Of a stretch of DNA of 57,842 bases, positions 1-57,842 are shown piece after piece. A program made the position numbers and the translations under genes. The stretch is from Candidatus Binataceae bacterium. Lineage in GTDB: Bacteria; Desulfobacterota; Binatia; Binatales; Binataceae. The notes beneath the pieces were generated by a model. The model was not told where the DNA came from and made no database searches. It was given only the letters and a program-made list of their open reading frames with translations. Where the stretch lies: contig DATJUF010000243.1 in assembly GCA_035502655.1 (NCBI GenBank), forward strand, positions 1-57,842, read 5' to 3'. How positions within the stretch are numbered: the first letter of the stretch is position 1; each line of letters opens with the position of its first letter.

Positions 1-243
1 AATGAAGCCGGTGCCAGCGAGGCTCAGGGTTGCTTTGAGCGGGCGATCGCGGCTGCGGTCAATCAGGGGGCGAAATCGTATCAACTGCGCGCGTCGATGA
101 GTCTCGCGCGCCTGCTGCGCGATACGGGCCGCCACAACGAAGCACGCGCGACGCTCGGTGAAATATATGGATGGTTCACAGAAGGCTTCGACACGGAGGA
201 TCTGAAGGAGGCTAAAGCATTGCTCGACGAATTGGGAGCATAA
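1..243 (+). CDS. 3' end of a large TPR/STAND-type regulator (5' part lies outside the window)
   Basis: Frame 1 is open from base 1 to TAA at 241-243. The tail ...LLRDTGRHNEARATLGEIYGWFTEGFDTEDLKEAKALLDELGA resembles the conserved C-terminus of bacterial AAA-ATPase/TPR regulators. Confidence 0.5.
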   Translation, partial: NEAGASEAQGCFERAIAAAVNQGAKSYQLRASMSLARLLRDTGRHNEARATLGEIYGWFTEGFDTEDLKEAKALLDELGA

Positions 244-340
244 AGGACAGAGGCTATGATTCAGAAGTGCCCCCGGCGAGATTCAGATTCTCAGGCGGGA
301 CGCTCGCAGCCTCGCAACGGTGCGGCTTCGCAAGCGAGGC

Positions 341-1216
341 TTATCCAGAGGTGCGGCGGGCAGTAACCCATCCGCTGCCGCGGAACCACGGAGCCCGCAG
401 CCATGGGGCGGGGCCGCATCGCGCGAGCTCATGTTCGCTGCATACCAGCTCGTCGCCGCGGGTAATGCTGCAGGTCCATTCGCCAACATCGACGACATGC
501 AGGAACATCATCGTGTTGTAGCTGATGGTTTCCTGCAGATTGATCGTTTGTCCATGTGCGCCAGTGACATTCCATCGCTGGGATACGCGGCCCGGATATT
601 TCCCCCGGGCCATGATCAAGGTCAGGGGCTGATTGCCGACGCGCCGAAAACACCATCGAAGCCTGACGGGGGTGTTGGCGCCCGATGCGAGATTGGGGCA
701 TCCGCCAAGATACTGAATGCTCGAACCTCCGCTACCGGCCCAGCATCCCTCGATTGCCCGAGGAACCCAGATCGTCTGACCCCCGCTGCCGATAACGGGC
801 AGGCGGTCTGCTGAGGCTGGAGGCTGCGCGCGCGAAAGCGTCAACTCGTTTGCTGTCGATGGCGGTGATGACGGCGCAGCCGGTTTGACCGGATTCAGGA
901 CCACGACGTTGCCGCTGGACGGGGGGATGGGCTTAGGCAATTGAGCCGCCGGTTTTGGCAATTGGGGCGCCGGCGGGCGCACTGGGGCGGCGGGATTGGG
1001 CTCGGGCAGAACAAGGCTGGCGGCGGGCTGGCCGGTACCTGAAGCCGGAGCAGGCGGACTCGCCGATTGCGCCTCGTTGTCGCCGGCTGTGACGAAAATC
1101 TGGGACGGAATGAGTGAGCCGCGGTACCATTCATAACCAGCGCCGAAACCGATGCCGACGGCGAACAGGAGCACTAGCAGTCCGGCTAATTTGAGCAGGC
1201 GGCGGCTTCGCCTCAT
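341..1216 (-). CDS. membrane-anchored proline-rich protein, function unknown
   Basis: 291-aa ORF. The N-terminus MRRSRRLLKLAGLLVLLFAVGIGFGAGY is a TM anchor. It is followed by a Pro/Ala-rich linker (QLPKPAAQLPKP) and a Cys-containing globular C-terminal domain. Confidence 0.65.
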   Translation of the reverse strand: MRRSRRLLKLAGLLVLLFAVGIGFGAGYEWYRGSLIPSQIFVTAGDNEAQSASPPAPASGTGQPAASLVLPEPNPAAPVRPPAPQLPKPAAQLPKPIPPSSGNVVVLNPVKPAAPSSPPSTANELTLSRAQPPASADRLPVIGSGGQTIWVPRAIEGCWAGSGGSSIQYLGGCPNLASGANTPVRLRWCFRRVGNQPLTLIMARGKYPGRVSQRWNVTGAHGQTINLQETISYNTMMFLHVVDVGEWTCSITRGDELVCSEHELARCGPAPWLRAPWFRGSGWVTARRTSG

Positions 1217-1450
1217 TTGACGATTGCTGCAGGACGGCTATGGCAACCGCTTTTTCGAGCGTAAGCAGAAGCTATGATTGCTGGTGGTTCCATGAGAGCG
1301 CAGCCATAGCGATCGCTCGTGTACGCTGCTTGCAATGAAAGCCTCGCTGCGTCAGACAGAAAGTCTAACGCTTCAAATATGAGAAACAAAGCGTGGGCCT
1401 GCTCAAGCGGCCGTCCGCCGGCTGATAGAAGCGCGGGCGGTTGGTGGCAC

Positions 1451-1527
1451 TGGTTGCGGGGAAGGGATTTGAACCCTTGACCTCCGGGTTATGAGCCCGG
1501 CGAGCTACCAGACTGCTCCACCCCGCC
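1451..1527 (-). tRNA. initiator tRNA-Met (anticodon CAT)
   Basis: The reverse complement reads GGCGGGGTGGAGCAGTCTGGTAGCTCGCCGGGCTCATAACCCGGAGGTCAAGGGTTCAAATCCCTTCCCCGCAACCA (77 nt). It is near-identical in layout to E. coli tRNA-fMet. It has three G:C pairs closing the anticodon stem, an unpaired 1:72 position (G.A) and an encoded CCA. Confidence 0.93.
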
Positions 1528-1759
1528 GGCGCATAGTAGCGGCCAGCTATCCGGGTGGTCAATACGATGTAACGTCCGGGCAATGGGTGGACCTTACGGG
1601 CGGAGGCATGAGCGAAACGTGGGTCAATACAAAACGTTTAGGCCTGGAAAGAAGCACCGATCAGGCGGATGGATTCAGGAAGCCGCCAGTTTCAATGGCA
1701 CCGGATAAAGACAAGGCATAAAAGCTCGCCCTCCCGCTCTTATACCGTCCGCGACGACG

Positions 1760-2728
1760 TTAATCGGTGCGGTGCCAGGCGGAATCGGGATTGAACGAGG
1801 TGATAGCCGGGGCGAGGCGGGCAGTTTGCGGGCCAAGGTCACGCTCGTAGATGGAGCCGTCAGGGCCCGCGAGGAAAGTCATCACACCGGAGGATCGATA
1901 TTTGGCTGGATAGGCGAGAACCGCGAAGCCATTGGTCATCTTGCCGCTGGAGATGTAGCTCTTGCTGCCGCCGGCGGCATGAGGCCCTTGGCGGTCAAGG
2001 ATGCGGAAATAATACCCCTGGACGGGAATTGGCTTGCCCGGTTGGGGTTTATAACCCTCCGAGTAAGCGGCGGCGGCCAAATCACCCATTGGGCCAGCGG
2101 GTTTGCCGTCCGCCGATGCCCATGCCAAGCCGTTGTGCTGGCCGGGATCGCTAAGCAGCCTCGCCGTGTATTCTCTGGCTCCGCCAGCGGCGCTGCCGTA
2201 GTAGTCATGTTCGGCAGAAACGATTGCGTGCAGTATATCGATTGCGGCGTTTTCATTAGCGCCGACTCGCCGATAGATGAATTCCTGCTTGCCGTAGGCC
2301 GTATCGAAATACCATCCGGAAGGGCCGTGGACGAGCGGGATCGGCATCGGCCAGTTGTTCGCACCGACCAGCAGATAGAGTTTGCTATCGGGACCGATGC
2401 GGAAACGATGCATCTGTTTGTAGGCGGCGAGAAACGTCTTGACCTCGTTGGCGTCTTCGACCGGATCGCCGGAGTTGAGCAGGCCTTTGCCGTCTTTGCC
2501 GAAAATGGTGAGCAGCGCGGGGCGATCGTTGGCCGTCAGCGCGGCCACGGTTGCGGCCGCGGCGTCGCCAGGCGTAGCAAAAACTTTTTGGCCGGGTTCG
2601 GCCGCGGCGATGCCCAGAGGTGTGCGCCCCAAGGCGGCCATAATGAAGACGGCCAGTAAGCTGGTCAGGGCGAGCAAGCGATAGTATCGGCGAGCGATCA
2701 GCTGACTATGATTTAGGCGCATGGGCAT
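1760..2728 (-). CDS. DUF2950-family secreted protein
   Basis: Start chosen at MPMRLNHSQ..., with GGAG-like GAGGGAGA upstream. The longer track ORF overlaps the upstream gene. A TM/signal segment is followed by ...YLLVGANNWPMPIPLV...GYYFRIL...FAVLAYPAKYRSSGVMTF, typical of DUF2950. It sits next to its usual DUF3300 partner. Confidence 0.85.
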   Translation of the reverse strand: MPMRLNHSQLIARRYYRLLALTSLLAVFIMAALGRTPLGIAAAEPGQKVFATPGDAAAATVAALTANDRPALLTIFGKDGKGLLNSGDPVEDANEVKTFLAAYKQMHRFRIGPDSKLYLLVGANNWPMPIPLVHGPSGWYFDTAYGKQEFIYRRVGANENAAIDILHAIVSAEHDYYGSAAGGAREYTARLLSDPGQHNGLAWASADGKPAGPMGDLAAAAYSEGYKPQPGKPIPVQGYYFRILDRQGPHAAGGSKSYISSGKMTNGFAVLAYPAKYRSSGVMTFLAGPDGSIYERDLGPQTARLAPAITSFNPDSAWHRTD

Positions 2729-2753
2729 ATTCTCCCTCGAGGATTGAAGATGA

Positions 2754-3914
2754 CTAGCGGCGAAAACCACTTCGGCTGAAGTGGCCGGTTCCACCGAAGC
2801 GTCCGCCTCCGCCAAAACTGGAACGGCCGCGGGAGGCATTGGCCCAGGCTTCGCCGCCGGGCTTGTATCCGCCGAACGCGCTGTTGGGACGCGAGCCGCC
2901 GAAGCGGTTATCGGCCGTGCCGGGATGGCCAGGATCATTACGTGCGTAGTTATTATGGGTGCTGGCGTAGTTAGTACGGCTGCTGTGCAAGTTATTTGCG
3001 TGATTCACGTTGTTGTTATTGAAATTAGAGTGATTATAGGCGCTGTTATTCCAATTGGCGGGATGGGTATTCCAGTTGGGATGGCTAGAGTTATTCCAAT
3101 TAGTATGATTGTTATTCCAATTGACAGTGTTCCAATTGTCACGATGATAGACGTTGTTATTCGAGACGTAGACGTTGTGGTTGTAGGTAACATTGCCGCC
3201 GCCATTCCAGTTGCATCCCCAATGACTTGAGCCCCATCCGTCGCTGTCAGCAATGAGCGCGCCGACGGCGACGCCGGCGCCGAAGCCGAGGAGTCCGGTG
3301 AGGGCGAGATCGGTGCTAGTGTAACCGGCAGGAGCGGCGACCGGAGCGCCATAAGCGACGGCCGGATTGTATTCGGGAACGTAAATGACCTGAGGATTGG
3401 CAGGCTGAATGATGATGGTCTGGCCTTCCTGCGTGACAGTTTGCTGTGAGGTGGTTTTGAGATTGCCAGCAGATTGTGCGCGGGCGCGCATCACCTGAAC
3501 GGCCTTAAGAACGTCCTGCGGATAGTTATAGTAGGCATCGCCGAGAGTAGAGGTCCATGACAAGTTGTTATTCAGATTATCAAGGATAGAGGGAAAGGCC
3601 GTAAGCGATTTGACACTCGGGTCCCATGGCTGCTGACTGGCGGCTTGGGCAATTTGCGCGGCAGATTGGCCCTTCTGGCTATCGATCCAGCGATCGGCCT
3701 CGACAATCTGGGTCGGGTAGGTCGAAGCGGCAAGAATCTGGGCAACCAGCGTGTCGGGATAGAGGGCGATCGGTGAAACAAGCTGTTGGAGTTGAGCCGC
3801 GCTCGGCTGCGGCGATGCGGCAGGTGTTTCAGGCGCGGCAAGGAGCGGCGATGGCAAAAAATAAAACAACTGCGCGGAAATCAGCGCAAATAGCAATATC
3901 GATTTGAAGCGCAT
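2754..3914 (-). CDS. DUF3300-family secreted protein with an Asn/Trp/His-rich repeat tail
   Basis: Signal peptide MRFKSILLFALISAQLFYFLPSPLLAAP. The DUF3300 signature LVSPIALYPDTLVAQILAASTYPTQIVEADRWI is present. The C-terminal third is low-complexity (NWN repeats, then a Gly/Arg-rich end). Confidence 0.88.
   Translation of the reverse strand: MRFKSILLFALISAQLFYFLPSPLLAAPETPAASPQPSAAQLQQLVSPIALYPDTLVAQILAASTYPTQIVEADRWIDSQKGQSAAQIAQAASQQPWDPSVKSLTAFPSILDNLNNNLSWTSTLGDAYYNYPQDVLKAVQVMRARAQSAGNLKTTSQQTVTQEGQTIIIQPANPQVIYVPEYNPAVAYGAPVAAPAGYTSTDLALTGLLGFGAGVAVGALIADSDGWGSSHWGCNWNGGGNVTYNHNVYVSNNNVYHRDNWNTVNWNNNHTNWNNSSHPNWNTHPANWNNSAYNHSNFNNNNVNHANNLHSSRTNYASTHNNYARNDPGHPGTADNRFGGSRPNSAFGGYKPGGEAWANASRGRSSFGGGGRFGGTGHFSRSGFRR
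2937..3224 (-). repeat. degenerate coding repeat (ttattccaatt-type units) encoding an NWN-rich tail
   Basis: Repeated gttattccaatt / ggtattccagtt / gttccaattg units form a locally AT-rich patch. They translate to six NWN motifs within about 96 residues. Confidence 0.8.
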
Positions 3915-4377
3915 TATTTCAGTCCCCCTGAAGATGCTGGCGCGAGGCGATGACTGATTAAGCCCTCGCGGATTTCAAGGCACAGTTAAAGCGCCGAAAG
4001 TGAGTCGCACTCTGACGCTGCGGCGCTCAAGCATACATACAGGCAGATAAAGAGACAATCGAAACTTGCTAGCGGCAGTTAGGATGATTGGGGCAGCGGT
4101 GGTGAAGCGGATTGGAACAATAGATGATTGCATTAACCGGCTGTAGGTTCGCGAGAGCGGCGAAGATCCGCCATGTGTGAAGTGAAAATCTATTCGCGCG
4201 ATATCACAACAGGTTGCCGCTGGAAGCCTGGCCGGACTGAGTAAGGGGCCGGAATTGAGCTGCGAAAATAAAAAGTCCCGCTGCCATGAACTCCAAATAG
4301 AATAGCCATGGCTTCAACGTTTCGGGTTGTGGGATATTAAGACTACTTAAAAACAAAATGTTAGGAGCGTACTGACA

Positions 4378-4902
4378 ATGAAGCGTCTGGTTCCGATCGG
4401 TCTAGCGATTTTACTCATATTTACGGCGACGCCGGCGCTGGCGAAGGACCTGGTCCAAAATGAAACGGCCGGTCCTTACCGTCTGAAGCTTGAGCTGTTG
4501 CCGCCCGAGCAATTCTATACTGCAAAACAGGTCTCCACGGACGAAGCGAAGGCGGGAGGCATGCTCATTCTTGGCGGCGCCGAGCCAGTCCAGCCCGATG
4601 CCTCGTCGCATCCTGATCATCATCTGATCGTCCACGTCTACGATAAAGCGACTCATCAGCCGCTCCAGGATGCCAAGGTGCAGCTTACATTGCAGCGCCT
4701 AAACAGCGAGGGACAGCCAATCGGCAAAGCCGAGGCAGTGCCAGTGGTGAAAATGCAAGCGATCGCGAGCAAGGACGGCAAGGACGCCGGCATTGTTCGA
4801 TCGACCCATTACGGCAACAACGTTACGCTGGCGCCCGGCGACTACCGGATTGTTGCGGACGCGAACGGCCACAAAGCAACCTTCACGATCGATGTAAGTT
4901 GA
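4378..4902 (+). CDS. secreted protein, possibly a periplasmic metal (Fe2+)-binding Tp34/P19-like fold
   Basis: AGGAG RBS before the ATG. Signal peptide MKRLVPIGLAILLIFTATPALA. HPDHHLIVHVYD...THYGNNVTLAPGDYRIV resembles the PF10634-type pattern. Function is tentative. Confidence 0.7.
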   Translation: MKRLVPIGLAILLIFTATPALAKDLVQNETAGPYRLKLELLPPEQFYTAKQVSTDEAKAGGMLILGGAEPVQPDASSHPDHHLIVHVYDKATHQPLQDAKVQLTLQRLNSEGQPIGKAEAVPVVKMQAIASKDGKDAGIVRSTHYGNNVTLAPGDYRIVADANGHKATFTIDVS

Positions 4903-5076
4903 TGATGGCCGGCTGGTGAAGATTCAAAGGGTAGCGGCACCTTGGCAGGTTGCCGAAAAGGGAGTTTCAAGCTCGCGATCGTATTAATCCCTTACTCTCC
5001 GCGAGAACAGTTGTCCGCAACCGGTTAATGATCTGCTCGATGCGGCGCCGGCCTCATAACATGAGCCGGCGCGGCG

Positions 5077-6471
5077 TCAGGCCTTGGCTTCACTACCCGG
5101 GGTTGTGGCTTGTTGTTCTTCTTCTTCGGCCTTGAGCCAGTTGTAGAGAGTTTTAAGCGAAATGCCGAGAAGACGCGCGGCCTCGGATTTATTGCCATTG
5201 GCAAAGGCGATTGTGCGCTGTGCGAGTTCCATCTCGACGTTGTGCAAGGGGGTGCCGATGGTGATTTCAAAGACTGGGCGGGACTCGCTGCGCTTTGGAG
5301 TCAGATGGGGCGGAAGATCCTCGAGCGAGATCAGGGGTCCGCGGGTGACAATGAGAGCACGTTCCATGACGTTGCGCAGTTCGCGGATATTGCCGGGCCA
5401 TGCATAGGCCTTCAAGGCTTCGAGGCAATCGGGCTCGAGGCCCGTGACGGATTTGTTGGAGGGCGATTCAAGCTGAGTGAGGAAGTGCTCGATAAAAAGC
5501 GGGATATCCTCCCTACGTTCGCGCAGCGGTGGCAACTGGAGCGTGAAAACGTTAAGGCGATAGTAGAGGTCATCGCGGAAAGTACCGTCAGAGATGGCGG
5601 TGTCGAGATTGCGGTTGGAGGCGGCGAGGACGCGAACGTCGACGCTGATTTCGTTGCTGCCTCCGACGCGGCGCAGCTTGCGATCCTCGAGCACACGCAG
5701 GAGCTTGGCCTGCAAGTCGGTTTTCATCTCGCCGATTTCGTCGAGGAACAGGGTACCGCCCTCCGCCAGCTCAAAGCACCCGGCGCGCCGCTTGTCGGCC
5801 CCGGTGAAGGCGCCGCGTTCATGGCCGAAGAGCTCACTCTCGATTAGCGTATCCGGAATAGCGGCGCAATTAAGAGGGATAAAGGGACCGTCGTGACGGG
5901 CGGAAAGTTCATGGATGGTGCGGGCGACGATTTCCTTGCCAGTGCCACTTTCGCCAGCGATAAGAACGGAAGCGGAGCTGGGCGCGACCTGGTCAATGAG
6001 GGCCATCACACGGCGCATCGGGAGCGAGCGGCCAATCAGGGAGCCGAGCTTGCCAGCGTCGGCGAGATGCCGGCGCAGCCGTTGATTTTCCTCGCTCAGC
6101 TTGACGTGAGAGGTCAAGTTCTTCAGGAGGATTTGCAACCGGTCAAGGTCCACAGGCTTGGTAAGATAGTCATAGGCGCCGAGCTTGATGGCGCGGACGG
6201 CATCATCAATTTGGCCGACGCCGGAAATCATAACGGTGGCGAAATTGAGGCCGCGCTCCTTCATCGCGGATAGCAGATCGAGGCCGTTGCGCCGCGGCAT
6301 CTGCAAATCGCAAAGCAGGACATGGGGCTGAAGCGTTTCGACGGCCTGGAGCGCCTTTTCGCCGTCTTCGGCAAAAGAGGAGTCGTAGCCCCATCCAGCG
6401 AGCGTTTCGCGCCAATCGTCCTGAGCGGTTAGGTCATCGTCGGCTATAAGAATTCTGTATTTGCCTGCCAC
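5077..6471 (-). CDS. sigma-54-dependent response regulator (NtrC family enhancer-binding protein)
   Basis: Receiver domain (ILIADDD...LLCDLQMP...KLGAYDYLTKP). AAA+ sigma-54 interaction domain (GESGTGKE, GAFTGA, ...LYYRLNV). C-terminal Fis-type HTH. Start placed at GTG 6469-6471 after GAGGAA, because the 95 codons upstream in the track ORF look non-coding. Confidence 0.9.
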   Translation of the reverse strand: MAGKYRILIADDDLTAQDDWRETLAGWGYDSSFAEDGEKALQAVETLQPHVLLCDLQMPRRNGLDLLSAMKERGLNFATVMISGVGQIDDAVRAIKLGAYDYLTKPVDLDRLQILLKNLTSHVKLSEENQRLRRHLADAGKLGSLIGRSLPMRRVMALIDQVAPSSASVLIAGESGTGKEIVARTIHELSARHDGPFIPLNCAAIPDTLIESELFGHERGAFTGADKRRAGCFELAEGGTLFLDEIGEMKTDLQAKLLRVLEDRKLRRVGGSNEISVDVRVLAASNRNLDTAISDGTFRDDLYYRLNVFTLQLPPLRERREDIPLFIEHFLTQLESPSNKSVTGLEPDCLEALKAYAWPGNIRELRNVMERALIVTRGPLISLEDLPPHLTPKRSESRPVFEITIGTPLHNVEMELAQRTIAFANGNKSEAARLLGISLKTLYNWLKAEEEEQQATTPGSEAKA

Positions 6472-6687
6472 GGTTACGATTTCCTCTGCTTGCTGGAGGA
6501 TAGCACAAAATTGATAGTGAACCGCTGGACTAGAAGATAAGGGCGATGGCCGCGAATGCAAGGGCGCCTGAAAGCCGCGGAGATTAAAAGAGAAGGAGGT
6601 GCGACGAGCACCCTGAGAGCCAGTAGAAGGTGCGGTTGCGACAATGAGAACAGGCTGGGCCACAGGCAACATGGCGTGAGCGGCTCT

Positions 6688-6703
6688 TGGAATGGTACAT
6701 GCT
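6688..6703 (+). promoter_or_regulatory. candidate sigma-54 (-24/-12) promoter upstream of the histidine kinase
   Basis: TGGAATGGTACATGCT has GG and GC exactly 12 nt apart, as in TGGCAC-N5-TTGCW. It lies about 53 nt upstream of ATG 6756 and next to a sigma-54 activator gene. Confidence 0.3.
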
Positions 6704-6755
6704 GAATCGAATAATCGTGACAGGAGCAGATTTGGCATCGTGGGATTAAAGGGCA

Positions 6756-8963
6756 ATGGAGCGGGCGCCTGTCCATAATTTAGAAGATTGCCTGGCGCAT
6801 GAAAGTGAGGCTGGCCAGATTGCTCGCGGCGTGAATTGGACTGCGACGCCTTTGGGGCCAGCGGCGCGTTGGAGTTCAGGCTTAAAGGCAGCGGTGGCGA
6901 GTTGTCTCGGATCGCGATGGCCGACGGTCATAATGTGGGGGCCGGAACTGATTTGCCTGTATAATGACGCCTACAGCGAAATAATTATGCAAAAGCATCC
7001 GCGGGCGATGGGGCTGCCTGCGCGGGAAGTTTTCGCAGAGTTGTGGGAGGACGTGGAGCCGTTTATCGAGCAGGCGAGGTTCAGCGGTGACGCTATGCGC
7101 TATGCCGATCAGCGGCTTGAGATAGAACGGCGGGGATTCCTTGAAGAGGCGTATTTCACTTTTTCAGTAACGCCGGTCAAAAACACAACTGGTGTGGTCG
7201 AGGGACTGGTTCTGCCAGTCCACGAAACGACGCCAAAGGTTCTCAGCCGAAGACGCCTCAAAACGCTGCGCGATCTGCTGGGAGCGGCGAAGGAAGGCGA
7301 AGCCCCGGAAGAGGTGTGCCAATGGGCGGCGCGGGCGCTGAGGGAAAATCCGGGCGATATCCCTTACGCATTAATTTATCTGAACGAAGGGGCGAGCAGC
7401 GGATTGACAGCAGCGGCGGGAGTGCCGCTGCGAATTATGGAGCATATCGGCAAGACGCCATTAGACACGGCGAAGTTGCAGCGTCAGGCAGAGTCGAGAA
7501 ATAGCGGGGAATTGCTGCGGATAGAATCGATTTTACCGATGGCGGCCGGAAGCAAGGGATGGCTGGGATGGGACTATCGGAGCGTTGTGATTCCGCTCGT
7601 GACGGTGGAGCCGCCACAGCCTAGCGGATACCTGGTGGCGGGCTTGAGTCCGCTGCTGCGGTTTGACGATGAATACCGGGATTTTCTTGAGCTGATTGGG
7701 GGACAGCTTGGGCGAATGATTGCTGGCGGCAGGGCGGTCGAAGAAGCGCAAATTATCGATGGGCTATTGCGGTTCGACCGCCTCTCCGGCCCGAACCTGG
7801 ATCGAATCATTGGGACATTGACGAGCGAGGCACAGGGGCTCTGCAATGCAGATTTTGCGGCTTTCTTCGCAATCGGCGAAGGAGGGCCAGAGGATGCGGC
7901 GCTTAGCGCGTCGGTGGTGACGGGCACGGCCCCTGTGGGCTGGGAAAGAATGATGGCGGGGTTCCTTGCGGCTGTGGGAGGGCGTGGCCGCAATCCCGGC
8001 AGGAATCGCAGGAAATATACGGCGCCGCAAGAACGGACACATAGCTGGTTAATAATGCCGGTAACATCAGCAAGCGGCTGGTTTCATGGCAGTCTGGTGC
8101 TCGGCAGGGAAGAGACAAACAAGTTCGGGCCGAGACATGAGAGGCTACTTACGGGCCTGTTGGCGCACGGCTCAATCGCGATTGACAATGCAAAATTGCT
8201 GATCATGGAACGCACGGCCCATCAGAGTTTGGACCGAGCCCTTGCGATAAGAAACAACTTTCTTTCGGTGGCGACGCATGAGCTGCGTAATCCACTTAAT
8301 TCATTGAATCTGCGGCTCAATATACTGAAGCGCGAAATCAACTCGCTGACCGATACAGAGAATGAAGGAAAAGAGCTTGACGGGCACGTCGAAAAGGCGG
8401 CGGCGCAGATAAGGCGCATGTCGCAGTTACTGGATCGGTTACTGGATATAGCGCGAATAGCGTCGGGCCGGCTGCGGCTCGAGCCGCGCGAATACGATAT
8501 AGCGGAGCAGATCAGGCAGGTTGCCGGGCGGTTTAGTGGCCCGGCAGAATCCGGACAGCTGCAGGTCGCAGCAGTGAGTCCGGTTCAGGGGCGTTGGGAT
8601 CAAGCACGGGCCGAGCAGGTGATCAGCAACCTCATTTCCAATGCGATTAAGTATGGCGAAGGCAAGCCGATCCGGGTCTCGCTGCGGGCTTCGGAAGACG
8701 CGGTCGAGGTCGAGGTGGCGGATCACGGCAGAGGGATCAGAGCGGAAGATCAGGACCACGTATTTGAGCAATTCGAGCGAGTGGAAAGCGATGAGGCGAG
8801 AGGCGGATTCGGGCTGGGATTGTGGATCAGCCGTCAGATCGTCCATGCGATGGGTGGAGAGGTGAGTTTGCAGAGCCAACCTGGAGAGGGCGCAACCTTC
8901 GTGGTATGGCTGCCGCGGGGCAAGAAGGCACAGAATCGGGGTAAGCAGGAGACAGATAAGTAG
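6756..8963 (+). CDS. PAS/GAF sensor histidine kinase
   Basis: 735 aa. N-terminal PAS-like region (WGPELICLYNDAY...), a central GAF-like region, a HisKA H-box (FLSVATHELRNPLNSL) and HATPase_c (NLISNAIKYG, DHGRGI, GFGLGLWI). Confidence 0.9.
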   Translation: MERAPVHNLEDCLAHESEAGQIARGVNWTATPLGPAARWSSGLKAAVASCLGSRWPTVIMWGPELICLYNDAYSEIIMQKHPRAMGLPAREVFAELWEDVEPFIEQARFSGDAMRYADQRLEIERRGFLEEAYFTFSVTPVKNTTGVVEGLVLPVHETTPKVLSRRRLKTLRDLLGAAKEGEAPEEVCQWAARALRENPGDIPYALIYLNEGASSGLTAAAGVPLRIMEHIGKTPLDTAKLQRQAESRNSGELLRIESILPMAAGSKGWLGWDYRSVVIPLVTVEPPQPSGYLVAGLSPLLRFDDEYRDFLELIGGQLGRMIAGGRAVEEAQIIDGLLRFDRLSGPNLDRIIGTLTSEAQGLCNADFAAFFAIGEGGPEDAALSASVVTGTAPVGWERMMAGFLAAVGGRGRNPGRNRRKYTAPQERTHSWLIMPVTSASGWFHGSLVLGREETNKFGPRHERLLTGLLAHGSIAIDNAKLLIMERTAHQSLDRALAIRNNFLSVATHELRNPLNSLNLRLNILKREINSLTDTENEGKELDGHVEKAAAQIRRMSQLLDRLLDIARIASGRLRLEPREYDIAEQIRQVAGRFSGPAESGQLQVAAVSPVQGRWDQARAEQVISNLISNAIKYGEGKPIRVSLRASEDAVEVEVADHGRGIRAEDQDHVFEQFERVESDEARGGFGLGLWISRQIVHAMGGEVSLQSQPGEGATFVVWLPRGKKAQNRGKQETDK

Positions 8964-9149
8964 AGTGCGAATGGATGCAGCGAGGGGTGGGCGGAGCGTT
9001 ACTGAACGGCGCGCTGAGAGGCGGCCGCTAGGCAAGTGCCGAGCGTTAGCGAGGGCACAGAGCGCGACGGAAGGAAGGAGTAGCCAGCGGGCGCACAGGA
9101 CACGGCCTCGCGGATAAACCGGCGGTGCCAGTGGAAGTATAGGTGAAGG

Positions 9150-11057
9150 TTATTTGTTCAACTCGGAGGCGGTACGGGTGACGCTGCGGATAGCAGCAAA
9201 CAGCTCGGCTGGTTCGACGGGCTTGGTCACATGCATGTGGAAGCCTTCCTCGAGGAGGCGAACTGTATCCTGAACGCGGCCATAAGCCGTGAGGGCGATG
9301 GCCGGAATATCGCCGCCCCGATCGCGGGGCCGGCTGCGCAGTTCTCGAATCAGGAAATAGCCGTCTTCATTCGGCATCCCGATGTCGGAAACGAGGACGT
9401 CGGGGCGCCAGGTTTCAACTTCGGTGAGCGCAGAACGTGCAGAGCTTGCAATTTGGACCTCAGCGCCACGCGACTGTAGAAGCGTTTTGATGGCCGCGAT
9501 GGCGTCGGGCTGGTCGTCCACGGCGAGAATACGGAGACCGTCGAGGCGGACATTGCTGTCCGCGGCGATGCTGGCGATGGTAGGGTGTTCGCGAGGAGCT
9601 GTTGACAAAACGTGATGGGCGAGCGCGACCGGCAGAATGATGGTGAAAGTAGAACCGAGGCCGGTTCCGGGGCTGCTGGCGAAAATACTGCCCCCGTGCA
9701 TTTCGACAATTTTGCGGGCGATGGAAAGGCCAAGGCCGAGACCGGTTTCGGAGCGGCTGGGAGCGGCATCTTCTTGCCAGAAGCGCTCGAATATGCGTGG
9801 CAAGATGGCGGGATCGATGCCGCGTCCGTTATCGCTGACAGTGAGTTCGAGGTGAGAATTGATGCGCTCCAGCTTGACTTCGACGCGGCCTTGTTTAGGC
9901 GTGAATTTGATGGCGTTGGAGAGCAGGTTCCAGACGACTTGCTGAAGCCGTTCGGGGTCGCCGGCAACAGGCCCGGCGTTGGGGTCGAGCAGGAGCTGGA
10001 GGTGGATTATTTTGGCGTCGGCGGAGGGACGGACGACTTCAGCCGCGGCCTCGATGACCGAGGGAAGATTGACGCTGCGGACGTCGAGGCGCATTTTGCC
10101 GGCTTCGATGCGGGAGACGTCAAGGAGATCGTTGATCATCGAACTTTCGGATTGGATCGCTCGGCGGATGGCCTCGAGGCCGGTGCGCGTTTTCTGATCG
10201 TCGTCGGGCCCATTAAGGAGCACTTGCGTCCATAGCGATATGGCGGAGAGCGGACCTCGAAGTTCGTGGGAAACGATGCTGAGGAATTCGTCCTTCGCGC
10301 GGTTGGCGTGTTCGGCTTCGGCGCGTGAGGCGCGTGCGGTAGCGAGGGCCTCATCGTAGATGGCAGCGACGCGCTTGACCGTGCTCCGGACCGAATAAAC
10401 GGACGCGCATAATACGACAACCACGAGTGCGACGAGTCCGCCGGCGATACTGTGTTCGGCTGCAATTTGTCCCGCTCGGCGCTCGCTTCTGATATTGCGC
10501 TCGTAGCCGGTAAATTGGCCGAAGCTCTGATAGACACGAATCATCAACTGGTGGCTCCTGGCCAGCGTGGCGACACAGGTAGCCCAATCAGCGCGGTTAC
10601 GATCCTGGATGATTTCGTCATAACGTCCGATAACTTCGCCCTTGAGCTGGCTGATATCATTAACGCGGCGGACTTGGGCGGGATTATCGCGCACCAGAGA
10701 GGCGAGGGCGGAAAGCGAGCCGGTGGCTTGGTTGCTGGCCGTGCGGTAGCGGGTCAGCGAGACGGGGTCACCACGGAGGACATAGTCACGAACGATGGCC
10801 GACATCTGAGTGAGATAGAGCAAACTATCGCTGGCAGTCTTCAAAACCTCGTCACTGTGTTCAGTCCAATTAACATCGCGGTCCTGCTGATAGATGCGGA
10901 AGCAGAGCAAACCGGTCATGATTAGCATCGATAGGATTGGTAATCCGGCGCCAGCCAGAAGCATTCGGCGGAAGAGTATCAACGAACTGAGAGGCGTTGG
11001 CGCTGGATTCTGCGGTGAATTGGCTGAAGCGGAAGGCATCGAGACCAACTTATTCAT
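9150..11057 (-). CDS. CHASE3-domain hybrid sensor histidine kinase/response regulator
   Basis: A TM segment is followed by a CHASE3-like sensor (WTEHSDEVL...VRDYVLRGDPVSLTRY...LVRDNPAQ), a second TM, an H-box (FLSIVSHELRGPLSAI), an ATPase domain and a C-terminal receiver (ILAVDDQPD...DIGMPNEDG...TKP). Confidence 0.9.
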   Translation of the reverse strand: MNKLVSMPSASANSPQNPAPTPLSSLILFRRMLLAGAGLPILSMLIMTGLLCFRIYQQDRDVNWTEHSDEVLKTASDSLLYLTQMSAIVRDYVLRGDPVSLTRYRTASNQATGSLSALASLVRDNPAQVRRVNDISQLKGEVIGRYDEIIQDRNRADWATCVATLARSHQLMIRVYQSFGQFTGYERNIRSERRAGQIAAEHSIAGGLVALVVVVLCASVYSVRSTVKRVAAIYDEALATARASRAEAEHANRAKDEFLSIVSHELRGPLSAISLWTQVLLNGPDDDQKTRTGLEAIRRAIQSESSMINDLLDVSRIEAGKMRLDVRSVNLPSVIEAAAEVVRPSADAKIIHLQLLLDPNAGPVAGDPERLQQVVWNLLSNAIKFTPKQGRVEVKLERINSHLELTVSDNGRGIDPAILPRIFERFWQEDAAPSRSETGLGLGLSIARKIVEMHGGSIFASSPGTGLGSTFTIILPVALAHHVLSTAPREHPTIASIAADSNVRLDGLRILAVDDQPDAIAAIKTLLQSRGAEVQIASSARSALTEVETWRPDVLVSDIGMPNEDGYFLIRELRSRPRDRGGDIPAIALTAYGRVQDTVRLLEEGFHMHVTKPVEPAELFAAIRSVTRTASELNK

Positions 11058-11249
11058 TTGCCGGATGGAATCGCATTTCGACGAGGACAGAGAGGGCGGC
11101 AGAAATTACCGCATTTCGTAATACCATCAAATTAGGGGAAAATATAGCAATTGACAGGCATTTATTAAGATAAGCCAAGGTTGCGAATCAGTAATGAAAT
11201 AACGTTTGACAGACAGCAATCAGCATGATTCTTGCAGTGCTACTTTTAA

Positions 11250-11732
11250 GTGCCAGTTTCTAGGATGCCAGCTGGGACTTCTCTGAAACTGCCATTCACT
11301 TGTATGAGCCGGCAATCACATAATCGAGAATTTGTGAAACGAACACTGCCCGGTGGCGCAAGTGTCCGACGGCATGTGCTTGTGGTAGACGATGATACTG
11401 ATGCGGCGGAAGCACTAGTAGACATCCTTGGACATAGTGGCTATGAAGTCACGGCGGTGCATGATGGAGTCCAGGCGCTCAAACGCCTTAAAGGCGCGCG
11501 ATTACCCGATGTGATGATACTCGATTTGTTCATGCCTCAGATGAGCGGATGGGATTTGATGCGCGAGCTCAAGTTGCATGCTGAGCTCTCGAACATTCCA
11601 ATCATCGTGGTTAGCGCATTCGCGTATAGCGCAGAGATAGCAGCTGATGCGGTTCTTACGAAGCCGCTGGATACGGATGCACTTCTAAACATTATGCTTA
11701 CTTTGGCCGCTCGTGACGAGCAAGGACATTAG
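11250..11732 (+). CDS. single-domain response regulator (receiver only)
   Basis: VLVVDDDTDAAE...VMILDLFMPQMSGWDL...IPIIVVSA...TKP. The start is uncertain: GTG 11250, ATG 11265 or ATG 11304. Confidence 0.8.
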   Translation: MPVSRMPAGTSLKLPFTCMSRQSHNREFVKRTLPGGASVRRHVLVVDDDTDAAEALVDILGHSGYEVTAVHDGVQALKRLKGARLPDVMILDLFMPQMSGWDLMRELKLHAELSNIPIIVVSAFAYSAEIAADAVLTKPLDTDALLNIMLTLAARDEQGH

Positions 11733-11881
11733 CAATTGAAAATGATGATCGCCTTGCTCCGTTTACTTACCGAACTGTCCCATAGTTTCGAATAATTATA
11801 AATAAGCTGGATGGGCTTTCTAAAGGCATCTGGATCGCATACTCGCATGTGCACGGGTTGGCAAGCGAACCCTACGGGGTG

Positions 11882-12220
11882 TTAACGAATGCGGGCATAA
11901 GCGATAGTGTCGCCCGGCGTACCGCCGATCACCAGATACCCGCTCGCCGGAGTGCACATCACCGGGTTGGCTGCGGTGGTATCGGTACATAGAACGATGT
12001 CAGCAGGGCCGGAAAAGCATTGGTCAGTAGTAGTAGCAGTACGTCCGTTGAGTAGTACATGACCGGAGCAGGTGGTGCCGGAAGACATGGCGAAACCGCC
12101 GAGCGGCCCCCATGATGTGACTGAGGCTGGGGGAACGGCTGGCGGGGCAGGTACTTGGACACATCCACAGACGGCCAGAAGCAGGCTCAGGGCGGTGGTG
12201 GAGAGGGGGATCGAGCGCAT
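11882..12220 (-). CDS. small lipoprotein, unknown function
   Basis: MRSIPLSTTALSLLLAVCGC has a lipobox-like signal. The mature part is Cys- and Thr-rich. Confidence 0.6.
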   Translation of the reverse strand: MRSIPLSTTALSLLLAVCGCVQVPAPPAVPPASVTSWGPLGGFAMSSGTTCSGHVLLNGRTATTTDQCFSGPADIVLCTDTTAANPVMCTPASGYLVIGGTPGDTIAYARIR

Positions 12221-12419
12221 GCGGACCTCGTGATGGCGTTTAGATCGATCCAGTGCCGGCGAAAACGGAACGTGGCCGGGCTCAGCTAGTGTACGCGGGA
12301 ATCAAGCAGAGATTAAATGCGGGCGTCAGCGGCTTGCGGCATGCCAATTGCGTTGTCCTGACAACATAAGCAATCGGCCTAAGCCGATTGCATAAATTTC
12401 GTAAGGAGACCTGAAAGTA

Positions 12420-12584
12420 ATGCTGTATTGGGCATTAGTCTTTCTAGTAGTTGCAATAGTCGCGGGTATTTTCGGCTTTGGCGGAATCGCCGGGGCGTCG
12501 GTGGAGATAGCCAGGATCCTGTTCGGGATTTTCATTGTGCTATTCCTGATCAGCTTGATTGCAGGCCGAAGATTATTCGGCTGA
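12420..12584 (+). CDS. DUF1328 (UPF0391) small membrane protein
   Basis: 54-aa ORF absent from the track: [54 protein letters not shown]. It matches the highly conserved DUF1328/YtjA pattern (..FGFGGIAG...A.ILF.IF..LF..SL). Confidence 0.85.
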
Positions 12585-12601
12585 CTTTGGACGTGACGCC
12601 A

Positions 12602-12868
12602 ATGAAGCCGCCATTCTGGGAAGTCACAATCAGCCGGCGGGCGATCGCTGGCGAAGCATCAACTATAGAATCCGTGCACTGCTTCGGCGATCGGGATGAA
12701 GCGGAAGAGTACAAGCTAAAGGCCTTGAGCACGGATGCGACACTACTGATTGTTATGCGGCGGGTCGAAGTGGCGCCAGCAATCACTGAACCATGGAGCG
12801 ACCCTGAGAAAGAGACAGCAGCGCGCAAGATAAATCTCCGCGTCCTGCAATTCGGGTGGAGCAACTAA
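12602..12868 (+). CDS. small hypothetical protein
   Basis: Internal ATG of track ORF 12428..12868, whose first part overlaps DUF1328 in another frame. A strong hairpin follows the stop immediately. Confidence 0.5.
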   Translation: MKPPFWEVTISRRAIAGEASTIESVHCFGDRDEAEEYKLKALSTDATLLIVMRRVEVAPAITEPWSDPEKETAARKINLRVLQFGWSN

Positions 12869-12875
12869 AAGAAGC

Positions 12876-12907
12876 ACACAGCGCGGGCCGTAGCGCCCGC
12901 GCTGTGT
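12876..12907 (+). terminator. GC-rich hairpin (13-bp stem), putative terminator
   Basis: ACACAGCGCGGGC-cgtagc-GCCCGCGCTGTGT, 8 nt after the stop at 12868. There is no U-tract on the + strand. A T-tract flanks it on the opposite strand (possibly bidirectional). Confidence 0.5.
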
Positions 12908-13276
12908 ATCAAAACGGAGTTTCCTGCGCCATCAGGCCCAGCCTCGGAAAATCGAAGAAATCCCGCCAACACTATTCAGCGTATGTTTTGAAATTCGGCG
13001 CGTGATTCGGGCCTCCTGCGGCGAGGCGGTCTACATCCGCCTTCTGCGTTTCCGAAAGGACCAATCGTACCATGGCACGCGGCTCTTGAGCGACTTGCCT
13101 GAATTATGAGACTTGCGTTTGCCAGAATATATGCAGGCCCAGGCAGAAGTTTTGAAGCGGAACTGTCTCGCTAGATTTGGAAGAAACCCTTCATGCACGC
13201 AAGTCCGGGAGTGAGAATGATTAAGCGGCGGCAAAACGCACCGCCGCCACCATAATCTAATCGAAGTGATAGAAGC

Positions 13277-13507
13277 TCAAGGATTGGGATAAGTAGAAGA
13301 GTTCGAATAGGTAGTGGTAGTCGAGCGGCGCTGGACGACAGGGGGCTCGCTAGTAGTAGTAGTGGTCGTGGTGGAGGAACTCTCAGGCGTAGTGGTAACC
13401 ACAGCAGGAGGAGTTTTATCGATGGTGTGGCTGTAGAAACATCCACCGATGAATCCAGGGATAGTCAGTGCAATGGCTAAAAGTAGAGTTCGACGGATAG
13501 AACGCAT
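13277..13507 (-). CDS. tiny Thr-rich lipoprotein
   Basis: MRSIRRTLLLAIALTIPGFIGGC has a lipobox. It is followed by TTTPESSSTTTTTTTSEPP... GGAG lies upstream of the ATG. Confidence 0.55.
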   Translation of the reverse strand: MRSIRRTLLLAIALTIPGFIGGCFYSHTIDKTPPAVVTTTPESSSTTTTTTTSEPPVVQRRSTTTTYSNSSTYPNP

Positions 13508-13663
13508 ATGGTAAAGCTCCTGTTTAATGTACGGATTTCAAGCGGGCTCTGAAGGCACGCTTAGGTTGCCAGCACGATGGCTAGCGAACACTGTGACGAA
13601 AAGGAGCATTCGCTGTGCCAATACTTGAGAGTTTAATCAGAAAGCGTAATGACTAAGGCGGCG

Positions 13664-13708
13664 CAAACAAAGGGAAAGGCATCCGGCACTTAAAAGAAGC
13701 CAGATGCC
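13664..13708 (-). terminator. rho-independent terminator of the ferritin-like gene
   Basis: On the minus strand: GGCAUCUGGC-loop-GCCGGAUGCC (10 bp, one G.U) followed by UUUCCCUUUGUUUG. It starts about 18 nt after the stop at 13726. Confidence 0.55.
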
Positions 13709-13725
13709 TGCGAGGTGATGAGAAG

Positions 13726-14256
13726 TCAGCTCATTTTTTCGAGCAAAGTCTTCATGTCGTCGGCGTGATCCTCTTCGACCTTAAGAATGTCCTCAATCAA
13801 CTTTCGCGTGGTCGGATCGTCACTGCCGAGCCAACGGACAATCTCGGAGTAGGACTCAATGGCGATGCGTTCCGCATAAAGATCTTCCTTGATCATTGAG
13901 ACGAGATCTTTGCCCTCGGCGTACTCGGAGTGCGATCGTGAGCTCAGGCCCTCTGGATTGAAATTCGGCTCGCCATTGAGCTGAGTGATACGCGTAGCGA
14001 CCCAGTCGGCGTGCTGCTGTTCTTCGTTGGCATGCTGGAGAAATTCAGCTTTGGCGCCTTCAGAATTAAGGCCTGCGGCGGTGTGATAATGACGCCGGTA
14101 GCGGAGCGTGCAAACGATTTCGGTGGCAAGAACTTCGTTCAGCACTTTCAGAACCTTGTTGATGTCGGCTTTGTAGTTCTGGGTGACGGCACCTTGCTCC
14201 ATATGAGCACGCGCGCGTTCCCGGATGGTTTTTAAATCACTGACAAATTCGCTCAT
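13726..14256 (-). CDS. ferritin-like / bacterioferritin-family protein
   Basis: 176 aa. LNEVLATEIVCTLRYRRHY...FLQHANEEQQHADWVATRI...AERIAIESY...VEEDHADDM gives the Glu/His di-iron ligand pattern of the Bfr/ferritin-like superfamily. GGAGG RBS. Confidence 0.8.
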   Translation of the reverse strand: MSEFVSDLKTIRERARAHMEQGAVTQNYKADINKVLKVLNEVLATEIVCTLRYRRHYHTAAGLNSEGAKAEFLQHANEEQQHADWVATRITQLNGEPNFNPEGLSSRSHSEYAEGKDLVSMIKEDLYAERIAIESYSEIVRWLGSDDPTTRKLIEDILKVEEDHADDMKTLLEKMS

Positions 14257-14590
14257 TATTCGTTACCTCCTGCGGCTTTGTCTAAATTTCTTAAAGTTGA
14301 TGGCGGAACATTGGTGCGTCAGATGATGCAACTTCAAGGCTAAGGTTAGCGATTGTCATGCCGAGCCACGCAGGTCGTCATTTGATGAGGCGAAAGCGGG
14401 CAAATGATGCCTGCCGAAAGGTTAGTGGCGAATGCGATCTAGCCTAATAGGATAACGGCACAAAACGTGCTGCTCGCAACAATGAGTCGGCTAGTAGCCG
14501 CCGTGACCGAGAGCCAGTAACAAAAGCCACGGTGAGCGCAAGTGCGATTCAAAAAAGAACGCCAAAAGTCCAGAAGCGAGGTTAGAGCAA

Positions 14591-14950
14591 GTGAAAGCCG
14601 GTTGGAATGAAATGCTGTTGGGCGGGATAAGTGGAGGAGAGAACAGCGGGCGGCCGGATTTTCAGGGTGAGCGGGCTTTGATGGTTGCTGTACTGCTGGA
14701 CGCGTTGAGCATTTTCTACAAAACAGAGAGTGCGCGCGATCATCGCAAACGGTTGGAATTTCACGAAGTATACACTTGGATCTATGGCAAAGGCGTTGAT
14801 GGACCTTTTTGCTTTGAGAACATTTGTGGAGCAATCGGGATCAACGCAGAAGCTCTGCGCGAAAGCCTCAGGCGCGGACGGAGGGTCTCAAAGGAGCGGG
14901 AACGCTACTTTGGACACGCCGTAATTGGCTCGTCAGCGAAGGCGGCCTGA
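14591..14950 (+). CDS. hypothetical protein
   Basis: 119-aa ORF with ordinary composition (…ERALMVAVLLDALSIFYK…FCFENICGAIGINAEALRESL). No family recognised and the start is uncertain. Confidence 0.4.
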   Translation: MKAGWNEMLLGGISGGENSGRPDFQGERALMVAVLLDALSIFYKTESARDHRKRLEFHEVYTWIYGKGVDGPFCFENICGAIGINAEALRESLRRGRRVSKERERYFGHAVIGSSAKAA

Positions 14951-15748
14951 CGGCGCAGCCAGCCGCGGCCGTACGACCGAGATACCGGAGGCTGAAATTA
15001 CGGCCAGCTGGCCGGCGCCTTCGCTCGCTGGCCGAGAACCCGGATCGAAACGAACATAACGGCGAACGTAGAACGCGCGAGACATGGGTTCGGCCTTCGA
15101 GGGGAGAATTATAGAAAAGCCTGGGTAGGAGATGAAGACGCTCTCGGCTAATTTCCGGGTAGTAAGCGTCGGTTTTTCAACGGCTCGACTGCGGGTAGAT
15201 AATGGCTACTGATTAGCGGCTCGCGCAGGGATTTGAGAGCCTACGCGCGACACCGCGATGCACGCTGTGCGATGGACTGTGGCCCGCGTGCCAGGCAATA
15301 CGGCCTCATCGCACTCTTCTTTCGCAGCCATCACGCAAGAGTGTTGGGCGGCACAACTTTAGCCGCTTTGCCGAAGCCTTGGCCGCCGTTACCAAATAAA
15401 TCGATTGGGGTAATGCCGCAGGTTCGCGCTATGCGCTCCGCTATCGCAGCCCGCGACGGTTTGGTGCGCTACAATATCAACTCGTGGCTCGAAATCGGGT
15501 GAGCATTAATGATGTTGAAGGCGATTAGAGTCCTGCCAAATACGGCTAATTGAATCCAAATGCGCCAATGAGATAGGAAGTCTGTGATTAGCAAGCAAGA
15601 CGAAGCAGCCAACTGCGTGCCAAAGCGATCCCAGCTTCATGCTCAAGCAATCTCTGCCTAAAGAACAGGTAATCCGAATCGGGTAAAACGGCGCGCCGCT
15701 CGAAGGCACTTGTGCCCGAGCATGTCCCCAGGCCAAGGAAGGAAACGA

Positions 15749-16777
15749 ATGACCAAGAGACTGCTGCAACTCGGACTGATGGTGCTGGCGATCGTGACCG
15801 GCGGAATCGCGCATAGCCAGATGCTGATCAACGCGGCCGGATCGACCTTTGGCTACCCAATCTACTCAAAGTGGTTTGACCTATATGCCAAAGCCGATCC
15901 GGGGGTGCGCTTCAACTATCAGTCGATTGGGTCCGGCGGCGGGATCATGATGCTGAAGAACAAGACCGTTCAGATCGGTGCAAGCGACGCGCCGCTGACG
16001 GACAAGCAGGAAGCCGCGATGCCGGAGCCGGTGTTGCATTTCCCGTCGGTGCTGGGTGCGGTCGTGCTGATGTACAACCTGCCGGACGTGGAGCAGAAGA
16101 TCCGGCTGACGGGTACGGCGATAGCCGACATTTACCTTGGCAAGGTTGCAAAGTGGTCGGACCCGGAGATCGCGAAGCTGAACCCGGGAGTGACTATGCC
16201 GGATATGGCTATCGTGACGGTGCATCGCTCGGATGGCAGCGGCACGACATTCATTTTTTCCGACTATCTGAGCAAGGTCAGCCCCGACTTCAAGCAAACC
16301 GTCGGCAAGGGCACCTCGCTGAAATGGCCCGTCGGACTGGGTGGGAAGGGCAGTGAAGGTGTGTCGGCCCTGGTCCAGCAAACGCCGGGTGCGATAGGGT
16401 ACTGCGAACTGACGTATGCATTTGCGAATCACATTGCATTCGCCGAGTTGCAGAATCGGAATCGGGAATGGGTTGATGCGAGCCTGGCGGGCGTAACGGC
16501 CGCGGCGGCTGCTGCGGCCGCGACCATGCCGCCGGACTTCCGCGTATCGATTACGGATGAGCCGGGCGCAGACACGTACCCGATTTCGTCGTTCACGTGG
16601 CTGCTGGTCTACAAGAATCAAAGCGACGACGCCGCCGGGCAAGCGATCGTCAAGTTTCTCAAGTGGGCGCTGACCGACGGGCAGCAATATGCGGCGCCAT
16701 TGTACTATGCGCCATTGCCCAAGGAGGTAGTGGCGAAAGAGATCGTTCAGATCAGCGCGATCAATATCGGGAAATAG
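15749..16777 (+). CDS. pstS: phosphate ABC transporter substrate-binding protein PstS
   Basis: GGAAGGAAA RBS followed by ATG. Signal peptide MTKRLLQLGLMVLAIVTGGIAHS. AAGSTFGYPIYSKWF...YQSIGSGGGI...GASDAPL...VHRSDGSGTTFIFSDYL is the classical PstS signature. Confidence 0.92.
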   Translation: MTKRLLQLGLMVLAIVTGGIAHSQMLINAAGSTFGYPIYSKWFDLYAKADPGVRFNYQSIGSGGGIMMLKNKTVQIGASDAPLTDKQEAAMPEPVLHFPSVLGAVVLMYNLPDVEQKIRLTGTAIADIYLGKVAKWSDPEIAKLNPGVTMPDMAIVTVHRSDGSGTTFIFSDYLSKVSPDFKQTVGKGTSLKWPVGLGGKGSEGVSALVQQTPGAIGYCELTYAFANHIAFAELQNRNREWVDASLAGVTAAAAAAAATMPPDFRVSITDEPGADTYPISSFTWLLVYKNQSDDAAGQAIVKFLKWALTDGQQYAAPLYYAPLPKEVVAKEIVQISAINIGK

Positions 16778-16800
16778 CCGGGCAGTGCGATAGCTGGAAA

Positions 16801-17286
16801 TCAAGCTGGCCGGGCGAGTGGATATCGAAGCTGGGCGATCACGTCATTCAAAGAATTGGCGGTATCGCCAGCAAGTTCCAGTTCGGCGAACTTTTTAATC
16901 GCCGCTTCGTGCACGACCATCGAATGCGTTACTTCGCGCTCATTGGCGGGAGCGGCTGCTTCGATGGTGCGAAACTTGTCGAGATACACCGCAGTGATGC
17001 CAGCGAGTTCGCGCATATGATCGGGCCACGACTTGGATGCGAAGCTTCGTGCGAAATCGGCAACGGCCTGGCGCATATCGTCCTGCGCGATACTCAAGCC
17101 GAGCTGGGTTAAAAACGGCCGCAAGCGTGCCTTGGTTTCAGTTTCGAGCTGGAGAACCGTGCCCCACTTGTAGCGCCGATCAGGATCCTCTTCCAAAGCG
17201 ACATAACAGGCTAAAATAGCTTCGCCTAAGACTTCGCCCTGGTACATGAATTTATTCACGGCCTTGAGATATTCCTTGCGATCCAT
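16801..17286 (-). CDS. hypothetical helical protein
   Basis: 161-aa ORF with clean coding composition and no recognised motif. Confidence 0.6.
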   Translation of the reverse strand: MDRKEYLKAVNKFMYQGEVLGEAILACYVALEEDPDRRYKWGTVLQLETETKARLRPFLTQLGLSIAQDDMRQAVADFARSFASKSWPDHMRELAGITAVYLDKFRTIEAAAPANEREVTHSMVVHEAAIKKFAELELAGDTANSLNDVIAQLRYPLARPA

Positions 17287-17359
17287 TGCTGCTCGTCCCC
17301 TCGGGTAAGGTTCGCGCGAAAGTTTAATCGGCGCGAGCCACTGAATGTACGGCGTCAGA

Positions 17360-17785
17360 TTAGTAGAAGAAGGGTCCCGGCCATAGCGTCCAGTCCATCT
17401 GCTCTTGCTGGGCAGCCTCCTCGTTCAACTCGGCAGAGCGCTCCTCGGCCTTGACGTCCTGCTGCTGAATACGGATTTTCTCATAACGATCATAGGCAGT
17501 TTGGTTGCCGATGAAGAGGCAATCGCAGTAGTCCGGATCGGCGAACCAGTAATGCAGCTTACCCTTGTAGGGATAATAACGGACTTTGAGCGGGGTCATG
17601 GTTTTGAGGGCGTTTTGCTGCAACGGGGTGGAAGCGGGCGTCATGTGGAAACCCGCCGCCGAAAGCAATGGCTCAATGCGCTCCGCTCGTTGGGTCGGGG
17701 TTTCCTGCGTGGCGCATCCGATGGCCATTGCAAGGACGAAAGCGGCGATGAAGGGGACGGCGGCATGAAGAAGAATTGAACGCAT
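17360..17785 (-). CDS. lipoprotein, unknown function
   Basis: MRSILLHAAVPFIAAFVLAMAIGCAT has a lipobox. Confidence 0.65.
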   Translation of the reverse strand: MRSILLHAAVPFIAAFVLAMAIGCATQETPTQRAERIEPLLSAAGFHMTPASTPLQQNALKTMTPLKVRYYPYKGKLHYWFADPDYCDCLFIGNQTAYDRYEKIRIQQQDVKAEERSAELNEEAAQQEQMDWTLWPGPFFY

Positions 17786-18017
17786 GGAGAAGGTTATACG
17801 GAGGCAGGTGTGTCATTGCCAGTTCAGATCATTGAGGGGCGGTAAGCGCGGACAAGAGGCGGTTTGCAGCGATGGAGCGGGGGGTGGCGGTGAACTATGA
17901 TGTGAGGAGATGGAGGCTGTAAAGCGGAATTGCGGGGGGCGGCGCGGGGCAGAAAGCCGGGCGTGCGTTCGAAGGTCCGATGTGCGAGGAATCGGCGTGT
18001 TACGGACCGGCGTGCGG

Positions 18018-18482
18018 ATGTTGCTCGGCACCGCGGTGATCGCGTTGGCGCTGGGCGGTCCGCTGCAATCGGTCGCGCGAGCGGTGAATGTCGATCAGGC
18101 GGCTAGCCAGGCGCTGACCGCGTATCTGAAGCAGCACCGGCTGCCGCTGGTGGGTGCGCAGGTAATCAAAGAGAACAGCGGCGGACGGACAGTGTTGCTG
18201 TACGGCTACGTGGCGACGGATCAAGGCAAAGCCGATGCAGAACGGAAGGCGATCGCGTATCTAGGAAACCCGGCGCCAACTATCGATGATCGGCTGGTGG
18301 TCAAGCCGGAACTGGCGACGATGACGGCGCCGCAGTCAGCCTATCAAGCGCAGCCACAGGAAGCCGAACCGCAAGTGGAACCGGAGTACCAGGCGGGTCA
18401 AAGCGGGACGCCAGCGATCAGTTTCGACGGTCTCTATCAGCAAATTCAGCAATACGGGATCAAGAGTCCGCCTGGCGAATAA
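18018..18482 (+). CDS. secreted protein with a BON-like domain
   Basis: Internal start MLLGTAVIALALGGPLQSVARA (signal peptide). ...ALTAYLKQHRLPLVGAQVI...LLYGYVATDQGKADAERKA is BON-like. The tail is Gln/Pro/Glu-rich. Confidence 0.6.
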   Translation: MLLGTAVIALALGGPLQSVARAVNVDQAASQALTAYLKQHRLPLVGAQVIKENSGGRTVLLYGYVATDQGKADAERKAIAYLGNPAPTIDDRLVVKPELATMTAPQSAYQAQPQEAEPQVEPEYQAGQSGTPAISFDGLYQQIQQYGIKSPPGE

Positions 18483-18519
18483 GTGCTGGCGCGGCGGAGC
18501 GTGCTAGAATCCGCGAATC

Positions 18520-20526
18520 GTGGCCGAACAGATAATTCGCCTCAAACGAGCGCCAGCCGAGGCGGACGAATCCGCCTATAAAATCAAATATGCAGAAGTG
18601 CTGAATGCGGCCCAGCTTGCTGCCGTGACCCATCGGGAGGGTCCGCTGCTGGTCGTGGCGGGGGCCGGATCAGGCAAGACGCGGACGCTAATTTACCGGG
18701 TGGCACGGCTGATCGAGAGCGGCGTGCCACCGGGGGCGATCCTGCTGATGACCTTCACGCGGCGGGCGGCGCAGGAGATGCTGCGGCGAGTCGAAGAGCT
18801 GGTGGGGGAGGCCGGGCGGCAAGTGGCGGGAGGCACATTCCATTCGTTCGCCAATGTGATTTTGCGCCGGCACGGGTCGGCGATCGGGATCCAGCCTAAT
18901 TTCACGATACTGGACCGCTCGGATATGGAGGACGTAGTCAATCTGCTGCGGACGCGGATGGGATTGGCGTCGAAGGAGCGGCGATTCCCAAAAAAGGGCA
19001 CGATTGCGGAAGCGATCAGTATGGCGCGGAACAAATCGCGCGCCCTGGCTGACGAATTGGAGAACGACTTTCCGCATCTGATCGAGTATGAGGCGGAGAT
19101 TCTGGAGCTCGCGGAAAAGTACGAGGCTTACAAGCGCGAGCGCGGGCTGCTTGACTATGACGATTTGCTCTACCGGCTGGCGGAAGTGCTGACGCGGGAC
19201 GAGGGGATGCGGCGCCGGCTATCGGAGACGTATCGGTACATGATGATCGACGAGTACCAGGATACGAATCGGATCCAGGCCGAACTGGTGAAACTGCTCG
19301 CGATGACCCATCGGAATGTGATGGCGGTGGGCGATGATGCGCAGTCGATCTATTCGTTCAGGGGGGCTGATTTCCGCAATATCATGGAGTTTCCGGCACT
19401 GTTCAGCGATACGCGGATAATCAAGCTGGAAGAGAATTACCGTTCGCTGCAAGGGATTCTCGATGTAGCGAATGAAGTAATCATGCGCGCGAGCGAAAAA
19501 TACACCAAGGCGCTGTTTACGCAGCGGCGCGGCGACTTGCGGCCGATACTCGTGCGGGCGCGGGACGAGAACATGCAGTCGCGCTTCGTGGCGCAGCGGA
19601 TTCTCGAATTGCGCGAGGACGGGATGGGACTGGATCAAATCGCAGTGCTATTCCGCTCAAGCTTTCATGCGTTTGATCTGGAGCTGGAACTGCAGCGGAG
19701 GAATATCCCGTTTATCAAGCGCGGCGGCTTCAAGTTTATCGAAACGGCGCATATCAAGGACGTACTGGCCCATCTGCGGGTGATTGCGAATCCGGCTGAT
19801 GCGGTGTCATGGATGCGGGTGCTGGTTTTGATCGAGGGGATTGGGAATCGGCGGGCGGAGCGGCTGATTGAGCAGATCGTGCAGGTGGCGGAGCCAGAGA
19901 ATCGTCTGGCCGAACTGAGCGCGCAGATGACGGGACGCGGCCAGGGCGCGGCGGCTGGATGTGCGCGGCTGGCGGCGATGCTCGGCGGTCTGAGGGTCAA
20001 GCAAATGCGGCCCGCGGAGCAACTGACTGAGGTGGTGGAATACTACCTGCCGATCATGCGCGAGGCGTATGCGGACGATTATCCGAAGCGTGAACGCGAC
20101 CTGGAGCATTTTCAGAATCTGGCGGAGCGTTACCGGAGCCTAGAAGCGATGCTGGCGGATATGGCGCTGGAGCCGCCGACCGATTCAATCGGGGATATTC
20201 TGGCAGTCGATGAAGACGAGGGGTACGTAACGCTTAGCACGATTCACTCGGCAAAGGGGCTTGAGTGGCGCGCGGTGTTCGTGATCTGGGCGGCGGATGG
20301 GCGCTTTCCGGGACCGATGAGCGTCAGCCCAGACGATCTGGAAGAGGAGCGGCGGCTGATGTACGTCGCGAGTACGCGGGCGAGGGATGAGCTATACCTT
20401 ACGTACCCGATTCATATGTTCGACCGGGCGCTGGGCTTCGTGATGGGGCGCCCATCGCGGTTCCTCGAAGAGTTGGACGAACGGGTGCTGCCGTCGGCGA
20501 TGCTGCAGGAAGACGAAGGGGATTGA
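18520..20526 (+). CDS. UvrD/PcrA/Rep-family ATP-dependent DNA helicase
   Basis: GTG start. Walker A AGAGSGKTRTL. Motifs TFH, DEYQDTN, VGDDAQSIYSFRGA, LEENYRS, TIHSAKGLEW and YVASTRAR. Confidence 0.93.
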   Translation: MAEQIIRLKRAPAEADESAYKIKYAEVLNAAQLAAVTHREGPLLVVAGAGSGKTRTLIYRVARLIESGVPPGAILLMTFTRRAAQEMLRRVEELVGEAGRQVAGGTFHSFANVILRRHGSAIGIQPNFTILDRSDMEDVVNLLRTRMGLASKERRFPKKGTIAEAISMARNKSRALADELENDFPHLIEYEAEILELAEKYEAYKRERGLLDYDDLLYRLAEVLTRDEGMRRRLSETYRYMMIDEYQDTNRIQAELVKLLAMTHRNVMAVGDDAQSIYSFRGADFRNIMEFPALFSDTRIIKLEENYRSLQGILDVANEVIMRASEKYTKALFTQRRGDLRPILVRARDENMQSRFVAQRILELREDGMGLDQIAVLFRSSFHAFDLELELQRRNIPFIKRGGFKFIETAHIKDVLAHLRVIANPADAVSWMRVLVLIEGIGNRRAERLIEQIVQVAEPENRLAELSAQMTGRGQGAAAGCARLAAMLGGLRVKQMRPAEQLTEVVEYYLPIMREAYADDYPKRERDLEHFQNLAERYRSLEAMLADMALEPPTDSIGDILAVDEDEGYVTLSTIHSAKGLEWRAVFVIWAADGRFPGPMSVSPDDLEEERRLMYVASTRARDELYLTYPIHMFDRALGFVMGRPSRFLEELDERVLPSAMLQEDEGD

Positions 20527-20542
20527 TCGGTGATCGGCGTGG

Positions 20543-20791
20543 TTATTTCAAGGTGAGGCCGAGGGGATCTGAGCAGTCGTCAACGCAGGTACGATAGTCA
20601 TCGCGCGCATTTTGAAAACATGACCGATCGTTGTCGAGGCGATCGATGCCGGCGACAGTCTGGCAGAAGTTGATATCGGAGCGGTATTCGTTAGTGCATT
20701 CGCAATCACATCGGGCGGCGTGTGCCTTGGCGGCGAAGAGAGGGATAGCGAGGGCAATGGCCACGGAGGCGGCAATCAGGTTCAGGCGCAT
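20543..20791 (-). CDS. small secreted Cys-rich protein
   Basis: Signal peptide MRLNLIAASVAIALAIPLFAAKAHA. The mature 57 aa contain 7 Cys (CDCEC...C...C...C..C). Confidence 0.55.
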   Translation of the reverse strand: MRLNLIAASVAIALAIPLFAAKAHAARCDCECTNEYRSDINFCQTVAGIDRLDNDRSCFQNARDDYRTCVDDCSDPLGLTLK

Positions 20792-20951
20792 AGGTTGAAA
20801 ACACTCTTGATCAGTTTTTCGGCTTCCGAGTTTTAAGACGCTCCAGCTCCATCTTTGGACACACCTAGACCATAGGCGGCTCGATCCAGGCGTCTCCCAC
20901 CTAACCTCCCTTATCAGGGAGAGGGATTAAGATCGGCCTTGAAAGAGAGGG

Positions 20952-21911
20952 CTAAGCGGCCCTGGCAGCATTGATATAATAGCTGGCGACTTCGCGGCCG
21001 ATAAGCTCATTTTGTGCGGCCCAGGCGGAAGGCTCGGCCACGGGCCATAACACGAACTTGTCGAGGCCGACGTGGATATACTCGTCGAGGCGCGCGATGA
21101 TGTCCTCGGGTGAACCGTAAATCGTGCCTTTGGCGAAAGCGCTGGCGTTGGGCCCGAGCGACTTCAGCACGGGCTGCATGTCTTCCATTGCGCGTTCGCG
21201 CGATGGACCGAGACGGCAAAGAAAGATGAGGCCGGCCTCGATGTGAGCGTTGACGCGGCCCGCCTCCGAAGCATAGCGGCGCACGGTGGCCATATTGGCG
21301 GCGAATTCGGCGGGGCTCTGGAACGAGGCGAAATAGCCGTCGGCGAATCGCCCGGTACGTTTCAGGGCGGCGTCGGATTTGCCGCCCACCCATAGGTCGA
21401 TGGTGCCGTGGTCATTGTTGGTGCGAGCGACGGGGCGGGGCTCAATCGAGACATTGTCGAAATTGAAATACTTGCCGTGAAAGCTGGCTTTAGGTTCGGT
21501 CCAGACTTTGCGAAGAATCATTATGCCCTCGTCGAGGCGGCGGCCGCGGCCTTCGGTGGGAATGCCGACGGCGGCGTAATCGTCCAGGTTGGCGCCCGTC
21601 CCGACGGCCATCACGATGCGGCCCTTCGACAGATAGTCGAGGGTCGCAAAGGACTTGGCGGCAACCAGCGGGTGGCGAAGATTCAGCAGGAAAACGCTCG
21701 GGCCGAGGCGGATGCGCGAGGTGCGGGAGGCGAGCAGGGCGAGAGTCGCGACGACATCGAGTTCGGGAGAGGGTGCGAGCAGATGATCGGACAGCCAGAA
21801 GGAATCAAGGCCCCATTCTTCGGCGCGCTCGGCGACACGGACAATGGTGTCAGATTCCGGCATGCCGAGACGGAAGAGCCCAAACCCAACACCGACTTTA
21901 ATACGCTTCAT
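20952..21911 (-). CDS. LLM-class (luciferase-like) flavin/F420-dependent oxidoreductase
   Basis: Start at MKRIKVGVGFG. ...GLDSFWLSDHL...LDYLSKGRIVMAVGTG... is typical of the luciferase-like monooxygenase family. Confidence 0.85.
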   Translation of the reverse strand: MKRIKVGVGFGLFRLGMPESDTIVRVAERAEEWGLDSFWLSDHLLAPSPELDVVATLALLASRTSRIRLGPSVFLLNLRHPLVAAKSFATLDYLSKGRIVMAVGTGANLDDYAAVGIPTEGRGRRLDEGIMILRKVWTEPKASFHGKYFNFDNVSIEPRPVARTNNDHGTIDLWVGGKSDAALKRTGRFADGYFASFQSPAEFAANMATVRRYASEAGRVNAHIEAGLIFLCRLGPSRERAMEDMQPVLKSLGPNASAFAKGTIYGSPEDIIARLDEYIHVGLDKFVLWPVAEPSAWAAQNELIGREVASYYINAARAA

Positions 21912-21945
21912 TGCGCTACTCCAGACTAGGTTTTGCGATAATACG

Positions 21946-22740
21946 ATGCTATTAACAATGCCTATGCGCAATTCGCCATCGGTAGAAGGCGGTCTCGAGC
22001 TAACCTTCCTGGGAACAGGCGATGCGTTCGCGAGTCATGGGCGTTTTCAGTCGGGCTATATGATCGAGGCCGCGGATAGCAAGATTTTGATGGATCCGGG
22101 CCCTACGGCATTGTGTGCAATGAAGCGCGGCGGTTTCAAGCCTTCGGATGTTGACATCATTTTGGTTAGCCATCTGCATGGGGACCATTTTGGCGGACTG
22201 CCGTTTTTGCTGCTGGAATACGTTTACGAAAGCCCGCGTTCGACCAAGTTGGTTATAGCAGGCCCTCGCCATATTGAGGAGCGGACCTGGCGGTTGTTCA
22301 ATACGATGTTTCCGGGCACCAAGCCGGATTTGCCGAAGCTAGTGGGGCGGCTGAAGTTCGTGGTTCTGGAGCCAGGCTGCGATCTTAAGGTCGGGCCGAT
22401 ACGGCTGGCGGCGATGCGTACGCCCCATATGAAGCCACCGGAGGCGTCGCTGGCGCTGCGTTTGGGAGTGAATAATCGGACGGTGGTATTCTCGGGCGAT
22501 AGTGGATGGACCGATCAGATGGTCAGCTTTAGCGCCGGAGCGGACCTTTTTTTGTGCGAATGCACCTATTTTGACAGCACCGACCTGGATTTTCACATGA
22601 ACTACCCACTGCTTTCGGCTAATCGTGACCAATTTAATGTGGGACGGATGATCCTAACTCACATCGGGCGCGAGGTGCTGGACCGGATCGGGGACATCAA
22701 GCTTGAGATGGCGCAGGACGGGATGAAGGTCCGGGTGTGA
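21946..22740 (+). CDS. MBL-fold metallo-hydrolase
   Basis: LTFLGTGDAF...ILMDPG...ILVSHLHGDHFGGLPFLL carries the HxHxDH motif. Start is one of the ATGs at 21946, 21958 or 21964. The gene is divergent from the LLM gene. Confidence 0.85.
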   Translation: MLLTMPMRNSPSVEGGLELTFLGTGDAFASHGRFQSGYMIEAADSKILMDPGPTALCAMKRGGFKPSDVDIILVSHLHGDHFGGLPFLLLEYVYESPRSTKLVIAGPRHIEERTWRLFNTMFPGTKPDLPKLVGRLKFVVLEPGCDLKVGPIRLAAMRTPHMKPPEASLALRLGVNNRTVVFSGDSGWTDQMVSFSAGADLFLCECTYFDSTDLDFHMNYPLLSANRDQFNVGRMILTHIGREVLDRIGDIKLEMAQDGMKVRV

Positions 22741-22950
22741 CACGGCGCGGATTCGCGCGTTTGGCAGATCGGGCATTTTCACAACAGATTGAGGTATGAT
22801 GACGCGGCAGCGCTAGCATAATGCCGGTCTTATTTTCTCTCGCCAGCCAGAGGGAGGCGGGAGGGTTTCCGCCAGCCCTCTCCGGGTCTTGCGACTGAGA
22901 CAGGCTGGAACCGTGCTAGCCAAGATTGCCGTTTGTAGGAGCTGGACTGG

Positions 22951-23721
22951 ATGGGAATCGCGGATGGCAAGCGCGCACTGATCGTAGGGGTAGCGAACGA
23001 CAAAAGCCTGGCGTGGGCGATCGCGCAGGAGTTGCATGCGCAAGGCGCGGCAATCGCGCTGACCTACCAGGGAGAGATACTCGAAAAGCGGGTGCGTCCG
23101 CTGGCCGAGACGATTGGCGCGGAAGTGGTTGGCGAACTCGACGTCGGCAGCGAGGAGCAAATCGCTGCGGTGTTCGCACGACTCAAGGAAACCGGCGGAA
23201 TCGACATGCTGGTGCATGCGGTGGCGTTCGCAGAGCGCGAGGATTTGCGCGATCGGTTTCTGACGGTCAGCCGGACTAATTTCTCGAAGGCGATCGAGAT
23301 CAGTGCGTATTCGCTGGTGGCATTGGCGCGGGCCGCGGAACCGTTGATGGAGGCCCGCGGCGGTGGAGCGATCGTCACGCTGAGCTACCTAGGCGCAGTG
23401 CGCGCGATCCAGAATTACAACGTAATGGGCGTGGCGAAGGCGGCGCTGGAGGCATGCGTGCGTTATCTGGCGCTCGATCTGGGGGCGAAGAATATAAGAG
23501 TTAATGCGCTGAGCGCGGCGCCGGCGCGGACGCTGGCATCGTCGGCGATACGGGATTTCCATTCGATGGCGCATGAAGTCGAAGAACGGTCGCCGCTCAA
23601 GCGCGCAATGCGTCCAGAGGAAGCGGGCAAGATGGCGGCGGTGCTGCTGAGCGACATATCGAGCGGTGTGACGGGTCAGACGGTGTACGTAGATATGGGT
23701 TACAATATCACCGGTCTTTAG
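22951..23721 (+). CDS. fabI: enoyl-[acyl-carrier-protein] reductase (NADH) FabI
   Basis: KRALIVGVANDKSLAWAIAQ...HAVAFA...SY.GA...NYNVMGVAKAALEA..RYLA.DLG...IRVNALSAGP-like. Length 256 aa. Confidence 0.92.
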   Translation: MGIADGKRALIVGVANDKSLAWAIAQELHAQGAAIALTYQGEILEKRVRPLAETIGAEVVGELDVGSEEQIAAVFARLKETGGIDMLVHAVAFAEREDLRDRFLTVSRTNFSKAIEISAYSLVALARAAEPLMEARGGGAIVTLSYLGAVRAIQNYNVMGVAKAALEACVRYLALDLGAKNIRVNALSAAPARTLASSAIRDFHSMAHEVEERSPLKRAMRPEEAGKMAAVLLSDISSGVTGQTVYVDMGYNITGL

Positions 23722-23792
23722 AAGCGGCTTTCCAGTTAAGCCAGGATCGAAGCCAGCCTGGCTCTCTAAGATTTGCCTAAGAGGAAGGAACC

Positions 23793-24569
23793 ATGACTAT
23801 CATTCCAGTTTCGCAGTTATCGGACAATTACGCGTATCTAGTTGTAGACGAAGCGAGTAAGCAATGCGGGGTGGTGGACTGTTCGGAGGCGGGCAAAGTA
23901 CTCGACGAAGTCAAGCGTAATGGATTGAAGTTGGTAGCAGTGCTGCCGACCCATTACCATTTCGATCATGTCGGCGGGAATGAGGATTTGGTCAAGGCGG
24001 TGCGAGGGCTGCGTGTCTATGGCGCACGCGGCGAGAATGGGCGGATACCGGCGCAGACTGATGAAGTCGATGATGGCAGCACGGTCGAGATTGGCGAGTT
24101 GAAGGGGCGCGTGATTGGGATTCCGGCGCATACGAATGGGCATATCGCATACTACTTTCCGCGGCTGGAAGCAGTATTCACAGGCGATACATTATTTATC
24201 GGGGGATGCGGCCGGGTGTTTGAAGGCAAAGCCGAAACGATGGTCGCGTCGCTCAACAAGCTGGCTGAGCTGCCGGATAGTACAAAGATTTACTGCGGAC
24301 ACGAATATACTGAGAAGAATTTGCGCTTCGCGCTGACGCTCGAACCAAACAATGCAGAGCTCAAGGCGAAGCATGAGTGGGCGGTCAAGCAGCGAGCAGC
24401 GGGGCATTTTACAGTGCCATCGACGATTGAAGAAGAGAAGCTGATCAATCCATTTCTACGGACGGATAGTCCCGAGTTGCGGTCGAATCTAAGAAAAGTT
24501 GCGCCGGCGATTGGCGATGATCCGGTCGCGATATTTGCGAAGACGCGGGAGCTAAAGGACAGATTCTAG
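23793..24569 (+). CDS. gloB: hydroxyacylglutathione hydrolase (glyoxalase II)
   Basis: IIPVSQLSDNYAYLVVDE...LPTHYHFDHVGGN...PAHTNGHIAYYF...VFTGDTLFIGGCGRVFEG...YCGHEYT..NL.FA...EP.N. Confidence 0.92.
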   Translation: MTIIPVSQLSDNYAYLVVDEASKQCGVVDCSEAGKVLDEVKRNGLKLVAVLPTHYHFDHVGGNEDLVKAVRGLRVYGARGENGRIPAQTDEVDDGSTVEIGELKGRVIGIPAHTNGHIAYYFPRLEAVFTGDTLFIGGCGRVFEGKAETMVASLNKLAELPDSTKIYCGHEYTEKNLRFALTLEPNNAELKAKHEWAVKQRAAGHFTVPSTIEEEKLINPFLRTDSPELRSNLRKVAPAIGDDPVAIFAKTRELKDRF

Positions 24570-24712
24570 GTGCTGGGCTGAGTTTTTGCCTTTCTGAAAT
24601 CGTTATCGTCAAAGTTGGCCATGCGCTACCGCGATTCACGCGATCAAGCGTCGCGGCTAGATATTGATTCTAATCTTTGAAGCCATGGCCGCCGCTTCTG
24701 GTGAAGCGGTAG

Positions 24713-25531
24713 GTGGCTGTCCAGCCATTATGCTATAGACCGGATCAGGTGGTGGACGAATACATCGTTGAGCCGGACGTGATTCCGTGGCGCGAGGGGC
24801 GGATCGCAGGCATCACGTTCAAGTGCCAGGTACTTATGAACGGCGCGGACGGCGGTCCCGAGGCTTTGCGCTTCCGCTTCGATCCATGCCCTTCGGTCTT
24901 TGCGCACATGCATTTGACCTCGCAGTTTCAGTTGCTCCTCAATGGCCGAATGGATTTCCCCAAATCGACGATGAAACTGCGGGCAATCGCAGTCCATTAT
25001 ACGGACCACAATTTCCCCTACGGGCCGTTCGCTGTTGGCGACAGTCACGACATGCTGGTGCTGCATCCCAAACAGGGCGGCCTGATCAGCATGGCCGATC
25101 ATGACGCGCGACGCCAAATCAATCTTAAAGGACGCCATTTCTATGGCTCTGCGGCTGCTACCGATTGGATAAACCAGCCCGAGTTTCGAGGCGTGCGCTG
25201 CAAGCCGCTGATTCCACCGTCATCCGGACCTTATGCCGTAATACTCGAATGTCCGCCGCACGCCTGCTTGAATCTTCCGCCCGCGCCGTATGGCCGCTAC
25301 GAACTGGTGCTGGCCGGCTCTGCGTCAGTTTCAGGCCGCACGCTGCTTCCTCCCGGCCTCCGCTACGTACGCCATGATTCTGATGATGTGAGCACCATCA
25401 CTCCCATGGAAGCCGGGCGAGAGAGCGCCACTTTGATGCTGCTGGCGTTCGACAACGACGCATGCGAAGGTGGCCTGACTGGCGACCGCTTATCAGTTGC
25501 CGCGGCAGAAGCCATCGAGCGCGCGATTTAG
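24713..25531 (+). CDS. hypothetical protein (possibly a double cupin-like beta-barrel); first gene of the selenoprotein operon
   Basis: 272-aa ORF with a GTG start. No motif recognised with certainty. It lies 20 nt upstream of the next gene. Confidence 0.6.
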   Translation: MAVQPLCYRPDQVVDEYIVEPDVIPWREGRIAGITFKCQVLMNGADGGPEALRFRFDPCPSVFAHMHLTSQFQLLLNGRMDFPKSTMKLRAIAVHYTDHNFPYGPFAVGDSHDMLVLHPKQGGLISMADHDARRQINLKGRHFYGSAAATDWINQPEFRGVRCKPLIPPSSGPYAVILECPPHACLNLPPAPYGRYELVLAGSASVSGRTLLPPGLRYVRHDSDDVSTITPMEAGRESATLMLLAFDNDACEGGLTGDRLSVAAAEAIERAI

Positions 25532-25550
25532 TTTAATAGCGGAGGCTCTT

Positions 25551-26213
25551 ATGCTAAACGAAAATGCCACCGCTCCGTTGCCTGTAGTCGTCTTTGCCGA
25601 CTTCATTTGCCCATATTCCTATATCGCGCTCGACCAGATGGACGATCTGATGCGCGACTATAATATCGAATTGCTTTGGCGCCCCCATTGGCTGCATCCG
25701 GAAGTGCCACCCGCCGGGGCGCCGATTCCATCCGCTGCAACAGCCGGCCGCCGCGCGCAAACGCTCGCATGGCTTAAGGAAATGGCGCCCGAACGTACTG
25801 ACCGGATGCACTTTCCCGATCGCATCCAATTCAGCCTGTTTGCCTTCGAGGCACTGGAATTCGCCCAGGACCATGGGCTCGCGCTACCCTTCAAGACGGC
25901 GGTATTCGAGTCATTGTGGATCGAAGGGCGCGATATCGCGCAATTCGCGACGCTGCAGGCCGCTGCCGAAAAAGCTGGCCTCGATAGCGAGGAACTCGGC
26001 CGGGCGCTCTCGGCGCAGCGCTATCGCAAGCGCGTTCACGACGCTCTGCAACTGGCGCATGATGCGGGTGTTACCAAAACTCCGACTTTTGTCCTGGGCC
26101 GCTATCGTATCGCCGGATGGCACTACTATGAGGTCTTTCAGACTGTGATGGAAAAGCAAAACGTGCCGCTTCGCGCGGCCGTTGCCAACTCACTTCCACC
26201 GGTGGAGCACTGA
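25551..26213 (+). CDS. DsbA-family (FrnE/HCCA-isomerase-like) thioredoxin-fold protein, CPYS active-site variant
   Basis: GGAGG RBS followed by ATG. PVVVFADFICPYSYIALDQM... and a C-terminal ...GVTKTPTFVLGRYRIAGW are typical of DSBA-like thioredoxin domains. The motif is C-P-Y-S, not CxxC. Confidence 0.8.
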   Translation: MLNENATAPLPVVVFADFICPYSYIALDQMDDLMRDYNIELLWRPHWLHPEVPPAGAPIPSAATAGRRAQTLAWLKEMAPERTDRMHFPDRIQFSLFAFEALEFAQDHGLALPFKTAVFESLWIEGRDIAQFATLQAAAEKAGLDSEELGRALSAQRYRKRVHDALQLAHDAGVTKTPTFVLGRYRIAGWHYYEVFQTVMEKQNVPLRAAVANSLPPVEH

Positions 26214-26217
26214 TGCG

Positions 26218-27801
26218 ATGGCCTCGCTAGCGGCGTTTTCTCTCAACGATCTCGATGGAACGGCACGCATCTTTCCGAATGGCAAAGTGACTCTGCTGTG
26301 CTTTGTCCGCGAAGAATGCGAGACCTGCCATCTCTCAATGCCAGTGATCGAAGCGGTTTATCGCGCTTACGGCGGCGTGATCGATGTATGGGTGGCCGGC
26401 CAGGAGGACAATCAAAAGCTCCGTGACCGTTATCAGTTGACGGTTCCAATCCTCGATGACACCGGACTCAAAGTCTCCTTCAACTATAAGGTCCAGATTG
26501 TTCCGACGATCATTCTCGCCGGCGAATCGGGCGGCGAAATCGTACGCTGGGAAGCCTTTCATAAGGGCGACTGGCAGGACCTGATCGCCCGCCTATCGCA
26601 ACTTACGAATCTGCCGCCTCCCGGGATCGAATGGGACAAACTTCCGGCGCTCCGTCCCGGATGCGGTTCAAAGTCCGTCGAGCCTGGTATTTTCGAGCGT
26701 CTGGCAGCAGAAGCTGAGGGCAGTCCACTGCGCGCTCGGCAGATCGAGATCGCTGAGCGCGACGACCCGTTCGAGTTCATGTTCGATCAAGGCCTTACCG
26801 ACGGGCTTCCGGTGATCCCGCCTACGCCGGAACGAGTTATCCGGATGCTCGCCGGGACGCGCCGCAGCCCGCAGGAGGTTGCCGGTACCTGCGCGCCCAA
26901 TTACGCCCCGGTGACGATCGAGAAAATCGCGATTAACGCGGTGATGGCTGGTTGCAAGCCCGAGTATATGCCGGTCGTAATCGCCGCCACCGAAGCGCTC
27001 TGCTCGCATGAGTTCAACGCGCATGCGCTCGTCTCGACTTATGGTCCCTCGCCGGTGATCGTGGTCAATGGGCCGATCCGCAATCGTATCGGCATGAACA
27101 TGGGAATCAACGTACTCGGCCATGGCAATCGCGCCAACGCCACGATTGGCCGCGCGATCAAGCTGATCCTGCGTAACCTCGGCGGACTCCGGCCTGGTGA
27201 GATCGAGCGCGCGGCGCTGGGTTCGCCCGCCAAGTACGGCGCCTGCTACCCCGAATTCGAGGAGCGCAGTCCCTGGGAGCCACTACACGCCGAGCGCGGC
27301 TTTGACCGCAACGATAGCGTTGTTACGCTCTTTCAGCTCGAAGGCTCGCCCCATCAAATTGCCGATCAGACTTCGCGCACCGCACGTTCGCTGGCGGGCA
27401 GCCTCGGACTCGGGATGGAATGCGGATGGCACCCGAAGACCCATAGGGTCGGCGACGCGCTACTCGTAATCTCCCCCGAGCATGCCGATACGCTCTGGCG
27501 CGACCGCTGGAGCAAAGACGACGTGCGCAACCGTATTCAGGAGATCACCTCGCGCCCGTTGCGTGAGTTATTGCCGACTGAAGATTATGGAGGGCTCGGC
27601 GCGATGCCTGAGCAGGTGGCGCTTGAGCGTGGCCGTACACCTGAGCAACTCAACCGCCTGATGCCCAAGTTCAAGAGTCCGAAAAATATTCACATAATCG
27701 TTGCTGGCGGTCCCGCCGGAAAATGGTCCTCGGTCATCAATGGCTTCGGGGACGCGTCCGTATCGGTGCCGGTCAGCCGCAAAATCGAGGAGGCCGTCTG
27801 A
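26218..27801 (+). CDS. thioredoxin-like (TlpA/redoxin, CETC) domain fused to an uncharacterised ~390-aa Cys-containing domain
   Basis: Start ATG 26218, 4 nt after the dsbA-like stop. The N-terminus ...VTLLCFVREECETCHLSMPVIE... is redoxin-like. The rest (FMFDQGLTDGLPVIPPTPERV...INAVMAGCKPEYMPVV...GHGNRANATIGRA...) matches no family I can name. Its stop overlaps the next ATG. Confidence 0.8.
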   Translation: MASLAAFSLNDLDGTARIFPNGKVTLLCFVREECETCHLSMPVIEAVYRAYGGVIDVWVAGQEDNQKLRDRYQLTVPILDDTGLKVSFNYKVQIVPTIILAGESGGEIVRWEAFHKGDWQDLIARLSQLTNLPPPGIEWDKLPALRPGCGSKSVEPGIFERLAAEAEGSPLRARQIEIAERDDPFEFMFDQGLTDGLPVIPPTPERVIRMLAGTRRSPQEVAGTCAPNYAPVTIEKIAINAVMAGCKPEYMPVVIAATEALCSHEFNAHALVSTYGPSPVIVVNGPIRNRIGMNMGINVLGHGNRANATIGRAIKLILRNLGGLRPGEIERAALGSPAKYGACYPEFEERSPWEPLHAERGFDRNDSVVTLFQLEGSPHQIADQTSRTARSLAGSLGLGMECGWHPKTHRVGDALLVISPEHADTLWRDRWSKDDVRNRIQEITSRPLRELLPTEDYGGLGAMPEQVALERGRTPEQLNRLMPKFKSPKNIHIIVAGGPAGKWSSVINGFGDASVSVPVSRKIEEAV

Positions 27802-28334
27802 TGAGAATTCTTGACCCTACCGACGAACGCGTTCCGGTCCGGCGCTCGCTGGCTCCCCGTCCCGAGGGCGTGATGGGCACCGTCGGGCTGCTCGACATCA
27901 ACAAGGCGCGTGGCGACGTGATGCTTAAGCATGTGCAGCAGCGCCTGAATGAGCTGCTGCCCAACGTCGAAGTCAAACATTATCGCAAGCTGACGCCGGC
28001 CCGGCCCGCCGCTGACGAACTACGCCAGCAGATGCTGAAGGAGTGCGACTTCGTTATCGAAGGCCTCGCCGATTGAGGGGGCTGCATAACGTGCAGTTTG
28101 CACGACACAGTATGGTTCGAGAATAACGGCAAACCCACGGTCGTGATCGCCACCGACGTGTTTGTCGATGCCGCCGAGGCTCAATCATCCGCGCTGGGCT
28201 TGCCTGAAGCGCCGCGGGTCTTTGTCCCTCATCCGATTCAGGACGCCACTGACGAGGAGATTCGTGCGAAGGGTGACGCCGTCATCGAGCAGGTGATTCG
28301 CGCGCTTACAATGAACAAATCCTCGTCGCGGTAA
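27801..28334 (+). CDS. selenoprotein, UGSC-like family (Sec at codon 92 encoded by in-frame TGA 28074-28076)
   Basis: ATG 27801 follows GGAGG and overlaps the upstream stop (cTGATGa). Track ORFs 27723..28076 and 28098..28334 are in the same frame, separated only by TGA plus 7 sense codons. Read-through gives ...CDFVIEGLAD-U-GGCITCSLHDTVWFENNGKPTVVIATD... A SECIS-like hairpin lies directly downstream. Confidence 0.8.
28090..28104 (+). promoter_or_regulatory. bacterial SECIS-like hairpin
   Basis: CGUGCA-GUU-UGCACG. The loop G and U fall at +23/+24 counted from the U of UGA. The UGCA/UGCA apical stem resembles the E. coli fdhF SECIS (UGCA-GGUC-UGCA). Confidence 0.6.
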
Positions 28335-28347
28335 AACCCGGTGAGAG

Positions 28348-28369
28348 GCGTTCCGCGAAGGCGGGACGC
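28348..28369 (+). terminator. stable GNRA-type tetraloop hairpin after the selenoprotein gene (attenuator or partial terminator?)
   Basis: GCGUUCCGC-GAAG-GCGGGACGC (9 bp with one G.U), 14 nt after stop 28334. A short CUUUU lies a few nt further on. Confidence 0.35.
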
Positions 28370-28416
28370 GCTCCGACGCAGGCTTTTGAAACATCAGGCA
28401 GGAGGCCGGCGGTTTA

Positions 28417-29496
28417 ATGAAATTCGGGCTTCACTATCAACTCCCATGCACCGCTGACCAATCGCCGGTCCAGCGTTATCGCGACACGATTGAGCAGGCA
28501 GTGCACGCCGAGGGCCTGGGTTTCGAGTCCGTATGGCCGGTCGAACAGCATTTCAACGCCAGCCTCTCGATCATGCCCTCGCCGCTGCTGATGCTCGCGG
28601 CGATTGCTGAGCGCACACGTACGCTCCGCCTCGGTATCGGGATTATCCTGCTGCCGCTATCGCATCCTCTGCGCGTGGCTGAGGAAATTGCAACGCTCGA
28701 CGTCATCAGTAATGGCCGTGTCGAGTTTGGCATCGGCCGCGGGGCGATTCCCAAGCATTTCCGGGGCTTCGGTATTCCGATTGCCGAAAATCGGGACCGT
28801 TTCATTGAGGGTTTAGAGATAATCCGTCAAGCATGGACCAGTGATGGGTTTTCTTACCATGGCCGCTTTTTCGATTTAGAGCGCATCTCCGTCGTGCCCA
28901 AGCCGGTCCAGCAGCCGCATCCACCGATCCGCGTTGCGACTAACAGCGAGGAGACATTCGAGGTCATGGGCCGGATGGGCCTGCCGATCTGCGCTGCGTC
29001 GCAGGTCAATCCATTTCACCGAATCAAGCGCTTCCTGGTGACGTACCGTGAAGCGCGCAAGGCCGCCTGTCATCCCGCTGCTGGCCCGGAGGACGTCTCG
29101 ATTCTGATGCCGCTCTACGTTGGCACGAGCGCCGCTCAAGTGCGGCGCGAAATGGAACCGAGCATCAAGTATTTCCTGAGCACAGCCACCTCGTTGTTTG
29201 GATCGGGAGCTCCGCTGCCGGGCGCCTCGCGATCCAGCGGATCGCAACCGGACGCCACGGTGCGCCTCAAGCAGACGCTGGAACGTCTCGCAAGCATGAC
29301 CTACGAGCAGGTATGCGAGCGGATGGCGATCTTCGACACTCCCGAGGCATGCATTGAGCGGCTGCAAGGTTACCGCGAGGATTTCAAGATGGGCCGCGTG
29401 ATCTGCTGGTTCAATCCGGGCGGCCAAGTGCCGCATCAACAGGTCCTGCGTAGTATGGAGCTGTTCGCCGCTAAGGTAATGCCGCATTTCGCCTAG
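28417..29496 (+). CDS. LLM-class flavin-dependent oxidoreductase
   Basis: AGGAGG RBS. MKFGLHYQLP...GLGFESVWPVEQHF...LDVISNGRVEFGIGRG is the luciferase-like monooxygenase signature. Confidence 0.88.
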   Translation: MKFGLHYQLPCTADQSPVQRYRDTIEQAVHAEGLGFESVWPVEQHFNASLSIMPSPLLMLAAIAERTRTLRLGIGIILLPLSHPLRVAEEIATLDVISNGRVEFGIGRGAIPKHFRGFGIPIAENRDRFIEGLEIIRQAWTSDGFSYHGRFFDLERISVVPKPVQQPHPPIRVATNSEETFEVMGRMGLPICAASQVNPFHRIKRFLVTYREARKAACHPAAGPEDVSILMPLYVGTSAAQVRREMEPSIKYFLSTATSLFGSGAPLPGASRSSGSQPDATVRLKQTLERLASMTYEQVCERMAIFDTPEACIERLQGYREDFKMGRVICWFNPGGQVPHQQVLRSMELFAAKVMPHFA

Positions 29497-29610
29497 CCGA
29501 ATCCTTCAACCCGGCGGGTGACGTTGTATCTTCGCGAGCGAGCGTTGCTTACACTTGGCCGGCTAAGTTTCCGAGCCTGGTTTAGTAGTTATGCAGCTCC
29601 GCAGATTTTC

Positions 29611-30249
29611 TTACGCGGCGTCCGGCTGATGCTCTGGACGCGCTTTCTCGAAAGCCTCGACCTTGCTGCATTCGGCGCAGATCCGGCGAATGGTTGGGAA
29701 AGCGGCCATCTCCACGCCTGATCGTTCTGCGTTATAAACCTGCGGCACGATGAAAATGTCGGCCAGCGTCGGCTTATCGCCATGACAGAAGCGACCCGTC
29801 GCCGGCGAACCCGCCAGCATCGCTTCGATCGAGCGAAAACCCTCGGTCATCCAATAGCGGCTCCATTCCGCGCGCTGCTCTTCGGTGGCATGGAACACCC
29901 GCCCGAGGTAGGCTTGCGCGCGCCCACCCTGGATCGGATGGATCTCGCATGCGACCGCGAGCGCGATAGCGCGGACCCGCGCCCGTCCCGCCGGGTCGCT
30001 CGGCAGGATCGGCGGCTGCGGATGGGTTTCCTCCAGGTACTCGCAAATCGCCAGTGACTGGCCGATCACATTGCCATTATCTTCGAGCGCAGGAACCCGG
30101 CCCTGAGGATTAAGCGCCTCGTAGGCAGGCGCGCGTGATTCGCCACGCGCCAGATTGATTGAAATATTCTCATAGCTGAGACTCTTGAGATTCGCGACGA
30201 TCCGCACCCGGTAACTCGCCGACGACCGGAAATAGTTGTAGAGCTTCAT
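29611..30249 (-). CDS. maiA: maleylacetoacetate isomerase (zeta-class GST)
   Basis: MKLYNYFRSSASYRVRIVANLK...NPQGRVPAL...GQSLAICEYLEE is the zeta-GST SSxxxRVRI motif. Confidence 0.88.
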   Translation of the reverse strand: MKLYNYFRSSASYRVRIVANLKSLSYENISINLARGESRAPAYEALNPQGRVPALEDNGNVIGQSLAICEYLEETHPQPPILPSDPAGRARVRAIALAVACEIHPIQGGRAQAYLGRVFHATEEQRAEWSRYWMTEGFRSIEAMLAGSPATGRFCHGDKPTLADIFIVPQVYNAERSGVEMAAFPTIRRICAECSKVEAFEKARPEHQPDAA

Positions 30250-30352
30250 AAGGTATTAACCTCCATTGCCGATGCTCAAGATAGGGTTCGTTTACGTGCG
30301 GAGGTGAGTCTGCGAACCGTCCGCCTTGCGGCTCTTCGTCCTGCCTTTAGAC

Positions 30353-31111
30353 TTATACGACTGCGCCTGCGCTGGTATGAATCGTCTGACCGGTAATCTG
30401 CCTGCTGCCTGGCATGCACAGGAACAGGATTGCTGCTGCCACATCTTCAGGCTGCGAGACGCGATGGAACAGGTTCTCCAGAGGTCCGCTCGAAGCGGCG
30501 CGCAGCAAAGCGTCTGCATCGCCCAATATCCGCGTCATCCCGGTCGCGGTGATACCCGGCGCGACTGCATTTACGTTTATGTCATGCGGTCCCAACTCAG
30601 CCGCGGCGCTCCGCGTCAACTGCACGATTGCAGCCTTAGAAGCGGCATACGCAATCGGCGAATTGCGCGCGCGAAAGGCCGAGCTCGAACTGACATTGAT
30701 GATGCGGCCACCCCCGCCCCGATCAATCATATGCTTCGCGACGTACTTCATCAGCAGCATAGGGGCCTTTAGATTCACCGTGTGCACGAGATCCCAGGCC
30801 TCCTCATCGATATCGACAAGACTCTGGAAGCGCCCAGCGATACCTGCACAGTTAACCAGGACATCGATACGGCCGAATTGCTGTATCACTCGCGCGACAG
30901 TGCTGTGTATCAGCTTCGTATCGGCCAGATTGACGGTGAGCGCGGCCGCCCTATCTCCGCCCAGATCCACGACAGCCTTAACGCCAGCTTCATCTCGATC
31001 CAAAGCCGCAACTGTGGCTCCCGCGCCGAGCAGGGCCGAAACTGTGGCGCGCCCGATGCCCGACGCACTGCCGGTCACCAAGGCAACTTTGCCGGAAAGC
31101 TCGGAACTCAT
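30353..31111 (-). CDS. SDR-family oxidoreductase
   Basis: Start at MSSELSGKVALVTGSASGIGRA (GGAG RBS). Motifs TGxxxGIG, NCAG and YAASKAA are present. The track ORF's longer N-terminus is unlikely. Confidence 0.9.
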   Translation of the reverse strand: MSSELSGKVALVTGSASGIGRATVSALLGAGATVAALDRDEAGVKAVVDLGGDRAAALTVNLADTKLIHSTVARVIQQFGRIDVLVNCAGIAGRFQSLVDIDEEAWDLVHTVNLKAPMLLMKYVAKHMIDRGGGGRIINVSSSSAFRARNSPIAYAASKAAIVQLTRSAAAELGPHDINVNAVAPGITATGMTRILGDADALLRAASSGPLENLFHRVSQPEDVAAAILFLCMPGSRQITGQTIHTSAGAVV

Positions 31112-31299
31112 GCTGGTCTCCTTAGCGAACGGCTTCAGATTGTTAGGCGCGACAAAGAATCGCGAGGTGGCTATGCGCGGACTAATAGCCGCGCGGGTTG
31201 TAAACAACTCCTATCGCATGCTCGGCTTATAAATTCGCGATCCGAAACTAGCAGACGACGTTGCAAAACCGCAATTCATGCGCATAAGCTTCTTGCAGT

Positions 31300-31329
31300 A
31301 GAAAAATCCTACTAGAAGCCTAAGTAGGA
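31300..31329 (-). terminator. rho-independent terminator downstream of the P450 gene
   Basis: On the minus strand: UCCUACU-uaggcuucu-AGUAGGA followed by UUUUUC. It lies about 70 nt after stop 31399. Confidence 0.5.
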
Positions 31330-31398
31330 AGAAGGCCGGGCTCGTCGCCTGCGCCGTGAGGCCCGCCGTGGCCTGGCCCAGCGGCGCGCCGCCGATAT

Positions 31399-32595
31399 CT
31401 AACGGCTCGAGAGTGGCAGTTTACTCAAACCTCTCAGCGCCATCGACCCTCGGTATTCGAGCCTGGCATCTGGCTTGGCCAATTGCAGGCGCGGAAATTT
31501 CTTCAGGATCGATTCAATTGCAATCGCACCTTCAAGGCGCGCCAATGGTGCTCCAAGGCAGAAGTGGATTCCTTCGCCGAAAGCGACGTGTTCATTGGGC
31601 TCGCGTCCAATGTCGAATAACTCCGGGTGCGGAAACTTGGCAGGATCGCGATTAGCCGCGGCGAGCAGGATGAAGGCGAGACTGCCGCTAGGAATTTCTG
31701 TGCCACCTACATTTACCGCTACAGTCGGGATTCGCACGGTCATCTGAACGGGAGGATCGTAGCGGAGCATTTCTTCGACAGCTTTCGGAACCAGTTCGCG
31801 ATTTTCACGCAAACGTTGTTGCTGGTCCGGGTACCGGCAGAGCGCCAACAGACCGTTGCCTATGAGATTTGTGGTTGTTTCGTTCCCAGCCAACAGCAAC
31901 AAGACCACAAACGCAAGCAATTCACTTTCGCTCAGTGCATCGGATTCGTCGCGCGCACTAACGAGCGCGCTAATCAGATCGTTAGCCGGATTCGCGCGGC
32001 GCATCTCAATCGCGTCCGCCAGATAACCATGCAGCGCCTCTCTCGCTGCAAGACCCGCGGGAGATGGCTCGGCGCCCGCGTCCTGACCGAATGAGCTGAT
32101 CAGATCATTAGACCACTGCTTGAATTGCGCATGATCAGCGGCAGATACTCCTAGCAGTTCTGCAATTACGATCACCGGCAACGGATTGGCGAGCGCCGCC
32201 ATCGCATCGAATTCAGCCTGCTCAGCAAGATTAAGCAGGAGTTCGCCGGTGATCTCGCGAATTCGCGCCTCGAGCTCACGGACCCGCTTTGGAGTGAAGG
32301 CCTTGCTCACCAGCTTTCGCAGCCGAGTATGCACCGGAGGGTCAGCCGTAAGGATAGTAGGCGCTCCGCCGAAGACGTTGAGCCGTTGGCGTAAAGGAGT
32401 CTCAGGCCGGCGTACGGTGAAGTGTTCGTGATCGTGTAGCACCCTGACCACATCAGCATATCGGGCGACTACCGTGGCCGGCATGAACAGATTGAGCTGA
32501 CGGGGAGGTCCATCGAGAAGTTTCGGAAAATGAGGATAAGGATTTGCGCGAAACTCTGGATCGAATGGATTGAAATAGAAGTCAGGTTCAGCCAT
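31399..32595 (-). CDS. cytochrome P450
   Basis: 398 aa. Heme-binding loop FGEGIHFCLGAPLARLE, ExxR (EEMLRYDPP) and an I-helix LLLAGNETT. Confidence 0.93.
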   Translation of the reverse strand: MAEPDFYFNPFDPEFRANPYPHFPKLLDGPPRQLNLFMPATVVARYADVVRVLHDHEHFTVRRPETPLRQRLNVFGGAPTILTADPPVHTRLRKLVSKAFTPKRVRELEARIREITGELLLNLAEQAEFDAMAALANPLPVIVIAELLGVSAADHAQFKQWSNDLISSFGQDAGAEPSPAGLAAREALHGYLADAIEMRRANPANDLISALVSARDESDALSESELLAFVVLLLLAGNETTTNLIGNGLLALCRYPDQQQRLRENRELVPKAVEEMLRYDPPVQMTVRIPTVAVNVGGTEIPSGSLAFILLAAANRDPAKFPHPELFDIGREPNEHVAFGEGIHFCLGAPLARLEGAIAIESILKKFPRLQLAKPDARLEYRGSMALRGLSKLPLSSR

Positions 32596-32805
32596 TGGCC
32601 CTCAATTGATCTAGCTATACACAGATCCACCAGCAGAGTCGATTGTCTCTAGAATTCGTTATTGCACCGGTATACGAGGCGTTGAAGCACATACCGGCGC
32701 TGATGCTTGAATCAAACGCGCCACACCTGAGCTAGAAAGTGCCGCGGCAAAGGTTAACTGACTATATAAAATGCGGCTGAGGCATCCGCGCCGGCCAGAA
32801 TCGGG

Positions 32806-33090
32806 TTAAGCAACCTCGTCGAAGCGGCGCTCTTCTTTGCGGACAATGACTCTCACCTTGGCGTTTGTAGCCTCTGCCATCGAAGGAGGAACCGTCGTCA
32901 CTTCCCTGTTGTTCATCATCGTCCCGCGCCAAGACGTGGCTGCCAACTCGCGCATGGAAAGCGGCTTAACGATCGGCTGGCGATAAGAGGCCCAGCCGCT
33001 CACTGCTCTCCACACATACCAATCGACCGCTGCAAGTGCGGCTATGGCCAGAATCCCTGACACTATCGCTAGAATCGTAGGATGTACCAT
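32806..33090 (-). CDS. small membrane protein, unknown function
   Basis: GGAGG sits 8 nt before the ATG. The N-terminal TM is MVHPTILAIVSGILAIAALAAV. Confidence 0.6.
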   Translation of the reverse strand: MVHPTILAIVSGILAIAALAAVDWYVWRAVSGWASYRQPIVKPLSMRELAATSWRGTMMNNREVTTVPPSMAEATNAKVRVIVRKEERRFDEVA

Positions 33091-33330
33091 ATTTCAGCCT
33101 CCTTAGCTTAGGCCTGAGCAGAGCACTCTCTATGCCTGCCGGACTTCATTGAAATTCCTTATGTATTTGCGTTTTGTTCCTTCCCAGCCGTATGCGAAGT
33201 GCGAAGGCAAACCAAATTGAGAAACAAGCGTCCCTAGTGAGAACGATCGTGCTCAGCGAGAGGTCATGTCTGGAATTTGCCGGCGCGCGCCAAGTCGCAG
33301 GGCGCTGAACGAGAGTCTCAGGGAGTAAAC

Positions 33331-35145
33331 TTACGGCTGGAGAGCCACCGCAGGAAAATAAATTCCTTCCGGTTTCCGTACCCACCATGCCCCGGTTTTT
33401 TCTTTCTCTTCAGGGCTGGAATAACGGTAATCGTAAAGCAACGCGCGTACATAAAGAGGAGGCTTGTGCGGGAACGGATTGCTTCGGAGCAGCGCCGTCA
33501 CCACCGGCGAGTTTTGCAGCAACCGCCGCAGGAACTGCACAAACCACGGATTTTGCGATGGAGTGCCGAGCGCCGCAAACCACATCTGCCAGTCGAGACG
33601 CGGCTGATGCGGGATGTTCCACGAGGGCCGCCTCAAGACGTCGCCCGGCTTGTACTTAAAGCTGTATTCAAGCCAGTGAACGCCGTCATCCGAGCCCTCG
33701 ATAACGATTTCAGGCCGGCTGGTAGTCATCACCGCAAATAAGCCATAAGTATTGACGATACACAGTGGCGCAATTTCATTACTGATCCACGCGGCTGGCC
33801 CGGAGATTCGTCCACCAAAGACAGTGTCGAGTTGGACCAAACTGATAAATACAATCAACAGTGCCAGGGCTCCGGTGCCAAAAGAGACGATTTTCCAGCG
33901 CTTAATATCCTCGGCCTGATACCGCGCGAGCCGGCTCAGGCGTTGCGGAATAATTCTGTGCAGCGCAGCATCGTCAAACAGTACCAGGCACAAGGCCATC
34001 CCGAGGAGATTGAAAAAGCCATAGTTGCCAGTAAGCAGGATGAGTCCTTGTAACAACAAAAAGCCGAACGCGCTGGCAAACCTCAATCTGCGGGGGCAAA
34101 AAATCAGAAACGGCAATCCCAGTTCAATCATGAGAGTCACCGCGGTTGATGCTGTAAGTATTGCCCGTGGCAGATGATCGGCGTACCAGGCCAGCGGTGT
34201 CGGAAGCGGCTGCGTTTGAAAGTGGTAAAAAAGCGCGGAGAGATTAGCCCAGGTTGGATCGCCGCTCAGAAGTTTGACTGCACCTGAGAGAAACATGAAA
34301 CGAAACAGCAGCCAGCGCAATAGCCATATGCCCGGCTTGGTCGTGATGCTTAGAAGAAGGGCAAGGAAGCCAGATTCGAGCAGGAGCACATCCCACTGAT
34401 AGCCCATGAATATCTGGCCGGCATAAAAGAGTGAGAGGTAAGCCGCAAAGAGAAAAAGCAAAGATAAGCGGGGGAGGACGTTGAAAATCAAGAGGAGCGA
34501 CACGGCTGCTCCTACCCAGCACGTTGCTTGAATCGCGAAGTCGCCTTGGTTCAGCCAAAACAGCATGGGAAATAGCCAATAGCGTTCCAAGCCAATCTGG
34601 CTGCGGATCGCTGCGGCGAATTCGGCCAGCGGTAGAATTCCGCCGCTGCCGATTAAGCCCAACGCCTGCACTCCAAATGAAATAAAGGCTGCAAGATAGA
34701 TTAATCCGATTGCCCGCAGGAATAGCCAAGAGACCAGTTCGAAACGCGGCGGTTGATAATCGCGCCCCCACAACCACAGGCATGGGCGGTAAAGCGTGTG
34801 GCGATGCGAAGCGATAAAAGCATAGACGGCTTCCGCAACATCAGCGAAACCCGGAAAGCGCCGATAAAGGGTCAGCCAGAAGCCCTTCCCCGGTGCATTA
34901 CCTATGGTAAGAAAAGCAGCCTCGGCGCCGCTCGCGATCTGCCCATCCGGCGCTATGTATTGCACCGCTTTTTGAAAGGCGGCCAGAGGAATTTCGGGAT
35001 ACTCCAACGCGGCTTCCTGGTACGGTGCATAAGCCACTGCGGGACCGGTGAGTTTCTGCCAGTAGCGAGCCCAATAGATGCAGAACCGGCAATCGCCGTC
35101 GTAGATCAGAAGCGGTTGCCGTCGAGCCGTATTCGTTGTCTGCAT
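33331..35145 (-). CDS. DCC1-like thiol-disulfide oxidoreductase (DUF393) fused to a lipase-maturation-factor (LMF1-like) polytopic membrane domain
   Basis: The N-terminus PLLIYDGDCRFCIYWARYW is the DUF393 CxxC motif. It is followed by many TM helices and a C-terminal ...YGLFAVMTTSRPEIVIEGS.DG..W.EY.FKYKPGD...P....PHQPRLDWQMWFAA, typical of the LMF family. Confidence 0.8.
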   Translation of the reverse strand: MQTTNTARRQPLLIYDGDCRFCIYWARYWQKLTGPAVAYAPYQEAALEYPEIPLAAFQKAVQYIAPDGQIASGAEAAFLTIGNAPGKGFWLTLYRRFPGFADVAEAVYAFIASHRHTLYRPCLWLWGRDYQPPRFELVSWLFLRAIGLIYLAAFISFGVQALGLIGSGGILPLAEFAAAIRSQIGLERYWLFPMLFWLNQGDFAIQATCWVGAAVSLLLIFNVLPRLSLLFLFAAYLSLFYAGQIFMGYQWDVLLLESGFLALLLSITTKPGIWLLRWLLFRFMFLSGAVKLLSGDPTWANLSALFYHFQTQPLPTPLAWYADHLPRAILTASTAVTLMIELGLPFLIFCPRRLRFASAFGFLLLQGLILLTGNYGFFNLLGMALCLVLFDDAALHRIIPQRLSRLARYQAEDIKRWKIVSFGTGALALLIVFISLVQLDTVFGGRISGPAAWISNEIAPLCIVNTYGLFAVMTTSRPEIVIEGSDDGVHWLEYSFKYKPGDVLRRPSWNIPHQPRLDWQMWFAALGTPSQNPWFVQFLRRLLQNSPVVTALLRSNPFPHKPPLYVRALLYDYRYSSPEEKEKTGAWWVRKPEGIYFPAVALQP

Positions 35146-35209
35146 TGAGCCCTCAAACGTTCAGCGCGAAGACTGGCAGTGTTCCCGGTGCGGCGCTATA
35201 AGTTGCTAT

Positions 35210-35719
35210 ATGGCAATCAACGAAAACCAATTGCAATTTCTGCTCGACCGCGCCGCTATCAGCGATGTGCAATGCCGTTACGCCACAGGTGTCGATATGC
35301 GCGACTGGCCACTATACCGCACCTGTTTCAGCGATGAGATCGACCTCGATTTCTCGTCCGCTGTCGGTATGCGGCCGCAGCGAATGAAGGCCGATGAATG
35401 GGTCGAATTTGCGCGCCGCACTATTAACGGGATGAAGGCCACGCAGCACATGATCACGAATCATGTGATTACACTTGATGGCGATGAGGCCACCTGTGTC
35501 GCTTACGTACAAGCGCGCCATCACCTCCCCAATGAAACGGGTGATAGCAACCAGGTCATGTACGGCTATTATACGAATCGTTTTGTGCGGACCCCTGAAG
35601 GGTGGAAGATTCGAGCGTGCAAGCTGACCGTAACCTGGAACGAAGGCAATATGCATATTTTCGAATTGGCTCGCCGCCGGCTGGACGAGATAGAAGGCCG
35701 CACGCGGGAGAAGAGGTAG
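35210..35719 (+). CDS. SnoaL-like / NTF2-family protein
   Basis: LQFLLDRAAISDVQCRYATGVDMRDW...THHMITNHVI...GYYTNRFVRTPEGWKI is the SnoaL_4 pattern. Confidence 0.8.
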   Translation: MAINENQLQFLLDRAAISDVQCRYATGVDMRDWPLYRTCFSDEIDLDFSSAVGMRPQRMKADEWVEFARRTINGMKATQHMITNHVITLDGDEATCVAYVQARHHLPNETGDSNQVMYGYYTNRFVRTPEGWKIRACKLTVTWNEGNMHIFELARRRLDEIEGRTREKR

Positions 35720-35926
35720 CAGTATCGTCAGGCCGTCTATGACCATCTGCAGGCTTGCTGGAACGGTCCCACGCTACAAAAAGGCCCCTGGGAAACCTGC
35801 CCCCGGGCTGTATGGCGAGCTCTTGCTCGCAGGGCTAAATTCTACTTTGCCACTGTCTATTTAACGGGAAGCTTATACCGCGAGGGTTGCAATTCAGGCC
35901 GCAGCCGTCATGCAGAACCAGGCTCG

Positions 35927-36913
35927 TCATCGCACTTTCGGCAGAATGTCCTCCTTTAGCCTTATCAGATCGGTCATTGTTTTCGCTGTGGGCACACCCT
36001 TAAATGGCGGCCACAGCAGCGGAAGCGTCAGGCCCGCCTCCTGGTAACGCTTGAGGTTGTCTACAAGCTGCTGCGAAGTTCCAGTCATCGAAGGTGTCAG
36101 CTTCCCTCTTGGAGTCTGATCCGTTTTTTCGCTCGTGATCTCGAAAAACAGCATGCTCGCGATTTCGAGGCCATCCATTGGGCGCGAACTGCCGATTGCT
36201 TCGAGTTCCTCTTTAATCGCCGACCGCCACTTCGTGATCTCTTCGGGTGTGTCCTGTATTCCGATCCAGCCCGCCAGCCCATATTTGGCGACCCGTTTCG
36301 CCGCGATCTTCGGTACGCCAAGCCCTCCAAAAAAGATCGGCGGGTGAGGCTTCTGAATTGGCTTTACCCCAAAGCCGCATTTCGGAAACGAGGCGAACTC
36401 GCCGTGATATTCGAAGAGTTCCTGAGTCCAGACACCCTGCATTATCTCGATAGTTTCGATCACGTGTTTGTTGCGTCTTTCGTAAATGTGCGCGGCGCTC
36501 GCTGCCTCGAACTCCTCGGGCATCCAGCCGGTTCCGACACCTACGTTGACCCTGCCTTCCGAAAGATGATCCCAAGTCGCGATCTCCGCCGCCAGGACTC
36601 CTGGGGCGCGATAGGGTGTGTCGATCACGCTGACACCGAGCCTGATTTTCTTCGTGATGGCAGCCAGGTACGGAATCAGCGGCAGCCCGTGAAGGAACTC
36701 GCCTCTCGCAGCTACTGGCAGTGAACGAGGAAACTCTTTCATGAAGCCGAATGGCTTGCGCAACTCCTGGCGGTCCGAGGCTTCCGGAACCACGATACGA
36801 TCCAGCGTCCAGATGGAATCGAACTCCAACTGCTCGGCGAGGCGGGCGAGATCGACGATCTCACTGACGGTTATCTTGTCCCTGAAGTTTGGCAGGTATA
36901 ATGCCAGTTTCAT
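35927..36913 (-). CDS. LLM-class F420/flavin-dependent oxidoreductase
   Basis: MKLALYLPNF...LEFDSIWTLDRIV...DHLSEGRVNVGVGTGW. Confidence 0.85.
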   Translation of the reverse strand: MKLALYLPNFRDKITVSEIVDLARLAEQLEFDSIWTLDRIVVPEASDRQELRKPFGFMKEFPRSLPVAARGEFLHGLPLIPYLAAITKKIRLGVSVIDTPYRAPGVLAAEIATWDHLSEGRVNVGVGTGWMPEEFEAASAAHIYERRNKHVIETIEIMQGVWTQELFEYHGEFASFPKCGFGVKPIQKPHPPIFFGGLGVPKIAAKRVAKYGLAGWIGIQDTPEEITKWRSAIKEELEAIGSSRPMDGLEIASMLFFEITSEKTDQTPRGKLTPSMTGTSQQLVDNLKRYQEAGLTLPLLWPPFKGVPTAKTMTDLIRLKEDILPKVR

Positions 36914-37301
36914 TGGGAACCGGCCTCCTTTTTTTGCAGTCTTTCCTCAGCATTTATCTGAGATGCTCACGGTGCGCACACATCCTAGCGAATTGACCCT
37001 CTGGAAATCGAGCGGCCGTCTCTTCGCTGTTCTACGACTAGGTCAAGCCAAGACTGCCGCCAGAAATTGTCCAATACAGTGCTGCGTATAGAATTTGGTT
37101 GTTTGCTCCTAGGTTTCTTGCCGCAATAGATCAAAGAGAAGCTTGATTTTTCCGATGGCGACCAGGAGCTCGGCCAATCATCTTAACCTCGCAGGTAACC
37201 GCGTGATAAGTGGAACTCTGGTAAGCTGCCGCGATTTATATTTTCTGTGAATCGTGACATAACCTTTCATATCAAGGCAGCACTGCTGATGGAGATGGAC
37301 G

Positions 37302-38273
37302 ATGAGCTTCGTGGACCAATTAGACCCTGAGCTGAGAGCTGTGGTAGACAAGTTGCCAACTGACCGCCCTCTGGATCTCGATGACATTCCGGTAGCCCGC
37401 GCCAAGATGAAAAAAATGGTGACCGCGCTGCTGGCCGGAATGCCTCCGGTCGAGGGCGTCACCAGCCAGGATCGATTTGCGCCTGCTTCACAAGGCAATC
37501 CTGATGTGCGGGTCCGCGTCTATCGGCCAAAGGAGCATCCGGGTAAACTACCGGCGCTCTATTGGATTCATGGCGGCGGATACGTAATGGGCGACGTCGA
37601 GGGCGACGACCGCCTCATGATGCAGCTGGTCAATCGAATCGGCTGCGTGGCGGTATCGGTCGATTACCGTCTGGCACCAGAACATCCGTTCCCCACACCA
37701 GTCGAGGATTGCTACGCCGGGCTGAAGTGGCTATTCGGCCATGCCGATGAGCTCGGCGTAGACCGATCGCGCATCGCTATCGGCGGCGCCAGCGGCGGGG
37801 GCGGCCTCGCTGCGGGGTTGGCCTTGATGGTGCGCGATCGTGGAGAAATGCAGCCGGCTTTCCAGCTTCTCATCTATCCTATGATTGATGATCGTAATGT
37901 AACCCCAGCCAGCTATGCGATTACCGACTCGCGCATGTGGCATCGCAAGAGCAACCAGCTGGGCTGGAAAGCCTACTTGGGACGGGACGGCGGTGGTGAC
38001 GGAGTATCGCCCTACGCGGCGGCGTCGAGGGCTACTGATTTGACTAATCTGCCCCCGGCTTACATTCCAGTTGGTGCACTTGATCTGTTTGTTGACGAGA
38101 ATATCGAGTATGCGCAGCGTCTCATCCAGGCGGGCGTGCCTACTGAGCTCCACGTATATCCCGGGGCGTTTCATGGATTTGACCTCTTCGCCCCGCATGC
38201 GAAAGTGTCGAAGCAATTCAAGGCCGACCGCGATAACGCCCTCAAGCGCGCCCTGCATGGCGGCTTAGAATAG
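37302..38273 (+). CDS. alpha/beta-hydrolase, HSL-family esterase/lipase
   Basis: YWIHGGGYVMGD is the HGGG oxyanion motif. IAIGGASGGGGLAA is the GxSxG nucleophile elbow. A C-terminal D...H (GAFHGF) is present. Confidence 0.88.
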   Translation: MSFVDQLDPELRAVVDKLPTDRPLDLDDIPVARAKMKKMVTALLAGMPPVEGVTSQDRFAPASQGNPDVRVRVYRPKEHPGKLPALYWIHGGGYVMGDVEGDDRLMMQLVNRIGCVAVSVDYRLAPEHPFPTPVEDCYAGLKWLFGHADELGVDRSRIAIGGASGGGGLAAGLALMVRDRGEMQPAFQLLIYPMIDDRNVTPASYAITDSRMWHRKSNQLGWKAYLGRDGGGDGVSPYAAASRATDLTNLPPAYIPVGALDLFVDENIEYAQRLIQAGVPTELHVYPGAFHGFDLFAPHAKVSKQFKADRDNALKRALHGGLE

Positions 38274-38322
38274 CCGCCGCTTGCCCTCCCGCCTGATCTA
38301 TATTCGTTGGTTCACTGTAGAT

Positions 38323-38353
38323 GCCGCGACGGCCGAACATTCGGCCTCGCGGC
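38323..38353. terminator. long GC-rich hairpin between convergent genes
   Basis: GCCGCGA(c)GGCCGAA-ca-TTCGGCCTCGCGGC, about 13-14 bp with one bulge and no U-tract. It lies between stop 38273 (+) and stop 38459 (-). Confidence 0.45.
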
Positions 38354-38458
38354 GTATCTGCGCCAACTAGATAAAGTGCACCAGGCAGAACGCTTCAAGC
38401 AACCCTTCTGAAAACATCGCAATTAAACAACTTTCGATTCCAGGCTGCCCGGCATTGG

Positions 38459-39580
38459 TTAATCTTCCAGCTTGTAGAACCGTTTAGGGTTATCAGTCAG
38501 GATATTGCGCTGTGCCGCGATCGGAAGGATAGAGATCGCCTCTTTAATCTGCTTGAGGACACCCGGATAAGTACAGTCGAAATGTGGAAAGTCAGAACCC
38601 CAAAGTATATTGCGGTCGAAACCGAGTTTGCACATCTCAGCAAGAGTCCGCTCGCCGGGATCAAATGACAAATAGCATTGCTCCGCAAAATACTCACTCG
38701 GCCGCTTCTTGAGCCATGGCGCCATCGATCCCATCTTCTCGTAGTGGCCATCCATTCGATCGAGCCAAAAGCCAGCCCAGCCTGCTCCTGACTCGAGAAA
38801 GCCGATCCTGAGTTTCGGAAATCTTGTCAGTACGCCGCCGCAGATCACATCCATGCTGGCCGCCTGCTGCTCAAACGGATGACAAACCATATGGAAGGCG
38901 AAGGTGTCATGCAGGTAGCGGTCGGCGCCGAGCGCAGGCATTTTCGTGCCAAAGCTCGAATGAACGGCGACGGGAATATCCAGCTCCTGCGCTTCGCGCC
39001 AGAAGGCATCGTAAGCGGGGTCGCAAAGACGTCGCCTATTGTATGGATTTGGGCGAATAAAGACCGCCTTGAAATTCAGCTCTTTCACCACACGGCGCAT
39101 CTCGCGGACTGCCGCGTCAACGTCCTGAAGCGGCATCGGCGCTACACCGAATAAGCGCTTTGGAAACGAATGGCAGAAGTCCGCCATCCAGTTGTTGTAA
39201 GCGCGGCAAGCTGCGATCGCGACGCGCGGATCGTCGTGGTCGCCATAGATTAAATAGAAGGAGGGATAAAGAAAGGAGGCGTCGATCCCCTCCTCGTCCA
39301 GCACTTTTATTCGCGCTTCCGGATCCCAGCTCCCTGGCAGCACATCTTCCCAACTGGCAGCGCGGGTGCGCTCCGGGTCGAGATAGCCCCCGGGGATCAC
39401 CGAAGCGACGATAGAGCCGCCGGGACCGCGCCGCCGTTCGCCATTTACCCAGAATTCGTCCTTGCCGTCAGCCCCGCGGCGGATCGAAATCACCCGATCG
39501 CGAAACTCTGGTTCGACGTATTCCTCCCATAGCTTGCGAGGTTCGACGATATGGCCATCGGCGTCGATTATCTGGGGCAT
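38459..39580 (-). CDS. amidohydrolase-2 family protein (ACMSD-like metal-dependent hydrolase/decarboxylase)
   Basis: Start MPQIIDADGHIVEP after GGAGG. ...AVHSSFG...GSDFPHFD are metal-ligand motifs of the Amidohydro_2 family. Confidence 0.85.
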   Translation of the reverse strand: MPQIIDADGHIVEPRKLWEEYVEPEFRDRVISIRRGADGKDEFWVNGERRRGPGGSIVASVIPGGYLDPERTRAASWEDVLPGSWDPEARIKVLDEEGIDASFLYPSFYLIYGDHDDPRVAIAACRAYNNWMADFCHSFPKRLFGVAPMPLQDVDAAVREMRRVVKELNFKAVFIRPNPYNRRRLCDPAYDAFWREAQELDIPVAVHSSFGTKMPALGADRYLHDTFAFHMVCHPFEQQAASMDVICGGVLTRFPKLRIGFLESGAGWAGFWLDRMDGHYEKMGSMAPWLKKRPSEYFAEQCYLSFDPGERTLAEMCKLGFDRNILWGSDFPHFDCTYPGVLKQIKEAISILPIAAQRNILTDNPKRFYKLED

Positions 39581-39829
39581 CACAAATAACCTCCTGAGAA
39601 ATTTTTTGAGCGTAGGTGCTGAATCCAAGTTCACACCTAAAATAGATATACGATTCTTATCTACTCCCTGCGAGCGCTCTCTTCTGTTTCCCGCGAACGT
39701 TCCAGGCCCGCCCGCAAGGTTCAGCGCCTCGCTCAACCTTGTCCTGTACAGCCCTTAATAAAACGGCGGGCGCACAGAGCCATTCGACCCGGCGCCCGCC
39801 CCGCTCCTCCGCCATTCTAAACCTATGCC

Positions 39830-40354
39830 CTAAATGGCTTGTTCGGCCTTGCGCCGCAGTCTGAGCGTCCCCGAAGGATGCCGCGGGAGGCCGTTGGAAG
39901 CTTCATTTCCTGCTTCCAATTCAGGCTGGTTTAGACTTTCGCTGTGGCCTGTTTCTTCAACCTCGACCAGTATGATCTCCATAATGCGCTGAAGCTGGTT
40001 GCTTCCGGCATCGCGCAAAGTCTGTGCGATCTGCTTCAGCTTCGGATGCTGCTCCCCCGCTATATAACCGTTCAGCATTAAGCTTCGAAGCGTCCGGTTC
40101 TCTTCCCTTAGCTGCCTACTCTCATCTTCCAGTTCCATCACGCGCTTGCTATGCGCCGATGAAACTCTCGGCGACGCGATGGCCTTCCGGGTTCCTTTGC
40201 CAGCGGCCTTGGCGATGCTGCCAAGTCTCTTCTTCCATTGCATCAAGCTGGCAGCCGAGCATTTATGCTTCTTTGAAGCTTGCTCAAGTGTCATTCCATT
40301 CTTCAAGTCAGCAAGCGCGGCTTGCTTTTCCGCTTCAGTGAAGCGCCTGGCCAT
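39830..40354 (-). CDS. orphan IS3/IS911 OrfA-like HTH protein (no OrfB or transposase catalytic gene nearby)
   Basis: MARRFTEAEKQAALADLKNGMTLEQASKKHKCSAASLMQWKKRLG is HTH_Tnp_1-like. It is followed by a leucine-zipper-like segment (ELEDESRQLREENRTLRSL). The local region is more AT-rich. Confidence 0.55.
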   Translation of the reverse strand: MARRFTEAEKQAALADLKNGMTLEQASKKHKCSAASLMQWKKRLGSIAKAAGKGTRKAIASPRVSSAHSKRVMELEDESRQLREENRTLRSLMLNGYIAGEQHPKLKQIAQTLRDAGSNQLQRIMEIILVEVEETGHSESLNQPELEAGNEASNGLPRHPSGTLRLRRKAEQAI

Positions 40355-41107
40355 CTAATTTGATCTCCTTCATCTCCATCCTGAAAAAATAGATTTGCTA
40401 TTAGATTCCTCTTCGATAGAAAAATAAAGAGCTTTTATCTAGTTTGTGCACTCAAAGTGCATATTCGCTGCCAGCCGCTGAACCACGATATTCCAATTAC
40501 CAATCCCCAGCGGTGTTGAGGCTGTAATTGCGATTTTCACCATTGAACCCACCGTTGGAGAAATGCTGTGCCTGCTGGCGGAAGTAAACCGCCATATGCT
40601 CAGCAATTAAAAGAATAGGCCGGTATCCTGCGGTACTTCCCTGGATTTGATCCATGAATAGCCCGGCGAGCCGAGGCTCGCGAAGGTCTGATCCTGGTGT
40701 CTCGAAACGCCCGAACACTGGCTTATGGCAACTTCGAGCAATGCATCTAATGTCCCGCCGAGCAACTTGAATCGAGCGGTTCCGAACGCCTTTCAGAAAA
40801 CGGCCGAAGGAATTATCGCGCCTGTTTTCGCTCCAGAACCGTCCGCCGCATCACTGGAGCCATATGATGTAGTTTATATAAACGCTGATCCGAGCTGCGC
40901 GGCCGCCCTTCATCCCTCTTATGAGCTTCCCGGAGGATAGGGATTGCCTGCGAACGGCCGGCCTAAGAATCTGCTATAATGCTTGCTTGCATCCGGTAAG
41001 GTCACGAGTCTGCGAACCAGCCGCCTGGAAACTTTGAAGGGTAGGTGGGCGTTGTCTGGGACCAGGCGGCTGAAAATCGGAAGCCTTCTGTCAGCCGCGC
41101 GATAAGT

Positions 41108-41452
41108 CTACGGCCTGCTCTTCGCTGTGGCGTCCGCCGAAACTGATTTGTTTTTTCTTACCTCACGCTCAATCGCTGCATCGATTCCGACCACCGTATA
41201 GCCCGCCTGGTTCAGAAACTTATAGAGCCGCAATACGTATTCCCGTGGAGTATTAGCCTCCCACGCTTTCATCGCATCCTCCGTGTCGCGCAAGTTCGGC
41301 AGCCAGCCTTGACGTTTGGAAATTGTGTCGTTGAGTAGTTCCGCTATCCGATCGGCATTCGCGCAATGCCGATTCATCCTTGGCTCATAGGGTCCGCTCA
41401 TCAGGCCCAGCTTAACTATCGACTCCCATACATCCCTGCCTGTCAATGGCAT
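41108..41452 (-). CDS. hypothetical protein
   Basis: ORF with start at MPLTGRDVW (alternative start at 41488). No family recognised. It lies in the AT-richer islet. Confidence 0.45.
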   Translation of the reverse strand: MPLTGRDVWESIVKLGLMSGPYEPRMNRHCANADRIAELLNDTISKRQGWLPNLRDTEDAMKAWEANTPREYVLRLYKFLNQAGYTVVGIDAAIEREVRKNKSVSADATAKSRP

Positions 41453-42006
41453 GATCACGCTCCTTTCAAAGTCAAAGCGCGCCAACACGTAATCGCCCGA
41501 GGTTGAAACGCTTAACCGCAGCGGCCTTTGTTGGCGATAAATTAGAACTGCTCATTACCATTTTCGTCGAACCAATCGCCACCATTGCGCGGTTAACTCC
41601 CGAATACGCCTGAAACGCCTAAATCCTAAGCCAGCATATCTCATGATAAAAGCTGGAGCCTGCCATCCGCCGAAGCGTCCTCCAGTCGCAGGATGCTACA
41701 AGTCTTTGCGAACGGGTGAATTTCAGCGCTAATCCGTCGCAGGCGCCCGCCCCATTGCCGGCAAGAAACCAATGGACCACCGCTGACATCCCTGATCTCG
41801 CCGGTAAGACGTTAACGGCACCGATTACTTCGGGTTCGATGACCTTGGTGGGCTTTGGGGCCGTTCCGGTCCTGGGTAGCTCGGCTGCGCGCGACCACGC
41901 CGCCCCCCGCCTCTGGGAGATTCGCAACCCACCGGCGTCCACAATGATCTATAATGGGTTGCTTGGATTCCCGTGCATGCGAGAATCTGGGAGCATCTGC
42001 GAAAAT

Positions 42007-43338
42007 ATGAGTAACCCCCGGCAATTAAACCTCGGCGCCTTCATGCGGCCCATCAGCATTCACACCGCAGCGTGGCGCTATCCCGGCGCTTGGCCTGACG
42101 CGAACTTTAATTTTAAGCATCTGATGCGCTTCGCCCAGACCCTTGAGCGCGGATGCTTCGATGCCTTCTTTATGGCCGACCATCTCGCCGTGCTCAACAT
42201 GCCGATGCAGGCGCTGATGCGCAGTGCTACCGTCACTTCCTTCGATCCGCTGACGTTATTGCCCGCGCTGGCCGTCGTCACCGAGCATCTGGGCCTTATC
42301 GCCACTGCTTCCACAACCTACAATGAGCCTTATCACGTCGCACGGAAGTTCGCCTCGCTCGACCATCTGAGCGGCGGCCGCGCCGGCTGGAATGTAGTGA
42401 CCTCCGGCAATCCCGACGAAGCGCAGAACTTCGGCCTCGAGGAACACGCCGAGCACGACGAGCGCTACCGCCGGGCCCGTGAGTTCTTCGACGTTGTGAC
42501 CGGCCTCTGGGATAGCTGGGCCGACGATGCCTTCATTCGCGACGTTGAATCTGGTGTTTACTTCGATCCGGCGAAACTCCATGTCCTGAATCACGTTGGC
42601 GAACATCTCAAAGTGCGCGGTCCACTTAATATCGCGCGGCCGATTCAAGGCTGGCCCGTCATTGTCCAGGCTGGAGCCTCAGAAGCGGGCCGCCAGCTCG
42701 CCGCCGAAACTGCCGAGGTAATATTTGCACCCGCGAGTAGTATCGCGAATGCGCGTGCCTTCTACGCTGACGTTAAAGGCCGCATGGCCAGGCTCGGCCG
42801 TGACCCCAGCCATCTCAAGGTCCTGCCCGGAGCGTTTGTAGTTATTGGCGATACCGTCAAGGAAGCGCAGGAGAAGCGCGCCCGCCTCGACCGTCTCGTA
42901 CATTACGACAGTGCGATCGCTTCGCTTTCGATCGCGCTCGGCCACGACGCTTCGGGGTTCGATCCCGAAGGCCCTTTACCGCCGATTCCCGAAAGCAACG
43001 CGAGCCAAAGCGGACGCGAGCGTATCGTCGAACTGGCGCGGCGCGACCATCTGACCGTACGGGAGCTCGCACAGCGCGTCGGCGGCTATAGCGGACTCGC
43101 CTTCGCCGGCACGCCTGCGACGATCGCCGATCAGATGGAGGAATGGCTCTTCACCGAAGCCTCCGACGGCTTCAATATTATGTTTCCCTATCTGCCCGGC
43201 GGCCTCGACGATTTCGTTGATCGCGTAATCCCGGAGCTCCAGCGGCGCGGGCTTTTCCGCCGCGCCTATGAGGGCGTCACCCTCAGGGAAAATCTCGGCC
43301 TGCCCCGCCCATCCAATCGCTTCTTTCCTTCCCGCTAA
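42007..43338 (+). CDS. NtaA/DmoA/SnaA-type FMN-dependent (LLM-class) monooxygenase
   Basis: Start MSNPRQLNLGAFMRPISIHTAAWRYPG... ...FDAFFMADHLAV...LDHLSGGRAGWNVVTS...ERY.RA.EF..V...LW.SW.DDAF is the characteristic nitrilotriacetate-monooxygenase component A family pattern. Confidence 0.88.
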   Translation: MSNPRQLNLGAFMRPISIHTAAWRYPGAWPDANFNFKHLMRFAQTLERGCFDAFFMADHLAVLNMPMQALMRSATVTSFDPLTLLPALAVVTEHLGLIATASTTYNEPYHVARKFASLDHLSGGRAGWNVVTSGNPDEAQNFGLEEHAEHDERYRRAREFFDVVTGLWDSWADDAFIRDVESGVYFDPAKLHVLNHVGEHLKVRGPLNIARPIQGWPVIVQAGASEAGRQLAAETAEVIFAPASSIANARAFYADVKGRMARLGRDPSHLKVLPGAFVVIGDTVKEAQEKRARLDRLVHYDSAIASLSIALGHDASGFDPEGPLPPIPESNASQSGRERIVELARRDHLTVRELAQRVGGYSGLAFAGTPATIADQMEEWLFTEASDGFNIMFPYLPGGLDDFVDRVIPELQRRGLFRRAYEGVTLRENLGLPRPSNRFFPSR

Positions 43339-43547
43339 GCCACCCGAAAGCTTCGCCGATTTGCGAGTGTGCGAGCCTCCTCTCATCCGCGGGCTGCTGC
43401 GCCTTCAGCGCCGGCGCGGCCTACGGCAATCGGCGCATCTCCATACAGCCAGTCCCCCATCTTGCGGGTATCGGAAAACTCCCTGTGATGATACTGTCGA
43501 TTCGACATATTCGAATTCATATAGCGGAGGAGTGAGAGGAGATCTTC

Positions 43548-44960
43548 GTGGGTACCCGCATCATTCATCTGATCAATCCCAAAACGGATTCCGTCACGAC
43601 TCGCCCCATCTACTTTAATCGAGCGCTGTATTCTCCGCTTGCAGGGCTGCTCGCAGTTGCCGCATGCATTGCGCGTGACCAGTACGAAGTCGTTCTTACC
43701 GACGAGAACATCGAGCCGATTGATTTCGAGTTGAAGGCTGACCTGGTCGGCATTTCTGCGATGACGAGTTACGTCAACCGCGGCTATGAAATCGCCGATC
43801 AATTTCGCGCCAGGGGCGTGCCGGTCGTCATGGGCGGCGTGCACGCGAGTTTCATGCCGCAGGAAGCGCTCAAGCATTGTGATGCAGTCGTGATCGGCGA
43901 GGCCGAATTTGTGATCCCCAGGCTGCTCGACGACCTCAAACAGGGCTTGATGCGTGGAATCTACAAATCCGACGCGCTGCATCCGATGGCTGGAATGCCG
44001 ATGCCGCGTTACGATCTGCTCAAGCGCAACCGCTACGTTAACCGGACCTTCGTCCAGACTTCGCGTGGATGCCACCAGGGCTGCACGTTCTGCGCCGAGC
44101 CGCTGATGAACGGCCTCAAGTTCCGCTACCGGCCTATCGATGAAGTGATTCACGAAATCGAGAACTGCGGTGCGCGTACTATCTCGATCAACGATGCTGA
44201 TTTTTTCGGTACCCCGGATCGCCCCCAAGAGTTGATGCGTGCCCTGAAGGGACGTGGAATTCATTGGCAAGCCGGGGTCACCTCGAAACTTGCGCAGGAC
44301 GACCGCATGCTTGAGCTGGCCGCCGCCAGTGGATGCACGATGCTGAGCATCGGCTTCGAGTCGATCTCTCGCGCGACGCTCAAAAGCGTGCACAAGCACG
44401 TTAACCGGCCGGAGAACTTCGCCGCGCTGGTCGAGAAAGTACACTCCTACGGCATCATGGTATTCGGCTTATTCATGTTTGGCTTCGACGGTGATGACCG
44501 TTCCGTTTTCAGCGAGACGGCCAACTTTAACATCGACGCAAACTACGACGCCTGTGCCTATTCAGTCCTTACACCCTACCCGGGCACGCTTACCTGGTAC
44601 GAGATGAAGAAGGCGAACCGCATCGTTTCCTTCGACTGGACGATGTACGATCAGGCGCACGTCGTCTATCGCCCGGCCCAGATGTCCTCCGACGACCTCC
44701 GCGTCGGCCAGGCTCAGGCTTACGAAAGCTTCTATTCACCATCTTCAATTGCCGGACGTTTCCCGCTGCGCGGCCGGCGTCATCGCACGCAATGGCTGAT
44801 CTACAATCTGTTCATGCGCAAAGCCTGGCAGACTCAGAAGATTGATTCGGTCGCAGCACCTACCGCCGAGCCTGACATCGCCCCGATGCCTCCTATCCTG
44901 CCACTCAAGCGCGAATGGCGTGCGGCTGTACTTGAGGCGGCCGATACCCCTGTACACTGA
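43548..44960 (+). CDS. B12-binding-domain radical SAM protein
   Basis: GTG start after a GGAGGAG-rich RBS. The N-terminal Rossmann-like B12-binding region includes DLVGISAMTS. The radical SAM cluster motif is TSRGCHQGCTFC (Cx3Cx2C). Confidence 0.88.
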   Translation: MGTRIIHLINPKTDSVTTRPIYFNRALYSPLAGLLAVAACIARDQYEVVLTDENIEPIDFELKADLVGISAMTSYVNRGYEIADQFRARGVPVVMGGVHASFMPQEALKHCDAVVIGEAEFVIPRLLDDLKQGLMRGIYKSDALHPMAGMPMPRYDLLKRNRYVNRTFVQTSRGCHQGCTFCAEPLMNGLKFRYRPIDEVIHEIENCGARTISINDADFFGTPDRPQELMRALKGRGIHWQAGVTSKLAQDDRMLELAAASGCTMLSIGFESISRATLKSVHKHVNRPENFAALVEKVHSYGIMVFGLFMFGFDGDDRSVFSETANFNIDANYDACAYSVLTPYPGTLTWYEMKKANRIVSFDWTMYDQAHVVYRPAQMSSDDLRVGQAQAYESFYSPSSIAGRFPLRGRRHRTQWLIYNLFMRKAWQTQKIDSVAAPTAEPDIAPMPPILPLKREWRAAVLEAADTPVH

Positions 44961-44978
44961 GCTGAAGCAGCCTTCAGC
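44961..44978 (+). terminator. hairpin immediately after the radical SAM stop
   Basis: GCUGAAG-cagc-CUUCAGC (7 bp) starts 1 nt after TGA 44958-44960. A pyrimidine-rich tract follows. Confidence 0.4.
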
Positions 44979-45026
44979 ATCCCCTCTCTTGTGATGTATT
45001 GAATACAAAACTCGGGCCCTGGCCAT

Positions 45027-47489
45027 TCAGACCGACACTCGCAGAGTACGTGCCTTCGTCTCGGGTGGCAGCTTGATCGAAAGTCTCTTAGCTGACTGGC
45101 TATGCCACCAGCCGCTTTGCGCGGCCTCAAAGGCCTGGAACGATGCAACTGCGGCTACGGGTTCGTTATTGCAGGTCACGCTGCCTACTGTTGATTGATT
45201 ATGGAAGGTCAGAACTATCGTGCGCGCTGCCCGAAAATCAGCAAAGCTGCCCTCTGTCTCTTGCAGACGGCACACGACCTCGGCTTCATGATGCAGCACG
45301 GTGAAGCTAGTTGTAGCGTAGGCGCCGTTCAGATACGCCGCGGTTTCGCCGTCATCCTCATAAAGAGTAAAGGATCGATCACCGCCTGGATAAATTTCGA
45401 GCGTAAGCGGATCGAGAAAGCGTTCGGATGAGTATTGAAGGTCTGGCCCCATCGGGATTATCGCGCCCTGCCGCACAAACAGCGGGATTGTATCCAATGG
45501 CGCCTGGACCGTGCACGAGACCGGCCCCCTGAGCAGCTCATCGGTCCAGAAATCAAACCATAGACCGTCGGGCAGATAGACATTCCGCCCAGTTGACCCT
45601 TCATCAAGGATTGGAGCAACTAGTATTTCCGGACCGAACAAGTATTCGTCGCTGAGATTGTATACATGAGGATCGTCCGGGAATTCCATTACAAGTGGAC
45701 GCAGAATAGGTATTCCAGCGGTGCAGGCAACTTGGAGCGCATTGTATATGTACGGCAGCAGCCGATATCTCAGCCGCAGGTACTTTCGGCAAATCTCTTC
45801 GGCTTCGCGTCCGAATTGCCAAGGCTCGCGCAGTTCTCTCTGATCGCCGTGAGGCCGTAATAGCGGGCAAAATGCGCCGAATTGGAACCATCGGGCATAC
45901 AGTTCGGCCGTGCATTCCCCCGAGAAGCCAAATCCGCCGATATCGCTGCCCCACAATGGAATCCCTGCCAGCCCAACATTGAGCGCGACTGCCACCTGCT
46001 TGCGCAGAGCGGCAAAGGTCATATCAATGTCACCCGACCACAGTGCTGCACCATAGCGCTGTGATCCTGCAAATGCTGAACGGCTCAGGATGAAGATGCG
46101 TTTATCCGGTGCATATTGAAGATTGGCATCATAAACGGCCTGCTGCATAAATAGTGCGATCGAATTGTGCACGTCAGCAGCGGGGCCGCCGTGATGAGCC
46201 ATATCCGGAAAATGTTTGGCCGGCTCGTTGAGGTCCGTCCACCAACCGTCGATGCCCATTTCGATCAGCGAGCGGTGCTTCGCGGTCCACCATGAGCGGG
46301 CGGCCGGATTCGAGAAATCTACCAATGCGCTTTCGCCCGGCCAGAAATCGAAGGAGTACGGAGAACCGTCGAAACGGCGGGCAAGAAATTCATTCGTGCG
46401 CGCCTCCATGTAATTGCGGCTTTTGAGCGTAAGATAGGGTTCTTCAATCAAAACGGTCCGGAAGCCCTGCCGCCTAAGGCGGGCAATCATTTCTTTCGCG
46501 TCCGGCCAATTCACTGGATCGAATGCAAGGTCGCCCATTTCACGGAACCAGAAGACGTCCAGAATGAGTGCATCACAGGGCAGATGTTTGGCGCGGAAAG
46601 TAGCCGCGATAGCCTCTAACTCACTCCTGCTGCGATAGCCATAACGCGACTGCAACAATCCGAGGGCCCAGCGTGGCGGCAGCGGTGGAAACCCGGTTAA
46701 TTCCTGGTATGTACGCAATAGGCGTGGCAGTTGGGGTCCAAAGAGTACGTAATATTGCAGGCCGCCACCGCGCGCCTCATAGGAAAACGATTGAGGATCG
46801 GTGTGACCCAAGTCCCATCGGGCGCGGACCGGATTATCGATTAGCAAGCCATAGCCGCGCAGGCTCAAGAGCGCCGGGAAGATGGTTGTGGCCGGAGGCA
46901 AATGCTGATTCCACACCTCCCGAACGTGGCCACGATGATCTAAATCCACGCACTCCTCAAGTTGATTAGCTTGCCCCATTCCATAGAAGTGATCATCCGG
47001 CGCAAGCGCATAACGGAGTGTATAGTCCCAATACGACCATGACAGCCCTCCGCGCGGGTCCTCTTCCAGGAAGGGTTTCCCATCGGCCGCACAGTAGCAA
47101 AGATGAAACGGTTCGCGTGCCGCTTCGATCACGAAATCTCCAGCTTCAAGCCGAACCTTGTCAGCGCTTTCGATGATCTTTGAGGGAGGGCCGGCAGGCC
47201 AATGCCGCCGTGGGACTGCGTAGCTCTCTTTCGCTCCCTCTGCGTACAGGCGCCAGTGCGTTGGCACCCATGTATGCCGCATTGCATTGGGCAAGAGCGG
47301 CGTTAGGATCAGGTTTGAGCTTTCAAAGGAAAAGACGATATCACGCGCAAGTTGTGTGACTTCGCGCAGCCGGCCGAGAGTGCCTGCGGTTATTGGCGTC
47401 GCTCTGTGCGTCTTTCTGACCTTTTCACTGCGGCTTTTTAAAAAAATGCGTACGGCTCTGCATTCCGCCGCATGTTCTCTTATCTTCAT
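45027..47489 (-). CDS. glycoside hydrolase family 31 (alpha-glucosidase/alpha-xylosidase-like)
   Basis: ...PLPPRWALGLLQSRYGY..., DGWWTDLNEP (nucleophile region), FILSRSAFAGSQRY.A.WSGD, GIPLWGSDIGGF and RWFQFGAFCPL.R.H. The start could instead be the internal ATG at 47282. Confidence 0.9.
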   Translation of the reverse strand: MKIREHAAECRAVRIFLKSRSEKVRKTHRATPITAGTLGRLREVTQLARDIVFSFESSNLILTPLLPNAMRHTWVPTHWRLYAEGAKESYAVPRRHWPAGPPSKIIESADKVRLEAGDFVIEAAREPFHLCYCAADGKPFLEEDPRGGLSWSYWDYTLRYALAPDDHFYGMGQANQLEECVDLDHRGHVREVWNQHLPPATTIFPALLSLRGYGLLIDNPVRARWDLGHTDPQSFSYEARGGGLQYYVLFGPQLPRLLRTYQELTGFPPLPPRWALGLLQSRYGYRSRSELEAIAATFRAKHLPCDALILDVFWFREMGDLAFDPVNWPDAKEMIARLRRQGFRTVLIEEPYLTLKSRNYMEARTNEFLARRFDGSPYSFDFWPGESALVDFSNPAARSWWTAKHRSLIEMGIDGWWTDLNEPAKHFPDMAHHGGPAADVHNSIALFMQQAVYDANLQYAPDKRIFILSRSAFAGSQRYGAALWSGDIDMTFAALRKQVAVALNVGLAGIPLWGSDIGGFGFSGECTAELYARWFQFGAFCPLLRPHGDQRELREPWQFGREAEEICRKYLRLRYRLLPYIYNALQVACTAGIPILRPLVMEFPDDPHVYNLSDEYLFGPEILVAPILDEGSTGRNVYLPDGLWFDFWTDELLRGPVSCTVQAPLDTIPLFVRQGAIIPMGPDLQYSSERFLDPLTLEIYPGGDRSFTLYEDDGETAAYLNGAYATTSFTVLHHEAEVVCRLQETEGSFADFRAARTIVLTFHNQSTVGSVTCNNEPVAAVASFQAFEAAQSGWWHSQSAKRLSIKLPPETKARTLRVSV

Positions 47490-47667
47490 CTAAAACTAGG
47501 CGAAAATGATTCAATCAGGCAAGGTACTGTTTTCCTGAAATCATCTCAGATGCGGTTACAAGACGAGCTGTCGAGAACCGTAGCTTTGAACGGTAGTACC
47601 AATCGAATTACCCGGTTAGGCTTGATATTGGGGTTAGCTCGGAAATGCGTATGCGGAGGTTTGTGAT

Positions 47668-48846
47668 ATGAGCAGGGATTCCTTGTTCGGAGCTGATATT
47701 GGCGCGGACTCTCAGGATTCCCCGATCAGTAGTAAGCTGCGCACGAGAGGATTCCTGCCCGAGAGCGACCCGCTGACTGCATTTCCATCTGATTCCGAGT
47801 TCGCCGTACTCGATGAGATCGGCCGCGATCTGCCGAGCCTCTTGCATGATCGCGGCTTTCGGCAGTACGCACGGACCTTAAAGATTCCGTTGTGGCCGAA
47901 TCGCGTTCCTATCGAGAAGATGCCTGAGCTAAGACTCTACTACGTTCGCGTTGGCTTCCTGGCCTCGGCCTATGTAAATCAAGTCGCCGAGCAGGCGGCA
48001 CAGTTACTGCCTGCTAATATCGCTGGACCGCTGTGCCGTGCCTGCCGGCTGCTCCAGCGGCCGCCAATTCTTAGCTATGACGGTTACGCCCTTTACAACT
48101 GGAAGCGATTTCGGAAAGAAGGCCGAATAGCACTGGGCAATATCGATACGATCCAGAACTTCGTCCATCTCTATGACGAGCATTGGTTCATCCTGGTCCA
48201 CGTCGAGATCGAAGCAATCGCTGCACGAATTCTCGACGCGATCGCTCAGGCCGGGGCCGCGCTCCGGAGAGGTGAAAGCGGGCGCATCGATGATTACTTA
48301 TGGGCGATCGCGCAAGCGATAAGTGATCAGATTCGGGTCCTGCGGCGGATTCCGGAACATATGGACCCAGCGGTCTATTATAAGGCGTTCAGGCCGTACA
48401 TTCGTTTCTTCGAAAACGTTTCTTATGAGGCCGATGATTCAGACTCGAGGGCGGAACTCAGCACTGGCAGGCTGGTTCAAATGAACTTTCGTGGAGAGAC
48501 CGGAGCGCAAAGCAGTATCATGCCCATGCTGGTGGCCTTCATGAAGATTCCGCACCAGCCCTCGATGCTAACCAATCATCTCGCCGACATGCGGAATTAT
48601 ATGCCAGCCGAGCATCGCAAAGTGATCGAGATAGCTGAAGCGATGCCTAATGTTCGGACGATCGCTGACAAGCGGGCTTACAACGCGATTCTCGACGCGA
48701 TGGCCGAATTTCGCTCCGTCCACTACGGATGGGCCCAGGAATACATCAATCGCCGCACCAACGATTCCCGCGGAACAGGTGGAACACCCTTCATGCAGTG
48801 GCTCGACCAGCTTATCAAAGAGACTTTGGCCTTTAGAATCTCGTAA
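47668..48846 (+). CDS. indoleamine 2,3-dioxygenase (IDO) family heme dioxygenase
   Basis: GGAGG RBS. The protein is colinear with human IDO1 motifs: LLPANIAGPLC...PPILSYDGYALYNWK, FRGETGAQSSIMP (GGSAAQSS), LADMRNYMPAEHR (LQDMRRYMPPAHR), FRSVHYGWAQEYI (proximal His: LRSYHLQIVTKYI) and GTGGTPFMQWL (GTGGTDLMNFL). Confidence 0.88.
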   Translation: MSRDSLFGADIGADSQDSPISSKLRTRGFLPESDPLTAFPSDSEFAVLDEIGRDLPSLLHDRGFRQYARTLKIPLWPNRVPIEKMPELRLYYVRVGFLASAYVNQVAEQAAQLLPANIAGPLCRACRLLQRPPILSYDGYALYNWKRFRKEGRIALGNIDTIQNFVHLYDEHWFILVHVEIEAIAARILDAIAQAGAALRRGESGRIDDYLWAIAQAISDQIRVLRRIPEHMDPAVYYKAFRPYIRFFENVSYEADDSDSRAELSTGRLVQMNFRGETGAQSSIMPMLVAFMKIPHQPSMLTNHLADMRNYMPAEHRKVIEIAEAMPNVRTIADKRAYNAILDAMAEFRSVHYGWAQEYINRRTNDSRGTGGTPFMQWLDQLIKETLAFRIS

Positions 48847-48943
48847 CTAAATGGTAACATCCTGTAACTTTTAGCTAAACGAAATCGGCTAAATTGCGGT
48901 TTTCAGCGCGACGCGGCGTCCGGCGGTCTCCATTGAGTCCGCG

Positions 48944-51277
48944 TTAGTCCGCGGCGGCGGCTTCGCTTTCCACCTGGCTTCGTTTGACTAGAAGCGCACG
49001 GAGAACGCGCGGCGGCGACATTGGCAATTCCGTCATCCGCACGCCAGTGGCATGGTAAACAGCGTTGGCCACGGCGGCCAGCGCGGGCACAATTGCGATC
49101 TCGCCTGCACCGCGGATTCCTAGCGGATGAGACGGGTTCGGTACTTCAACCAGGATCGTTTCGATTTGTGGCAGGTCAAGGCAAGTCGGCATGCGGTAGT
49201 CGAGCAGGCCGGTATTGCGCAGGATGCCTTTCTGGTCGTAGCAATATTCCTCGTTGAGTGCCCAGCCGATTCCTTGCACGACTCCGCCCTGCGCTTGTCC
49301 TTCGGCGTAGCTCGGATGAATCGCGCGGCCAACGTCCTGGGCGATAGTGCACCGTAGGATTTGAACTTTGCCGGTGTCGGGATCGACTTCGACATCGACG
49401 CATACCGTGGCGAAGGCATTGCCTACTTTACCGGTAGCGTCGAGCGTTCCAAGGCCAACGATAGGGCCGCCAGTGCGGTTGAGCTTGGCGGCAATGTCCT
49501 TTATCGACAGCCGCGCTTCGATGCCCTTGGCAGTAAAGATTCCATCATTGAATTCGATTTCCTCGAGTGTTTTCTCAAGAAGTCTGGCGGCGCGTTCCTT
49601 CAACTGGCGTAGTGCATGATGCGCGGCCTCATAGACTGCCAGTCCCGTCGCAAGTGTCACGCGGCTTCCGCCGGTGCCGTCAGTAAAGCCGATCGCATCT
49701 GTATCACCTACTAACGGACGAACGTCGTTAATGTCGCAGCCGAGCACTTCGGCGGCGATCATCGCCATTGAAGCGCGCGAACCGCCGATATCCACCGAAC
49801 CCGTAACGAGACTCACGCTGCCGTCGGGACTGATATTTACAGTTGCGGAAGATTGATTGCCGCCGTTGAACCAGAAACCTGAGGCTACTCCGCGTCCGCG
49901 ATTCGGACCTGTCAGTTTGGATTGATAATGCGGGCTACCCTTCAGCGCCTCACAAGTCTCGCGAAAGCCGATGCGTTTGTATTTCGGGCCGGCTGGCTGT
50001 GCGGTTCCTTCGCGCGCTGCATTGAGAAGGCGAAAGCCGATCGGATCAATCCCGCATATTTCCGCCAACTCGTCGATTACGCTTTCGCAAGCAAAGGCGG
50101 AACTCGGGGCGCCCGGTGCGCGATAGGCGGCGACCTTAGGCCGGTTTAACACCACGTCATACGCGTCGATCTTGAGATTCTCGATGTCGTAGGGGCCGAG
50201 CGTAGTCATCGCGGCTGCGGTGAAAGGCGAGCCGGGAAACGCACCGGCCTCATAGGCCATCCAGACTTCAGCAGCGGTAATTCTGCCTTCGCGCGAAGCG
50301 CCGATACGAACCTTGATTTTGGTTCCGGAAGTCGGCCCGGTGGCGCGCAGAACCTCCCCGCGTGTCATGACCATCTTGACCGGCCGCCCGCTTTTTTTCG
50401 CCAGCAAAGCGGCAACCGGTTCAAGATAGATAGTGGTCTTGCCGCCGAAACCTCCGCCGATTTCCGCAGGTACAACTTTTATGCGGCCTTCATCCATCCC
50501 GAGCACAGCGGCGGTAAAACTGCGGACCCGGAACTGGGCCTGGGTCGAACAATAAATCGTCAGATGACCTTCGATGCTATGAACGGCCAGCGCATTTTGC
50601 GGTTCGATATAACCCTGGTGGACCGCCGAGGTCTCGAACTCACGTTCAACAATAAAGTCCGCAGCCGCAAAACCCGCCTCAATATCGCCGCGGCCGAGGG
50701 CGATATGCGCTGCGATATTGGTCTCGCGTTCTGCGTCTTCTGGGTTGCCAGCATCACTGCGGTTGCCGAGGCGTTTTTCCCGTAACTCAGGTAAGAGGAT
50801 GGCTGCGCCGGGCTTCATCGCCTGGTTGAGCGTCATCACTGGCGGCAGCACTTCGTACTCAACTTCGATTAACCCCAAAGCTTCGCCTGCCACGTGCGGA
50901 CTATTCGCGGCAACCGCCGCAACCGCATGACCGTCGTACAGAACCTTGTCGCGCGCCATGACGTTGCAGGCGAGATGATGTGCATTCGCTCGAACGTCAC
51001 CCACGACGGTAACGAACTCCTGGATTGTGGCAGGAAAGTCCACGGCCGTGACCACGGCAAACACGCCCGGCAACTTTAGCGCCTTTTCGTAGTTGGCCGA
51101 TTTTATTCGCGCGTGCGCATGAGGACTACGCAAGACCTTGCCGTGCAGCATTCCTGGCAGCACATAATCCGCACCATATTTGGCCCGGCCGGTAACCTTG
51201 TCGAAGCCGTCATGCCGAATGGGACGCGTACCGATAATCCTGAAACCCTTGTCTCCAGCGCCATTCGAGTCCGCCAT
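48944..51277 (-). CDS. xanthine dehydrogenase/aldehyde oxidase-family molybdopterin-binding subunit
   Basis: 777 aa. RIIGTRPIRHDGFDKVTGRAKYGADY..PGMLHGKVLRSPHAHARI. ...GGGFGGK... ...GSRV... and a C-terminal ...GAGE.. are typical of CoxL/XdhB-type large subunits. Confidence 0.9.
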   Translation of the reverse strand: MADSNGAGDKGFRIIGTRPIRHDGFDKVTGRAKYGADYVLPGMLHGKVLRSPHAHARIKSANYEKALKLPGVFAVVTAVDFPATIQEFVTVVGDVRANAHHLACNVMARDKVLYDGHAVAAVAANSPHVAGEALGLIEVEYEVLPPVMTLNQAMKPGAAILLPELREKRLGNRSDAGNPEDAERETNIAAHIALGRGDIEAGFAAADFIVEREFETSAVHQGYIEPQNALAVHSIEGHLTIYCSTQAQFRVRSFTAAVLGMDEGRIKVVPAEIGGGFGGKTTIYLEPVAALLAKKSGRPVKMVMTRGEVLRATGPTSGTKIKVRIGASREGRITAAEVWMAYEAGAFPGSPFTAAAMTTLGPYDIENLKIDAYDVVLNRPKVAAYRAPGAPSSAFACESVIDELAEICGIDPIGFRLLNAAREGTAQPAGPKYKRIGFRETCEALKGSPHYQSKLTGPNRGRGVASGFWFNGGNQSSATVNISPDGSVSLVTGSVDIGGSRASMAMIAAEVLGCDINDVRPLVGDTDAIGFTDGTGGSRVTLATGLAVYEAAHHALRQLKERAARLLEKTLEEIEFNDGIFTAKGIEARLSIKDIAAKLNRTGGPIVGLGTLDATGKVGNAFATVCVDVEVDPDTGKVQILRCTIAQDVGRAIHPSYAEGQAQGGVVQGIGWALNEEYCYDQKGILRNTGLLDYRMPTCLDLPQIETILVEVPNPSHPLGIRGAGEIAIVPALAAVANAVYHATGVRMTELPMSPPRVLRALLVKRSQVESEAAAAD

Positions 51278-51524
51278 AGCTTCTCTCCAATCCGCTGACT
51301 ATCACTTCACAAGTAATCGGGATTGAGGGCAGCGGCAACCTTACAGCAAAGATTAGCAAATCTCTGAGAGAACCGCTGTGCATGCTCAACAATCCTCAGC
51401 CTCTCGGTTTAACATGGCCGCGGCCGCGAGGTTGTGCTATTCGTGCCTTAGACGCCGGAGGCTTTGCAACGTAAGCATTGCGGCTCGTGCCCGCACTGCT
51501 CACGCGGTATCGGAGGATCAGTCC

Positions 51525-52961
51525 ATGCCGAGCAATCACAATTCCGCATCGGACCTGCGTGGCCGTCTTAATCATCCGGTAATCGACTCAGATGGTCATT
51601 GGGTTGAATTTGGGCCGCAGTTGACCGATTACCTTATGCAGATTGGTGGCGCCAAGGCCGTCGAAGGCTTCAAGGCGCGGCCAACTGAGGATTGGCATCT
51701 GACGATCCCACTCAAGGAGCGGCGCGAGCGCAGGCTCGATCAGCCGGTGTGGTGGGGAATGCCGGCCAAAAATACGCTCGATCACGCGACCTCGATGCTG
51801 CCGAAGCTGCTCTACCAGCGGCTCGGCGATTTCGGCTTCGACTTCGTTGTGCTCTATCCATCGATGGGTTTGCGCGTTCCATTCATTCCCGATGCTGAAC
51901 TGAGGCAGATCACCTGCCGCGCCTTCAACACTTTCTCGGCTGAACTCTTTCGCGAGTACAAAGATCGGCTGACGCCGGCCGCGGTCATCCCGATGCATAC
52001 GCCGGAAGAGGCAATCGCCGAACTCGAGTTCGCAGTCAAGACGCTGGGCCTCAAGGTAGTTATGATGGCCAGCCTGATTCGGCGGCCAATCCGATCGAGC
52101 AAGCCTAATCCACGCTACAACGAATGGCTCGACGTTTTGGCTATCGATAGCGAGCACGGTTACGACCCGGTATGGGCGAAATGTGTTGAATTGGGGGTGT
52201 CGCCAACTTTCCACTCAGTGACGAAGGGTGTCGGCACGCGCGTATCGCCGTCGAATGCCGTTTACAACCACATCGGTCATTTTGGTGTTGCCGGCGAGGC
52301 AATCTGTAAGGCGCTTTTTCTAGGCGGCGTGACGCGGCGCTTTCCGTCGCTCAACTTCGCCTTCATGGAGGGCGGTGTTGGATGGGCTTGCAGCCTCTAT
52401 AGTGATCTCATCGGCCATTGGCGGAAGCGCAACCCGGCGGCGCTCGAAAACATCAATCCGGCCAACGTTGATCGCGAACTTCTAGTAAAATTATTTCAAG
52501 AATACGGTAGCCAGGCCACGGCGAGCCGCGCAGAGCTTCTGAGAAACTCTGGCCATATCCTGTCGCCGCAGACCGCCGATCCCGGCGCCTCGCTCGATGA
52601 TTTCGCTGCTTGCGCGATCGAACACGCTGAGGATATCTGCGAACTCTTTGTCCCTCGATTCTATTTCGGTTGTGAGTCTGACGACCCGATCAATTCATGG
52701 GCTTTCAACTCGAAGGCTAATCCATTCAATGCACGCCTGGGCGCGGTTTTCGGCTCCGATATCGGGCACTTCGATGTTCAGGATATGACCCAGGTTCTGC
52801 ATGAAGCATATGAAATGGTTGAAGATAGGCTGATCAGTGATAGTGATTTTCGCGATTTTGTATTTGTGAATCCCGTGAAACTATGGGCGGGCAACAATCC
52901 GAATTTCTTCAAAGGTACGGCGGTGGAACAGGCGGCAAATACCATTCTCGCCGAGGGGTGA
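51525..52961 (+). CDS. amidohydrolase-2 family protein (long form)
   Basis: GGAGGA RBS followed by ATG. ...HPVIDSDGHWVEF... (HxH-like metal site), ...SPTFHS... and ...GSDIGHFD. The track ORF's 49-codon upstream extension is unlikely. Confidence 0.8.
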   Translation: MPSNHNSASDLRGRLNHPVIDSDGHWVEFGPQLTDYLMQIGGAKAVEGFKARPTEDWHLTIPLKERRERRLDQPVWWGMPAKNTLDHATSMLPKLLYQRLGDFGFDFVVLYPSMGLRVPFIPDAELRQITCRAFNTFSAELFREYKDRLTPAAVIPMHTPEEAIAELEFAVKTLGLKVVMMASLIRRPIRSSKPNPRYNEWLDVLAIDSEHGYDPVWAKCVELGVSPTFHSVTKGVGTRVSPSNAVYNHIGHFGVAGEAICKALFLGGVTRRFPSLNFAFMEGGVGWACSLYSDLIGHWRKRNPAALENINPANVDRELLVKLFQEYGSQATASRAELLRNSGHILSPQTADPGASLDDFAACAIEHAEDICELFVPRFYFGCESDDPINSWAFNSKANPFNARLGAVFGSDIGHFDVQDMTQVLHEAYEMVEDRLISDSDFRDFVFVNPVKLWAGNNPNFFKGTAVEQAANTILAEG

Positions 52962-53006
52962 GAGTGAATAGCTGAACGATCTCAGATAAGTCAGCGAGGT
53001 GCAAAA

Positions 53007-53687
53007 ATGGACACTGCGGCTTTTCATAAAGAGATAGACCAGATCGTTGCCGAGCATCGGCTTGACCAGCATCCCTACGTTAAGCTGGTCAATCAGGGTA
53101 AGGCGTCACGCGATCAGCTCAGGGGCTATCCGATCCAGCATTACGAAATGACCGTGCGCGATTCAGCTCCGCTTTCCGCGGCGGCCTATCTGAAAATGTA
53201 TGACATCGATCAAAAGGCGGCGCAGGGGTCGGCGAAAGGATTCGCTGAAGAGGCCTTAGGATTGTATAGCCATTCAGCAGGTCATACGGAACTGCTGTTC
53301 GAGTTGTGGGAAGGCGGACTCGGATTGCCGCGTGAAGAGCTTGTTAACGCGATCGGTTCGGATGATTCGCGCGCCTTCAATGCATGCTTGTACCGGATAA
53401 TCCAACTGAAGCCGCAGTTCGCCGGCGCGATCGGCCTGTGTGAGGAGATCGAGGTCGAGGCTTATAAAATGCTCCAGGAAGGCCTCGAGCGTCATTACGG
53501 ATTCAAACCGGAGCATACGCGCTTCCTTTCAGTACATTACGAGGCCGATAAGGAGCATGGCGAGGGCGGTCATCGGATGATCGATCGCTTCGTCACCGGG
53601 ACCGGAAGGGAAGAAGAGTTCCTCGCCGAGGCGCGAACCCTCGCGCGCTTTTTCTGGAAGGGCTTTGACTCGATGATGACGGCGTGA
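53007..53687 (+). CDS. PqqC/TenA-like (heme-oxygenase-fold, iron-containing redox enzyme family) protein
   Basis: HPYVKLVNQGKASRDQLRGYPIQHYEM parallels PqqC HPFHRLLHDGKLSKDQVRAWALNRYYY. Downstream E/H-rich helices include (…EEIEVEAY…HYEADKEHGEGGH). Confidence 0.7.
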   Translation: MDTAAFHKEIDQIVAEHRLDQHPYVKLVNQGKASRDQLRGYPIQHYEMTVRDSAPLSAAAYLKMYDIDQKAAQGSAKGFAEEALGLYSHSAGHTELLFELWEGGLGLPREELVNAIGSDDSRAFNACLYRIIQLKPQFAGAIGLCEEIEVEAYKMLQEGLERHYGFKPEHTRFLSVHYEADKEHGEGGHRMIDRFVTGTGREEEFLAEARTLARFFWKGFDSMMTA

Positions 53688-53786
53688 TTCGGGACACTGC
53701 CGCCACTCTGGAAAACCCATCGCTGCCCGCCGGTGTGCGTCAGGGTGTCCTTGCTTCGCACTACCTAACCGTGAACAGCTAATTGG

Positions 53787-54392
53787 ATGGGCAAACTGGT
53801 ACTCGTGCGGCATGGCGAAAGCGAAGGCAACGTCGCACGCATTTTCACCACTACTCCGACGACTTTGGCGTTGACCAAGCTTGGCCGCCAACAAGCTCGC
53901 GAGGCCGCTGACGTCATCAAGGCGATCGCTATTCCGAGAATTGTCATCGCGAGTCCCTATGTCCGTGCGCGGGATACGGGAGCAATCATCGCCGATGAAT
54001 TGCAGCTCCCCCTGGAGATTCGCCAGGGATTGCACGAGCGGGAAATTGGAGAGTTCGCCGGCCAACCGTACGAAGCGATCCTTGAGGCCGAAGGCTACGA
54101 CCCTTTACGGCCGTGGGCGTGGATTCCGCCGCGCGGTGAGTCTTACGAGCATGTGCGGAACCGGGTGGGTCCGATCCTCGACGAATTGGTGGCGCGTTTT
54201 TCCCAGGATGATGTGGTAGTCGTCAGCCATGGCGGGGTGATGGTCGCGATGTGGGCGCATATGACCGGTCGCTGGAACGACGCGCCGGTCCCGCCTAATT
54301 GCGGTATTGTGCTCGTCGAGCATCGGGAAGGACGTTACCTGGAACCTCGGCTAATCGGAGATTGGCATTCGCCGCGTGACACAGTCGGCTAA
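53787..54392 (+). CDS. histidine phosphatase family protein (phosphoglycerate-mutase-like)
   Basis: LVLVRHGESEGN is the RHG motif. ...SPYVRARDT... ...VVVSHGG. Confidence 0.88.
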   Translation: MGKLVLVRHGESEGNVARIFTTTPTTLALTKLGRQQAREAADVIKAIAIPRIVIASPYVRARDTGAIIADELQLPLEIRQGLHEREIGEFAGQPYEAILEAEGYDPLRPWAWIPPRGESYEHVRNRVGPILDELVARFSQDDVVVVSHGGVMVAMWAHMTGRWNDAPVPPNCGIVLVEHREGRYLEPRLIGDWHSPRDTVG

Positions 54393-54465
54393 ACTTGCCT
54401 AGCCGCGATAGGGTTCGACTGCTGCGGAATCTGTGCTCAACAGCAACAAAACGTCAATGACTCTG

Positions 54466-54603
54466 AATGCTGCTGGGCACGCATACTGATGAAGTCCTGA
54501 CGAAGATGGGCTACAGTGCGGAGCAGGTCGCGAAGATGTCCAGCGGAAAGTCGTCTGAACGTCCATCAAATTCAGTGCACACCGATCGGAAGTTTTCGCT
54601 TTA
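54466..54603 (+). pseudogene. relic 3' end of a type III (CaiB/BaiF/Frc) CoA-transferase gene
   Basis: 45-codon ORF M-LLGTHTDEVLTKMGYSAEQVAKMSSGK... It carries the hallmark C-terminal motif LGxHTxEVLxxLGYSxxxIxxL of family III CoA-transferases. Nothing coding lies upstream of it, and it sits directly 5' of oxc. Confidence 0.6.
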
Positions 54604-54623
54604 ATGATTTGAAGGGTGTCCGC

Positions 54624-56336
54624 ATGGCCAACGAGTCTAATTCTCCTGCGCTCACCAATGGATTCCATCTCGTGATCGACGCCATGAAGCTCAATGGCCT
54701 TGACACGATCTTTGGCGTGGCCGGCATTCCAATAACAGACCTGGCCCGGCTCGCTCAGGCCGAAGGCATTCGCTATATCGGCTTCCGTCACGAGCAATCG
54801 GCCGGCAACGCCGCGGCGATTTCCGGCTACCTGACGCAAAAGCCAGGAGTTTGCCTAACCGTTTCGGCTCCGGGCTTTCTCAACGGAATGGTGGCATTAG
54901 CCAATGCGACGATAAATAGCTTCCCGATGATTCAGATCAGCGGATCGAGCGACCGCGCAATCGTCGACCTCCAGCAGGGCGACTACGAAGAACTTGACCA
55001 GATGAACGCGGCCAAGCCGTATGCCAAAGCGGCCTATCGGGTAAATCGAGCGGAGGATATCGGCATCGGGCTCGCGCGTGCGATTCGTGCAGCGGTTTCC
55101 GGACGTCCCGGCGGCGTCTACCTCGATCTCCCCGCCAGTGTCTTGAGCGCCACACTTGATGCGGGGTCCGCGGCGCGCTCATTGGTCTGCGTGGCCGATG
55201 CTACCCCGCGCCAGATTCCAGCTCCCGAAGTAGTCGAGCGCGCCTTGGAATTGCTGGCGCAGGCGGAACAGCCGCTGATTATCCTGGGCAAAGGCGCCGC
55301 TTATGCCCAGGCTGATTCCGGTATCCGTGCGTTCATCGAGAAGACGGGAATCCCGTTTGTGCCGATGTCGATGGCGAAGGGAGTGCTTCCGGACGACCAT
55401 CCGCAGTCGGCAGCGGCGGCCAGATCGTTCGCGCTGGCCCAAGCCGACGTGGTGATGTTGATCGGCGCGCGGCTGAATTGGCTCCTGGGTCATGGCAAGA
55501 GCCCTCAATGGTCAGCCACGGCACAATTCGTTCAGCTTGATATCGCGCCCACAGAAATGGACAGCAATCGTCCGATAGCCGCGCCGGTTGTTGGAGATAT
55601 CACGTCGTCTATCGCAGCCTTTCTGGCTGCACTCAAGCCTGGCCGGATTAAGCCCAGCTCCTCATGGCTGAACGAACTGGCGCAGCGCAAGCAGCGCAAT
55701 GCCGAGCACATGGCCGCACGCGTCGCCGCTAACCCCAGCCCGATGGATTTCTACAGTGCGCTCGGCACTATCTCACGCGTGCTCGACGGCAAGCCAGAGA
55801 TCTACCTGGTCAACGAAGGGGCGAACACACTGGATATTGCGCGCAACGTTATCGGCATGCGCGCGCCGCGCAAGCGCCTTGACTGTGGGACGTGGGGCGT
55901 GATGGGCATCGGCATGGGCTATGCCATCGGAGCTGCGGTTACGAGTGGAAAGCCAGTCGTCGCGATAGAGGGCGATAGCGCCTTTGGCTTCAGTGGCATG
56001 GAAATAGAAACCGTCTGCCGATACCGGCTGCCGATTGTCGTGATCGTCTTCAATAACGGCGGAATTTATCGCGGTGACGACGTGAATCGCGGCGGCGGCG
56101 CCGACCCCGCGCCGACCGTCCTGATGGCGCAGGCGCATTACGAAAGAATTATTGAAGCCTTTGGCGGCGCAGGCTATCACGTGACCAACCCGCTGGAACT
56201 CAGCGGGGCGTTCACCGACGCTCTCGCATCCGGCAAGCCGGCACTTATCAATTGCGTGATCGATCCGAAGGCGGGCACGGAAAGCGGCCATATTGGCAGT
56301 CTCAACCCGCGAAGCTCAATCGCGCCCAGGAATTGA
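54624..56336 (+). CDS. oxc: oxalyl-CoA decarboxylase (ThDP-dependent)
   Basis: Start MANESNSPALTNGFHLVIDAMKLNGLDTIFGVAGIPITDLARL...FRHEQSAGNAA...KPGVCLTVSAPGFLNG...ISGSSDRAIVDLQQGDYEELDQMN...VSGRPGGVYLDLPA. This is near-colinear with Oxalobacter Oxc as I recall it. Confidence 0.92.
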   Translation: MANESNSPALTNGFHLVIDAMKLNGLDTIFGVAGIPITDLARLAQAEGIRYIGFRHEQSAGNAAAISGYLTQKPGVCLTVSAPGFLNGMVALANATINSFPMIQISGSSDRAIVDLQQGDYEELDQMNAAKPYAKAAYRVNRAEDIGIGLARAIRAAVSGRPGGVYLDLPASVLSATLDAGSAARSLVCVADATPRQIPAPEVVERALELLAQAEQPLIILGKGAAYAQADSGIRAFIEKTGIPFVPMSMAKGVLPDDHPQSAAAARSFALAQADVVMLIGARLNWLLGHGKSPQWSATAQFVQLDIAPTEMDSNRPIAAPVVGDITSSIAAFLAALKPGRIKPSSSWLNELAQRKQRNAEHMAARVAANPSPMDFYSALGTISRVLDGKPEIYLVNEGANTLDIARNVIGMRAPRKRLDCGTWGVMGIGMGYAIGAAVTSGKPVVAIEGDSAFGFSGMEIETVCRYRLPIVVIVFNNGGIYRGDDVNRGGGADPAPTVLMAQAHYERIIEAFGGAGYHVTNPLELSGAFTDALASGKPALINCVIDPKAGTESGHIGSLNPRSSIAPRN

Positions 56337-56356
56337 AGGAAAACGAATACCTAACC

Positions 56357-57842
56357 ATGGACCCACGCACGACTCTAGCGCAACTATTGGCCGATCCCGA
56401 GGCATCGTCGCCCGCGATCATCTGCCCGCCTATCGGCGTCGTAGTCAGCTACAAGTCGCTGGCCACCCAGGTTGAGCGTCTCGCTGAGCAATTTTTGGGT
56501 GCGGGACTGAAGGCTGGCGAAGTCGTTGCGATCATACTGCCCAACGGCCTGGAGTTCCTCGTCGTTTTTCTAGCCTTGACACGCGCGCGGCTGGTAGCGG
56601 CTCCGATCAACCTAGCGAACAAGGCTATCGAGTTGAAGTCTATTCTCGATGCGGCACGTCCCAGCGCGGTTATCGCCGAGAGCGGCAATACCGTAGCCGC
56701 AGAGGTCACCGCCGCTCTCGAGGTGCCGTTATGGCCGCCGCTCCTGGAATCATCGGGCGGCGTGACGCTGGCACATCTTGCGACCGCTGCGCGCGGCACC
56801 CTCGAGACCCCGAAGGAGGACGATGTTGCGCTCTTGATGTACACGAGTGGTACGACGGGCCAGCCTAAAGGAGTCCCGCTGACCCACCGCAACGTGCTCC
56901 GCTCGGTGGGAAATATCGCGTCGCACTACGCACTGACGCCCGCCGATCGAAGTCTCGTGGTGATGCCGCTGTTTCACGGTCATGGACTGATTGGCGCAGC
57001 GCTGTCAACGCTGGCTTCAGGAGGTACGTTGATCGTACCGCCGCGTTTTTCCGCCTCAGATTTCTGGCCGCTCTTCCGTGAGCATCAGGCTACCTGGTAC
57101 TCGGCAGTGCCGACCATTCACCAAATCCTGCTGGCTCGGGCCGATACTGACGGAGCGCCAGATCGTGGTGCGCGATTTATTCGCTCATGCTCGGCGGCCT
57201 TGGCTCCTGCCGTCCTGGCGAACCTCGAAAAACGGTTTGGAGCGCCGGTGCTGGAGGCCTACGGGATGACCGAAACGTCTCATCAGTTGGCCTCCAATCC
57301 TCTTCCGCCTCTTCCCCACAAGGCCGGTAGCGTTGGATTTGCCACCGGAGTTGAGATCGCGATCATCGATCAGGCCGGTAAACATCTCCCGCCAAATGCT
57401 TCCGGCGAAGTCATTGTACGGGGTCCCAGCGTGATGACAGGCTACCGCGCTAATCCTGCTGCGAACGCTGCGGCATTTATTGACGGATGGTTCCGCAGCG
57501 GGGATGTCGGCGTCCTCGATAGTGGCGGCTACCTTAGGCTGACGGGACGGATCAAAGAGCTGATCAACCGAGGTGGAGAGAAAATCTCGCCGGATGAAAT
57601 CGAGGCCGTGCTATTGGAGCATCCCGCGGTAGCCGAGGCGGGAGCCTTCCCGGTGCCGGACGCCAAGTATGGCGAGGATGTGGGCGCAGCCGTGGTGCTC
57701 AAGGGCGCCGCCGATCCGGACAGCCTTAAGGCCTTCTGCCGTGAGCACCTGGCGGACTTCAAAACGCCGAAGAGGATTTGGATCGCCTCGGCATTACCCA
57801 AAAGTGCCACAGGCAAGATTCGGCGAAGCGAACTTGCCGCGT
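56357..57842 (+). CDS. AAE3/Pcs60-type oxalate--CoA ligase (3' end lies outside the window)
   Basis: Open frame from ATG 56357 to the window edge; it is not in the track. Motifs: LMYTSGTTGQPKGVPLTH (AMP-binding), RFIRSCSAALAP, GAPVLEAYGMTETSHQ, PHKAGSVG and GRIKELINRGGEKISP.EIE. These are very close to the plant/yeast oxalyl-CoA synthetase AAE3 motifs. Confidence 0.85.
   Translation, partial: MDPRTTLAQLLADPEASSPAIICPPIGVVVSYKSLATQVERLAEQFLGAGLKAGEVVAIILPNGLEFLVVFLALTRARLVAAPINLANKAIELKSILDAARPSAVIAESGNTVAAEVTAALEVPLWPPLLESSGGVTLAHLATAARGTLETPKEDDVALLMYTSGTTGQPKGVPLTHRNVLRSVGNIASHYALTPADRSLVVMPLFHGHGLIGAALSTLASGGTLIVPPRFSASDFWPLFREHQATWYSAVPTIHQILLARADTDGAPDRGARFIRSCSAALAPAVLANLEKRFGAPVLEAYGMTETSHQLASNPLPPLPHKAGSVGFATGVEIAIIDQAGKHLPPNASGEVIVRGPSVMTGYRANPAANAAAFIDGWFRSGDVGVLDSGGYLRLTGRIKELINRGGEKISPDEIEAVLLEHPAVAEAGAFPVPDAKYGEDVGAAVVLKGAADPDSLKAFCREHLADFKTPKRIWIASALPKSATGKIRRSELAA

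What the first reader, a model, noticed from the sequence alone, without database searches (positions are those of the whole stretch)
24713..29496. Tightly packed five-gene operon that looks like an uncharacterised thiol/selenol redox system
- **Seen:** five same-strand genes have spacers of 19, 4, -1 and 82 nt.
- **The five genes, in order:**
  1. An unknown 272-aa protein.
  2. A DsbA-like protein with a monothiol CPYS motif.
  3. A redoxin(CETC)-fusion protein.
  4. The Sec protein (UGGCITC).
  5. An LLM flavin oxidoreductase.
- **Seen:** three consecutive products carry thioredoxin-type active-site motifs (C-x-x-S, C-x-x-C, U-x-x-C).
- **Inference:** this suggests an electron or chalcogen relay feeding, or fed by, the flavoenzyme. 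I know of no characterised pathway with this composition, so it is the best candidate for a novel system in the window.
Basis: inference. Interest (0 to 1): 0.7.

Follow-up and report, generated by a model that had tools for sequence, protein, structure and literature searches.

The report
Conserved selenoprotein pair with unknown partner enzyme
The five genes are really there, but only two form a unit conserved across bacteria: a selenocysteine protein of the known but uncharacterised "UGSC" family and a thioredoxin-fused partner whose large domain has no detectable known relative. Two more genes are a lineage-specific add-on, and the flavin enzyme is probably a chance neighbour.

Summary
**Observation: confirmed.** Five + strand genes have spacers of 19, 4, -1 and 82 nt. 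The motifs are CPYS, CETC and an in-frame UGA (UGGC) followed by a conserved SECIS-like hairpin.

**Interpretation: partly supported.**
- **Core pair (g3 + g4).** g4 is a UGSC-family selenoprotein (NF041046/PF24696), catalogued since 2007-2008 with no known function. g3 is a ResA-like thioredoxin domain fused to a ~380-aa domain ("Cdom").
  - Cdom has no Pfam, NCBIfam or PDB sequence match, and no PDB fold match better than TM 0.28.
  - UGSC is present in 70 of 80 genome loci found with g3, directly downstream in about 64 of them, always with TGA.
  - g3/Cdom sits directly upstream in 61 of 66 metagenome loci found with UGSC.
  - About 27 of the top 150 Cdom cluster representatives are fused to a UGSC domain, in either order.
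  - selA-selB-tRNA-Sec flank the pair in about 25 loci.
- **Accessory pair (g1 + g2).** The metal-cupin-like g1 and DsbA/FrnE-like g2 travel with Cdom/UGSC only in Binataceae/Chloroflexi-type lineages. This holds even where the partner is a UGSC::Cdom fusion without the thioredoxin domain.
- **LLM gene (g5): probably not part.** It is rarely adjacent elsewhere, and the window itself holds three LLM paralogues.

**Best reading:** a cytoplasmic, dithiol-driven two-component selenoenzyme of unknown substrate. It is a lineage variant of a catalogued but unstudied system.

The parts
24713..25531 (+). g1: cupin-like protein (Cupin_7/ChrR-like N-terminal half). The start is probably 24752 (259 aa). 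Lineage-specific accessory gene.
   Evidence: Pfam Cupin_7, 34.7 bits. The NCBI protein P0281 is 100% identical and 259 aa. Invariant residues H65, H67, Q71, Q73, H95, D98, H99, H112, H118 and C38 across 113 homologues. Found upstream of g2 and Cdom/UGSC in every relative examined.
25551..26213 (+). g2: cytoplasmic DsbA/FrnE-like protein with the monothiol motif CPYS (codons 25608-25619). Lineage-specific accessory gene.
   Evidence: PF01323, 7.6e-25. Best PDB sequence match is FrnE, 2e-10. The motif is CPYS in the window clade but CPYC in homologues at 57-65% identity.
26218..26634 (+). g3 N-terminal ResA/TlpA-like thioredoxin-fold domain with CETC (26317-26328).
   Evidence: Weak AhpC-TSA/Redoxin/ResA sequence matches. 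Foldseek on the AF2 model gives TM 0.77-0.83 relative to ResA-type targets. C34 and C37 are invariant; the motif is CxTC in 79 of 80 loci.
26635..27801 (+). g3 C-terminal part. It begins with the conserved PGCGS segment (Cys149 at 26662-26664), which is found only in thioredoxin-fused forms. The ~340-aa core 'Cdom' follows: an uncharacterised catalytic-looking domain with conserved Cys246 (26953-26955) and Cys343.
   Evidence: No Pfam, NCBIfam or PDB sequence match. AF2 model pLDDT 86.8, pTM 0.87; best PDB fold hit E 4e-3, TM 0.23-0.28. 5223 clusters at 50% identity match it. Family-wide invariant residues. The PGCGS segment has pLDDT below 50 when the thioredoxin domain is left out but 81-95 in the full-length model.
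27801..28334 (+). g4: UGSC-family selenoprotein, 177 aa, with Sec92 encoded by TGA at 28074-28076. The motif here is U-G-G-C-I-T-C-S-L-H-D.
   Evidence: NF041046, 150.6 bits against a cut-off of 125; PF24696, 3e-45. U92, C95, C98, H101 and D102 are invariant among neighbours of thioredoxin-fused Cdom proteins. TGA at this codon in 70/70.
28090..28104 (+). SECIS-like hairpin: stem CGUGC/GCACG, loop AGUUU, beginning 13 nt after the UGA.
   Evidence: Five pairs are kept in 66/66 sequences, with G-C changed to G-U in 13 and to A-U in 2. Synonymous codon constraint at codons 97-101.
28348..28369 (+). GC-rich hairpin (9 bp, GAAG loop) 14 nt after the g4 stop codon. It may mark the 3' end of the transcription unit or stabilise the mRNA.
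   Evidence: a strong hairpin of different sequence sits at the same place in L081, L083 and L085-L089. It has no U-tract, so the terminator scan did not flag it.

Best explanation
The locus is a four-gene, lineage-specific version of a widespread two-component selenoenzyme.

**The universal core.** A ~350-aa uncharacterised domain (Cdom) works with a ~175-aa UGSC selenoprotein. Here Cdom is fused behind a ResA-like thioredoxin domain to form g3.

**Proposed mechanism (inferred).**
1. Cdom binds the unknown substrate. Its family-wide invariant Arg305, Asn307, Arg312, Glu346, Cys246 and Cys343 look like an active site.
2. Sec92 of UGSC is the attacking nucleophile.
3. Cys95, three residues on, resolves the intermediate to a selenenylsulfide.
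4. The CxTC dithiol of the fused thioredoxin domain re-reduces it. In other lineages a DsbA-like CPYC protein or a ferredoxin:thioredoxin-reductase-like domain appears to take this role.

**Accessory genes.** In Binataceae/Chloroflexi-type lineages a metal-cupin-like protein (g1) and a DsbA/FrnE-like protein (g2, here monothiol CPYS) are added upstream. They probably prepare or pass on a thiol-linked substrate or product.

**The LLM gene.** g5 is a neighbour, not a component.

**Shown versus inferred.** Shown: composition, conservation, gene fusions, Sec decoding and linkage to selABC. Inferred: reductase chemistry, direction of electron flow and the roles of g1 and g2. Unknown: the substrate.
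For: **Forward synteny.**
- In 80 genome loci found with g3, across Chloroflexota, Binatia, Alpha-, Beta- and Gammaproteobacteria, Acidobacteriota, Myxococcota, Gemmatimonadota, Acidimicrobiales and a spirochaete, UGSC is present in 70 loci.
- It lies within 153 nt downstream on the same strand in 64 loci.

**Reverse synteny.** In 80 metagenome loci found with UGSC, Cdom is directly upstream in 61 of the 66 with at least 1.2 kb of upstream sequence.

**Gene fusions.** Among the 150 best Cdom cluster representatives there are 21 UGSC-Cdom fusions, about 6 Cdom-UGSC fusions and 24 Trx-Cdom fusions. One protein is UGSC-Cdom-FeThRed_B.

**Sec usage.** TGA at the Sec codon in 70/70, and a conserved SECIS-like hairpin.

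**Linkage to the Sec machinery.** selA, selB and tRNA-Sec lie next to the pair in 21 of the 91 loci held at that point, plus 4 of the 80 metagenome loci for selA/selB.

**Redox-partner domain.** The thioredoxin domain has an invariant CxTC and a ResA-like fold.

**Accessory genes.**
- g1-g2 precede g3-g4 in all 10 close-relative contigs that reach that far.
- At 56-59% g1 identity, g1-g2 precede a Sec-containing UGSC::Cdom fusion that lacks the thioredoxin domain, and there g2 carries CPYC.

**Cellular location.** The N-termini printed show no obvious hydrophobic signal-peptide-like stretch. This was read by eye; no predictor was run.
Against: - No biochemical data exist for any component. All 8 papers in the held library that mention the UGSC-containing protein only catalogue it.
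- The UGSC fold could not be modelled, because the structure-prediction cap and input rule prevented it. Placing Sec at an active site rests on motif logic alone.
- Cdom has no informative structural relative, so calling it 'substrate-binding' is inference.
- Five UGSC genes had no Cdom neighbour, for example L147.
- The third Cys (C98) is invariant next to thioredoxin-fused forms but is replaced in fused forms (DCGSCTSW in P0226, CUGSCTPA in L092). A metal or cluster site in the window's subfamily is therefore not excluded.
- Neighbourhoods outside the pair are heterogeneous and give no substrate clue.
Confidence: 0.6

Rival explanations
1. All five genes form one operon and one pathway, in which three CxxS/CxxC/UxxC proteins relay electrons or a chalcogen to or from the LLM flavoenzyme.
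For: - All five genes are on the same strand, with an 82-nt gap before g5.
- The LLM gene follows UGSC again in L083, with 89% identity.
- LLM genes lie near Cdom/UGSC in L094, L156 and L157.
Against: - The LLM is absent after UGSC in L081 and L086-L088.
- An LLM lies somewhere in only 3 of 80 genome loci and 4 of 80 metagenome loci, upstream or downstream and on either strand.
- The window has three LLM paralogues in 58 kb, so chance adjacency is likely.
- A GC-rich hairpin follows the UGSC stop in all close relatives, whatever gene comes next.
- g5 reaches no specific NCBIfam cut-off.
Confidence: 0.1
2. g3 + g4 is a general antioxidant or repair system with no dedicated small-molecule substrate, such as a Sec-dependent peroxidase or a protein disulfide or sulfoxide reductase. 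Cdom would mainly act as a scaffold.
For: - The N-terminal domain touches the AhpC-TSA threshold (26.4 bits against 26).
- Neighbours outside the pair vary, as expected for a housekeeping function.
- The family is abundant in oxic ocean and freshwater samples (PMC2398784).
Against: - Cdom is large and has a dense set of invariant polar residues (R305, N307, R312, N320, E346, D195, T203, T274), which is more typical of an enzyme pocket.
- Most Cdom proteins have no thioredoxin domain (88 of 150 stand alone).
- The thioredoxin domain resembles ResA/TlpA-type disulfide reductases more than peroxiredoxins.
Confidence: 0.17
3. The pair handles a metal, a metalloid or selenium itself.
- **Metal or cluster site:** U-x-x-C-x-x-C of UGSC, with Cys246/Cys343 of Cdom, would bind a metal or an Fe-S/Se cluster.
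- **Selenium trafficking:** the pair would pass selenium towards SelD, which would explain the linkage to selA-selB-selC.
For: - The U/C-x-x-C-x-x-C spacing followed by H-D is invariant next to thioredoxin-fused forms.
- selA-selB-tRNA-Sec lie next to the pair in about 25 loci.
- The weak best fold hits include class I (Fe-S) fumarate hydratase and selenophosphate synthetase.
Against: - The third Cys is not kept in fused family members.
- The fold hits are at noise level (TM at most 0.28, probability at most 0.44).
- No selD was seen in the one sel-linked locus inspected, and no selD-like ORF cluster was common among neighbours.
- Linkage of sel genes to their client selenoprotein explains the adjacency more simply.
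Confidence: 0.13

Closest known systems
UGSC-containing protein / UGSC family (seleno)protein (NF041046, PF24696; Zhang & Gladyshev, PMC1976440 and PMC2398784)
   Same: - g4 scores above the curated cut-off.
- It has Sec at the family position, a SECIS-like hairpin, and the conserved C-x-x-C-S-x-H-D and HPIQD motifs.
- The family is among the most abundant selenoproteins in GOS samples, and a fusion to an unnamed 'Unknown_1' domain was reported.
   Different: - The motif here is UGGC (UGAC or UGSC in the closest relatives) rather than UGSC, and ITC rather than T[TS]C.
- In the held library the family has no assigned function or partner.
- The systematic pairing with Cdom, the linkage to selABC and the cupin/DsbA add-on were found here, not taken from the literature.
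ResA/TlpA-type thiol-disulfide oxidoreductases (thioredoxin fold, CxxC)
   Same: The g3 N-terminal domain has the fold (TM 0.77-0.83 relative to the target) and a CxxC motif like that of ResA (CEPC).
   Different: - It scores far below the ResA and StoA family cut-offs (32 against 170 bits).
- No obvious signal peptide or membrane anchor is visible in the sequence (by eye).
- It is fused to a 380-aa domain and carries an extra conserved PGCGS segment.
Glycine reductase and D-proline reductase (GrdA/GrdB, PrdA/PrdB): dithiol/thioredoxin-driven selenoenzymes with a U-x-x-C or C-x-x-U redox pair (from general knowledge)
   Same: The logic is the same: a small Sec subunit, a larger substrate-specific subunit and a thioredoxin-type reductant, with Sec used almost obligatorily.
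   Different: - No sequence or fold similarity was detected. UGSC gave no GRDB Pfam hit even at E up to 10, and Cdom gave no hit in the PDB fold search.
- The organisms are mostly aerobic heterotrophs, not amino-acid-fermenting anaerobes.
- This is an analogy, not membership.
FrnE (Deinococcus radiodurans cytoplasmic DsbA-like oxidoreductase) and the DsbA / GST-kappa / HCCA-isomerase superfamily
   Same: g2 belongs to PF01323, and its best solved relative is FrnE (2e-10). No signal peptide is apparent.
   Different: The active site is CPYS rather than CPWC or CPYC. The resolving Cys is lost in the window clade only.
Luciferase-like monooxygenases (PF00296)
   Same: g5 is a clear member of the family (1.7e-64). 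Its best solved relative is 7bip (2.5e-43).
   Different: It reaches no subfamily cut-off, and it is not conserved with the cluster.

Membership tests
UGSC family (seleno)protein (NF041046 / PF24696) | Profile score above the curated cut-off over the full length | tested here: met
   150.6 bits against a cut-off of 125, covering profile positions 4-147 of 147. PF24696 gives 154.8 bits against 25.
UGSC family (seleno)protein (NF041046 / PF24696) | Sec (or Cys) in the motif U-G-S-C | tested here: inconclusive
   U and the C at +3 are present, but the motif is U-G-G-C. Close relatives have UGSC, UGAC or UGGC. The Sec-Cys spacing is kept; the name-giving Ser is not.
UGSC family (seleno)protein (NF041046 / PF24696) | In-frame UGA decoded as Sec: a SECIS element is present and Sec machinery is in the genome | tested here: inconclusive
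   A SECIS-like hairpin is conserved in 66/66 sequences with codon constraint. However, the 58-kb window holds no selA, selB or tRNA-Sec, and the rest of the MAG could not be examined.
Bacterial SECIS | Stem-loop starting about 11-16 nt after the UGA with G-U in the apical loop | tested here: met
   The stem starts 13 nt after the UGA and the loop is A-G-U-N-U. No Rfam family reached threshold.
ResA/TlpA thiol-disulfide oxidoreductase | Thioredoxin fold with a CxxC motif | tested here: met
   Foldseek gives E 1e-8 and TM relative to target 0.77-0.83. CETC is present, and the motif is CxTC in 79 of 80 loci.
ResA/TlpA thiol-disulfide oxidoreductase | Score above the NCBIfam ResA or StoA cut-off | tested here: not met
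   32.2 bits against 170, and 21 against 210.
DsbA/FrnE family (PF01323) | DSBA domain above the gathering score | tested here: met
   88.2 bits against 25.6. FrnE matches at 2e-10.
DsbA/FrnE family (PF01323) | Redox-active CxxC dithiol | tested here: not met
   The motif is CPYS in the window and its 79-85% identical relatives. It is CPYC in homologues at 57-65% identity.
Cupin_7 (ChrR-like cupin, PF12973) | Domain score above the gathering threshold | tested here: inconclusive
   The whole protein scores 34.7 bits against 27, but no single stretch passes on its own. The precomputed Pfam hit is marked 'faint' in most relatives.
Luciferase-like monooxygenase (PF00296) | Domain score above the gathering threshold | tested here: met
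   218.6 bits against 27.9. No NCBIfam subfamily cut-off is reached.
Glycine/proline reductase selenoproteins (GRDB, PF07355) | Sequence or fold similarity to GrdB/PrdB or PrdA/GrdE | tested here: not met
   37 UGSC members gave no GRDB Pfam hit even at E up to 10. The Cdom model found no related PDB fold.

The most novel reading that the evidence does not exclude
Cdom + UGSC is a previously unrecognised class of selenocysteine-dependent two-component enzyme.
- Its catalytic fold has no solved relative.
- It is driven by interchangeable thiol-redox modules: a fused thioredoxin domain, a DsbA-like protein or an FTR-like domain.
- It is abundant in oxic ocean, freshwater and soil bacteria.
- In many Alpha- and Betaproteobacteria it is the client with which the whole selA-selB-selC machinery is co-inherited.

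The Binataceae four-gene form, with a metal-cupin and a monothiol DsbA, would be a specialised pathway built on this core.
Probability: 0.4. Interest if true: 0.75.

Novelty: new variant of a known kind. Interest (0 to 1): 0.55.

Why it matters
The UGSC-containing protein is one of the most abundant prokaryotic selenoproteins in ocean and freshwater metagenomes. It has stayed 'function unknown' for nearly twenty years.

**What this analysis adds**
- UGSC almost always comes with one specific partner domain, often as a single fused polypeptide.
- The partner family is large (over 5,000 clusters at 50% identity) and has no Pfam model and no solved relative.
- The selenocysteine machinery is often co-located with the pair.

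**Why that makes the question testable**
- Natural Cys-form fusions can be expressed without Sec machinery.
- Cultured carriers exist, including Hyphomonas and Sulfitobacter.
- The two proteins can be co-purified.
- The work can be narrowed to four genes, because the LLM gene can probably be left out.

Tried and rejected
- **Homologue search for UGSC.** It returned only 10 proteins, because gene callers truncate at the UGA. Full-length sequences were rebuilt from the loci instead.
- **Foldseek with full-length g3.** It returned only thioredoxin-fold hits. The Cdom-only model gave no hit with E below 1e-3.
- **Profile searches against PDB sequences.** UGSC, Cdom and g1 all gave nothing.
- **Pfam at E up to 10.**
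  - For UGSC, only a weak DUF116 hit appeared, in 5 of 37 members. This is probably motif-driven, so I discarded it.
  - For 45 stand-alone Cdom proteins, nothing recurrent appeared.
- **hhalign of UGSC against the g3 thioredoxin domain and against Cdom.** No relation was found.
- **'Unknown_1' in PMC2398784, Figure S1A.** It is held only as an image, so its identity with Cdom is likely but unverified.
- **ORF1/ORF2 next to selBC (PMC8124441).** I considered whether these are g3/g4. They are described as restricted to Alphaproteobacteria and tied to fdoGHI clusters, so probably not.
- **De novo clustering of neighbour ORFs in the 80 genome loci.** Beyond SelA and SelB, no third partner was consistent. 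The commonest were SDR, acyl-CoA dehydrogenase and CoA-transferase, each in 18 loci or fewer.
- **Promoter and terminator consensus scans.** They were uninformative: 0 promoter-like sites, and terminator-like sites at shuffle level.


Full report
**1. The observation**

| Gene | Coordinates |
|---|---|
| g1 | 24713-25531 |
| g2 | 25551-26213 |
| g3 | 26218-27801 |
| g4 | 27801-28334 |
| g5 | 28417-29496 |

- The spacers are 19, 4, -1 (TGATG overlap) and 82 nt.
- g4 contains an in-frame TGA at 28074-28076. Read through, it gives ...EGLAD-U-GGCITCSLHD....

Pfam and NCBIfam results:

| Gene | Match |
|---|---|
| g1 | Weak Cupin_7 |
| g2 | DSBA, 7.6e-25, with motif CPYS |
| g3 | Weak AhpC-TSA/Redoxin/ResA-like match over residues 1-110 only, with motif CETC |
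| g4 | UGSC family (seleno)protein: NF041046, 150.6 bits (cut-off 125); PF24696, 3e-45 |
| g5 | Luciferase-like monooxygenase, 1.7e-64; no subfamily cut-off reached |

- The window is a whole 57,842-nt contig of a Candidatus Binataceae MAG. The NCBI protein for g1 is 100% identical but 259 aa long, so g1 more likely starts at 24752.
- The window carries no selA, selB or tRNA-Sec.

**2. The UGA is a Sec codon**

- All 70 UGSC homologues found beside g3 relatives have TGA at the aligned codon, in the motif LAD-U-GSC-T[T/S]-C-S.
- A hairpin starts 13 nt after the UGA (stem CGUGC/GCACG, loop AGUNU; window 28090-28104). It is kept in 66/66 sequences, with G-C changed to G-U in 13 and to A-U in 2.
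- The codons that form the hairpin are constrained beyond what the protein needs. Ser99 is AGT in 61/61 and Cys98 is TGC in 65/66, whereas Ser94 and Cys95 use mixed codons.

**3. What is conserved**

*From g3 outwards*
- g3 has more than 7,800 homologues of the same length.
- In 80 genome loci from at least eight phyla, UGSC is present in 70. It lies within 153 nt downstream on the same strand in 64.
- In those loci g1 and g2 are found in 0 of 80. An LLM is found in 3 of 80, never adjacent and always on the opposite strand.

*From UGSC outwards*
- Starting from UGSC in metagenomes, g3/Cdom is directly upstream in 61 of the 66 loci with enough upstream sequence.
- Five loci are orphans, for example L147, which lies between a dCTP-deaminase-like gene and secA.

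*Neighbour clustering and sel genes*
- De novo clustering of neighbour ORFs found only SelB and SelA as recurrent partners.
- selA, selB and tRNA-Sec lie immediately next to the pair in 21 of the 91 loci held at that point.
  - In Alphaproteobacteria the order is selA-selB-tRNA-Sec-g3-UGSC.
  - In Burkholderiales and in L090 the order is g3-UGSC-selA-selB-tRNA-Sec.
  - selA and selB also flank the pair in 4 of the 80 metagenome loci.

**4. Gene fusions**

- The C-terminal ~380 aa of g3 (Cdom) matched 5,223 clusters at 50% identity.
- Architectures among the 150 best representatives:

| Architecture | Count |
|---|---|
| Stand-alone Cdom | 88 |
| Trx-Cdom | 24 |
| UGSC-Cdom | 21 |
| Cdom-UGSC | about 6 |
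| Tandem Cdom | about 7 |

- One protein is UGSC-Cdom-FeThRed_B.
- Thirteen UGSC-Cdom proteins start just after the UGA, and six Cdom-UGSC proteins stop at ...A[LI][AG]D. These are gene calls truncated at the Sec codon, so they are inferred Sec forms.
- Eight were called full length. About five of these carry a Cys form (DCG[SNT]C).
- Fusions in both orders, together with two-way synteny, show that Cdom and UGSC act together.
- The 2008 GOS paper mentioned a 'UGSC/Unknown_1' fusion (PMC2398784). Its figure is not readable here, but Unknown_1 is probably Cdom.

**5. The local add-on**

*Close relatives (g3 86-90% identical)*
- The order g1-g2-g3-g4 is kept in every contig that reaches that far: L081-L083, L085-L089, L097 and L098.
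- The outer flanks differ between contigs (IDO, DUF885 and others).
- g5 follows only in L083.

*Relatives at 67-69% g3 identity*
- g1 and g2 are absent in L084, L090 and L091.

*g1 homologues at 56-59% identity*
- They are again followed by a DsbA-like gene.
- That gene is then followed by a Sec-containing UGSC::Cdom fusion that lacks the thioredoxin domain (L092-L094).
- L094 also has a stand-alone Cdom + UGSC pair just upstream of g1.
- In those loci the DsbA-like protein carries CPYC. Only the window clade, whose Cdom has its own CxTC domain, has CPYS.

*What g1 and g2 look like*
- g1 has invariant residues that look like cupin metal ligands: H65-x-H67, Q71/Q73, H95, D98, H99, H112 and H118. 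It has no solved sequence relative.
- The best solved relative of g2 is the cytoplasmic DsbA-like FrnE.

**6. The LLM gene**

- It is not conserved with the cluster (section 3).
- The window holds two more LLM paralogues, at about 21.1-21.9 kb and 36.3-36.9 kb. Chance adjacency is therefore plausible.
- A 9-bp GC-rich hairpin (28348-28369) follows the g4 stop codon. Hairpins of different sequence occupy the same place in all close relatives, whatever gene follows.
- I therefore treat g5 as a neighbour. Co-transcription by read-through is not excluded.

**7. What the proteins are**

*g3 and Cdom*
- The AF2 model of g3 is confident (pLDDT 88.6). Its N-terminal domain is a ResA/TlpA-type thioredoxin fold.
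- Cdom modelled alone is also confident (pLDDT 86.8, pTM 0.87). Against the PDB it finds nothing better than E 4e-3 and TM 0.23-0.28; the top hits are class I fumarate hydratase and Toblerone-fold hydrolases.
- No Pfam, NCBIfam or PDB sequence profile matches it.
- Family-wide invariant residues are D195-G-L-P...P-P-T203, A-G-C246-x-P, T274, N-G-P286, G-x-G-x-R305-x-N307-x-x-x-G-R312, N320, C343, E346 and W353. This pattern looks like an active site.
- The conserved PGC149GS segment occurs only in thioredoxin-fused forms. It is well ordered only when the thioredoxin domain is present.

*UGSC*
- U92, C95, C98, H101, D102 and H144-P-x-Q147 are invariant among neighbours of thioredoxin-fused forms.
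- Only the U/C-x-x-C pair persists in the fused forms.
- UGSC shows no profile similarity to the thioredoxin domain and no PDB sequence relative.

**8. Mechanism**

*Shown*
- A two-component unit, Cdom + UGSC.
- Sec is used almost always.
- The attached thiol-redox modules are interchangeable: a thioredoxin domain, an FTR-like domain or an adjacent CPYC DsbA-like protein.
- No obvious signal peptide is visible in the N-termini (read by eye).

*Inferred*
- This is a dithiol-driven reductase-type enzyme.
- Sec92 attacks a substrate held by Cdom.
- Cys95 resolves the intermediate to a selenenylsulfide.
- The CxTC domain re-reduces it.
- This matches the logic of glycine and D-proline reductase (from general knowledge), but no homology to them was found.
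- The substrate is unknown, and the roles of g1 and g2 are speculative.

*Rivals*
- A general antioxidant or repair system.
- A metal, cluster or selenium-handling role.

**9. Novelty**

- All 8 papers in the held library that mention the UGSC-containing protein only catalogue it as function unknown.
- The locus is therefore a member of a known but uncharacterised selenoprotein system, in a lineage-specific variant: UGGC, CPYS and the cupin + DsbA add-on.
- The following were derived here:
  - the systematic Cdom partnership;
  - the scale of the fusions;
  - the selABC linkage;
  - the lack of any solved fold relative.
- These are what make the finding moderately interesting.

Noticed in passing
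window 21075-21851 (-), 28417-29496 (+), 36281-36913 (-): There are three luciferase-like monooxygenase paralogues within 58 kb. This very high LLM density makes chance adjacency to any cluster likely.
   Followed up: partly
window 1-57842; switch near 24-26 kb: GC skew is +0.1 to +0.2 from 1 to 24 kb and about zero or negative afterwards, so the cumulative skew peaks right at the cluster. This could reflect a replication-related or gene-strand switch.
   Followed up: no
L085 4067-4835; L087 711-1479; L088 355-1123: The g1 cupin gene is split by a frameshift at residue 114/115 in three contigs from different samples, while g2-g4 stay intact. This could be pseudogenisation of g1 in one strain or a shared assembly error.
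   Followed up: no
L027 7836-7931 (likewise L021, L024, L025, L028, L031 and others): A tRNA-Sec gene lies about 40-150 nt upstream of the g3 start in 18 alphaproteobacterial loci, directly after selB. Together these form a compact selA-selB-selC-g3-UGSC island.
   Followed up: partly
P0248 (549 aa, metagenome protein): This protein is a fusion of UGSC (the part after the UGA), Cdom and a ferredoxin:thioredoxin reductase catalytic-chain domain (PF02943, 1.4e-16). It suggests that some versions draw electrons through an Fe-S/disulfide module.
   Followed up: no
L026 9626-10723; L054 10855-11904; L094 4379-5464: Some loci carry an extra stand-alone copy of Cdom beside the g3-UGSC pair. L094 has two complete Cdom/UGSC systems flanking g1-g2.
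   Followed up: partly
P0121 (180 aa): The only full-length UGSC homologue returned by the protein search has Gly at the Sec position (ADGGSC). The TGA was probably translated as Gly by a gene caller using genetic code 25.
   Followed up: no
window 23793-24569 (+) and 29611-30249 (-): The cluster is flanked by a glyoxalase-II-like gene (hydroxyacylglutathione hydrolase type) and a zeta-class GST/maleylacetoacetate-isomerase-like gene; both identities were judged by eye from the translations. Neither flank recurs in the close relatives.
   Followed up: partly
window 28348-28369: A 9-bp GC-rich hairpin with a GAAG loop follows the UGSC stop codon. It has no U-tract, so the terminator scan missed it. 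Equivalent hairpins occur in all close relatives.
   Followed up: partly

What the first reader, a model, noticed from the sequence alone, without database searches (positions are those of the whole stretch)
27801..28334. In-frame UGA fuses two predicted ORFs into one 177-aa U-G-G-C-x-x-C selenoprotein
- **Seen:** track ORFs 27723..28076 and 28098..28334 share a reading frame (the offset is 375 nt). The only stop between them is TGA at 28074-28076, followed by 7 sense codons.
- **Seen:** read-through gives ...KECDFVIEGLAD-U-GGCITCSLHDTVWFENNGKPTVVIATDVFV.... This puts the recoded position first in a UxxCxxC redox-type motif.
- **Seen:** the likely start is ATG 27801. It follows GGAGG and overlaps the upstream stop (TGATG).
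- **Known:** a 'UGSC-containing' selenoprotein family of about this size, with Cys-containing homologs, was reported from marine metagenome selenoproteome surveys. This looks like a UGGC variant.
- **Consequence:** standard gene callers would split or truncate this gene.
Basis: partly seen in the sequence, partly recalled or inferred. Interest (0 to 1): 0.85.

Follow-up and report, generated by a model that had tools for sequence, protein, structure and literature searches.

The report
UGSC-family selenoprotein gene with SECIS
The in-frame TGA is real and almost certainly encodes selenocysteine in a 177-residue protein of the already described "UGSC" selenoprotein family, so this is a correct but ordinary find; the family's function is still unknown, and it is tightly coupled to an uncharacterised upstream partner gene.

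Summary
Every detail of the observation checks out. TGA 28074-28076 joins two same-frame ORFs into a 177-aa product starting at ATG 27801.

- **Family:** the read-through protein passes the curated models for the UGSC family: NCBIfam NF041046 at 150.6 bits (cut-off 125) and Pfam PF24696, residues 2-170. Both span the TGA.
- **Conserved TGA:** all 80 related genome loci, from at least five phyla, have TGA at this codon. Substitutions are third-position biased on both sides of it.
- **Cys homologues:** 54 of 61 full-length homologues have Cys in that column. Gene callers cut 61 of 63 partial hits exactly there.
- **SECIS:** the 6-bp hairpin CGUGCA-GUU-UGCACG (28090-28104) pairs in 432 of 432 cells, and its synonymous sites are frozen. 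It places G23/U24 at the same distance from UGA as in E. coli fdhF, and it is absent from distant Cys forms.
- **Not verified:** no sel genes lie in the window.

Beyond the finding:
- AlphaFold gives a flavodoxin-like fold, not the proposed thioredoxin fold.
- The upstream gene (thioredoxin-like domain plus a ~390-aa domain with no family) is adjacent in 71 of 80 loci and is fused to UGSC elsewhere.
- A link to GrdB/PrdB selenoproteins is suggestive only.

Verdict: new member of a known kind.

The parts
27789..27793 (+). Ribosome-binding site GGAGG, 7 nt upstream of the start codon
   Evidence: Read directly from the sequence.
27801..28334 (+). UGSC-family selenoprotein gene: 177 codons plus stop TAA. 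The start ATG overlaps the stop of the upstream gene (TGATG).
   Evidence: NF041046 at 150.6 bits (cut-off 125) and PF24696 at 154.8 bits over residues 2-170. Orthologues in 80 loci. Third-position substitution bias on both sides of the TGA.
28074..28076 (+). In-frame UGA, codon 92, read as selenocysteine. It is the first residue of U-G-G-C-I-T-C.
   Evidence: TGA at the aligned codon in 80 of 80 loci. Cys in 54 of 61 full-length homologues.
28090..28104 (+). Bacterial SECIS-like hairpin: stem 28090-28095 CGUGCA, loop 28096-28098 GUU, stem 28099-28104 UGCACG. Counting the U of UGA as 1, the loop G and U are positions 23 and 24.
   Evidence: 432 of 432 cells paired in 72 distinct sequences, with G-C in 59, G-U in 12 and A-U in 1 at one pair. 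Rival hairpins pair in about 80% of cells. Synonymous sites inside it are frozen. Same G23/U24 register as E. coli fdhF. Absent in distant Cys forms.
26218..27801 (+). Conserved partner gene (527 aa), translationally coupled to the UGSC gene. It has an N-terminal thioredoxin-like domain with C-E-T-C (Cys34 and Cys37, 26317-26328) and a C-terminal domain of about 390 aa with no known family.
   Evidence: Directly upstream in 71 of 80 loci and the only conserved neighbour. Foldseek matches ResA/TlpA for the N-terminal domain only. No Pfam, NCBIfam or PDB sequence match for the C-terminal domain. Fused to UGSC in other organisms.
26725..27798 (+). Uncharacterised 'X' domain of the partner protein (about residues 170-527). 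Conserved motifs: DGLPV(I/V)PPT, NAVMAGCKPEY, GNRANATIGRA, SPWEP, SPEHAD.
   Evidence: Alignment A5 invariant columns. Partner HMM positions about 180-525 match the fusion proteins and the stand-alone upstream genes of Cys-form operons.

Best explanation
Window 27801-28334 is a single gene for a 177-residue cytoplasmic selenoprotein of the UGSC family.

**Decoding.** UGA 28074-28076 is decoded as selenocysteine. When the ribosome reaches it, the minimal hairpin 28090-28104 (CGUGCA-GUU-UGCACG) presents a loop G and U at positions 23 and 24 from the UGA, as in E. coli fdhF. This would recruit SelB carrying Sec-tRNA(Sec). The recruitment step is inferred.

**The protein.** It is predicted to fold as a five-stranded flavodoxin/Rossmann-like alpha/beta domain. 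Sec92 sits in the two-residue loop between strand 3 and helix 3. Cys95 lies one helical turn further on and Cys98 two turns.

**Proposed function.** The most likely chemistry is a selenol/thiol redox cycle in which Sec92 and Cys95 form a selenenylsulfide. It would be carried out together with the product of the translationally coupled upstream gene. That product supplies a thioredoxin-like CxxC domain, the likely reductant of the Se-S bond, and a ~390-aa uncharacterised domain, the likely substrate-handling part. The substrate is unknown.

**What is shown:** gene structure, family membership, conservation of the UGA, the hairpin, the predicted fold, and the partner linkage. **What is inferred:** Sec insertion itself, the Se-S cycle, and the division of labour with the partner.
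For: - **Family models span the TGA:** NF041046 at 150.6 bits (cut-off 125); PF24696 over residues 2-170.
- **Conserved TGA:** at this codon in 80 of 80 loci from Binataceae, Dehalococcoidia/Tepidiformaceae, Pseudomonadales, Alphaproteobacteria, Myxococcota and Thermodesulfobacteriota.
- **Coding on both sides:** substitutions by codon position are 215/166/630 downstream and 276/195/474 upstream of the TGA.
- **Cys homologues:** Cys in the Sec column in 54 of 61 full-length homologues.
- **TGA still a stop:** it ends 11 of 33 long ORFs in the window.
- **Hairpin:**
  - 432 of 432 cells are paired, with a G-C, G-U, A-U series at one pair.
  - Synonymous sites at alignment columns 27, 30, 33 and 36 are invariant or nearly so, while the flanking synonymous sites vary.
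  - It is the minimum-energy fold once the 12-15 nt after the UGA are occluded.
  - It has the same G23/U24 register as the verified fdhF element.
  - It is lost in distant TGC forms, with 3 of 6 pairs.
- **Fold:** AlphaFold2 model of the 51%-identical Cys homologue P0135 has pLDDT 89.7 and five beta-alpha units.
- **Partner:**
  - It is adjacent in 71 of 80 loci and is the only conserved neighbour.
  - It is fused to UGSC in both orders.
  - It is present upstream of Cys-form genes too, once next to a thioredoxin-reductase-like gene.
Against: - No selA, selB, selC or selD lies in the 57.8-kb window or in the flanks of 60 related loci. The decoding machinery of this organism is therefore unverified.
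- The covariation evidence for the hairpin is thin. Five of six pairs never vary, and the shuffle control is not significant (82 of 500). The case rests on frozen synonymous sites and on register.
- In free RNA a competing hairpin is more stable in this window: -11.6 against -7.4 kcal/mol.
- Rfam has no match here, but I know of no bacterial SECIS model in Rfam, so this says little.
- The structure was predicted for a homologue, not for the window protein. Model coordinates could not be inspected, so the distances between Sec, Cys and His are not known.
- The redox role and the partner's role are inferences.
Confidence: 0.9

Rival explanations
1. The TGA is a true stop. Either there are two separate small genes (27801-28076 and 28098-28334), or this is a gene inactivated by a nonsense mutation.
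For: A mechanical ORF list and most public gene calls treat it this way. A TTG codon sits 7 codons after the TGA.
Against: - The same TGA is present in 80 of 80 orthologues across phyla.
- Both halves evolve under the same third-position bias in one frame.
- One curated family model spans both halves.
- 54 Cys-containing homologues read straight through.
- The 7 codons between the TGA and the TTG encode the most conserved motif of the family.
Confidence: 0.02
2. The TGA is a sequencing or assembly error, or a very recent mutation of TGC/TGT, and the organism makes a Cys form.
For: One-base variants exist in public data: TGT, TGG and GGA forms that still carry the hairpin.
Against: The closest relatives (92-95% identical; L001, L002, L003) and all other loci have TGA. 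The SECIS-type hairpin is intact in the window.
Confidence: 0.02
3. The UGA is read through without selenium, by near-cognate decoding as Trp, Cys or Arg, or by a reassigned code, because the organism lacks the Sec pathway.
For: No sel gene is seen in the window. A few database proteins show W, R or G at the position.
Against: - TGA is an ordinary stop for 11 of 33 genes here.
- The one W form examined is a real TGG codon, not a translated TGA.
- A hairpin with the fdhF register is kept only in TGA forms and their one-base derivatives.
- The family is a recognised selenoprotein family (PMC2398784, PMC13188914).
Confidence: 0.04
4. On function only: the protein is a selenoprotein, but Sec92, Cys95, Cys98, His101, Asp102 and the PHPIQD motif form a metal- or selenium/sulfur-carrier site rather than a catalytic Se-S redox pair.
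For: - U/C-x-x-C-x-x-C followed by H-D, plus a second conserved His (PHP), all lie in loops at the C-terminal edge of the sheet. That is a plausible ligand set.
- The fold resembles cofactor-binding flavodoxin-like and B12-binding domains, although weakly (TM at most 0.5).
Against: - The third Cys is not conserved in the wider family and is often Trp.
- The partner carries a thioredoxin-like CxxC domain.
- One Cys-form operon includes a thioredoxin-reductase-like gene. Both point to disulfide-type redox chemistry.
Confidence: 0.2

Closest known systems
UGSC family (seleno)protein (NCBIfam NF041046, Pfam PF24696). This is the 'UGSC-containing protein' of Zhang and Gladyshev, first noted in Hyphomonas neptunium and in marine metagenomes (PMC1976440, PMC2398784).
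   Same: It scores above the curated cut-off. Size, motif position, in-frame UGA, downstream hairpin, rare Cys homologues among close relatives and unknown function all agree.
   Different: The motif reads U-G-G-C instead of U-G-S-C, which is a change at a variable position. The host is a Candidatus Binataceae-like soil or freshwater lineage rather than a marine one. The predicted fold is flavodoxin-like, not the thioredoxin-like fold suggested in 2008 (against PMC2398784).
E. coli fdhF SECIS element (SelB-binding hairpin)
   Same: Both are hairpins immediately 3' of the UGA. The 3' arm UGCAC occupies positions 26-30 in both, and the loop G and U occupy positions 23 and 24. The roles of G23 and U24 in SelB binding are from my own knowledge of the fdhF literature.
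   Different: The loop has 3 nt (GUN) instead of 4 (GGUC). There is no bulged U and no long lower stem. SelB binding was not tested.
GrdB/PrdB family selenoproteins (Pfam PF07355; glycine, sarcosine, betaine and D-proline reductase component B)
   Same: The local layout is shared: a beta-strand, then U-x-x-C at a helix start, then a strand, then a P-R...(F/H)P-x-G motif. A profile-profile alignment puts Sec on Sec with probability 63% and E 6.9e-5; 30 shuffled controls scored at most 22.7 against 35.9. Both families work with a second protein and a thioredoxin-type reductant; for GrdB/PrdB this is from my own knowledge.
   Different: There is no PF07355 hit at E up to 1. The first, smaller comparison gave only 12% probability. 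UGSC is much shorter. The partner shows no similarity to these proteins, and no pyruvoyl-type partner was shown.
Thioredoxin-fold selenoproteins (Trx-like, Prx-like and DsbA-like U-x-x-C proteins)
   Same: They share a U-x-x-C motif at the N-terminus of a helix and a likely selenenylsulfide chemistry.
   Different: The predicted topology is five beta-alpha units with the motif after strand 3. It is not the beta-alpha-beta...beta-beta-alpha thioredoxin fold with the motif after strand 1. No thioredoxin-fold structures appear among the Foldseek hits.

Membership tests
UGSC family (seleno)protein (NF041046 / PF24696) | Whole-protein HMM score above the curated cut-off, with the match spanning the Sec position | tested here: met
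   NF041046 at 150.6 bits against a cut-off of 125, residues 27-170. PF24696 at 154.8 bits against 25, residues 2-170.
UGSC family (seleno)protein (NF041046 / PF24696) | Sec (or Cys) as the first residue of a U-G-S-C type motif near the middle of a protein of about 170-180 aa | tested here: met
   U92-G-G-C95 in a 177-aa product. Orthologues have U-G-(S/A)-C. G at the third position also occurs in Cys homologues.
Bacterial selenoprotein gene (general criteria) | In-frame UGA conserved in orthologues, with Cys in the same column of homologues | tested here: met
   TGA in 80 of 80 loci. Cys in 54 of 61 full-length homologues.
Bacterial selenoprotein gene (general criteria) | SECIS stem-loop shortly downstream of the UGA with a conserved G/U in the apical loop | tested here: met
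   Hairpin 28090-28104 with loop GUU starting 19 nt after the UGA. It pairs in 100% of cells in 72 sequences, its synonymous sites are frozen, and it has the fdhF register. Covariation itself is weak, with one compensatory pair.
Bacterial selenoprotein gene (general criteria) | selA, selB, selC (tRNA-Sec) and selD present in the same genome | not testable with these tools
   None is in the 57.8-kb window or in the flanks of 60 loci.
Bacterial selenoprotein gene (general criteria) | Selenium actually incorporated at the UGA position | not testable with these tools
   Requires 75Se labelling or mass spectrometry.
GrdB/PrdB reductase selenoprotein B family (PF07355) | Match to the family HMM | tested here: not met
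   No PF07355 hit at E up to 1. The published GOS PrdB/GrdB-like sequences do hit it, 9 of 14.
GrdB/PrdB reductase selenoprotein B family (PF07355) | Homology of the Sec-bearing segment (strand, U-x-x-C helix, strand, PR..P-x-G) | tested here: inconclusive
   hhalign gave 12% probability with small alignments, 32%, and 63% with E 6.9e-5 with larger ones, Sec aligned to Sec. Shuffled controls reached at most 4.7%.
Thioredoxin-fold oxidoreductases | Thioredoxin fold with the redox motif after strand 1 | tested here: not met
   The AlphaFold2 model (pLDDT 89.7) has five beta-alpha units with the motif after strand 3. Foldseek hits are flavodoxin-like, lumazine synthase and B12-binding domains with TM at most 0.5.

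The most novel reading that the evidence does not exclude
The UGSC protein and its upstream partner form a previously unrecognised two-component, selenium-dependent reductase. In this reading UGSC is a stand-alone version of the Sec-bearing module of GrdB/PrdB-type reductases. The ~390-aa domain without a family is the substrate-activating subunit, and the fused thioredoxin-like domain recycles the selenenylsulfide. That would give a biochemical role to one of the most abundant selenoprotein families in aquatic metagenomes.
Probability: 0.2. Interest if true: 0.7.

Novelty: new member of a known kind. Interest (0 to 1): 0.3.

Why it matters
For the window itself the result is an annotation fix. 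One 177-codon selenoprotein gene should replace two fragments. The same error affects thousands of database entries: nearly all N-terminal hits stop at the Sec codon.

For the family, the by-products are of more use.
- The fold is predicted to be flavodoxin-like, not thioredoxin-like.
- The SECIS element is a very small hairpin kept at the nucleotide level across phyla.
- The gene almost always follows, and is sometimes fused to, a protein with a thioredoxin-like domain and a large domain that no library describes.

The UGSC family has had no function assigned since it was first reported (PMC1976440, PMC2398784, PMC13188914). This partner gives experimenters something concrete to co-express and test.

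Tried and rejected
- **Rfam:** nothing relevant at the gathering threshold or at E up to 10 around the TGA. As far as I know Rfam has no bacterial SECIS model, so this is uninformative.
- **Two alternative hairpins:** the window's minimum-energy fold (28079-28099) and a longer one favoured in other loci pair in only 79.5% and 80.9% of cells. Both were rejected in favour of the 6-bp hairpin.
- **Search for sel genes and tRNA-Sec:** none in the window or in locus flanks.
- **Other selenoprotein genes in the window:** none seen when inspecting a list of 101 in-frame TGAs.
- **PDB sequence searches:** for UGSC, with a single sequence and with a profile, only chance-level hits. For the partner, hits to the thioredoxin domain only.
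- **Foldseek on the partner:** swamped by the thioredoxin domain. The C-terminal domain could not be searched alone.
- **Partner against PrdB-like profile:** no similarity.
- **Close Cys, Trp and Gly variants as 'no SECIS' controls:** this failed, because they still carry the hairpin and are one-base derivatives of TGA. Distant Cys forms had to be used instead.
  - The window's partner protein is not on record in the contig index.
- **GOS Figure S1A (UGSC/Unknown_1 fusion):** held only as an image, so I could not check whether Unknown_1 is the partner domain.
Full report
**1. The observation**

- ORFs 27723..28076 and 28098..28334 are in one frame.
- The only stop between them is TGA 28074-28076.
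- Seven sense codons follow it before the TTG that a mechanical ORF finder uses as a start.
- ATG 27801-27803 overlaps the stop TGA 27799-27801 of the upstream gene, and GGAGG (27789-27793) lies 7 nt upstream.

Read-through from 27801 gives 177 residues, with the recoded position at residue 92 in ...EGLAD-U-GGCITCSLHD.... Homologues begin two to four residues before the conserved ILDPTDER. So 27801, not 27723, is the start.

**2. What it is**

With U written as C, the protein scores 150.6 bits on NCBIfam NF041046 'UGSC family (seleno)protein' (cut-off 125). It scores 154.8 bits on Pfam PF24696 'UGSC' over residues 2-170. One family model therefore covers both 'ORFs'.

The family is well documented. 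It appears as the 'UGSC-containing protein' of the Olavius symbiont study, which calls it 'a selenoprotein of unknown function' (PMC1976440). The Global Ocean Sampling selenoproteome found 255 Sec forms against 21 Cys forms, made it one of the major families, and proposed a thioredoxin-like fold (PMC2398784). A 2026 review lists it under NF041046 (PMC13188914).

**3. Conservation of the UGA**

A scan of one genome per species returned 80 loci. The closest, at 92-95% identity, are Candidatus Binataceae MAGs, so the window probably comes from that lineage. The others are Dehalococcoidia/Tepidiformaceae, Pseudomonadales/Azotimanducaceae, Alphaproteobacteria (Henriciella, Roseobacter-type), Myxococcota and Thermodesulfobacteriota.

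All 80 have TGA at the aligned codon. The motif is U-G-S-C in 74 sequences, U-G-A-C in 6, and U-G-G-C only in the window.

Differences between the window and 18 orthologues fall on codon positions 1/2/3 as 215/166/630 downstream of the TGA and 276/195/474 upstream. Both halves are therefore translated in this frame and are under purifying selection.

TGA ends 11 of 33 long ORFs in the window, so the code is not reassigned.

**4. Cys homologues and gene-caller behaviour**

A profile search of 5.8 billion proteins gave 4170 hits. Of 128 inspected, 113 end exactly at ...LAD, the residue before Sec.

An exhaustive HMMER search of 1.84 billion cluster representatives gave 2651 hits. Among the best 149:
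- 61 contain both halves, and the Sec column holds Cys in 54 of them (R 2, S 2, W 1, E 1, G 1).
- 63 contain only the N-terminal half, and 61 of those stop exactly before the Sec column.

This is the classical signature of a selenoprotein family.

**5. The SECIS element**

In 72 distinct 60-nt segments (alignment A1), the hairpin CGUGCA-GUN-UGCACG is paired in 432 of 432 cells. One pair shows G-C in 59, G-U in 12 and A-U in 1. In window coordinates it is stem 28090-28095, loop 28096-28098, stem 28099-28104.

Two competing hairpins reach only 79.5% and 80.9% pairing.

The formal covariation statistics are weak, because five of the six pairs never vary. The stronger argument is that synonymous sites inside the element are invariant or nearly so: the ACG, TGC, AGT and NTG third positions, alignment columns 27, 30, 33 and 36. 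Synonymous sites just outside it (columns 15, 18, 21, 24, 42) vary freely.

Counting the U of UGA as 1, the loop G and U are positions 23 and 24 and the 3' arm UGCAC is positions 26-30. This is the same register as in the E. coli fdhF element, whose sequence I verified in 5413 genomes.

In free RNA the window prefers another fold: -11.6 against -7.4 kcal/mol. Once the 12-15 nt after the UGA are occluded, the conserved hairpin becomes the minimum-energy structure. I infer that such occlusion happens when a ribosome sits on the UGA.

Controls:
- Two distant true Cys forms (TGC; L084, L086) form only 3 of 6 pairs in this register and use other Cys and Ser codons.
- Three close read-through variants (TGT, TGG, GGA; L081-L083) still carry the hairpin. 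They are one-base derivatives of TGA.

**6. What could not be shown**

No selA, selB, selD or tRNA-Sec lies in the window or in the flanks of 60 loci. The rest of the genome is not available here. Sec insertion is therefore inferred from comparative evidence, not demonstrated.

**7. Fold**

An AlphaFold2 model of the 51%-identical Cys homologue P0135 has pLDDT 89.7 and pTM 0.84. The window halves were rows in its input alignment. The model has five beta-alpha units, that is, a flavodoxin/Rossmann-like sandwich.

The Sec-position Cys (residue 95 of the model) lies in the two-residue loop between strand 3 and helix 3. The family's other conserved motifs (KPRG, KPTF-KPAP, PHPIQD) lie in the loops after strands 1, 2 and 5. 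That places them all on the same edge of the sheet.

Foldseek against the PDB finds only generic relatives with TM at most 0.5: lumazine synthase, flavodoxin, the MttC B12-binding domain and dipicolinate synthase B. It finds no thioredoxin folds. This contradicts the 2008 suggestion of a thioredoxin-like fold.

**8. The partner**

The gene 26218-27801 (527 aa) ends on the UGSC start codon.
- Its N-terminal ~130 residues are a ResA/TlpA-type thioredoxin domain with C-E-T-C.
- The remaining ~390 residues match nothing in Pfam, NCBIfam or PDB sequences.
- The protein has more than 7800 homologue clusters, annotated 'TlpA family', 'redoxin' or hypothetical.

Evidence for the link to UGSC:
- A homologue lies directly upstream of UGSC in 71 of 80 loci.
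- It is the only neighbour conserved across loci.
- Fusion proteins exist in both orders. In one, a Cys-form UGSC is followed by the unknown domain (P0347, P0362, P0366, P0376, P0393; E 1e-63 to 1e-88). In the other, the unknown domain is followed by a UGSC half that stops at the Sec codon (P0385, P0346 and others).
- Cys-form operons keep the partner too. One adds a thioredoxin-reductase-like gene just upstream.

Conserved adjacency and fusion together argue for one functional unit.

**9. Mechanism proposed**

Gene structure, family, the conserved UGA, the hairpin, the predicted fold and the partner linkage are shown. The rest is inferred:
- SelB-dependent Sec insertion at codon 92.
- A Sec92-Cys95 selenenylsulfide redox cycle at the helix N-terminus.
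- Re-reduction of that bond by the partner's thioredoxin-like domain.
- A substrate-handling role for the unknown domain.

**10. A possible deeper relationship**

I took GrdB/PrdB-like selenoprotein sequences from the GOS supplementary dataset; 9 of 14 hit PF07355. They share the local layout: strand, U-x-x-C helix, strand, then P-R...P-x-G.

Profile-profile comparison rose from 12% probability to 32% and then to 63% (E 6.9e-5, score 35.9, 95 columns) as the alignments were enlarged. In the last comparison Sec aligns to Sec. Thirty column-shuffled controls reached a score of at most 22.7.

This is suggestive, not established. The UGSC protein does not hit PF07355, and the partner shows no similarity to these proteins.

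**11. Verdict**

It is a new member, with a one-residue motif variant, of a selenoprotein family known for about two decades and already covered by an NCBI naming model.

Interest is modest for the locus itself. It is somewhat higher for the family-level leads: the fold, the minimal SECIS, the partner with an undescribed domain, and the possible GrdB/PrdB link.

Noticed in passing
window 26218-27801: The upstream gene encodes a thioredoxin-like CxxC domain plus a ~390-aa domain with no Pfam, NCBIfam or PDB sequence match. It has more than 7800 homologue clusters and is usually annotated only as 'TlpA family' or 'redoxin'. It is a large undescribed domain family, and it is tied to UGSC by adjacency and by fusion.
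   Followed up: partly
window 23793-30249: The local gene set is thiol- and glutathione-flavoured: hydroxyacylglutathione hydrolase (23793-24569), ChrR-like cupin (24713-25531), DsbA/HCCA-isomerase-like protein with a C-P-Y-S motif (25497-26213), the partner, UGSC, a luciferase-like monooxygenase (28417-29496) and maleylacetoacetate isomerase/GST zeta (29611-30249, minus strand). Only the cupin and the DsbA-like gene are shared with the closest Binataceae loci (L001-L004).
   Followed up: partly
L083:1479-3543: In the one close homologue with GGA (Gly) instead of TGA, the partner gene is split into two ORFs (304 and 185 aa) while the SECIS-type hairpin is still present. This looks like a decaying operon or an assembly with errors.
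   Followed up: no
L084:476-3555 and L085: A Cys-form UGSC operon reads GntR regulator, thioredoxin-reductase-like Pyr_redox_2 gene, partner (481 aa), UGSC. This suggests an NAD(P)H-driven electron supply.
   Followed up: no
proteins P0346, P0385, P0351, P0319, P0377: These are fusions of the partner's unknown domain with a UGSC half that stops at the Sec codon. They contain an extra hydrophobic stretch, and their source organisms are unknown. They may correspond to the 'UGSC/Unknown_1' fusion of the GOS paper and to the algal UGSC entries (PMC7539508).
   Followed up: no
window 28349-28371: There is an imperfect GC-rich inverted repeat (GCGTTCCGC-GAAG-GCGGGACGC) 15 nt after the UGSC stop codon, without a T-run. 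It may be a weak terminator or an mRNA-stabilising hairpin before the monooxygenase gene.
   Followed up: no
window 20952-21971, 28417-29496, 35927-36913, 41716-43338: The window holds four luciferase-like (LLM/F420-type) oxidoreductase genes, together with a P450, two SDRs, two amidohydrolases and a molybdopterin hydroxylase. This is a catabolic, oxidoreductase-rich region.
   Followed up: no
window 39830-40354: A transposase-type helix-turn-helix ORF (HTH_Tnp_1) lies on the minus strand. It is a possible insertion-sequence remnant.
   Followed up: no
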